From Scyliorhinus canicula (Eukaryota): a stretch of 64,000 nucleotides of DNA. The notes under the pieces were generated by a model. It was not told the origin of the DNA. It saw only the letters and a list, made by a program, of their open reading frames with translations, and made no database searches. The stretch's first letter is position 1, and the number at the start of each line of letters is the position of its first letter. Location: NCBI RefSeq assembly GCF_902713615.1, contig NC_052158.1, forward strand, positions 2,604,001 to 2,668,000, read 5' to 3'. Positions 1 through 64,000 of this stretch are shown here, one piece after another. The translations under genes and the position numbers were made by a program.

Positions 1-469
1 GGGCACAAAAGCTCAATTCATCTCTATCCATCTTCAACCACCTTATGTCCTCTTCACAACAAACTTTCCTACGTATCTTTGTGTCATCTGCAAATTTAGT
101 CACCATGCCTTTTCTCCCCTCATCTACATCATTGATTATAAATTATAAGAAGTTGGGTACTCTGCACAGAGCCCTACAGAAACCCAGGCGTGACATCTTT
201 GAACAGTGTGAAGAAACCGGAGCACGCGGAGGAAACCTACTGAGACACGAGGAGAACGTGCAAACCACACACAGACAGTCACCCAAGGGCAAAATTGAAC
301 CGGGATCCCTGGCGCTGTGAGGCAACCTTGCTAACTAACCACTGCACGCTGCTGGATAGGTTCTTAAAGAGCAAGGGGGTGAAAGGATATCGAGGGTAGG
401 CTGGAATGGGGGGGTTAAGGTTACAATCAGATTCGCCATGATCTTACTGAACGGCGCAACAGGCTCCAT

Positions 470-810
470 TGAATTGAAACAGTGCAGAAAGAGGCCATTC
501 GGCCCATTGAGTCTGCACCGACCATCTGAAAGAGAACCCGACCGAGACCCACTCCCCCTTCCTATCCCTGTCACCCCATAACCCCACCTTACATGCATGC
601 CTTTGGACACTAAGGGGCAATTTATCCCAGCCAATCCACTAAACCTGCACATCTTTGGACTGGGGGAGGGAATCGGAGTATCTGGAGGAAACTCACACAG
701 ACACGGGGAGAACATGCAGATTTCGCACAGACAGTGAGCCAAGGCCGGAACTGAACCCGGGTCCCTGGCTCTGTCAGGCTCCTGTGCTAACCATTGAGCC
801 ACTGTGCCGT
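470..810 (-). mobile_element. HE1/V-SINE-like tRNA-derived SINE
   Basis: Reverse strand has a tRNA-like head, the central ctgcatgttctccccgtgtctgtgtgagtttcctcc domain and a CR1-like tail gggccgaatggcctctttctgcactg; paralog at about 18330-18670. Confidence 0.8.
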
Positions 811-1771
811 GATCGAGGGGCCGAGTGGCCTCCTCCTGGTCCTAATTCATGTGTTTGTGTTCTGCTAATCAGAAAAAACAATCAATTTTTGCTCACTCTC
901 TGTCTTCTGCCATCCAATTGTCTATTCAATCTTCTTGACGTTAAGAATCTCGCCAAACCCCATCAACCTCTGGAATAACGATGCTCTTCTGATTCTGCCG
1001 TCTGAAGCCGAGTTGCTCTAATGCTGTTGGGCGCTCCATAGAATCATAGAAATTACAGTGCAAAAGGCGGCCATTCGGCCCATCGAGTATGCACCGGCCC
1101 TTGGAAAGAGCACCCGACTTAAGGCCACCCCTCCACCCTAGCCCTGTAACCCCTCCTTCAGCAGCCTAAACCCCAAGCTCTGAAATCCCCTCCTTCCACA
1201 TCACCAGCTGTCTCTCTCTCTCCTTTACCAGCGTCATGTTAAATCCTCCATCTTTGGCCAAGTAGTCTGCAACCTGCCATAATATCGTCTGCAGTGTCTC
1301 GGTGCCACATTTTGCTTCGGTACCCTCCTGTAAACCTCCTCGAGGCGGTTTATTGAATTAGTGGGAAAATGTGAACAGAATGTGTTCCTGCTGGTGGCAG
1401 GGACAGCAGCAAAACCCCTTCTGGCGTCCAATGTCACGGTGACTGTAAAATGTACAAGATTAAACAACAGTCAATGCCAGACGTGGTTAGGCTTCATTCC
1501 GGAGTGTGGCCTTTATTCCCTTCTCTTACTTTTTTCTTGTTTGTGTGAGAGACATGAGCATCACTGGCAAGGCCACATTTAGTGAATTTCGGGGCTCGAG
1601 GGGCTGAATGGCCTCTGCTCCTGTTTCCTATGTTGCTGCCGCTGAGTGCACTTGGTGAGCAGTTGCAGAGGGCGACATTGCCACCTACTGTCCCGGCATG
1701 GAAGCTGCTGCTTCCCTGCTCCTGAACTGTCTGCTGGTTCTTCTGGAGTCGCCGTTCAGTCTACCCGTAAA

Positions 1772-1980
1772 CGGGGCTCAGTTGGCCGGACAGCCCGTTC
1801 GTGATGCAGAGCGAGGCCAGCAGCGTGGGTTCAATTCCCGTACCGGCCGAGGTTATTCATGAAGTCCCCACCTTCCCAACCTTGTCCCTCTCCTGAGGTG
1901 TGGGTGATCCTCAGGTTAAATCACCACCAGTCAGCCTCTCCCCCCTCAAGGGGGAAAGCAGCCTATAGTCATCTTTGGTA
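1772..1980 (+). mobile_element. Second tRNA-derived SINE family (copies at about 6830-7035 -, 19412-19620 +, 23275-23480 -, 61520-61730 +)
   Basis: B-box-like gggttcaattccc and a shared core cctgaggtgtgggtgatcctcaggttaaatcaccaccagtcag found dispersed in both orientations. Confidence 0.65.
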
Positions 1981-2195
1981 TGTTGGGCTCAGTTTGATTT
2001 GGTTTAATCTCGGAGTAGCGGACGGTGCAGAATGTGTCAATGGCGTGCCACCTGTGTGTTGTAGAGCGGACAGCAGAAACATAGACAATAAGAGCAGGTG
2101 GAGGCCATTCGGCCCTTCCATCCCGCTCCGCCATTGATTATGATCATGGCTGATCATCCAACTCAACAGCCTAATCCCGCTTTTGTCTTCTAATC

Positions 2196-3139
2196 TGTTG
2201 CTCGTTTTACTGGAGTGTGATTAACACGCCTCCATTTAAAGGCCGTGTGCTTAACACTACTATGGCTCTGTATGTGTAATTATGCTCGGAGTCACCAGGT
2301 GTCGTATTGAGACACCGTCACAAGTATATCAAGGTCAGGTTCAAAGTAATAAATCCATACACCGATTAGTAAGTCCAAACGATTGGTGTTTATTATAACA
2401 AATATAATAAATACTCATGCATACGCTAAAGAGACTAACTTACTTCTAATACTAAACAACTAAATACTTATCTAGACAGGAACAGGCAAGGTCAGGGAGC
2501 AAGGCCTTCGTCCCGTTCTTGGTCTGTAACTTTCTGATTGGCAAAGTTGTCAAGAGCTAGCAAGGTCTGGATCACGTAGCGATCGTTGTGTTGGCACTTA
2601 CAGTTCGATGGCTGATGCTCAACGTCCGGTGATGAAACTGGAGTCAGGATGCGATGCAACAGATCTGGGCCGGAGTCTGGAAGCAACAGACCGAGTCATG
2701 TGCTTGACCTTCTTTTTATAGGTCCCAGGAGGTTCAGGCCCCCTTGGGGTGGTTCCCTCCTCGATTGGGTCTTTCCCAATCGATATCTTTCAAATTCCCC
2801 AATCCTAGGGTCGTTTCTCGATGTTTGGGGCGGTCCCTACCGCTCTTTGTTTTGGTTGCTTTGGCGCCGTTCTGTCTGGGCGTCTATGGAAAAGTATCCA
2901 TCGATACTTAAATGTTTCTATTGTACCTGGGCCTGGGCCGGGATCACCTCATTAATATGCAGATCTGTTTCCCATTTGCACCTTTGGCTGAAACTCTGCA
3001 ACTCTTTGGAAACTGGTTTCTGTACGTGCAAAATGCAAAACAGTCTTTTGCAAGCTGTGTGTCCTCACTGTGACTGTTTTTCCCTGTGTTCCTTGCGGTT
3101 CTCCATTTTGTAGCCCAGTGTCCATCTTAGATGGCTACA
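2196..3139 (-). mobile_element. Solo LTR (944 bp)
   Basis: TG...CA ends (TGTTGC...GCTACA) and 4-bp TSD AATC (2192-2195, 3140-3143). Minus-strand TATA-like TATAAAAA at about 2713-2720 and AATAAA at 2389-2394, in U3-R-U5 order. Confidence 0.8.
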
Positions 3140-3483
3140 AATCATACAATACTTTTATTCACACCAGGGAAATCTTAGTCCCTTGCTCTGTAATCAGAGT
3201 TTGATTGAAAAATCTTGTTCAGTTTAGCGTTCAGAACGTCACTCCAGAAAGCGTATATAATTAGAAGTAAATGGTCTCAAAATGTTTAAGTTGCAAAAGG
3301 GTGTCATGAATTGCCAATCTAGTTGTTCACTGAAATGGGTTCAAATAAACCACAGAGCTGGTGGATAGATTCTGTCAGCGATCCTTTGTCAGTGGAAAAA
3401 TAAATCAATATTTAAAAGCACATTTTCAAAAATGTATTCATGTCAGAAATCAACACAAATAAATCATTCCGTGAGCAAAAAAC

Positions 3484-3489
3484 TTTATT
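3484..3489 (-). terminator. Polyadenylation signal of HSP70 copy 1
   Basis: AATAAA on minus strand about 345 nt past the stop, in an AU-rich 3'UTR; conserved in copy 2 at 19910-19915. Confidence 0.65.
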
Positions 3490-3833
3490 TAATGAAAAAT
3501 ATTCAGCCCAGCTGTGAGTAAGTGCAAATAAATTTAACCTGTACATTGAGGACATTTCCATACTAGATGTGAAACACAGTGAACCTCTTCAATATAATAC
3601 ATTGATCAAATTATTCCAATTAACAACAGTGGGTGTGGTACAGGCTCTACACAGTTTCCAGGCACTGTCACCATCACAGTTATATTACAGTCACTGTAGA
3701 CCTGGCAGCATCGAGACCAGTAAATGCCACCACTGTCAGTCAGGAATACAACACGTCTCAGCGCCCAATCCAGTAAAGTCCAAAAATCTGATGTGTCCGA
3801 TTCCCAACGTACATCCTTGTTCTTTCCGGCCTT

Positions 3834-5762
3834 TCAATCCACCTCCTCCACAGTGGGTCCTGTGGGATAGGCATTCCCAGCCTGGGATCGGCAAGAGCTC
3901 CCAGCTGCTGCTGCTCCTCCTTGGTACAGGTCGGCAATGATGGGATTGCAGACTTTTTCCAGCTCTTTCAGCTGGAACTCAAACTCCTCCTTCTCTGCCA
4001 TCTGATTGTTCTCCAGCCACTGTATTGCCTGCTCACACTGCTCAATGATTTTCTTCTTATCTGCCTCACTGATCTGATTCCTCACACTCTGCTCCTCCAC
4101 CCAGCTCTTCATGTTGAAGGCGTATGACTCCAGGGAGTTCTTGGCTGCGATCCTCTGTCGCTGGACTTCATCCTGGCTTTTGTACTTTTCTGCTTCCTGC
4201 ACCATCCTCTCAATCTCCTCCTTGCTCAGCCGGCCCTTGTCGTTGCTGATGGTGATTTTGTTGGATTGGCCGGTGCTCTTGTCAACAGCAGAAACATTGA
4301 GGATGCCGTTGGCATCAATGTCAAAGGTGACCTCGATCTGTGGCACCCCACGGGGGGCAGGGGCAATGCCACTCAACTCAAATTTGCCCAGGAGGTTGTT
4401 GTCCTTGGTCATGGCTCTCTCTCCTTCGTACACCTGAATGAGGACCCCGGGCTGGTTCTCAGAGTAGGTGCTGAAGGTCTGGGTCTGCTTGGTGGGAATG
4501 GTGGTGTTACGCTTGATGAGTGTGGTCATCACCCCTCCTGCGGTCTCGAGACCCAGAGACAGGGCAGCGACATCCAGGAGAAGTAAATCCTGGACATTCT
4601 CCGACTGATCCCCCATCAGAACAGCCGCTTGGACAGCCGCCCCATAGGCCACGGCTTCATCAGGATTGATGCTCTTGTTCAGCTCTTTGCCGTTGAAGAA
4701 ATCTTGCAGCAGTTTCTGGACCTTGGGGATGCGAGTGGAGCCCCCGACCAAGACCACATCGTGGATCTGCGATTTCTCCATCTTGGCATCTCTCAGAGCT
4801 TTCTCCACTGGTTCCAGAGTGCCTCTGAACAGGTCAGAATTCAGCTCCTCAAACCGAGCCCTGGTGATGGAGGTGTAAAAGTCTATGCCTTCAAACAGAG
4901 AATCAATCTCAATACTGGCTTGGGTGCTGGAAGACAAGGTTCTCTTGGCTCTCTCGCAGGCTGTCCTCAGTCTCCTGACCGCCCTCTTGTTCTTACTGAT
5001 GTCCTTCTTGTATTTACGCTTGAACTCCTCAATGAAGTGACTGACCATACGGTTATCAAAGTCCTCTCCTCCCAAGTGGGTGTCACCCGCTGTGGATTTC
5101 ACTTCAAAGATCCCGTCGTCAATGGAGAGAACAGACACGTCGAAGGTGCCACCTCCCAAGTCAAAGATGAGAACATTGTGTTCCCCTCTGCCCTTCTTGT
5201 CCAGGCCGTAGGCAATGGCAGCTGCTGTTGGCTCATTGATGACACGGAGGACATTGAGGCCAGCGATCACCCCGGCATCCTTGGTTGCCTGGCGCTGGGA
5301 GTCATTGAAGTAAGCAGGCACAGTGATGACAGCGTTGGTGACGGTGTGTCCCAGGTAGGCCTCAGCCGTCTCCTTCATCTTAATCAGCACCATGGAGGAG
5401 ATCTCCTCAGGGTTAAAGGTTTTATCCTCCCCCTTGTACTCGACCTTCACCTTGGGCTTCCCCGCCTGGTTCACCACCTGGAAGGGCCAGTGCTTCATGT
5501 CAGACTGGACCAGCGGGTCGTCAAACCTCCTCCCGATTAGCCTCTTGGCATCAAAGATGGTGTTGGGTGGGTTGAGAGCCACCTGGTTCTTAGCGGCGTC
5601 TCCGATGAGCCTCTCGGTGTCGTTGAAGGCCACGTAGCTGGGGGTGGTGCGGTTGCCCTGGTCATTGGCGATGATCTCCACCTTGCCGTGCTGGAAGACC
5701 CCCACGCAGGAGTAGGTGGTGCCCAGGTCAATGCCAATGGCTGTTCCTTTAGCTGGTGGCAT
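3834..5762 (-). CDS. hsp70: Cytosolic inducible-type heat shock 70 kDa protein, intronless, 642 aa (copy 1)
   Basis: Signatures [36 protein letters not shown] and C-terminal GPTVEEVD. First ATG (aagATGc) at 5762; the ORF-track start at 5843 is a GTG in the 5'UTR. Confidence 0.97.
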
Positions 5763-5879
5763 CTTGAGTCCTGATCCAAGCCGAGTGAATTCAGTCGCTG
5801 CTGCTGCTGTGAAGTTTTGCTGATGCAGTGATCCAGTTGCCACCTGCTCTGTGCTCCGGGCGGGAGGGTGATTGTGACT

Positions 5880-6330
5880 GGGAGCCGCTCAGCTCTTGTC
5901 CTTTATATCGGCTGAGAGCGGCCGAGTGGGCGCCGCGCGGAGGCTGATTGACGGCGGCGCGGACCAATGGGGGCGGGGGAGGTGACGTCACCGCGGTATG
6001 TTCGGAAGCGGCGGCCAATGAGAGCGGTGATGTCACCGCGGAATGTTGGCCAATGAGAGCGCGGAGCGGTGATGTCACCGCGGAATGTTGGCCAATGAGA
6101 GCGCGGCGGGCGGGCGGCAGGCGGAGAGTTGGAGAGTTTTGTGGAAGGTTCGAGTCCCGGGAAGAAAGTTGTGGAAAGTTGCGGAAGGCGGGGACGGGAA
6201 TGGACTGTGAGCAGCGGGAAGCGGCTGGAGGCGGGAAGGAGGAGCGGAGCAAAGAGGACATTGTTGGTCAGCGCCGGCCAGGGTGATGCCAACCCTCCCG
6301 GACTGGCCGGGAGTCTCCCGGAATTGGGGA
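5880..6330 (-). promoter_or_regulatory. HSP70 copy 1 CpG-rich promoter: TATAAA 5902-5907, CRE TGACGTCA about 5983-5990, four CCAAT boxes, GC boxes, HSE array about 6131-6190
   Basis: Motifs read directly; spacing to the ATG fits a Pol II promoter. Confidence 0.85.
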
Positions 6331-7171
6331 GAGATCTTGGGAGCAAATCCTGGAGAGGGGGAAGGAACCATGGAGCATTGAACAAGTTGATCTTTTTCAT
6401 CACTCAACACATTCCAAATTTCTTTCTCAATTTTTGTTTTAAAGAATCCATCTGTGCAGGAGGCCATTCAGCCCCAATTCTTTACTCCCCCAAGTCCCAA
6501 TGTGTCTGCGCCAATTGGATTCAACTCAGCCATTTAAGTGTAGAAAGGCAAAATGTTTTTCTCTGCATACACACACAGAAAGAAGTCTTACAACATCAGG
6601 TTAAAGTCCAACAAGTTTGTTTCAAACACTGGCTTTCGGAGGACTGCTCCTTCCTCCGGTGATGGTTCCTGAGCAATTGCTGTGCATTTCTCACCTGGGG
6701 ACTGCCCGGTTTGGAGCAACGGAGGGGGGGGGCAGTGGAATGAGTTCCCCAGCACATCTTCGGGGCACCCCCAGTTCTGTCCCTAATCGCGGCTGTTATA
6801 TGTATGGTAATTGTGTTATGGTTAAGGTAAAGCCGCTATAGTTCCAGATGACCAGAGGCTTCTTTCCCCCTTGAGGGGGGAGAGCTGACTGGTGGTGATT
6901 TAACCTGAGGATCACCACACCTCAGGAGAGGGGCAAGGTTGAGAAGGCAGGGCCGTCATGAATAACCTCAGCCGGTACGGGTTTTGAACCCACGCTGCTG
7001 GCATCTCTGCATCATAAACCAGCTGTCCAGCCAACACACATGCATCTCAGTCAGCTAGAAATGTTATCTCTGCATATTTATCCATTCATATCAATAATTA
7101 CACATAGGATTGAAAACTTTGAAATCAAACAAAGGTTTTATTCAAGTTGAAATGACTTGCTTCCAATTTAC

Positions 7172-7514
7172 ATAGAATTTACAGTGCAGAAGTAGGCCAT
7201 TCGGCCCATCGAGTCTGCACCGGCTCTTGGAAAGAGCACCCTACCCAAGGTTAACACCTCCACCCTGTCCCCATAACCCAGTACCCCACCCAACATTAAG
7301 GGCAATTTTGGACACTAAGGGCAATTTATCATGGCCAATCCACCTAACCTGCACATCTTTGGACTGTTGGAGGAAACCGGAGCACCCGGAGGAAACCCAC
7401 GCACACACGGGGAGGATGTGCAGACTCCACACAGACAGCGACCCAAACCGGAATCGAACCTGGGACCCTGGAGCTGTGAAGCGATTCTGCTATCCACAAT
7501 GCTACCGTGCTGCC
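7172..7514 (-). mobile_element. Full-length HE1/V-SINE-like element specific to copy 1 flank
   Basis: Complete head-to-tail structure; the paralogous site is empty at about 23615 and about 61385. Confidence 0.85.
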
Positions 7515-8589
7515 ATGTTGTAATAGTTTGAACAGGGAGACGACTTGCGGTCAATCAAAGTTGCAGACATAATCAGGTCCACAAATGGAGGTTAACATGT
7601 TTACTCAGCACCCAGCACAGGTTATATTGGGCCCAGTGTTAATTTGCTGATGTAGCTCAGGGTGAGCGTCAGTATGAGTGACACCACTCAATGTCTGTGT
7701 GTATGTACATTATGTATTTACGTATATCCTGTTTTTTTATGGATGGAACAATCTATCTGGACTGTATGCAGAACAATGCTTTTCACTGTACCTCTGTACA
7801 CGTGACAACAAATCATATCCAATCCAAACCCAAAATGTGAATTGCAGATAACATAACCCACAAGGTACAGTCGAACATTGTGAAGGCCGTTCTGCTCGCC
7901 TGCTGCTGACGCCAAGCACTGACGCCCCAATACAGAACAGGAATTAGCCTCTGTAAATCTGGCCCACTCAACAGACCGCGCCCATTCCCTTCTAACCGGA
8001 TCACTGTCAACTTCATTTCAGAATTACTTGAAACAAAATGGAATCAATTATCGACTAAGGTTAGAAATCAGGACAAGCGAAAAGCAGAAAGGATAGGATT
8101 TCTCATGTCTGCTATAACCACCCTAACCTTTAAAAAAAGGTGTCAGGAAACTGAGGTCTTTGGCGAATAGAAGAACTGGAATGTAGTTCCGGGGTGGGCA
8201 GTCCGGGAGCCATGTGCGGCCCATGAGACACTTTGTTGGTTGACCCTTTCCCACGTAAAGGGGCACCATTCCGCCGATTCCTGACCACGTAGCTTTTCTC
8301 TCACCGGTGTGAAGAGATTCGCACGTAAAACAAGGGCAAGTGAAGTGAGGCGTGTGCTAATCGCACACAACATTGACTGTGAGAGCCGTGCGCTCCCTCT
8401 GCATCTTTTGTTTGAAGTCGATGGACAGTTCTATTAATATATAAACGATTAAGCATTTTCTCCAACTTCTCAAATATGCAACATGTATTCAATCTTATAC
8501 ACAGGGTCTGGTTAGAGAACAAGCCTGATTTGAACCTTGCGGCCCACCCAATTAGAGGGCCACTCATTAGCCTAGGTTGCCCATCACTG

Positions 8590-8910
8590 ATGTGGTACCA
8601 TTGGTAATCTCAGGATTCCCAAACATGTTTTACAGACAGTGAAGTGCCAGTCATTGCTGTAATTTGGGGAACAGCAGCTATTTTGTACACAGCAAGCTCC
8701 CAAGTGATGCACAAATGACTGACCATCCTGTTTTTTAGTGCTGGTCAATGTGAATTATCTATTGGCCAGTGTTGAGGGAGGAAACCCCCCTCCTGGGTTT
8801 GAAATGACTGCTGTGGGATCTTTCCTGCCGAGTTGAGAAGGCGGATGGACACTCCAGTCAATGTCTGGGCTGAAAGCTAAACGATCAGACTGTGCAGCAC
8901 TTCCTCAGTG
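8590..8910 (-). mobile_element. Deu-domain-type SINE (SacSINE/AmnSINE-like), truncated at the orphan-promoter junction
   Basis: Motifs gggatcttt...gactgtgcagcacttcctcagtgc resemble the recalled Deu domain. The uninterrupted paralog, with its tRNA-like head, is at about 59625-60000 (+). Confidence 0.55.
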
Positions 8911-9316
8911 CGGACGAGTGGGCGGCGCCCGGAGGCTGATTGACGGCGGCGCGGACCAATGAGGGCGCGGGGCGGTGATGTCACCGCGGAATGTTGGCCA
9001 ATGAGAGCGCGGCGGGCGGGCGGCAGGCGGAGAGTTGGAGAGTTTTGTGGAAGGTTCGAGTCCCGGGAAGAAAGTTGTGGAAAGTTGCGGGAGGCGGGGA
9101 CGGGAATGGACTGTTAGCAGCGGGAAGCGGCTGGAGGCGGGAAGGAGGAGCGGAGCAAAGAGGACATTGTTGGTCAGCGCCGGCCAGGGTGATGCCAACC
9201 CTCCCGGACTGGCCGGGAGTCTCCCGGAATTGGGGACAGATCTTGGGAGCAAATCCTGGAGAGGGGGAAGGAAACATGGAGCATTGAACAAGTTGATCTT
9301 TTTCATCTTTCAACAC
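8910..9316 (-). promoter_or_regulatory. Orphan (TATA-less, gene-less) copy of the HSP70 upstream promoter
   Basis: Near-identical to about 5918-6410 including the HSE array; homology stops about 10 bp short of the TATA box. Confidence 0.9.
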
Positions 9317-10118
9317 AACACCTTTGTTATAAAGTGATTGCATTTGGGGCCAAAGGGTATTTTGCTGCCAGTAATGAATAATTTCCATTTGCAAGATGAT
9401 GGGCCCTGAGAATTGAAATGTTGTGTGACAGAGTGTGGGAGTGGGGTTCATAGGGGACAGGACATTTTGGATTAAAATTTGCAGCAATATGCCTGTACGG
9501 AGTTGGCAATTCCAGCTGCCAACACCTCGATGCCCCCCTGGCAACTGTATGAGACGATGCCAGGCTGGTCATGATTTTGGTGTCAAACTTCAGGCCGAGA
9601 TGATCCTCTGTGTGCCATCACTATGACGATGTATTTCCATCTCCAAGCCATTGCCGAACTTCGTCCATGCCCCAGATATTTTCATTTGTGTCTTTGCTAC
9701 CGTTAGACTGACTATTCCGACACACATCAGGCTGGCCTGCCACATGAGATCATTCCAAACTCTGCTGTGTCTGTCTTAACTCTCATCAAGTCCTGTTCCT
9801 CACCACTGCTTTCCTCACTGACCTACATTGACTCCAACTCAGTCAAAATCCTTCATTCTAAAACTCTCAACCTGGTTTTCAAATGTCTCCTTTCCCTTGC
9901 TCTCACAGATGAAATAGGAGCAGCAGTAGTCCATTCGGCCCCTCAAACCTGCCCCACCATTCACAAAGATCATGGCTGACCTGTTGTCTTTCCAAATCCG
10001 CAATTCCCATCCACTCCGAACAACCTTTGATTCCCTTGCCCAACAAGAATCTTATCTACCTCCACTTTAAAAGAATTCAGTTTCCCCGCTTTCACCGCCT
10101 TGTGAGAGATCCAAGATC

Positions 10119-11200
10119 TCACAACCCTGCTGTCCCCAAAGTCACACAAGCCTGCTGTCCCCAAAGTCACACAACCCTGCTGTCCCCAAAGTCACACAAG
10201 CCTGCTGTCCCCAAAGTCATACAACCCTGCTGTCCCCAGTCACACAACCCTGCTGTCCCCAAACTCACACAACCCTGCTTTCCCCAAACTCACACAACCC
10301 TGCTGTCCCCAAAGTCACACAAGCCTGCTGTCCCCAAAGTCACACAAGCCTGCTGTCCCCAAAGTCATACAACCCTGCTGTCCCCAGTCACACAACCCTG
10401 CTGTCCCCAAACTCACACAACCCTGCTTTCCCCAAACTCACACAACCCTGCTGTCCCCAAAGTCACACAAGCCTGCTGTCCCCAAAGTCACACAACCCTG
10501 CTGTCCCCAAAGTCACACAACCCTGCTTTCCCCAAACTCACACAACCCTGCTGTCCCCAAAGTCACACAAGCCTGCTTTCCCCAAAGTCACACAACCCTG
10601 CTGTCCCCAAAGTCACACAAGCCTGCTGTCCCCAAAGTCACACAACCCTGCTGTCCCCAAAGTCACACAACCCTGCTGTCCCCAAAGTCACACAACCCTG
10701 CTGTCCCCAAAGTCACACAACCCTGCTGTCCCCAGTCACACAACACTGCTGTCCCCAAAGTCACATAACCCTGCTGTCCCCAAAGTCACACAACCCTGCT
10801 GTCCCCAAAGTCACACAACCCTGCTGTCCCCAAAGTCACACAATCCTGCTGTCCCCAAAGTCACACAACCCTGCTGTCCCCAAAGTCATACAACCCTGCT
10901 GTCCCCAAAGTCACACAACCCTGCTGTCCCCAAAGTCACACAACCCTGCTGTCCCCAAACTCACACAACCCTGCTGTCCCCAGTCACACAACCCTGCTTT
11001 CCCCAAGTCACACAACCCTGCTTTCCCCAAACTCACACAACCCTGCTTTCCCCAAGTCACACAACCCTGCTTTCCCCAAACTCACACAACCCTGCTTTCC
11101 CCAAGTCACACAACCCTGCTTTCCCCAGTCACACAACCCTGCTGTCCCCAGTCACACAATCTTGCTTTTCCCAAAGTCACATAACCCTGCTGTCCCCAAA
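10119..11200. repeat. Minisatellite, 25-bp unit CACACAACCCTGCTGTCCCCAAAGT, about 43-44 copies with 23-24 bp variants
   Basis: Direct reading of the tandem array. Confidence 0.97.
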
Positions 11201-11940
11201 GCCAGATAACTTGCTGCATCTGCATACTAACCTTTTCTGACTCATGAACTCATACAACGAGATCTCTCTGCTCCGCAGAATTCTGCAGCCGTTCTTTGCT
11301 TCAGTAAATGTCTGCTGTTTGATTCTTGCTGGCAAAGTGAACACCTTTCACATTGTGTTCTTCTGCCACACTTTTGTCCATTTGCTCAATTTATTTCTGT
11401 ACATCTGCAACCTCCTTCTGTCCTCTTCACAACATACTTTCCTATCTATCTTTGCTTCATCTGCAAATTTATTCCCTGTGCCTTTTCGCCCCTCATCGAG
11501 GTCATTGAAATAAATTGTATAATGTGTAGAACTCTACACTGACCCCTCCAGTAACACCCTCCAACTAGACGTCACTACTTAAATATAAGTGGTCGCTCAT
11601 TTAACACAGCGATGAAGAGAAATATATTGTCATCGAGGGTCGTGACTCTCTGGATCTTTCTTCCTCAAAAGGTCGTGGAAGCAGAGTCTATGAATATTTT
11701 TAAGGCAGAACTATCCATTGAAATCCTTCAGTGCGTCACAGTGGTGCGGTGGTTAGCATAGGACCTGGATACAATCCCGGTCCCGGGTCACTATCTGTGT
11801 GGAGTTTGCACATTCTCCACCACAACCCAAAGATGTGCTGGGTGGGTGGATTTGCCGTGCTAAATTGCTCCTTAATTGAAAAAAAATAATTGTCTCCTCT
11901 AAATTTATGAAGAAAAAAAGAATCCCCCTAAGCCGGAGGA

Positions 11941-12460
11941 CATAGAACATAGAACGATACAGCGCAGTACAGGCCCTTCGGCCCTCAATGTTGCACCGAC
12001 ATGGAAAAAAAAAACTAAAGGCTATCTAACCTACACTATGCCCTTATCATCCATATGCTTATCCAATAAACTTTTAAATGCCCTCAATGTTGGCGAGTTC
12101 ACTACTGTTGCAGGTAGGGCATTCCACGGCCTCACCACTCTTTGCGTAAAAAAACCACCTCTGACCTCTGTCCTATATCTATTACCCCACAATTTAAGGC
12201 TATGTCCCCTCGTGATAGCCACCTCCATCCGCGGGAGAAGGCTCTCGCTGTCCACCCTATCTAACCCTCTGATCATTTTGTATGCCTCTATTAGGTCACC
12301 TCTTAACCTTCTTCTCTCTAATGAAAACAACCTCAAGTCCATCAGCCTTTCCTCATAAGATTTTCCCTCCATACCAGGCAACATCCTGGTAAATCTCCTC
12401 TGCACCCGTTCCAAAGCTTCCACGTCCTTCCTATAATGAGGCGACCAGAACTGTACGCAG
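11941..12460 (-). mobile_element. CR1/HER1-type LINE 3' end
   Basis: ORF2 C-terminus CVQFWSPHYRKDVEALERVQRRFTRMLPG...LFSLERRRLRGDLIE...FFTQRVV plus a (ttctatg)n tail. Confidence 0.9.
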
Positions 12461-12623
12461 CCATTCAGCCATCTGACCTGCACCTTCCCCTTGAAAGAGC
12501 ACCTTATTCAGGCCCCTATCCCATCCCCATAACCCCGTAACCCCACTAACCGGCACATCTTTGGACAGTAAGGGACAACTTAGCACGGCCAGTACACCTA
12601 ACCTGCACATGGAACCTAGAACT

Positions 12624-12972
12624 AGGGCAGCACGGTAGCACAGTGGGCAGCACAATTGATTTACAGCTCCCGGGTTTCAGGTTCGATTCCCAACTTGGGT
12701 CACTGTCTGTGCTGAGTCTCCACATTCACCCCGTGGCTGCGTGGGTTTCCTCCGGGTGCTCCGGTTTCCTTCCACAGTCCAAATACGTGCAGGTTAGGTG
12801 GATTGGACATGCTAAAATGGCCCTTAGTGTCCACAATTGCTCTTAGTGTTGGGTGGGGTTACTGGGTTATGGGGATAGGGTGGAGGTGTTGACCTTGGGT
12901 AGGATGCTCTTTCCAAGAGCCGGTGCAGACTCGATGGGCCGAATGGCCTCCTTCTGCACTGTAAATTCTATG
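12624..12972 (+). mobile_element. Full-length HE1/V-SINE-like element
   Basis: gggcagcacggtagcacagtgg head, ggttcgattccc B box, central domain and LINE-like tail. Confidence 0.85.
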
Positions 12973-13986
12973 AACAGTACAGCACAGTACAGGCCTTTCG
13001 GGCCATGATGTTGTGCCGAACTAATCTGAAACCATCCATGTTTCAAGCTCACCAACCTTATTCCTGATGCTCCTCGCATTGAAGTAGACACACTTCAAAC
13101 CACCTGCACATCTTTGGACTGTTGGAGTAAACCGGAGCACCCGGAGGAAACCCTTGCAGACCAGGCAAGAACGTGCAATCTCCACACAGACAGTGACCCA
13201 AGGTGGGAATTGAACCCTGGTCCCTGGTGCTGTGAGGCAGCAGTGCCAACCACTGTGCCATCACTGCGCTGCTGGATTGATTCTTAATTAACAATGGGGT
13301 GAAAGGTTAGTGGGCGTGGGCAGGAATGTGGGGTTGAGGTTACAATCAGATTAGCCATGATCCTATTGAATGGTGCAACAGCGTCCATGGAATTCCTACA
13401 GCGCAGGAAGAGAGTGTTTGGCCCATCGTGTCTGCATCGACCCTCTGAAAAAGCACCCTACCTAGTCCCACTCCCCCACCCATCCCTGTAAACTCATAAC
13501 CACGTCACCTAACCTCCACATCTTTGGGCACAAAAGCTCAATTCATCTCTATCCATCTTCAACCACCTTATGTCCTCTTCACAACAAACTTTCCTACGTA
13601 TCTTTGTGTCATCTGCAAATTTAGTCACCATGCCTTTTCTCCCCTCATCTACATCATTGATTATAAATTATAAGAAGTTGGGTACTCTGCACAGAGCCCT
13701 ACAGAAACCCAGGCGTGACATCTTTGAACAGTGTGAAGAAACCGGAGCACGCGGAGGAAACCTACTGAGACACGAGGAGAACGTGCAAACCACACACAGA
13801 CAGTCACCCAAGGGCAAAATCGAACCGGGATCCTTGGCGCTGTGAGGCAGCCTTGCTAACTAACCACTGCACGCTGCTGGATAGGTTCTTAAAGAGCAAG
13901 GGGGTGAAAGGATATCGAGGGTAGGCTGGAATGGGGGGTTGAGGTTACAATCAGATTCGCCATGATCTTACTGAACGGCGCAACAG

Positions 13987-14866
13987 TGTAGAAGTCAGGT
14001 ATTTTAAATACACTTAATATAGGTAAGAAGACTGTTTAAGACAGAAATATCAATTCCCAGTTTTAAAATGAAAGAACCATACAATTTCCAAACTCAGTCA
14101 TGAGTTTGCAAAACACAGAAGTTTGATAAAAACATCACATTTTCCAAGGGCAAGGGCGGAATCCATAGCAACGAGGGATAAGGATGAAGCATTGTTCGGT
14201 TCTCACGCCGCTCGAGATTAAGTTGAATCATATCCCATAAATTATACAAGCTAAAAAAATATCTTGAACTATATTGCCTTGTTTTTAATAAATGGACAGT
14301 TAAAACATCGACTCAAATATAATATATATATTTATATATTTGATTCCAACATTCTCAGTGAAACAATCTTATAAAAGACAGTTTGAGTTGTATGTTCTGA
14401 AATATGCCTAGCCTAGCAATATGAGATAACATGAGGTCTCCATGGTGGCAATAGGTAGGTCAGCATTAGACCAGTTTTTGCTGGTTTTGATAAAGCACAA
14501 TATCCCATGAGAAACATACCAATAAGCAACAATTAGAAGTGGCGTTACATTGTCATGATGGACGGCTTGTTATCAAATCAAGTGTGTTTTGAATATAGCT
14601 TAAACCAATTAGGATTATATTGGGGTGTGATCGGATCGCTTAAGACAGATATCAAAGAGTATATCCATGGATGATTTGACCACCATTTTTAGTGAAGTGA
14701 GGTGAAGTGAGGAAACTAAGAAGTGAGGCGTGAAGAGACTAGAGACGAGAGACTAGAGACTAGAGGCAGAAGATTAGAGGCAAGAAGACAGACAAGTCAG
14801 AAAGGCAAGAAGACAGACAAGTCAGAAAGGCAAGAAGACAGACAAGTCAGAGAGACAAAGAGAACA

Positions 14867-14901
<35 letters not shown>

Positions 14902-15212
14902 ATTAGAAAAGAGTTCTGTATTCCTATTTCATTTTCATACTTTGACTTCAGCCTCTGACTTTTAAAGTTGTGTTCAGGCTATTGTCTCAGAAGATAATTC
15001 CTGTGATTCTTTGAAGAAAATCAAATTGTCTACAAACTACCTTTTAAATCATTTTCAAGTTGTAACCAATGAACTTTGAATAAAACAATTCTTATTTGCA
15101 CCTGACAAGTTTTTAACTTGAATTTCTACTGAGTTTCAGCAATGTCTCACCAACAACCGGCAACCGTAAATTAAACAAAACTGGAATCAGATCCTAAAAG
15201 TGATACTTCACA
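13987..15212 (+). mobile_element. 5' LTR (1226 bp)
   Basis: TGTAGAAGT...ACTTCACA imperfect terminal inverted repeat and AATAAA at 15079-15084. Internal 25-bp triplication at about 14778-14850 and a (GA)n run; ends 3 nt before the PBS. Confidence 0.88.
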
Positions 15213-15215
15213 ATT

Positions 15216-15233
15216 TGGCGAGCCAGCCAGGAG
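15216..15233 (+). promoter_or_regulatory. Primer-binding site for tRNA-Arg(ACG)
   Basis: TGGCGAGCCAGCCAGGAG is the reverse complement of the vertebrate tRNA-Arg-ACG 3' end CTCCTGGCTGGCTCGCCA (18/18, from recalled tRNA sequence). Confidence 0.88.
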
Positions 15234-15531
15234 GGGAGGAGTTCTGATTCGACCTTCGGAGAGGTTCGGAAAACTTCGTGAGAAATCGGAGGAGGAACAG
15301 GCGACGACGGAAGCTTCGGGAATAATCGGAAGATATCGGAAGACAGTCGGAATCCACGGCTAGACTGGGGTAAGAAATATCTTTTTCACCCATTAAAAGT
15401 CTTAAAGCCGCATCAATCAGTGCTTCGACCCCTGAAAAGGACATTTTTATAGACTGTGTTAAATCAATCAGCTGCTGGTTGTTGAGACTAACGCAGCCTA
15501 CACAGAAAAAGTTAAGTGAAAGGTTGAATTT

Positions 15532-18015
15532 ATGGCTGATCCAGATGAAAGTATAGATTTAGACCCTTTAGAATGCAGAAATTTACTCCCTACGACGGTA
15601 AAAGGAGGAACTGGGATACCAGATGTTTCCATTGAAGATATGTTGGGGGATTTTGGGTCTTTCTTTCGTAAACAATTTGACCTATGTGAAACCTTAAGAA
15701 AAATTGAATCAAAGTATAATATCCGCAGAGGACAGTGGTCCTTTGATAATATCAAGAGAGCATGGGGAAAAAGCACACGATTGCACAGTGCAGAACGTGT
15801 TAAATGGTCCCTGGCAATTATGGGACAATTACGCAGACAGCAAGAGATAATTACTAAAAATAAAACTGATCATGAATATAGGACCACTAAAGACCAACTA
15901 ATTGCAGTTGTTGAAGAATTGCGAGATGTAAAATCCAAATTTGAACAGGACGATGAACTTAGAACAGAATTGCAAAACAAAACTTCTAAACTCCAGCAGT
16001 TATCTGTTCAAATAGAGTTCCAAGATCACATTTTTGATGTTGAGTCAAAATACAAACAGTTACAATCAAAAACTGATCAAACTGTACTTGAAAATTCAAA
16101 GTTAATTGCAGAAAAATGTGTTTTAGAAAAAGAATTGCAAGATACAAAAGCAAAGCTTGAACATTATGATGAAATTAGCACAGAATTGCAAAACAAAACT
16201 TCTAAACTCCAGCTGTTATCTTCTCAAATAGCAGAATTACAAAATCAAATTTTTGAGTTTGAGTCAAGATACCAAAAGTTGCTATCAAAAACTGAACGGA
16301 TTGAACTTGTAAAATATAAGGTAATGGAACAAAAATGTGTTTTAGAAAGAGATATGCAAGATGCAGAATCTAAACTTGAACATTATGATGAAATTGGAAC
16401 AGAATTGCAAAACAAAACCTCTAAACTCCAGGAGTTATCTATTCAAACAGCAGAATTACAAGATCAAATTTTTAAGGTTGAGTCAAGATACCAAAGATTA
16501 CAATCAAAAACTGAGCGAATTGAATATGATAATTGCAAGTTAATCGAAGAAAGATATGTTTTAAAAAACGATTTAAATATTGCCACTGAAAGTGGCAAGG
16601 TCCTAAAAGACTGGATTCAAACAGCAGCTGAAGTAACACAAACTCAACAAGCAGCCCACCTAGTGGCACAATTGGCAAATGCACAGCCAAAATCAAGTGT
16701 CACGAATAAATCAATTCCTTTGCCAAATGAATCAGACGAAGATAGTGTTCCTACAAAGCGTAATACTAAATTAATTCAACTAGCCCCTTTAAAACGCAAA
16801 CGGGTTAGAGTTGGAAGCAAAAAAATAGAGGAAGAAGGTGAAACTATCTCTAGAAACATATTTGATCATCAATGGACTCAGGAACCAGCAGAGCCTGCAC
16901 AAATTGACGAATGGTCCAAAAATCTCCCACATCCTAAAAAGGGTGGTATGTCCACATGGAATGGAATTAACAGATTAAAATCCATTTACAGTCTCCACCC
17001 ATTTGATGGAGTACAAGTTCTAACTATCATGCTAGGTACTCGCGTAATTTCAACCCTTAGAACTGAGGTGGAATTTGCCCTTGGAGATGATTTACAAAAT
17101 TTAGACGCTGGTTGGCTAGCAATCAGAGATTGGCTATTAACATTTCGCCCCCCGAGGACCGATTGGTCTAAGATCACATCTTGCATTCAAAAAAGTAATG
17201 AAGATATTCAGGATTTTGAGGACAGATTTTTACAGACTTGGATGGAATATTCGGGAATGACACTTACAGACGAAACTGACACATGGGATGCAAGCGATTT
17301 AAATCCGTTAAAAACGGCTTTTGTAGCCGGTGTTAAAACTGAAGTCTCTGATGCTTTGAATTTGGTTTTACCATCTTGGGCCAAAACTGGTACATACCGA
17401 GACATAGTTGACCGGTGCATTCAGATAGATCGCGGTTTACGCAATCGGACAAGCTCATCAGCAGTGACTAAAGCACAACCACAAGATTCAGGGCAAACAT
17501 GTACCCTGGCTCCATTAAAATCACGTAAGGAAAATATACCACTATGTCTTTACTGCGGTAAAGTAGGACACTGGATGGCAAAATGCTATCTTAAACCACG
17601 GATGGATTCGAGAGATGATAATGAGGTAGACAATTTTCACTACAATACATTTCCACCTCGTGGTCAACCACGTAATGCGCACAAACAAGATGCACCTAGG
17701 GTAACGTTCCAACAAGACAGACCCAGACTTACGTACAGGAATTCTAAAACCTCCCAACCTTATCCATGTAGGGAGGAACCTTATCCACGTAGGGAGGAAC
17801 CTTATCCACGTAGGGAAGAACCTTATCCACGTAGGGAGGAACCTTATCCACGTAGGGAGGAATCTTACCCATGTAGAGAGAAATCTTACCCACACGGGGA
17901 CGAACTGTACCCACGTAGGATTCTACACGATGATAACAATGCTATGAATGAAATGTTAAACAGCTGTCCTCCAGCTCAAAGACGTTCTCTGTGTGATAAT
18001 TCAAAAAACTGCTAG
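15532..18015 (+). CDS. gag: Gag polyprotein, 827 aa, intact
   Basis: MHR-like IQKSNEDIQDFEDRF (about 17185-17230) and CCHC knuckle CLYCGKVGHWMAKC (17545-17586); lies between the PBS and protease. Confidence 0.92.
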   Translation: MADPDESIDLDPLECRNLLPTTVKGGTGIPDVSIEDMLGDFGSFFRKQFDLCETLRKIESKYNIRRGQWSFDNIKRAWGKSTRLHSAERVKWSLAIMGQLRRQQEIITKNKTDHEYRTTKDQLIAVVEELRDVKSKFEQDDELRTELQNKTSKLQQLSVQIEFQDHIFDVESKYKQLQSKTDQTVLENSKLIAEKCVLEKELQDTKAKLEHYDEISTELQNKTSKLQLLSSQIAELQNQIFEFESRYQKLLSKTERIELVKYKVMEQKCVLERDMQDAESKLEHYDEIGTELQNKTSKLQELSIQTAELQDQIFKVESRYQRLQSKTERIEYDNCKLIEERYVLKNDLNIATESGKVLKDWIQTAAEVTQTQQAAHLVAQLANAQPKSSVTNKSIPLPNESDEDSVPTKRNTKLIQLAPLKRKRVRVGSKKIEEEGETISRNIFDHQWTQEPAEPAQIDEWSKNLPHPKKGGMSTWNGINRLKSIYSLHPFDGVQVLTIMLGTRVISTLRTEVEFALGDDLQNLDAGWLAIRDWLLTFRPPRTDWSKITSCIQKSNEDIQDFEDRFLQTWMEYSGMTLTDETDTWDASDLNPLKTAFVAGVKTEVSDALNLVLPSWAKTGTYRDIVDRCIQIDRGLRNRTSSSAVTKAQPQDSGQTCTLAPLKSRKENIPLCLYCGKVGHWMAKCYLKPRMDSRDDNEVDNFHYNTFPPRGQPRNAHKQDAPRVTFQQDRPRLTYRNSKTSQPYPCREEPYPRREEPYPRREEPYPRREEPYPRREESYPCREKSYPHGDELYPRRILHDDNNAMNEMLNSCPPAQRRSLCDNSKNC

Positions 18016-18316
18016 ACCCCACTCTTGATGATTCTCTCCATTTCTCTCTACATGCACTTTTGCAGCAGAAAAATGATGGATTATATATTTCATTAAGAGT
18101 GGAAGGTATTGATATCGATTTTCTATTTGATACTGGAGCTGAACTTACCTGTGTTACTGAACAGAATGCTGCTTTCTTTCCCCTGACTTCAGAGAAACTT
18201 GAAGCTTTTGCTGCAGGAGGAGACTCTGTCCCTCTTCGGAAGACTAAACCACTGCTCTTAGAATTTGGACCACATCAACTGATAGCGTCAATATGGGTAG
18301 GTCTGGTAACACAACA
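18003..18316 (+). pseudogene. pro: Retroviral aspartic protease, -1 frame, truncated (ORF runs on into the flanking SINE to 18440)
   Basis: FLFDTGA active-site motif and flap-like AAGG; frame open from the slippery heptamer AAAAAAC (18003-18009); the C-terminal GRD-type motif is missing. Confidence 0.88.
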
Positions 18317-20263
18317 AACAGGCTCCATTGAATTGAAACAGTGCAGAAAGAGGCCATTCGGCCCATTGAGTCTGCACCGACCATCTGAAAGAGAACCCGA
18401 CCGAGACCCACTCCCCCTTCCTATCCCTGTCACCCCATAACCCCACCTTACATGCATGCCTTTGGACACAAAGGGGCAATTTATCCCGGCCAATCCACTA
18501 AACCTGCACATCTTTGGACTGGGAAAGGGAATCGGAGTATCTGGAGGAAACTCACACAGACATGGGGAGAACATGCAGACTCCACACAGACAGTGACCCA
18601 AGGCCGGAACTGAACCCGGGTCCCTGGCTCTGTCAGGCTCCTGTGCTAACCATTGAGCCACTGTGCCGTGGTCGAGGGGCCGAGTGGCCTCCTCCTGGTC
18701 CTAATTCATGTGTTTGTGTTCTACTAATCAGAAAAAACAATCAATTTTTGCTCACTCTCTGTCTTCTGCCAGCCAATTGTCTAGTCGATCTTCTTGACGT
18801 TAAGAATCTCGCCAAACCCCATCAGCCTCTGGAATAACGATGCTCTTCTGATTCTGCCGTCTGAAGCCGAGTTGCTCTAATGCTGTTGGGCGCTCCATAG
18901 AATCATAGAAATTACAGTGCGGAAGGCGGCCATTCGGCCCATCGAGTATGCACCAGCCCTTGGCAAGAGCACCCCACTTAAGGCCACCCCTCCACCCTAG
19001 CCCTGTAACCCCTCCTTCAGCAGCCTAAACCCCAAGCTCTGAAATCCCCTCCTTCCACATCACCAGCTGTCTCTCTCTCTCCCTTACCAGCGTCATGTTA
19101 AATCCTCCATCTTTGGCCAAGTTCTCAGCAACCTGCCATAATACCGTCTGCAGTGTCTCGGTGCCACATTTTGCTTCGTTACCCTCCTGTAAACCTCCTT
19201 GAGGTGGTTTATTGAATTAGTGGGAAAATGTGAACAGAATGTGTTCCTGCTGGTGGCAGGGACAGCAGCAAAACCCCTTCTGGCGTCCAATGTCACTGTG
19301 ACTGTAAAATGTACAAGATTAAACAACAGTCAATGCCAGACGTGGTTAGGCTTCCCTGCTCCTGAACTGTCTGCTGGTTCTTCTGGAGTCGCCGTTCAGT
19401 CTACCCGTAAACGGGGCTCAGTTGGCCGGACAGCCCGTTCGTGATGCAGAGCGAGGCCAGCAGCGTGGGTTCAATTCCCGTACCGGCCAAGGTTATTCAT
19501 GAAGGCCCCACCTTCCCAACCTTGTCCCTCTCCTGAGGTGTGGGTGATCCTCAGGTTAAATCACCACCAGTCAGCCTCTCCCCCCTCAAGGGGGAAAGCA
19601 GCCGATAGTCATCTTTGGTATGTTGGGCTCAGTTTGATTTGGTTTAATCTCGGAGTAGCGGACGGTGCAGAATGTGTCAATGGCGTGCCACCTGTGTGTT
19701 GTAGAGCGGACAGCAGAAACATAGACAATAGGAGCAGGAGGAGGCTGTGGTTTATTTGAACTGGGTTCAAATAAACCACAGAGCTGGTGGATAGATTGTG
19801 TCGGCGATCCTTTGTCAGTGGAAAAATAAATCAATATTTAAAAGCACATTTTCAAAAATGTATTCATGTCAGAAATCAACACAAATAAATCATTCCGTGA
19901 GCAAAAAACTTTATTTAATGAAAAATATTCAGCCCAGCTGTGAGTAAGTGCAAATAAAGTTTAACCTGTACATTGAGGACATTTCCATACCACTAGATGC
20001 GAAACACAGTGAACCTCTTCAATATAATACATTGATCAAATTATTCCAATTAACAACAGTGGGTGTGGTACAGGCTCTACACAGTTTCCAGGCGCTATCA
20101 CCATCACAGTTATATTACAGTCACTGTAGACCTGGCAGCATCGAGACCAGTAAATGCCACCACTGTCAGTCAGGAATACAACACGTCTCAGCGCCCAATC
20201 CAGTAAAGTCCAAAAATCTGATGTGTCCAATTCCCAACGTTCATCCTTGTTCTTTCCGGCATT

Positions 20264-34060: not shown

Positions 34061-35369
34061 CTATAGCCAACGAGGGATACAAAGATGTCAGTCAATGCCC
34101 CAGCAATTTCCTCCCTCAGTATTCAGGGGTAAATCCCATCTGGCCCAGGAGACGTATCTACCTTAATATCTTAACTACCAGGAGACTTATCTATCTTGCT
34201 ACTGTACCGTCCACCTTATGGACTGACCTGATTAATACTAAGCTCTATGCTCCACCCGATGCCAGTGTCTAGGTATTTACATTGTGTATCTGGTGTTGCC
34301 CAATGATGTATTTTCTTTTCATGTACCAAATGATCTGCTTGAGCTGCACACAGAAAAATACTTTACACTGTACCTCGGTACACGTGACAATAAACAAATC
34401 AAAACGGATCTGAAAATCCTCAACTTCCCTTTCCCGCATTAACCCCAAACCCCTTGATTCCCTTACTGATTAAAAGTCTGCCACCACATTGTGAGTCTGG
34501 AATCACATGCAGGCCCGACTGGTAGCTTTCCTTCCCTAAATGGACATTAGGGAACCAAGATGGGTGTTTACGATTGACAATGGTTCCATGGTCACCATTA
34601 GATAAATTCCAGATTTTTATTGAATTCGAATCTCCATCATTTGCCATGGTGGGGATTTGAACCCGGGTCCCCAGACCATTACCCTGGGACTCTGGATAAC
34701 AAGTGCAGCAATAACGCCACTACTCCTTTTGCCTCGCCACCCCCTCTGAATCTTCTAAATTCAGCGAATAAGGCCTTGGCGACCTAATCCCTCCTCACAT
34801 GACAATGCTGCCATCCCAGGAATCAGCCTGGCGAACCTTCCCTCATCCCCACTATGGTGGTCCAGGTGGCACCTCATCACGCCCATCCATCAAAGAGGCC
34901 GAAGAAAGTTTGCCAAAGGCAAATTCACCCCACAGGGCTGGGGGGGATCCCCAAGGAGTAAACGCTGGAAAATCTGTAGGGAGGGGAAAGAGCTAACGTT
35001 TCGAATCCAGATGGCCCTTTGTCATAGTTACGGTGAAGGAAGAGGCCATTCAGCCCATCGTGTCTGTGCCAGCCAAAGGACAGCCAGCCGATCAATTTAG
35101 TCCCACTTTCAGACACTGGGTCCTTCACAGTGACAATGCAGCAATATGTTTTTCCCACCCCCTCAGGAATAGCTGCGCAGTGCAAGTTTTGCACAGTTCA
35201 GAGGAATTTGCCAAGAGCAGTTTTTGATTCCCCCAATTTATTGACTTTATCAAGGTAGACAGGTGATCAGATGCAAATAATTCCCTTGAGTGGCAGCACA
35301 GGTGGGTCACAAAGAGAGGAGGGACTTCCGGTCTGTCAATCAAACGAGGGACCTCCTCGATAGGCTGGT

Positions 35370-36420
<1,051 letters not shown>

Positions 36421-37379
36421 TCGGCCCCTGAATCCCTGCCACCCCATCCCTTTGCCTTGTCCTCCCTGCAATTCTCCGTTCTTTCAGCGCCTAACTAGTT
36501 TAATTTTTGCTTTGAAAGCCACCGCTGCCCCCCCCCCCCCCCCCCCCATTGAAGCCTTGCAGTCTGGATTGCAATCACTTGCTGGGTTGTTGATCCTTGA
36601 TGGATGGGAGGGGTAGTGGAGGCGTCAGTGGTCTTAGGTGGGGGGGTGGGGTGGAGATGGTCACCGGTGGCCTTGGAGGGGGCATTGGGAGGGGAGGGGT
36701 GGCAGCCTTGGATAGGGGGAGCACCCTTGGATAGGGGGGGGCACTGTAGGTTGGCGCCGGTGACCTTGGATAGATGGGATGGGTGGGGTACTGCTGGAGG
36801 GGGGCATTGTTATTTATTGGGCCTGGGTGAGGTTTGTAGTCTGAAGCAATCGGCAGGGATTTGGTCCTGGATTAGCAACGCGGCGGTGAGTTCAAATTCC
36901 ACTTTGGAAAATTGTGAAATCGAGATCAACGTAGCTTTTATGCAATTTGGGCTCGCGCCAGAGAGTGATCACAGCAGCTGCCAGATTATTGCAAAATCAA
37001 AGATTGGCTTGCATTTTTGCTGCTTTTTCGCAACCTGAGTCTAGCCACTGTTGTAACATGAGAAACGTAGCGGCTAATTTGCTCGCAGCAAGGTCTTGCG
37101 TGCAGTAATATTTGTTGATGGGTAAATAGAGACCCAGAAGTGGGGAGAGCTCTTCTTCAAAACCATTGGATCCTTTTTAGTCTATCTGGATGAGTTGGCA
37201 GGGCCAGTGTCAGTTTAATGTCTCATTTGGAACGCAGTTCCTCAAAACTGCAGCTCTTCCATACTGGGAACTTCAGAGTTTGTTTTGGTATAAATGAGCA
37301 AGTGCTGAACATGTTATATATCCAAAGTTCGGTGACACTTTTGGTAGATGACAGTGGAAAATTACAAAGGGTTATTAAA

Positions 37380-38160
37380 AGATGGGCAAAACTTTGGAAA
37401 TTGATTTTTAAATAAGCACGCGTGAGGTTATCTATTTTGGACCAAAACGAGGATAGATGGTATGAAACTAAATTCAATTGATGTCCAAGGAGACCTGGGG
37501 ATTCAAATGCATTGATCTTTAAAATGCCTTGAACAAATGCAGAAAGTAATCAAAAAGGCTAATGGAATGCTGGCCTTTATATCTAGAGGATTGGGCAATA
37601 AAGCCACAGGTGCTGCAGCTACACAAAACCCCGGTTAGACCCCACTTGGAGTCACTGTGAGCAGTTCTGGGCACCACACCTTCAGAAGGATGTTTTGGCC
37701 TTGGAGGGGAGTGCAACATAGGTCTACTAAAATGGTACTTGGACTACAGGGGTTAAGTTATGAGGAGAGATTATGCAAATTAGACCTGTTTGTGCTAGAA
37801 TTTAGAAGGAGCGTTGATCAGATCAAAGTCTTCAAAGATATTAACAGGGAAAGACAGGGTAGATCCGGGTGAATTGTTTCCACTAGTTGGAGATTCGAGC
37901 ATAGTCTAAAAATTAGGGCCAAACCATTCAGGAGAGATGTTAGGAAGAACTTCTTCACTCAAGGGGTGGTAGTGGTTTGGAACTCTCTCCCACAAACAGC
38001 AGTTGATGCTCGATCAGTTCACTTTAAATCTGAGACAGATTAACGTTTTTGTTAAGCAAAGGTATTGAGGCATATGTGCCAATGGCAGGTTAACAGAATT
38101 AGGCCACAGATCAGCCATGATCTCAATGAATGGTGGAGCAGGCTGGAGGGGCTGAATTCC
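37380..38160 (+). mobile_element. Degenerate CR1-type LINE 3' fragment in TRIM intron 1
   Basis: Motifs LQGLSYEERL, ggaagaacttcttcactcaagggg and a CR1-type 3'UTR. Confidence 0.8.
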
Positions 38161-38914
38161 TAAACCAGCCTGGGTTTGATCATGTAGTGGCTACATTACT
38201 GAGCTGAGAATGAGAGATGACTTGCCACCATGGCAGTTTTGAGGTTTTGCATTTGGCTTTAGAAAACAAAACTGAACATAATATTTTTTTAAAAACAGCG
38301 GTCCAGTAACAGTGACAAATTTGAAAGCTACTAGTGAAGTTTAAGGTGCTGTGTTCATTTGCTCATTGATGTACAAAGTGTATCTGTGGAAACTAACTTG
38401 GTGTTGAACATTAATTGAAAATTGCTTATTGTCACCAGTAGGCTTCAAATGAAGTTACTGTGAAAAGCCCCTAGTCGCCACATTCCGGTGGCTGTGAGGG
38501 GAGGCTGGTACAGGAATACCTGAATGAAGGTATTTGGGAGCCTAAATGTTAAGTGGGAGAGGCGGCATTGATGATGCATAACCTCAGCATCCTAGTAGTA
38601 TTAGGCAAGTGTTGCAAGGCTACCTCATCAAGGTCTGTGATGTCTAAACTGCAGGCTGTGGTTTACATGTGGCCCCTAGCAGCTGGCTCATTACCCGTGT
38701 ATTTCTCCCCTGATCCTGTGGGAATTATGCTTGCCTTGGAATTTGGAGTGGCCGTTTCTTTATACGGTTTCCTCATTCAGTGTCAGTCATGACTCCGTTG
38801 CTGCCACATTCAGCCACACTCGCATCCCCAAAGTACCATCTTTTGGATCTGGTGTTGAATCGAGACCCCCATCTGCCCTCTTGGGTTAACATACAGGCCG
38901 TAGAATGTTCATTA

Positions 38915-40070
38915 AGATCATAATATGTAGGAGCAGAATTTGGTCCATTGAGTACACTCTGTCATTCAGTGAAAGAAGATCTGATGTGATAATCCTCAAC
39001 CCCACTTTCCCGCCTTATCCCCATGACCATCGATTCCCTGACTGATTTAAAAACCTGTCTCCCTCAGTCTTGCACATCGTTTTAAAAAAAAATTTAGAGT
39101 ACCCAATTATTTTTTATTCTTCCAATTAAGGGGCAATTTAGCGTGGCCAATCCACCTAACCTGCACATCTTTGGGTTGTGGGGGTGAGACGCACGCAGAC
39201 ACGGGGAGAATGTGGAAACTCCACGTGGACAGTGACCTGGGGCCAGGATCAATCCCGGGTCCTCGCTGCCGTGAGGCAGCAGTGATAACCACTGCGCCAC
39301 CCTGCCGTCCTTCCTTGAACATACTTAACGACCCAGCCCCGACAGCTTTCTGCAGTAAAGAATTGCACAGATTCATTGCCCTCTCTGAGAAAAAATTCCT
39401 CCTAGTAACCCTCTTAAATAGACAATCCCCTTACTCTTGAGATTATGCCCTCTAGTCCTAGACTCCCACGCGGTAGCACAGTGGTTAGCACTGTTGCTTC
39501 ACAGCGCCAGTGTCTCTGGTTCGATTCCCGGCTTGGGTCACTGTCTGTGCGGAGTCTGCACGTTCTCCCCGTGTCTGCGTGGGTTTCCTCCGGGTGCTCC
39601 GGTTTCCTCCCACAAGTCCCAAAAGACGTGCTGTTAGGTGAATTGGACATTCTGAATTCTCCCTCTGTGACCCGACCAGGCGCCGGAATGTGGCGACTAG
39701 GGGCTTTTCACAGTAACTTAATTGCAGTGTTAATGTAAGCCTACTTATGACAATAATAAACATTATTAAAGGGGAAAGAACCTCTCCACATTGACCCGTT
39801 CAAACTGCCTGAGAATCCGATATGTCTCAATAAGTTTGTCTATCATTTTTCTAAACTCCAATGAGAACAGGCCCAACCTACCCAACCTCTCCTCATAAAG
39901 AAATCCCTCCATACCCCAGATGGACCTAGTGAACCTTCTCTGGATTACCTCCAATGCCAGTATATTTTTCCTTAGCTAACAGGACCAAAACTATTGACGG
40001 TATTCCAGGTGCGGTATGTATAGTTTTAGCCTTCCCTAATTTTACACTCCATTTGGAATAAAGGCCAACA
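38915..40070 (-). mobile_element. CR1-type LINE fragment interrupted by two SINEs (39082-39306 -, 39466-39768 +)
   Basis: EVIQRRFTRSIWGMEGFLYEERLGRLGLFSLEFRKM; LINE sequence resumes across both SINEs. Confidence 0.75.
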
Positions 40071-40438
40071 TTCTATAGGGGAGCACATCTTGTTGTCCTG
40101 GGACAATATTTATGCGTCAGCATCACTAAAACATTGGCAATGCTGTTTGTGAGAGCTTGCTGTCTGCAAATTGGCTGCCTGGTGTTGCACATTTCAAGAA
40201 TTGTGTCATTGTCTGTGAAGTCAGTAGAAGCTTTTTGAATTTGTGAAAGGTCCCGTATAAATGTGGGTCTGTCTTTTAACAAGGTTCCTTGGGATGTGCT
40301 TCACCAGCTCCACAAACGTCAAAGATTTTCAACTCGTGTCCCCATTGCCCTAGCACTCCAGACATCTTTGTTTCTTTCCCCAAATAAAATAAACCCTGAC
40401 AACTGAATTATTGTTCACGTGGTTATCTCTGTTCATAG

Positions 40439-40742
40439 AGGCTGCATCACCAAGCACTGGGAGCAGCAGGGTGAGTTAAGCTGCGCGATTTGCTCCGATG
40501 TCTCTCCGTCGAGTACCTTGAAGAGTAACCGCAAGCTGTCGAACGTGGTGGCGACGGTGTGCAAAGAGCACGCCCGGCTGGAGGAGAATGTACCCAGCCA
40601 GCACACCTGTCCGGAACACCAGCGGAAGATGGAGCGTTTCTGCGTCACTGACTGTGAGGTTATCTGCTTGGACTGCCGGGACTCCAGGAGACACTTGCAT
40701 CACGATGTCCTCAATGTGCAGGAGGCTGCTGAAGAGTTCAAG
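40439..40742 (+). CDS. TRIM exon 2: rest of RING plus B-box2
   Basis: Acceptor catAG, (R)GCITKHW...CAIC...CPEHQRKMERFCVTDCEVICLDCRDSRRHLHH, donor AAG|GTAC; phase matches exon 1. Confidence 0.9.
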
Positions 40743-41299
40743 GTACCAAGTATGACCTCTTCACCTATCCGTAATAGGGTCAGGAGCCAACTGGCCCTGA
40801 CAGATCTCAAACTAAGCGTCACTAAGCAGGCTATTGCTGTACGAATGGCGCTTGATAGCTTTATCAATGGCACCTTTGTCCTTTTCCTTATGTTCGAGAG
40901 TAGACTGATGGGGTTATAAATGGATTTGTCCTGCCTTTCGTGTGCTGTACAGAACCTGTATTGGGGGATATTCTGGGCCACAAAGGTTGTTACAGATTGT
41001 TGTCTCAAATTCTGCTGCTGTTGATGGTCCACGGTGCCTTGTGTATGCCCAGTCCGGATCTGTTCGAAATCTATCCCATTTAGCACGGTGATCGTGCCAG
41101 GCAACACGATGCAAGATGTAAAGGTGGGACTTTGTCCTCACAAGGACTGTGCAGTGGTCTCTCCCATCTGTACTGCCGTGGGCAGATGCATCTGCAACAG
41201 GTAGACTGGTGACACCGCAGTCTCGTAGGTTTGCCCTCTTGTCGGTTTTCTCATCCGCAGACCCCCACCTCCTCCCACAACACCTCAGTCAAAGGCCAA

Positions 41300-42180
41300 T
41301 ACAGCTCAGGAACAGGCCCTTCGGCCCTCTAAGCCTCTACTGGCCATGATACCAACCTTTGCCAAAACCCTCACCACTTCCTTGTGCCGTATCCCTCTAT
41401 ACCCATCCTATCCATGTGTTTGTCAAGATGCCTTTTGAATGCCGTTAATGTATCTGCTTCCACAGCCTCCCCTGGCAACGCGTTCCAGGCACTCACCACC
41501 CTCTGTGTAAAATACCTGCCTCACACATCTCCTCTAAACTTTTCCCCAGGGACCTTAAACCTACGCTTCCTGGTGACTGACCCCTCCACCCTGGGAAAGA
41601 GTGCCTGCCCATCCACAATATTCCAAGTGCGGCCTTACCAAGGTTCTATACAACTGCAGCATGACTTGCCAGTTTTTATACTCGATGCCCCGTCCAATGA
41701 AGGCAAGCATTCTGTCTGCTTTCTTGTCCACTTGTGTTGCCACCTTCAAAGATCTGTGGCCCTGCATGTCCAGGTCTCTCTGACTGTCTATATTCCGAAG
41801 AGTTTTGCTATTTACGGTATATTTCCCCTCTATGTTAGATTTACCAAAATGCATTACTTCACATTTATCTGGATTAAACTCCATTTGCCATTTCTCTGCC
41901 CAAGTCTCCAACCTATCCATGTCCTGCTGTATCCTCTTGACAATCCTCAATCAACACTATCTGCCACTCCACCAACCTTGGTGTCATCCACAAACTTATT
42001 AATCAGACCGGCTACATTTTCCTCCAATCGTTTATGTACACCACAAACAACAGAGGCCCCAGCACCGATCCCAGTGGGACACCGCGAGTCACAATCTTCC
42101 ATTCAGATAAACGCCCTTCTACTGCTACCGTCTGCCTTCTGTGACCGAGCCAGTTATGTATCCATCTTACCACCACATCT
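41300..42180 (-). mobile_element. CR1-type LINE fragment in TRIM intron 2
   Basis: GVPLGSVLGPLLF, WAEKWQMEFNPDKCEVMHFG and [13 protein letters not shown] motifs. Confidence 0.88.
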
Positions 42181-42529
42181 CTGATCATTAGCGCTACTAC
42201 GCCACCCTTGGTGATGGACATTGAAGTCCCCCACCTGGAGCACAATTCTACCCTTGTCACCTTCAGTGCTTCCTCCAAGTGATGTGCAACATGGGAGGAG
42301 TATTGATTCATCAGCTATGGGGGGGACAGTACATGCTAATCAGCAGGAAGTATCCTTGCCCACGTTTCATACAGTGACACGGGTCTTCATGGGGTCCGGA
42401 GTTAATGTTGAGGACTCCCAGGGCAATCCCCCCCCCCCCGGACATTACTTTTTAAAGCTCCTGCTGTAATACCTCGACCTCCATTGTTCCTTCCTGCCCT
42501 CAGTAAACTGATTTAATCCTTTCGCTTAG

Positions 42530-42625
42530 GCACAACTTCAAAAGTCCGTGACCAAACTGCAGACCTTGATTGAAAAGCGCAACATAGCAAAGAGCAAATA
42601 TGAGAGCCTGTTGGAGGAGATCTTG
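42530..42625 (+). CDS. TRIM exon 3 (96-bp coiled-coil exon)
   Basis: ttAG|GCA...TTG|GTAAG, AQLQKSVTKLQTLIEKRNIAKSKYESLLEEIL; the length is typical of TRIM-B30.2 genes. Confidence 0.88.
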
Positions 42626-43159
42626 GTAAGTGCGTTTGCTTTGTAGAGATCTTATCCAGCGTTTTCACTCTGCCCCTCTGTTGCATCTCTGTAAGCGTTG
42701 TTTTAGAATTGTAGCACCTTACCGTGCAGGAGGTGACCATTGTGTGATCCTCTGGTTATCCACCCTTGGGGCCAAGCTTTCCTTTATTGGCTCGATCTGC
42801 GCGACGTTTAGGCTTTAAAACATCATCTGAACAAACCCGAGCACAAGTTGAAACAATGGAGAACTGGTGTATGGGAATTGCTGGATGCACAAAAACCCAT
42901 CGAGCTCCATCGCGGAGTGCAGCAATCAAGTTGTTGGCGAATGATAGCAATCAATTTTTGGCAATTAGCCTATAGCAGACCTAGACGCGAGGAGGAAAAA
43001 TCCGGAACGATGACGTTCTTTGAAAACCATCGGTCAAAGTATCCTCTTCCTTCTCGAGGATGCAACACTTGCCCAATGTCATGTATCAAATTACTCCTAT
43101 GCTCCAAAACAACATTTTCAGTGAATCAAAATCTATTTGCATATGATTTGAGATGGATT

Positions 43160-43745
43160 TGCGCAGCTCGGTGGCGCAGTGGGTTAGCCCTGCTGCCTCA
43201 CGGCGCCGAGGTCCCAGGTTCGATCCCGGCTCTGGGTCACTGTCCGTGTGGAGTTTGCACATTCTCCCCGTGTCTGCGCGGGTTTCACCCCACAACCCAA
43301 AGATGTGCAGGCTAGGTGAATTGACCACGCTAAATTGCCCCTTAATTGGAAAAGAATGAATTGGGTACTCTAAATTTATTTTTAAAAATGATTGAGATAG
43401 ATGCTTATGAAGAAAGATTAGCTTCCTCCAACCAAAAATGGCCCACGCTGTCTTTGCGATAGCAGCCCATCTCTTTCATAAATTAGTTCAGCTTTTAGCT
43501 TCCGTTGTTCTTAGTGGCCATTAATCTTTTTTTTGGCGTACCCAATTAATTTTTTCCAATTAATGGGCACTTTAGCATGGCCAATCCACTTACCCTGCAC
43601 ATCTTTGGGTTGTGGGGGCGAAACCCACGCAGACACGGGGAGAATGTGCAAATTGCACACAGACTGTGACCCAGAGCCGGGATCGAACCTGGGACCTCAG
43701 CGCCGTGAGGCAGCTGTGCTAACCACTGCGCCACCGTGCTGCCCA
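43160..43745. mobile_element. Inverted pair of short HE1-like SINEs (43160-43385 +, 43525-43745 -)
   Basis: Two copies of the same subfamily tail-to-tail, about 140 bp apart. Confidence 0.8.
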
Positions 43746-44511
43746 AGTGGCCATTAATCTTAATCTTTGTTTATTATTATTGTTGTCACAAGTAGGTTTT
43801 CATTAACACCGCAATGAAGTGACTGTGAAAATGAGTGTCATGAGGAAGGAGCATTTTGGCCAAGTGAAATCCTGGTCTTTTCCAACCTGCATTTATATAG
43901 TGTCCTCAATGTAGCAGAACGGCCCAAGACATTACACCGAGGTGTTGCCAGACAAATTTGCATTGAAAGGAGGAAGCAGGTCGCCCAGTGTCTGGTCAAA
44001 GAAGTAGAGGCGAAATAAAGGCCAGAGGTTTGGGAGGCTAGAGGCGGAGAAACGCCAAGTTACTTGGCGGTGTTGGCCTGGAGGAGGTGACGGTGGAGGT
44101 ATTAGGGCACGAGGATGGGAATTTTTCAGCAGTGGTTTGTGTGGGGACTGGAAGTCAACCGATGGGCGAACGAGCGCCCGGTTAAGATGTGGACATCGAG
44201 AGTTTTCGATGAGCTCCACGCTTACGGAGATTGGAAGATGGGATTTCCGCCAGGAGATAATTCAGGGTAACCTAGTCTGCCGTTTTAACAAAATGGTGGG
44301 TTTCGGCCGCAGACGAACAGAGCGGGCGAGAGATGGCTGATTATTACAGAGCTGTGCGTTTACATCCTTGGTAATTGAGGGGAAATGTGCTTGGGAGTCA
44401 GCTTGGAGGGGGTCACATGGACAACAAGGTTGCAAACAGTCCCGTTCAACCTCCTTGAGCGGAATAGAGTCGGTAGCTAGGGAAAGGGAGCTTGTGGATG
44501 GGACCGAGGAC

Positions 44512-44805
44512 AATAGAACATAGAGTGCAGAAGGAGGCCATTCGGCCCATCGAGTCTGCAGTGACCCACTTAAGCCCTCACTTCCACCCTATCCCCGGAA
44601 CCCTCCTAACCTTTTTGGGCACTGAGGGCAATGTACCATGGCCAATCCACCTCGCCTGCACGTCTTTGGACTCTGGGTCCACCTGGAGGAAACCCACCCA
44701 GACACGGGGTAGAACGTGCAGACTCCGCACAGACAGTGACCCAGCGGGGAATCGAACCTGGGACCCTGGCGCTGCGAAGCCACAGTGCTAGCCACTTGTG
44801 CTGCC
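44512..44805 (-). mobile_element. HE1/V-SINE-like element
   Basis: Head, core and tail on the minus strand. Confidence 0.8.
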
Positions 44806-44998
44806 CAATAGGTTTGATCGTCCTTGTATTTAGTTGGAGGGCATTAATAATGACACCAGCTTTGGGGGAATCGATCACAGCTAGGAGTACTTTAGAAATA
44901 AACTGCAGGTGATGTTTTTGGCTCCGAATTGTGTGCGTGCGTGGCTCTTTGTTTTTGAAGCTGAAACTTGCTGACTGCGTTTATTTGCTTGGGCCTAG

Positions 44999-45232
44999 AA
45001 TTCGACCCAGAATATAGTGGACAGCATCAAGAAGAGCTTTGAAGAGCTGCACAGTTTCCTCTACAAGGAGGAGTCTGCTCTGCTCCAGCAACTGAAGGAG
45101 GAGGTGAACCAACAGAGCTCGCAGTTACAGCGCCAGATCGACCAGATCCCCAGGGATTTGTCTTCGCTGGATGCCAACATCAAGGCCATGGAGGAGGAAA
45201 TAAGACAGGAGGACTGCATTTCCTTTCTACTG
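44999..45232 (+). CDS. TRIM exon 4 (234-bp coiled-coil exon)
   Basis: ctAG|AAT...IKKSFEELHSFLYKEESALLQQLKEE...CISFLL|GTAC, phase 0/0. Confidence 0.88.
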
Positions 45233-46758
45233 GTACATCAGTCCCCATTTTATCACCCGCTCTGTGGGAGACTGTATCTCACTGGGTGTCGCTGACCATT
45301 GCAAGCTGTCACCGCAGCCGATGTGCGGCATGCTCTCAGACTGGCCCTATGTCGTACTTGCGTGCTGTTCCGTCAGCGGCAGCCATCTCCTCCCCGTCCC
45401 ACACTTTTTGTTTTAGGCGTGACGCTTGTGGGACAATTGGAAACGAGAGGCTAGCAATGTAGAAGGGTCACTGCAGAATCCAGTCAAGGAATTCAGAGGG
45501 ACTTCTTGACCTGTGTTATGTGCTGCGTGTTCTAAATGATTCTTTGGCTGGATATTCAACTGTGAGGGGCATTGCAGTGGAATCCAGTCCGCTCGTCGGC
45601 GTGGTGAGCAGGAGAGGGGACACAGTCCAGTGCATCCTCCCCCACCTGCAGCTCCAATCCTGTGCGTTTCTTTGCTGTCCCCCAGGTCCTTCTACAGCTT
45701 GGCTGATGTTGCCAAACTCTGGGCAGACTAAGAGGCCAAACCTCCGACCTTCCTGCCACGAATGTCTGCCCCTTACCTGACGAGATGCCACTGGTAGAAG
45801 CTTCTCTGTCTTTATTAAATACAGCCCTGCCGTTTTGAGGTTAAGCTCATCAGGAAAAATTGGAAACAGGCTGTATCCTTTTTTTCAGGGGTCACCGGGA
45901 TCGGGTGGGGATTGGATCTGGGTACGGTGCAGACTCGATGGGCCGAATGGCCTTCTGCACTGTCGGATTCTATGAAAAGAGCAGAGTGGGGGAATGACTT
46001 TAAGATCATGGAGATGATTCCACCTCCGCGGCGATAGCAGAACTAGGCGCCATAAATGTAAAGATAGACATTAATAAATAAATCCAGTAGGGAATTTGCA
46101 GTGGTTAGATTATGGAAATTGTCACTGCCGGGGTGTCTTCAAGCTGCATATCTGTGATGAGTTTAAGGGGTTGGTAGACAAGTCGGTGAGGCAGGGGGAA
46201 CTGGTAGGGTGAGATGAATATTGGGAGTAGTGTCACATGGAGCATTAACACTGGCAGGGTCCTGTGGTAAATACTGTGGGACCAGCCTGCAGGTGGGAGC
46301 TTGTAAAGTGCCGGAACGCACATCCGTTACGACTGCCGAGGCAGGAAGCAGGAGCACGAGTGATTTCACCAGGGAAGCTGGGGAAATTTCCAAAAATAAA
46401 ACTAGAATGGGTAACGGTGTCCACGGAAATGACTGGATTGTCTTGGAACAAAAAAAACCCAGCAGCTTGTTTCAACATCCGTTAGGGAAGCAAACCCCCC
46501 ACCCCCATCATGTCCACCCCACGTGCGAGTCCCAATCGCCAGCAGCGTGCGGCTGATTTTTAACTGTCTTCTGAAACGGGCAAGCAAGCCACTGGCTGGG
46601 GGCGACTTGCCTTGATGCCTACCTTCCATGAATTTATTTAGAAACTTGTTAACGTTATAGATATAAAATTCCTCCACGTGGACTTGACTTTAGCCTTGTG
46701 CAAAAAGAATTGGGTCCTGTGTATTAATGTTCCAATCTACATTTTTTTGTTTTCGCAG

Positions 46759-46781
46759 AATCTGAAAGAAACACAGAAAAG
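46759..46781 (+). CDS. TRIM exon 5 (23-bp micro-exon)
   Basis: Polypyrimidine tract then cgcAG|AATCTGAAAGAAACACAGAAAAG|GTATT; restores phase 2. Confidence 0.85.
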
Positions 46782-46994
46782 GTATTGAATTCTCGCTGGG
46801 TATTACTGCCTGTTAAATCGTTGCAAATCAGTGAGGTTCTCGATTTTTTTTTTTAAATTAGTGTTCGTTTCGATAGTTTTACTGTTTTGCTCTTTGGCCG
46901 TTTGTGCAGATACGTCGTAAAAGCTACCATTGGGGGGGAGGGGGGGGGAGAGCGAGAGACCGGATTGTGTAATGAAGGGGATTCCATAATCATT

Positions 46995-47029
46995 CACCTG
47001 AGGAAGGAGCAGTGCTCCGAAAGCTTGTG
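46995..47029 (+). ncRNA. Minimal type I hammerhead-ribozyme-like motif in a Penelope-type terminal repeat
   Basis: CAC-CTGAGGA-A-GGAGC-AGT-GCTCC-GAAA-GCTT-GTG: CUGAnGA core, 5-bp stem II, GAAA, palindromic AAGCTT, CAC/GTG stem I. Confidence 0.6.
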
Positions 47030-48853
47030 TTTGAAACAAACCTGTTGGACTTTAACCTGGTGTTGTAAGACTTCTTCCCGGGTAAAGCATAGAAGAGTTC
47101 GCCAACTTTTTACCTCCGTTTTGCTGGCTTCTCTTACGATCTCTGAATTTTAGAAGAGGTGGGGAAAATTGGAAAAGGAAACTGGGCTCAGCCACCTTCC
47201 TGTCACTTGCCATTTTGCTCTCGAGCCCACGTGTCTATATTCGGCCTGCTGCAGTGTTCCAGTGAAGCCCAGGGCAGCACCTCCTCTTCCGATTCAGCAC
47301 GTTACAGCACTTGACATTGTGCAATTTAAGACAGTGAACTTTCTCCTCCATCTTGACCCCTTACTTAATCCAATCTGCCCAACTATCTCGCCCTCTTTTG
47401 TTCTTAAATCTTGCTTTCACACAGTATCCACCCTTGCTCTGCTATTAACACGTTCTTCTATCTTACCTTAATGCCGCTATCAGCACCTACTCAGTCTTTC
47501 ACACTCCCTTTGTCTTGTGTCCACTGCATCCTTGTCAAAGCACTCCTGAATTCTCCCCTCTTCCCTGCCTTATTTTGTTGCAGCCACTCTTAAACTGTAT
47601 TCAATCCATTACGTTTCTCCCTTTGGCTCCAAAGAAGTCATATGGGCTCGAAACGTTGGCTCTGTTCTATGCAGTTTTGTTCACCTTATCTAAGAAAGGA
47701 TATACTTGGCGTATCAGGGGAGATTGTGTCGACTGGGCCCGTTTTCACTGGAGTTTCAGAGAATGAGATGTCTCTGAAACGTATCAAATTCTGACGGGGG
47801 GTTGGGGGGGGGGGGCGAGAACAGACTGGATGCAGGGTTGGTGTTTCCTCTGGCCGGGGGGGGGGGGGGTCTAGAACAAGAGGGTCACAGTCTCCGGATA
47901 TACGGGGTGGACAGATGAGGCGAATTCTATGAGTGGTGAACCTGTGGAATTCGCGACCGCAGAAGGCCGCTGAGGCGAAGTCACAGTGGCTAGCACTGTG
48001 GCGTCACAGCAACAGGTTCGATTCCCTCCTGGGTCACTCTCTGCGCAGAGTCTGCACGCTCTCTCCGTGTCTGCGCTGGCTTCCTCCAGGTGCTCCTGTT
48101 TCCAAAGACGTGCGGGTTAGGTGGATTGGCCATGCAAAATTGCCCTTAGTGTCGAAAAAGGTTAGGAGGGGTTAGTGGGTTACGAAAAGGTTAGGAGGGG
48201 TTAGTGGGTTACGGGGATAGGGTGGAAGTGAGGGTTTAAGTGGGTCGGTGCAGACCCGAAGGGCCGAACGGCATCCTTCTGCACTGTATGTTCTAATGTA
48301 CTCCGGAAGGAAATAGATTTCTACCTCTAAAGGTGTTGCATGGGGAGAGCCGCGGGGAGTGTGATGTTGAGATAAAGGATCAGCCATGATATTGAATGAC
48401 AGAACAGGTTTGAAGGGCCGAATGACCTCTTCCTCCTCCTGGTGTCTATGCTTTGCGGTCATTGACGATCAATGAATTGTAATCCAAAAATATTTCTCCC
48501 TACCCCGCTCTGTGGCTCTTTTCCTGATTATTTGAAACCTGCCTCTGCTTATTGACCCACTTGCCAGGGGGGGAATCGTCTTTCTTTGCTCAGTCGATCC
48601 AAATCTCTCGACATCTTGAAATCCTCCATTCAGCCATTCTCTGGCCCAAGGAGAACAGCCCCCTAACTTTTCCGACCTCTCCTCGTAACTCCAGTCCTTC
48701 ATCCCTGTTCACCCCATGGTTGAACAGTGAGCCAACCCGATCAGCTCGACGTACTTTCTGTCGGGTGGGCGGAGTTTTGGGCCTTCGCTGCTGTCGAACC
48801 GGAATAGAAGTGACTCTTAACTTTTTTGTTTCTTTCACCTTTTTTAACTGCAG

Positions 48854-48969
48854 GGCGAAGATTTGCGTGCCTCCCTTGGAGAACATTGCCGTGAAAGTAA
48901 AGCCAGAGAATTACCTGGGTCCACTGCAGTACTGGACTTGGAAAAATATGTTCAAGATCTTAGACCCAG
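48854..48969 (+). CDS. TRIM exon 6 (116-bp linker exon)
   Basis: ctgcAG|G...YLGPLQYWTWKNMFKILDP G|GTAAC. Confidence 0.88.
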
Positions 48970-50004
48970 GTAACTCGGCGGGATAGATTTCATCCTTGCT
49001 GTATGGGAGGTCAGCTGGGGGGGGGGGGGGGGGGGGGGGCGGCATGTTCTTGAAAGCCCTCTTGATTTTAATGATCTTAAAATCAACAGCGGAAAATATT
49101 GGCGAGTGATCTTGCCCTGATGGCTGTGCGGCAACCTCTGAATCATAGCATTTACAGTTCAGAACGAGGCTATTCGGCCCATCGAGTCTGCACCGGCCCT
49201 TGGAAAGAGCACCCTACTTAAGCCCACGCCTCCACCCTATCCCAGTAACCATACCTAACCTTTCTGGACACTAAGGGGCCAGTCCACCTAACCTGCACAT
49301 CTTTGGACTTGTGGGAGGAAACCGTTGTGGCTGGGGAAAGCAGAGAGACGGGATGGTTGCAACTGAAGATTTCCAGACTGATGGATTTTTATTAAGCAAG
49401 GCCAGACTAATGGCTGTGGAGCCAAGACGGGATAGACAAAGTTACGGTGGTCAGACACAATCCAATTGATTGGCAGAACTGGCTCGAGGGGCTGAATGGC
49501 CTCCCCCTGACCCAGTGCAAGTTTAGTGACGCTGGGCTGTGAATTTGTATGTTCTGCCCCCAGTTTGGCGAATCTGCTGATGGGTGGGTGAGAGGCTTGT
49601 GGAACTGTACTCCAGCAAGAGCAGCTTCCTGTCAGCTGTGGGCAGCACTCTTGTTCAATTCAAGTCTGTTACACAAAGAGGTTCAAATACAGCTGGGCCC
49701 TTCTGCGGCCTTTCAGAGGGGCTATGGTTAATCCGTGGTACTGTTTAGACAAAGAGGCTAGTGTCCTGGGCTATGTTTCCCTTTCAATCAACATAGAAAA
49801 AAGAAATCTGGTGATTGTTATGTTGCTGTTTGCTGGAGCTTGAATGTGTGCATGTTAATGACGACACTTCCTTGTGACATGGAATGGTTATAGCGCAGAA
49901 CGCGGCCGAGCGAGCAGTTCACAGACTGCCGCTCCGTGGCCCTACAAACCTTTTTTGTCTTCAAGGGATGATCCCGTTGTCTATTGAGAGCCAGAAATAA
50001 ATTT

Positions 50005-50686
50005 GTCTCCAATCGGGTCTCCGACAGTGCATTCCCGTCTCCAATCGGGTCTCCGACAGTGCATTCCCGTCTCTAATCGGGTCTCCGACAATGCATTCCC
50101 GTCTCTAATCGGGTCTCCGACAGTGCATTCCCGTCTCCAATCGGGTCTCCGACAGTGCATTCCCGTCTCCAATCGGGTCTCCGACAGTGCATTCCCGTCT
50201 CCAATCGGGTCTCCGACAGTGCATTCCCGTCTCCAATCGGGTCTCCGACAGCGCATTCCCGTCTCCAATCGGGTCTCCGACAGCGCATTCCCGTCTCCAA
50301 TCGGGTCTCCGACAGCGCATTCCCGTCTCCAATCGGGTCTCCGACAGTGCATTCCCGTCTCCAATCGGGTCTCCGACAGTGCATTCCCGTCTCCAATCAG
50401 GTCTCCGACAGTGCATTCCCGTCTCCAATCGGGTCTCCGACAGTGCATTCCCGTCTCCAATCAGGTCTCCGACAGTGCATTCCCATCTCCAATCAGGTCT
50501 CCGACAGTGCATTCCCGTCTCCAATCGGGTCTCCGACAGTGCATTCCCATCTCCAATCGGGTCTCCGACAGTGCATTCCCGTCTCCAATCGGGTCTCCGA
50601 CAGTGCATTCCCGTCTCCAATCAGGTCTCCGACAGTGCATTCCCGTCTCCAATCAGGTCTCCGACAGTGCATTCCCGTCTCTAATC
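50005..50686. repeat. Minisatellite, 32-bp unit GTCTCCAATCGGGTCTCCGACAGTGCATTCCC, about 21 copies, in TRIM intron 6
   Basis: Direct reading; no spacers between units. Confidence 0.97.
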
Positions 50687-51510
50687 GCTCAGTGCATTTT
50701 TTTTTTAAAGTTCTCTTCATGGTACCTTACAATAATAATCTTTCATTAGTGTCACAAGTAGGCTGACATTAACACTGCAATGTAGTTACTGTGAAAAGCC
50801 CCTAGTCGCCACATTCCGGCTCCTGTTCGGGTACACAGAGGGAGAATTCAGAATGTCCATTTCACCTAACAGCACATCTTTCGGGTTATTTTGTGAATGA
50901 CAGTGACATGGAGGAAGTATTTAATTGGCTCAAAAGCAGTTTGCATTTATCCTAAATTTGTGAAAGGTGCTGCATAAATCTGTCTTCCTTTTCGATATAT
51001 AAACATAGACTTGGAAATATATCGGCCGTTTCTTCACTGTCACTGGGTCCAAATCACAGAACTCCCTCCCGAACAGCACTATAGGTGTACCTACATCTCT
51101 GGGACAGCGGGGGGAGCGGGGGGGTGTTCAAGAAGGCAGCTCACCACCACCTTGTCAAGGGGCAATTGGGAATGGACAAATGCTGGTTTAGTCCGTCGCC
51201 CCCACATCCCGTGAATGAATAAAAGGTCCATACTGTTGTTAATCTTTATTGTCACAAGTAGACTTACTTTAACACTGCAATGAAGTTACTGTGAAAATCC
51301 CCTGGTCGCCACAAACCGGAGCACCCGGAGAAAACCCACGCAGACACGGGGAGAACTCCACAAGCCAGGAATAGAATCCGGGTCCCTGGTGCTGTGAAGC
51401 AACAGTGCTAACCACTGTGCAACTGACAGCAGAAAGCAACTGATTTTGTTTAATGATTTTTGGTCATGTTTGTCTTCAACTGTTCTAATGTTGAATAATC
51501 TCTTTAACAG

Positions 51511-52049
51511 GCCTTTCGAACCTGACCTTCAACCCCGCCACCGCGTGTTCTCACCTCTCCCTCTGTGGTCCGACCAGAGTGAGGTACAGCGACAAGGTCA
51601 AGGTGGTCCCCGACAGCCCGGAGAGGTTCAACGTGGCCGCCTTCATCCTGGGCTCGGACGGCTTCACGTCGGGGAAGCACTACTGGCAAGTGGACGTGGG
51701 GGATGGCAAAGATTGGAGCCTGGGCGTCGCCAAGGAGTCCATCAACCGCAAGGGTGACCTGCGGCAGTCCCCCAAGCACGGCTACTGGACCATATACCGG
51801 GAGAAGGACACCTTTGGAGCTTTTCTTTTCCATCCCAAAACAATCGAGGCGAGGGGCAATCCCACCCGGATCGGCGTCTACCTGGACTACGAGGGCGGAC
51901 GGGTCTCCTTCTACGACGCGGATCTCTGTTCTCACCTCTTCACTTTCCATGCCACCTTCTCCGAGAAGCTCTATCCTTTCTTCTACCCGGGCTTGAAGGT
52001 GACCAAGAGCAATAACGGGATGCTGAGGATACAGCACCTGTACCTGTGA
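51511..52049 (+). CDS. TRIM exon 7: PRY/SPRY (B30.2) domain; spliced CDS 1425 nt, 474 aa
   Basis: LTFNPATA, PERF, GFTSGKHYWQVDV, WSLGVA, IGVYLDYEGGRVSFYD and LYPFF motifs; summed exon lengths stay in frame. Candidate AATAAA at 53050. Confidence 0.93.
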
Positions 52050-54639
52050 ATCCGTCAGGGCCAGAGCTGCCAATTGCATGTCGGGGATCAGTTCAACCTG
52101 CAGCTTCTTCGGTGGGTTATTCAGTGGATTCTCTCTCTCTCTCTCTCTCTCTCCCCCGCGCCCCCCCACAACCCGGCACCACATCTCGCCATGCCATAGA
52201 AATTCTCTCCTGAAGGTGCTGATTCTCCCTGGGAGGTGGACCCACAAGTGGCCGGCAAACTGGCCCAATCGCGACTCCTTTCTCGGTGGGTTATTCCAGA
52301 GTTAGTGTTGGCGGGGCCGTTCGGCCAGGTTGTAGCGAAGCACTGCCACAAACCCGACAGGCATTAGCAGGACGCCTGCGTTTGGCCAAACCGGCGAGCA
52401 AAGAAGGGTAAGAGGCACAGTGCATATTTATCTTGACTACATCGAACTTTACAATCCAGGAACTCAAGCTTCCTGGCTTGTGCTCAACGCAAGCCTGCTC
52501 CTGTACTACATGGTCTCGCCCCGTCGCTGTAACCTTCCCGTCAGCTATTCCTGATGTACTTAACTAACTAACCCCTGAAATGCTTCTTTGTCATTCGGGT
52601 CAATCACTGGTAGCTGTGGTGCACACAGAGTGGGAGAAACACATCCAGTGAGTTTGTATTTTGTTCATGGAGATATCTCTCAAATCAACAGCGTTTGAGC
52701 TCTGTTCTGTGTGCGAACTTGCACACAGAAAAGGATTTATGAACCGCGCCCAAGTGTTTATGGCAGGTGTGCCTGCAGCAACTCCAAATCGCTGCTGCGC
52801 AAGATAGCCAGTGTAAACATGGCAGCACCACTCCAGAACTCTACGAGACAAGCCCTTTGAGTCGCTTTCCCAATTGTTTGCAGTTTAATTCATCTGCTCA
52901 ATACAAACTAACCTGCACCCGCTTAGCGAGGCGAAGGCTTTAAGTACACGCGAGGTGATTGAACATTACCAAAATGTTATTTGCTTTACTTTGTTTGCGT
53001 TCAGAGCACACAAACTAGCTGCAAAGTAGCGACGGAACACAGCCTCCAAAATAAATGGAGCCCTCGAGCTGGGTGTCACCTGTCAGCTTTGCAAATCGAT
53101 TGTGTAAACGGTCCCAGTTGAATGCTGTTTGCTCACTCTTTTTCTAAATTTAGAGTACCCAATTCATTTTTTCCAATTAAGGGGCAATTTAGCGTGGCCA
53201 ATCCACCTACCCTGCACATGGTTGTGGGGGTGTGAAACCCACGCAAACGGGGAGAATGTGCAAACTCCACGCACAGTGCCCCAGGGCCGGGATTGAACCT
53301 GGGACCTCAGCGACGTGAGGTAGCAGTGCTACCCACTGCGCCACCCTGCTGCCCACTGTTTGCTCAGTATAACCGACTGCTCGCCCCAAATGATAGATTA
53401 TGGCAACTACATCAGATGTCCTGGGTCCCTGTCTGCACGTTCTCCCCGTGTCTGCGTGGGTTTCTTCCCGGTACTCCGGTTTCCTCCCACAAGTCGCCAA
53501 AGATGTGCTGTTAGGTGAATTGGACATTCTGAATTCTCCCTCTGTGTACCCGAACAGGCGTCGGAGTGTGGCGACGAGGGGCTTTTCACAGTAACTTCAT
53601 TGCAGTGTTAATGTCAGCCTACTTGTGACAATAATAAAGATTATTATATGCTATCAGGATAGCAGGCGGACATCCAAATTGTAGCCTGTAAGGTTCGCAG
53701 CTCCCTGGTCCCGAGACGGAGCTCCACTTGCAATTATCCGGTTTGTTTGAAACGGGTAAGCCTGCAGCATTTCGAATTCGGTTGTTGGTACGGTTACTGA
53801 ATTAGTTGTGCAAACGTTAAATGGGGTTCCTCGAGCTCCATTGGTTTCTGCAGCTGTGCAGGTGAACGGGAGTGTGTATCCAAACCCACCTATGAAAAGC
53901 TTGGGTATCCCTAAATTACTGGTCCATCTTAGTTACATAGCGAGTGAAATTGATACGCCGTCTTCAGAGGGCAGCAGCGGCATTATTGGCCAACCCTGGG
54001 TAATCACGTGGATGGAGCAGTGGATTTTGACTCCTGTCATTTTTAACCACAATGCCCTGGTCCTTTAATCCAGCTTGGGATTATCGGACGTTCCTTCTCT
54101 CCCAGCTGTAACCATTCCAGGCAAAATGAAAAACAGAAAATCCCAGGAAGCTCGGCAGGGATGGCAGCATCTGTGGAGAGAGAAACAGTTCACGTTTCGA
54201 GCCTGTGTGTGTGACTCTTCCGAGCTAAAGAGGGAAAGAAAAGTGATGGATTATAGACTGGATAAGAGGGGGAGGGGGGTGGAGCAGGGTGGAAGGTCTG
54301 TGATGAGTGAGAGCGAGGAGAGATTGGACAACGGTTCGGACACAGACACTGTAAATGGTTGTGTTAAAGACTAAAATAGATGCAGATAGTGGCTTAAAAG
54401 GAAAGATACTTTTTTTGGGGTTGTGCATTTCAGATGACCACACTGCATTGGGGGAGGGGGGGGATTCTCCTCGCACACCTCTCAGAAATATTTCCCAAAT
54501 ATCTCAATGCTCTGTCCTCTTCTTACTGATCCCTCCTATCTGTAGATACATTTTCACCCGGGATACTCCACCCGAACCTCCTGACCATCTCTGTTATATC
54601 TTCCCTCATCCTACCATCAACCAAGTGGAGTTTTAGAAT

Positions 54640-54955
54640 ATCGAACATACATACAGAGCAGAAGGAGGCCATTCGGCCCATCGAGTCTGCACCGACCCAC
54701 TTATGCCCTCACTTCCACCCTATCCCAGTAACCCCATCTAACCTTTTTTGGACACTAAGGGCAATTTATCACGGCCAACCCACCTAACCTGCACATCTTT
54801 GGACTGTGGGAGGAAACCGGAGCACCCGGAGGAAACCCACGCACACACGGGGAGAACGTGCAGATTCTGCACAGACAGTGACCCAGCGGGGAATCGAACC
54901 TGGAACCCTGGTTCTGTGAAGCCACCGTGCTAACCACTGTGCTACCGTGCCGCCC
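54640..54955 (-). mobile_element. Full-length HE1/V-SINE-like element
   Basis: Head, core and tail present. Confidence 0.85.
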
Positions 54956-55331
54956 CTTTTGACACACTATATTGAATGTCATGCAAAATACTTTAAAGTT
55001 CAGGTGATAAAGAAGATGCAGACTGTCCCGATTGTTTTATTACTTACCCAGTAACAGAATTATGACACACATTGAATGATATGCTCGCTCTCTAACCTGT
55101 GCGTAAACTCATTGAGATAATTTTCTTAGATTTCCTACTTTAAATTTGTAAACGTGTTTCAATGGAATGGATTGGTGACTTAACACAGCGCGCCAAAAAT
55201 GTCTATGTCCATGTGTGACAGAGTTAATTAACGCAGTCAGTCAGCAAACTTGGAAGCAAAAGATTGTGTTGCTTCTAACGTTTTTTTTTTAAATGAAGGC
55301 TAACTAATTTTGAGGGGAAAGTATTATTTTT

Positions 55332-55551
55332 AAAAGCAAATTACTGCGGATGCTGGAATCTGAAACGAAAGAGAAAATGCTGGAAAATCTCAGCAGGTCT
55401 GGCAGCATCTGTAGGGAGAGAAAAGAGCTCGGGTTTCGAGTCCAGGGTGACCCTTTGTCAAAGCTGGTCATCGGACTCGAAACGTTAGCTCTTTTCTCTC
55501 CCTACAGATGCTGCCAGACCTGCTGAGATTTTCCAGCATTTTCTCTTTCGT
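55332..55551. mobile_element. Fold-back (MITE-like) derivative of Penelope termini
   Basis: 65-bp perfect inverted arms at 55365-55429 and 55487-55551; sequence matches the ends of the Penelope element at 28376-29840. Confidence 0.85.
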
Positions 55552-57596
55552 ATCTTTTTAAAATCCTGTTTTAAGATGCTGTTCCTTCTGCGTTGAATGA
55601 ATGATTGTGTCCTAATATTAAAACAGCCCTAAGCTGGTTGGTTCCAGTATCGAGGATCTTGTTGAGGTTATTTTTGCGATGTTGCTAAGACTTGAGTGAG
55701 GTCAGAAAGGGAGTTGCATTGAAGACGGCATACTGCAATGTTGTGCAATATCTGTGGGTTGCCACGGAGGACGGGGTGGAGTGCATACCTGTCAGGAGTG
55801 TGCATAGCACTCTCAAAACTGTTAAAAGATGCTGCTTCAACTTTATGGAAGTCCCCAGTGTAACCCAGCTGATGCCACATCAGGAGTTATATGTTGGTCC
55901 CTAAGGAATCCGGGTGAAACAAGAGAATGATGAGAATGTGGATCTTGCTTCTACATGGGACTAAATATTTTTTTTAATAAATTGAGTGCCCAATTATTTT
56001 TTTCCAATGAAGAGGCAATTTAGCGTGGCCAATCCACCTCCCCTGCACATCTTTTTGGGTTGTGGGGGGTGAGACCCACCCAGACACGGGGAGAATGTGC
56101 AAACTCCACACGGACAGTGACCCGGGATCGAACCGGGGTCCTCGGTGCCGTGAGGCAGCAGTGCTAACCACTGCACCGCCGTGCCGCCCCCTACATAGGA
56201 CTAAGTAGCATGGATGCATGTACGGGAAAGATAGAGAACATGCCTTTCTCTCGGGGGTTGGTTATGTTGATGGTGTGAAATGTAGAAAGGTGGAAGAGGG
56301 TCCATTGGACCATGAGCATTTCCCTGGACCAGCTGGGCCCTAGGGCCTGTTTGTGGGCTGTAAGACTTTTTAGTTAACTGTTACCATGTACGGCCAAAAG
56401 AATAGGCAGGCCAAATTTGGACATGGTACAGAAGTTTCCCAATCCCCTCAACCTGGATCCCAGTGAGTGCATTCCGTGCCCTTTAGTCGTGTGCTCCCCA
56501 GTTTGAGGAGAATTATTTTGCCTCGAGGGTTGACAGTTTGGAACTAATTTCCGTCCCCCCCCCCCCAGAGACTGCGGCAGAGGCAGTGCCTTTGACTATT
56601 TGACTATTTTCAGGCCAAGATAGATCATTCTTGACCAACAAGAGGGTCAAAGGTTATCGGGGGAAGGTGGAGTATGGAGTTGAGACCGTGATCCGATCAG
56701 CAATGGTCTTATTGAACGGCGGCGCAGGTTCGAGGGCCCGAGTGGGGCCTGATTTCTTTTTTTTCATAAACTCGGCACTTTTTCTCTTGACCGTTGTTGC
56801 TCTTTGTTTTTGGAACCGCCCCTTTGCGGTGAAATTAGCATCTCCGTTCGTTCAGTACCAGGTTGTTGTCCCCATTGTTCTCAAGTGCTTTCTGTCGTAC
56901 TTTCTGATCCCAAGCTATCTGAACTAGGTTCCCTCCCTCTGTCAGGTTCTGACATCCCCACCCCCATGGTTGGCCTTATCCAAAGCTTCTATCCATTATC
57001 CTAGCTAGCATTCACTTACCACCAGCATGCTCGCTGATCTGCATCCTGCATTCCCCAACCCCACCCCACCGTCCCCCTCATCCAGCAATGCAGCCATTTA
57101 CAATCTGCCATTCAGCCTCCCCGATCTCTGTAACCGGCTTCCAGCATTATCACCCTCAGATTCTGTTGCTGGCCACTTGTAAGCTGCAGATTCCCATTCC
57201 ACTGCCATTGGTGACCATTACTTCAGCCAACTAGACTCTCCGCTCTGGAGGGTCTTCCCTCAACCCTTGAGCATCTGTCTCTATCTCTCTCTCTCTCTCT
57301 CCTTTGGCTGGCTGTAAATGTCAGTCGATGGTCACTCCTGGGACAGTTTACTGGATTAAAGTTGCCCGTGAACACAATTTGATTCTGCACCGAATCAACG
57401 GCAGGCTTGACTGCCCTGCGGCCGAGTGTATTTCAAAGTCGCAGGTGAGCGGCAGTGAAGCACGGACGACTTTCCATATACCTTCCTCGATTTGACACAA
57501 TTTGAGACCCATTGTATGAGGTCGGCAGCAACCAAGGATCAATCAGGCCTTGGACCTTTCGTTATCGAATGAAGCTCACTGCTCCATCGGATGTTA

Positions 57597-57935
57597 GGGG
57601 CCTCACGGTAGCATGGTGGTTAGCATCAATGCTTCACAGCTCCAGGGTCCCAGGTTCGATTCCCGGCTGGGTCACTGTCTGTGTGGAGTCTGCACGTCCT
57701 CCCTGTGTGTGCGTGGGTTTCCTCCGGGTGCTCCGGTTTCCTCCCACAGTCCAAAGATGTGCGGGTTAGGTGGATTGGCCATGCTAAATTGCCCGTAGTG
57801 TAAGGTTAATGGGGGGATTGTTGGGTTACGGGTATACGGGTTACGTGGGTTTGAATAGGGTGATCATTGCTCGGCACAACATCGAGGGCCGAAGGGCCTG
57901 TTCTGTGCTGTACTGTTCTATGTTCTATGTTCTAT
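57597..57935 (+). mobile_element. Full-length HE1/V-SINE-like element with (tgttcta)n tail
   Basis: Head, core and CR1-like tail. Confidence 0.85.
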
Positions 57936-58324
57936 GTTTGTCAAATGTTCTGGTCAGTGTTGCCAAGCTTGCTCAGTGTAAAAAAAAACTTCGATTTTTG
58001 TAGCAATTATCACAAACGCAGAACACACCCCCAAAGTGCTTTGCAATGTAGTACTTTGAAGAATAGCCATTATTGTACTGCACCTTAGTGAACGCAGCAG
58101 ATAATTTGTGCACAGCAAGTTTCCAAAACAGCAACACGCACATCCTGTTAGGTAATGGTTTTCTTTTGCTACTGTTGATCGAGGGAAAGATTATTGGCAG
58201 GGTGCCCGGACTAACTAACTGCTCTTCAGACACCTTCTCCATCAGGAGAGGACAGGGGCAGTCAGAGCCTTGGTTCTAATGTCTCACCTAAACACCTAAT
58301 GTAAAGTGCAGGTGGTTACCAGAC

Positions 58325-58915
58325 CTGGGAGGTTTTGCTGCAATTGTATAAGGTGTTAGTGAGGCCACACCTGGAGTATTGTGTTCAGTTTTGGTCGCCT
58401 TACTTGAGAAAGGACGTACTGGCGCTGGAGGGTGTGCAGAGGAGATTCACTAGGTTAATCCCAGAGCTGAAGGGTTGGAGTAAGAGAGGTTGAGTAAACT
58501 GGGACTGTACTCATTGGAAATTAGAAGGATGCGGGGGGATCTTGTAGAAACATATAAAATTATGAAGGGAATAGATTGGATAGATGCAGGCAGGTTGTTT
58601 CCACTGGCGGGTGAAAGCAGAACTAGGGGGCATAGCCCCAAAATAAGGGGAAGTAGATTTAGGACTGAGTTTAGGAGGAACTTCTTCACCCAAAGGGTTG
58701 TGAATCTATGGAATTCCTTGCCCAGTGAAGCAGCTGAGGCTCCTTCATTAAATGTTTTTAAGATAAAGATAGTTTTTTGAAGAATAAAGGGTTATGGTGT
58801 TCGGGCCGGAAAGTGGAGCTGAGTCCACAAAAGATCAGCCATGATCTCATTGAATGGCAGAGCAGGCTCGAGGGGCCAGGTGGCCGACTCCTGCTCCTAG
58901 TTCTTATGTTGTTAT
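58325..58915 (+). mobile_element. Young CR1/HER1-type LINE 3' end
   Basis: LGLYSLEIRRMRGDLVETYKIMKG...FFTQRVVNLWNSLP plus 3'UTR and tail. Confidence 0.9.
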
Positions 58916-61900
58916 GAATTCCTGTAGGCAAGCTCATTAAAATGGACACTGACTTCTTTACTCGCTGGGGGCAACGGGTGGTGGATGGAGAACCCTCTCA
59001 AACACCTGGCTTGCCCCACAGACTCGGGAAATGTGCAACTTGTGCCTTTTCACTTTGCCAAAGTGGAGACAAAAGTTTAATGGTTGCAAAAGATATTAAT
59101 CCAGCCCCATGTCATTACTGTTAGCTGGGGAGCTGATATTTGAGCCAGAATAAAAGAAAATTCTATCGTAGAATCCCTACAGTGCAGAAGGAGGCCATTT
59201 GGCCCATCGAGTTTGCACCGACCCTCTCAAAGAGCTCCCTAACCAATCCCTGTAACCACACCTAACCTGCACCTCCTTGGACACAAGGGCAATGTAGCAT
59301 AGCCAATCCACTAACCCGGAACATCTTTGGACTGTGGGGGGAACCCGGAGCACCCGGTGGAAACCCACGCACACACGGGGAGAGCGTGCAAACTCCACAC
59401 AGTCGCCCGAGGTCGGAATTGATCCCGGATTCCTGATGCTGAGGCAGGAGGGCTGAAGGTGGCTTTCATGTTGCACTCTGTAAATTTACATTTCCTTTTT
59501 ACCGTTTCTAACGGGGACCTTGTGTCGTGGTATAGTTAACCATTGCATGGCGGATGCAAAATCCACATTGTTGCAGCACTAGCGAGGCCTTTGAGTACTC
59601 CAGGTGAAGACGGTATGTCTGTTGTCACTGTCTCAGTGGTAGAGCTCTCTCCAGTGAGTTGTTAAGTCAGACTCTCTCCAGAGTTTAGAAGACACAAATA
59701 TACCCAGGTCAGCACTGAGGAAGTGCTGCACAGTCTGATCGTTCAGCTTTGAGCCCAGACATTGACTGGAGTGTCCATCCGCCTTCTCAACTCGGCAGGA
59801 AAGATCCCACAGCAGTCATTTCAAACCCAGGAGGGGGGGCGGGGGGGTTCCTCCCTAAACACTGGCCAATAGATTACTCAGGATGATCAGTCAGTTGTGC
59901 ATCACTTGGGACCTGTGTACAAAATAGCTGCTGTTCCCCAAATTACTGCAATGGCTGGCACTTCACTGTCTGTAAAACATGCTTGGGCATCCTGAGATTA
60001 CCAATGGTATCACATCAGTGATGGGCAACCTAGGCTAATGAGTGGCCCTCTAATTGGGTGGGCCGCAAGGTTCAAATCAGGCTTGTTCTCCAACCAGACC
60101 CTGTGTATAAGATTGAATACATGTTGCATATTTGAACATAGAACATGCAGTGCAGAAGGAGACCATTTGGCCCACGAGTCTTCCACCCTATTCCCGTAAC
60201 CCAATAACCACTCCAAACCTTTTTGGTCACCAAGGACAATTTATCATGGCCAGTCCACCTAACCTGCATGTCTTTGGGCTGTGGGAGGAAACCGGAGGAA
60301 ACCCACGCAGACACGGGGAGAACGTGCAGACTCCGCACAGACAGTGACCCAGCGGGGAATTGAACCTGGGGTCCTGGCACTGTGAAGCCACAGTGTTATC
60401 CACTTGTGCTACCGTGCTGCCCACAAGTTGGAGAAAATGCTTAATCGTTTATATCTTAATGAAACTGTCATCAACTTCAAACAAAATAAATATTGACACT
60501 TTGGATGCAGAGGGAGCACAAGGCTCACACAGTCAATGTGTGCGATCAGCACACGCCTCACTTCACTTGCCCTTGTTTTACGTGCGAATCTCTTCACACC
60601 GGTGAGAGAAAAGCTACGTGGTCAGGAATCGGCGGAATGGTGCCCCTTTACGTGGGAAAGGGTCAACCAACAAAGTGTCTCATGGGCCGCACATGCGGAC
60701 TGCCCACCCCGGAACTACATTCCAGTTCTTTTATTCGCCAAAGACCTCAGTTTCCTGACACCTTTTTTTAAAGGTTAGGGTGGTTATAGCAGACATGAGA
60801 AATCCTATCCTTTCTGCTTTTTGCTTGCATTGATTTCTAACCTTAGTCGATAATTGATTCCATTTTGTTTCAAGTAATTCTGAAATGAAGTTGCCAGTGA
60901 TCCGGTTAGCAGGGAGTGGGCGCGGTCTGTTGAGTAGGCCAGATTTACAGAGGCTAATTCCTGTTCTGTATTGGGGCGTCAGTGCTTGGTGTCAGTAGCA
61001 GGCGAGCAGAACGGCCTTCACAATGTTCGACTGTACCTTGTGGGTTATGTTATCTGCATTTCACATTTTGGGTTTGGATTGGATATGATTTATTGTCACG
61101 TGTACAGAGGTACAGTGAAAAGCATTGTTCTGCATACAGTCCAGATAGATTGTTCCATCCATAAAAAAACAGGATATACGTAAATACATAATGTACATAC
61201 ACACAGACATTGAGTGGTGTCACTCACACTGACGCTCACCCTGAGCTACATCAGCAAATTAACACTGGGCCCAATATAACCTGTGCTGGGTGCTGAGTAA
61301 ACATGTTAGCTTCCATTTGTGGACCTGATTATGTCTGCAACTTTGATTGACCGCAAGTCGTCTTCCTGTTCAAACTATTACAATATGTAAATGGAAGCAA
61401 GTCATTTCTACTTGAATAAAACCTTCATTTGATTTCAAAGTTTTCATTTCTATGTGTAATTATTTATACGAATGGATAAATATGCAGAGATAACATTTCT
61501 AGCTGAGTGAGATGCATGTGTGTTGGCTGGATAGCTGGTTCATGATGCAGAGATGCCAGCAGCGTGGGTTCAAAACCCGTACCAGCTGAGGTTATTCATG
61601 ACGGCCCTGCCTTCTCAACCTTGCCCCTCTCCTGAGGTGTGGTGATCCTCAGGTTAAATCACCACCAGTCAGCTCTCCCCCCTCAAGGGGGAAAGAAGCC
61701 TCTGGTCATCTGGGACTATAGCGGCTTTACCTTTACCATAACACAATTACCATACATATAACAGCTGCGATTAGGGGCAGCATAACTGGGGGTGCCCCGA
61801 AGATGTGCTGGGGGACTCATTCCACTGCCCCCCCCTCCGTTGCTCCAAAGCGGGCAGTCCCCAGGTGAGAAATGCGCAGCAATTGCTCAGGAAGTTAAAC

Positions 61901-62651
61901 TTCTGTTGGGCAATTGCCCTGGACAGGAAACCATCTGGTAAACACAACATAAATCACAAACTTTGGGTGGTTCCGATTGACTAACAGTGATAGTTATCCA
62001 GAGGGAAACAAGTGAGAAGAATTAAAAAAAGAATTAACATCCAGGTAGCTATAGTACTGGCACCCGAAACCCATGTGGGAGCCCCTCACTAACACTCCCC
62101 ACCCCCCCCCCCCCCTCCTCCCCACAAATCGACTCCAATCACTCATGGAACAGGTCTACTCCCCACGATATTGGCTGGCTTCCCTGTCCATACCTTAACT
62201 AACCATCCTCAAGATGTCTTCTCCCTGGCAAACTTGCTGACCTTCTCCCTGGCTTGTCAAATTGATTACACCATTTAAATTTAACTACTTTTACATCAGC
62301 AACTGCAATGCAAAATTGTGTGTGTGTGGGGGGGGGGGGGGGGTTCGCGGTGAGCGTGAGACCTTCCTTACCTCTGACCTTTCCTGCTCTCTGAACCCAG
62401 CCTCAAGATTCCGCTGCTCCGCCCGGCCTCGGTCAGGGAAGGTGTGGCTTCGAATCCAGGGAAATTGGTAGCTGTGCAGTGGCAGTGTGACTCTGTCATT
62501 CTTAATGCACAAAATGCAATTTGCTTTATGCATTGGGTGGGATGTATTCTCTTCCTGCCCATCACTAATGGTGATTGAGAAGGTATATCGATAACGTAGA
62601 ATCCATTAGAGTGCAGGAGGAGGCAATCCGGGCCCTCTGAAAGAGCACTCT

Positions 62652-62980
62652 GGGCAGCACGGTAGCACAAATGGCTAGCACTGTGGCTTCACAGGGCCAG
62701 GGTCCCAGGTTCGATTCCCCGCTGGGTCACTGTCTGTGCGGAGTCTGCACGTTCTCCCCGTGTCTGAGTGGGATTCCTCCGGGTACTCCGGTTTCCTCCC
62801 ACAGTCCAAAGATGTGCAGGTTAGTTGGATTGGCCATGATAAATTGCCTTTAGTGGCCAAAAGGGTCAGATGGGTTATTGGGTTACGGGGATAGGGTAGA
62901 AGTGAGGGCTTAAGTGGGTCGGTGCCGACTCGATGGGCCGAATGGACTCCTTCTGCACTATGTTTGATGTGTTCTATGAT
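62652..62980 (+). mobile_element. Full-length HE1/V-SINE-like element
   Basis: Head, core and tail present. Confidence 0.85.
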
Positions 62981-62981
62981 A

Positions 62982-63195
62982 AGAAGTCTGACAACACCAG
63001 GTCAAAGTCCAACAAGGTTGTTTCAAACACCAGCTTTCGGAGCGCTGCTCCTTCCTCAGGTGAATGAAGAGGTATGTTCCAGACACATTTACATCGACAA
63101 ATTCAACGGTGATTCACCGGAGGAAGGAGCAGTCCTCCGAAAGCCAGTGTTTGAAACAAACTTGTTGGACTTTAACCTGATGTTGTAAGACTTCT
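62982..63195. mobile_element. Inverted-repeat mini-element with a hammerhead-like motif in each arm
   Basis: Arms about 62982-63064 and about 63113-63195 are reverse complements; same family as 46995-47075, 6581-6661 and 23023-23104. Confidence 0.7.
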
Positions 63196-63449
63196 TTCTG
63201 TGTGTGTATGCAGAGAAAAACATTTAGTCTTTCTACACTTAAATGGCTGAGTTGAATCCAATTGGCGCAGACACATTGGGACTTGGGGGGAGTAAAGAAT
63301 TGGGGCTGAATGGCCTCCTGCACAGATGGATTCTTTTAAAAAAAATTTAGAAAGAAATTTGGAATGTGTTGAAAGATGAAAAAGATCAACTTGTTCAATG
63401 CTCCATGTTTCCTTCCCCTTCTCCAGGATTTGCTCCCAAGATCTGTCCC

Positions 63450-64000
63450 CAATTCCGGGAGACTCCCGGCCAGTCCGGGAGGGTTGGCATCACCCTGGCC
63501 GGCGCTGACCAACAATGTCCTCTTTGCTCCGCTCCACCTTCCCGCCTCCAGCCGCTTCCCGCTGCTCACAGTCCATTCCCGTCCCCGCCTCCCGCAACTT
63601 TCCACAACTTTCTTCCCGGGACTCGAACCTTCCACAAAACTCTCCAACTCTCCGCCTGCCGCCCGCCCGCCGCGCTCTCATTGGCCAACGTTCCGCGGTG
63701 ACATCACCGCCCCGCGCTCTCATTGGCCAACATTCCGCGGTGACATCACCGCCCCGCGCTCTCATTGGCCGCCGCTTCCGAACATTTCGCGGTGACGTCA
63801 CCTCCCCCGCCCCCATTGGTCCGCGCCGCCGTCAATCGGCCTCCGGGCGGCGCCCACTCGGCCGCTCTCAGCCGATATAAAGGACAAGAGCTGAGCGACT
63901 CCCAGTCACAATCACCCTCCCGCCTGGAGCACAGAGCAGGTGGCAACTGGATCACTGCATCAGCAAAACTTCACAGCAGCAGCAGCGACTGAATTCACTC
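63450..64000 (+). promoter_or_regulatory. hsp70: Promoter and 5'UTR of a third, inverted HSP70 copy (TATAAA 63876-63881; ATG expected about 20 nt beyond the window)
   Basis: Near-identical to the copy 1 and 2 promoters and 5'UTRs; the CDS itself is not visible. Confidence 0.85.

Follow-up and report, generated by a model that had tools for sequence, protein, structure and literature searches.

The window analysed here, a stretch of 64,000 nucleotides from the shark Scyliorhinus canicula, contains a truncated provirus at 13987-18316 on the forward strand (as are all features below unless stated otherwise), flanked by two copies of the pentamer AACAG (13982-13986 and 18317-18321). The element opens with a 1226-bp 5′ LTR (13987-15212, TGT...ACA), whose ends recur in solo and paired LTRs at other loci of the genome, continues with a primer-binding site, a splice donor and an 827-aa gag, and breaks off after about 105 codons of pro (18000-18316, in the -1 frame, with the DTG motif at 18129). 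The 3′ LTR, env and the greater part of pol are missing. The first-pass annotation had placed the element at 15216-18316; the end was right and falls inside the protease, but the start lies with the LTR at 13987.

The same window provides an empty site for comparison. Two open frames on the reverse strand (3837-5888 and 20267-22330), which we take to be Hsp70 from their translations, mark duplicated units that are about 98% identical, and the provirus is present in one unit only. In the paralogous unit, AACAG occurs once (458-462), and comparison of the flanks of the two units shows 4 differences in 461 positions and 29 in 1038. This bears out the 5-bp target-site duplication proposed earlier; a 7-bp duplication was ruled out, as the flanks do not match. 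Because the paralogous unit has the empty site, the insertion is probably younger than the duplication of the Hsp70 unit. A third Hsp70 unit, partial and inverted, lies near 60100-64000, and minisatellites with periods of 25 and 32 nt occupy 10040-11216 and 50005-50687.

The truncated end (18310-18321) retains the target-site duplication and shows five bases common to the internal sequence and to the LTR end plus duplication, with three extra bases. This arrangement fits a microhomology-mediated deletion, the alternative being integration at a cryptic internal CA. The truncation junction is present once in the genome, which rules out a replicating truncated variant.

In the leader, the primer-binding site (TGGCGAGCCAGCCAGGAG, 15216-15233) agrees at all 18 positions with the site expected from the host tRNA-Arg(ACG) gene, as had been claimed. 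Yet primer sites are mixed among the 20 close copies of the family: five are exact Arg sites, 12 are Ser-type (one exact and 11 imperfect tRNA-Ser(AGA)-type), one is intermediate between Arg and Ser, and two were not found. ARAGORN recovered tRNA-Ser(AGA) in three of three further loci with the Ser pattern, and none in the first two tested. Judged by these sites, the Arg primer is no lineage marker, because 12 of 20 close copies carry Ser-type sites; it was also rejected as evidence of relatedness to snakehead retrovirus. Two primer tRNAs mixed among copies that are 97-99% identical represent a natural case of primer switching. An older copy (L064) has an Arg-like site.

The splice donor (GG/GTAAGA, 15370-15376, with GT at 15370), previously described only as donor-like, is used: on another family copy, RNA reads join it by a GT..AG intron to an acceptor some 200 nt upstream of the env start codon (two of three RNA runs, with two and five reads). 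Family-wide transcription is low, as judged from RNA reads mapped on that other copy.

The gag frame (15532-18015) starts at the only ATG of the leader and ends with TAG. All that had been noted of the protein was found: it begins MADP, without Gly2, and has a major homology region (MHR, 17188-17226) and a single CCHC zinc knuckle (17545-17586). About three repeats of 219 nt (73 aa; repeats D9-D11, 15914-16574) in the N-terminal half are likely coiled coil, with weak coiled-coil-type Pfam matches below the cut-off, and 21-nt repeats with REEPYPR-like units vary in number between copies (17735-17923). The capsid domain (16852-17460) was submitted to the suggested Foldseek comparison. Its predicted model, with a pLDDT of 90.5 when built from an alignment and 36 from the single sequence, has a retroviral fold whose best match is the MLV capsid (E 3.8e-5; Z 11.6, rmsd 4.8, 190 aligned residues). 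The nearest named Gag, from Scyliorhinus torazame, has 75% identity across the capsid. Gag spans 2457-3013 nt in 19 copies, in mostly in-frame steps via the 73-aa and 7-aa repeats, and the short unit recurs about 18 times in one copy.

The gag-pro junction and its predicted stem-loop

The gag and pro frames share only positions 18000-18012, and within this overlap lies the slippery heptamer A-AAA-AAC (18003-18009), in phase and followed by a -1 frame open as far as DTG, as the annotation had it. Taken alone, the heptamer is not beyond chance, because slippery heptamers occur in phase 11 times among the 826 codons of this A/T-rich gag; the one at 18003 is alone in opening a -1 frame of more than 24 codons. 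Its conservation is more informative. Among the 20 close copies, 17 have AAAAAAC and an open -1 frame to DTG, one has the frame with an altered heptamer (making 18 with pro in the -1 frame), one was unscored and one breaks off there. In older copies the heptamer is kept in 14 of the 18 with a junction (two of 20 older stretches lack it), while the preceding bases diverge. The same offset is retained, with Pol conserved, in shark subfamilies whose capsid DNA is 65-99% identical.

Six bases after the heptamer begins a predicted stimulatory stem-loop (18016-18107), with a 13-bp core pairing 18019-18031 with 18090-18102. Folding of 18016-18130 gave a z of -3.38, reached by 0 of 200 shuffles, and shorter windows gave no signal (z 0.98 and 0.00); 18016-18110 is, by a narrow margin, the most stable of 538 windows (-30.0 vs -29.4). 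In 24 copies, 94.7% of the 300 cells of the core are paired, against 30-49% in slid controls, and three of the 13 pairs are altered on both sides, although the stem was drawn from the window's own fold and these double changes trace to few subfamilies. RNAalifold independently recovers 10 of the 13 core pairs. The conservation of the stem is support for a frameshift signal, not proof, because the copies share ancestry and the sequence also codes for protein. The fragment 17990-18080, named earlier for a dual-luciferase test, removes the 3′ arm of the stem (-10.2 vs -30.0 kcal/mol for 18016-18110).

Family members, bony fish relatives and phylogenetic placement

Searching the 4.2-Gb genome with the capsid gave at least 167 matches, from 150 scored candidates. 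The 20 high-scoring copies, taken as 10-kb stretches, contain RT in 18 cases, integrase in 15 and env in 13. In one natural copy, Pol comprises protease, RT (YVDD), tether, RNase H, integrase and an MLV-type integrase tail (MLVIN_C match, with WEGPF, of the GPY/F type), and env matches TLV_coat, with syncytin-1 as its best solved-structure match. The family domain search gave no dUTPase match. Many copies hold stops or indels, and the window copy is itself defective. Of 30 LTR loci, nine lacked both ends under a strict pattern, nine were proviral 5′ or 3′ LTRs and 12 were others. Exact 5-bp duplications flank 10 of 12 solo-type LTRs and four of five LTR pairs, the fifth having one mismatch. 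The earlier claim of very recent activity holds: the family was active very recently, because the members of the five LTR pairs differ by only 0, 0, 1, 4 and 17 substitutions over about 1200 bp. These are very young env-bearing insertions in a shark.

The nearest Pol proteins are from teleosts, in clusters of carp, cod, Coilia, Alosa, Astyanax and zebrafish (49-60% over Pol). The evidence for the teleost junction consists of predicted proteins only, highly redundant, so that the junction is known there from the protein level. Around a zebrafish protein we found 120 Gag matches, 37 without a CCHC match and 83 with one. Of these 83, 40 end xKN-stop, four continue into Pro, three have lost the stop, two use the third frame, 21 fall in a differently ending cyprinid group and 13 are unclassified. 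Three teleost peptides share one DNA in the -1 register only, among 25 registers tested. In a second teleost group, 22 of 29 proteins end [KGLP]N plus 0-2 residues, mostly QGN-stop, vs four of 87 Pol matches and five of 35 distant Gag matches; QGN-stop ends are what G-GGA-AAC would yield. The 21 cyprinid Gags have another tail, of the NCWSSLLRC type, which resembles the third reading frame of the junction, and are possibly a Gag-only subfamily.

All close relatives from a metagenome scan (L071-L073) were partial or had internal deletions, and viral contigs scanned with the Pol alignment and with the Pol of a teleost ERV (L074) gave no match. In L071 (2690-5836), the Gag N-terminus is fused in frame to tether-RNase H-integrase; capsid, protease and RT are absent and the env frame is kept.

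The full-length copies, RT trees and env typing recommended earlier yielded copies with pol and gamma-type env, whose RT joins teleost sequences in the trees. In the tree of RT plus tether (25 rows removed and two added relative to the first tree), seven relatives group with the shark family (100/100), and the sister group of this clade (99/99) is a crown uniting walleye-type, SSSV-like and gamma rows (100/99). An RT-core tree in which class II is represented by four rows (three of delta type and one of lenti type, on long branches, with no alpha or beta) joins class I and class II into the sister group of the clade (91/98), a position subject to a long-branch warning. Both careful trees set it apart from the snakehead type. 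A first quick tree, which drew delta-type rows beside the walleye type, was not relied on, and L159 and L186 were dropped for short alignments. AU tests rejected grouping with walleye-type rows (p 0.036), where the reference labels are inferred, and with loki-like rows (p 0.006), which are labelled by tree position only; they did not reject grouping with the snakehead type (0.137), crown class I (0.27) or class II (0.145), which makes the deeper placement unstable. The snakehead-type and walleye-type labels were assigned from length and layout, L184 having 10,688 nt as in PMC12193657. The trees hold no named ERV-L or ERV4 sequence.

The other domains are class I-like, including RNase H (113-141 bits against class I rows vs 59 against the snakehead type), integrase, env and capsid. 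The most fitting label for the family is that of a basal, class I-like fish ERV clade with shark and teleost members, which the RT trees place outside the walleye-epsilon/gamma crown. The annotation had suggested a poorly described lineage, and the RT trees agree as far as a basal retrovirus is concerned, but not with its mention of Gypsy or lokiretroviruses. Ty3/Gypsy is ruled out by the best solved-structure match of Pol, a gammaretroviral RT (XMRV/MLV, 431 bits, vs 202 for foamy and 166 for Ty3), with which the RT trees agree. Lokiretroviruses are ruled out by the gamma-type env, the MLV-like Pol and capsid, and the rejected RT grouping. As for a class III-like affinity, the 5-bp duplication is indeed typical of ERV3 and ERV4 (PMC4299795, Table 1), but published traits rule out identity with either, since zinc finger and GPY/F are both present.

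Recoding mechanism and alternative explanations

Programmed -1 ribosomal frameshifting is likely how this family makes Gag-Pro-Pol, because nearly all close copies have pro in the -1 frame, the heptamer is followed by a 13-bp stem that covaries, and the same junction occurs in teleosts at the protein level. A stem of 13-16 bp, beginning 6-9 nt beyond A-AAA-AAC, would make ribosomes pause; the smaller share of them would shift to the pro-pol frame, and the others would end Gag two codons on. Env is made from an mRNA spliced at the leader donor and integration yields 5-bp duplications, as observed for the family. The primer sites suggest that tRNA-Arg would serve in some copies and tRNA-Ser in others. 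The window copy probably lost the 3′ LTR, env and the greater part of pol by deletion after insertion. We therefore regard it as probable that the window stretch is a truncated recent copy of an env-bearing ERV from a shark-teleost clade outside the crown, one likely using -1 frameshifting.

In some human class I ERVs (of ERV9/HERV-W type), gag and pro have been described as lying in separate frames. Against the main reading, Jern 2005 had already counted -1 junctions in 17% of gamma-like ERVs and remarked on post-insertion indels (PMC1224870). The frame offset could be an inherited defect of a helper-dependent lineage, as the defective window copy and the stops or indels of many others might suggest; this is extremely improbable, given that the offset was kept across the shark subfamilies and in cyprinid relatives while Pol was conserved. 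Pro-Pol could also be translated, as in foamy viruses, from an mRNA of its own, made by splicing or separate initiation, or arise by polymerase slippage on the A run, with the heptamer being incidental. The abundance of slippery heptamers in gag and the low RNA depth over the junction leave some room for this, but there is no Met before DTG in the pro frame, the sole canonical RNA joint leads to env, and a conserved stem at the usual distance, together with the teleost signature of G-GGA-AAC type, fits ribosomal rather than A-run slippage. We consider such a route very unlikely.

A different objection accepts frameshifting and questions its novelty: the family may be an ordinary member of fish clade Mu/ERV1, with a frameshift and 5-bp duplication that repeat databases or papers already document. 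The class I-like domains, the AU test that leaves class I membership standing, the zebrafish relative and the mention by Xu 2018 of two fish groups within clade Mu (PMC6001957) all speak for it. Against it, grouping with the walleye type is rejected, only read-through is given for gammaretroviruses, epsilonretroviruses, SnRV, SSSV and ZFERV in the relevant portions of two reviews (PMC13517186, PMC3835772), and our searches of an open-access library gave no description of it. On balance this reading seems possible but unlikely. The clade has probably been sampled already in RT surveys and repeat databases, and the supplements of PMC6001957, PMC8672886, PMC10435555 and PMC4299795 may list it. 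In the opposite direction, the clade could be an unnamed genus-level lineage whose sister group combines class I and class II, the topology of the RT-core tree, with -1 frameshifting inherited from the ancestor of all three and the read-through of gamma- and epsilonretroviruses a reversal. This is rather improbable, and parsimony does not separate an ancestral frameshift from two independent gains.

Likenesses to known retroviruses

Of the traits that had been presented as an unusual combination, the frameshift is indeed distinctive, but the Arg primer, the 5-bp duplication and the missing Gly2 occur in the snakehead type or in basal ERVs. The 5-bp duplication, TGT...ACA ends and lack of Gly2 are ordinary for basal ERVs in published accounts (PMC4299795, PMC8278194, PMC2717909). 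A frameshift layout outside class II is the trait that sets the clade apart. Gag and pro lie in one frame in the snakehead-type (L184) and walleye-type (L180) references, in L074 and in gamma-type loci, and in-frame stops are also reported for Ovex1 and XtERV-S (PMC2717909, PMC8278194).

The epsilonretroviruses and epsilon-like fish ERVs (WDSV, WEHV, SSSV, ZFERV; clade Mu) share with the family the PR-RT-tether-RH-IN order, a class I-type RNase H, a GPY/F-type integrase tail, one CCHC and fish hosts, and the gamma-type env is found in L074 as well. Unlike the family, they have an in-frame gag stop (PMC13517186), the Gags of the walleye type and L074 start MG, ERV1 duplications are generally, if not strictly, 4 bp (PMC4299795), and the shark-teleost clade lies outside their RT clade. 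Snakehead retrovirus (clade Huo) has the identical Arg primer site and a coiled-coil Gag without Gly2 and with one zinc finger (PMC2717909), but it has an in-frame TAG, its RT is 39% identical, its RNase H, Gag capsid and env have little or no detectable similarity, and no accessory ORFs were seen in the shark family. Class II viruses (MMTV, HTLV, BLV, EIAV) resemble the family in using A-AAA-AAC or G-GGA-AAC with a structure 6-9 nt downstream (PMC3835772), and lentiviruses further in a single shift into fused pro-pol; they differ from its MLV/syncytin-like Pol and env, 5-bp rather than 6-bp duplication and one zinc knuckle. XtERV-S, ERV3/ERV-L and ERV4 share the 5-bp duplication, TGT...ACA ends and absence of myristoylation (PMC8278194, PMC4299795), and XtERV-S also has a class I-type env (PMC8278194); these elements differ in lacking a zinc finger, ERV3 and ERV4 in lacking GPY/F, and XtERV-S in its in-frame stop. 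Lokiretroviruses have fish hosts, tether and RNase H, and a coiled-coil Gag in Bhikhari (bioRxiv 2024.03.25.586437), but their env resembles paramyxovirus F (PMC7947760), in contrast to the TLV_coat env of the family.

Retroviruses have been sorted globally by translational strategy, gamma, epsilon and snakehead-like viruses by read-through and class II by frameshifting (PMC1224870). This rule would be broken by a conserved, compact frameshift signal in a fish clade that is widespread and lies outside class II, which, if confirmed, would imply at least one further switch between the two recoding modes. In two other ERV families of the shark genome (L193-L200, L201-L204), gag and pro lie in one frame in 7 of 8 and 3 of 4 stretches. 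One of these families has two CCHC knuckles and an in-frame TGA; the second has an in-frame TGA-CGG and many copies with open frames of 1408-1419 codons.
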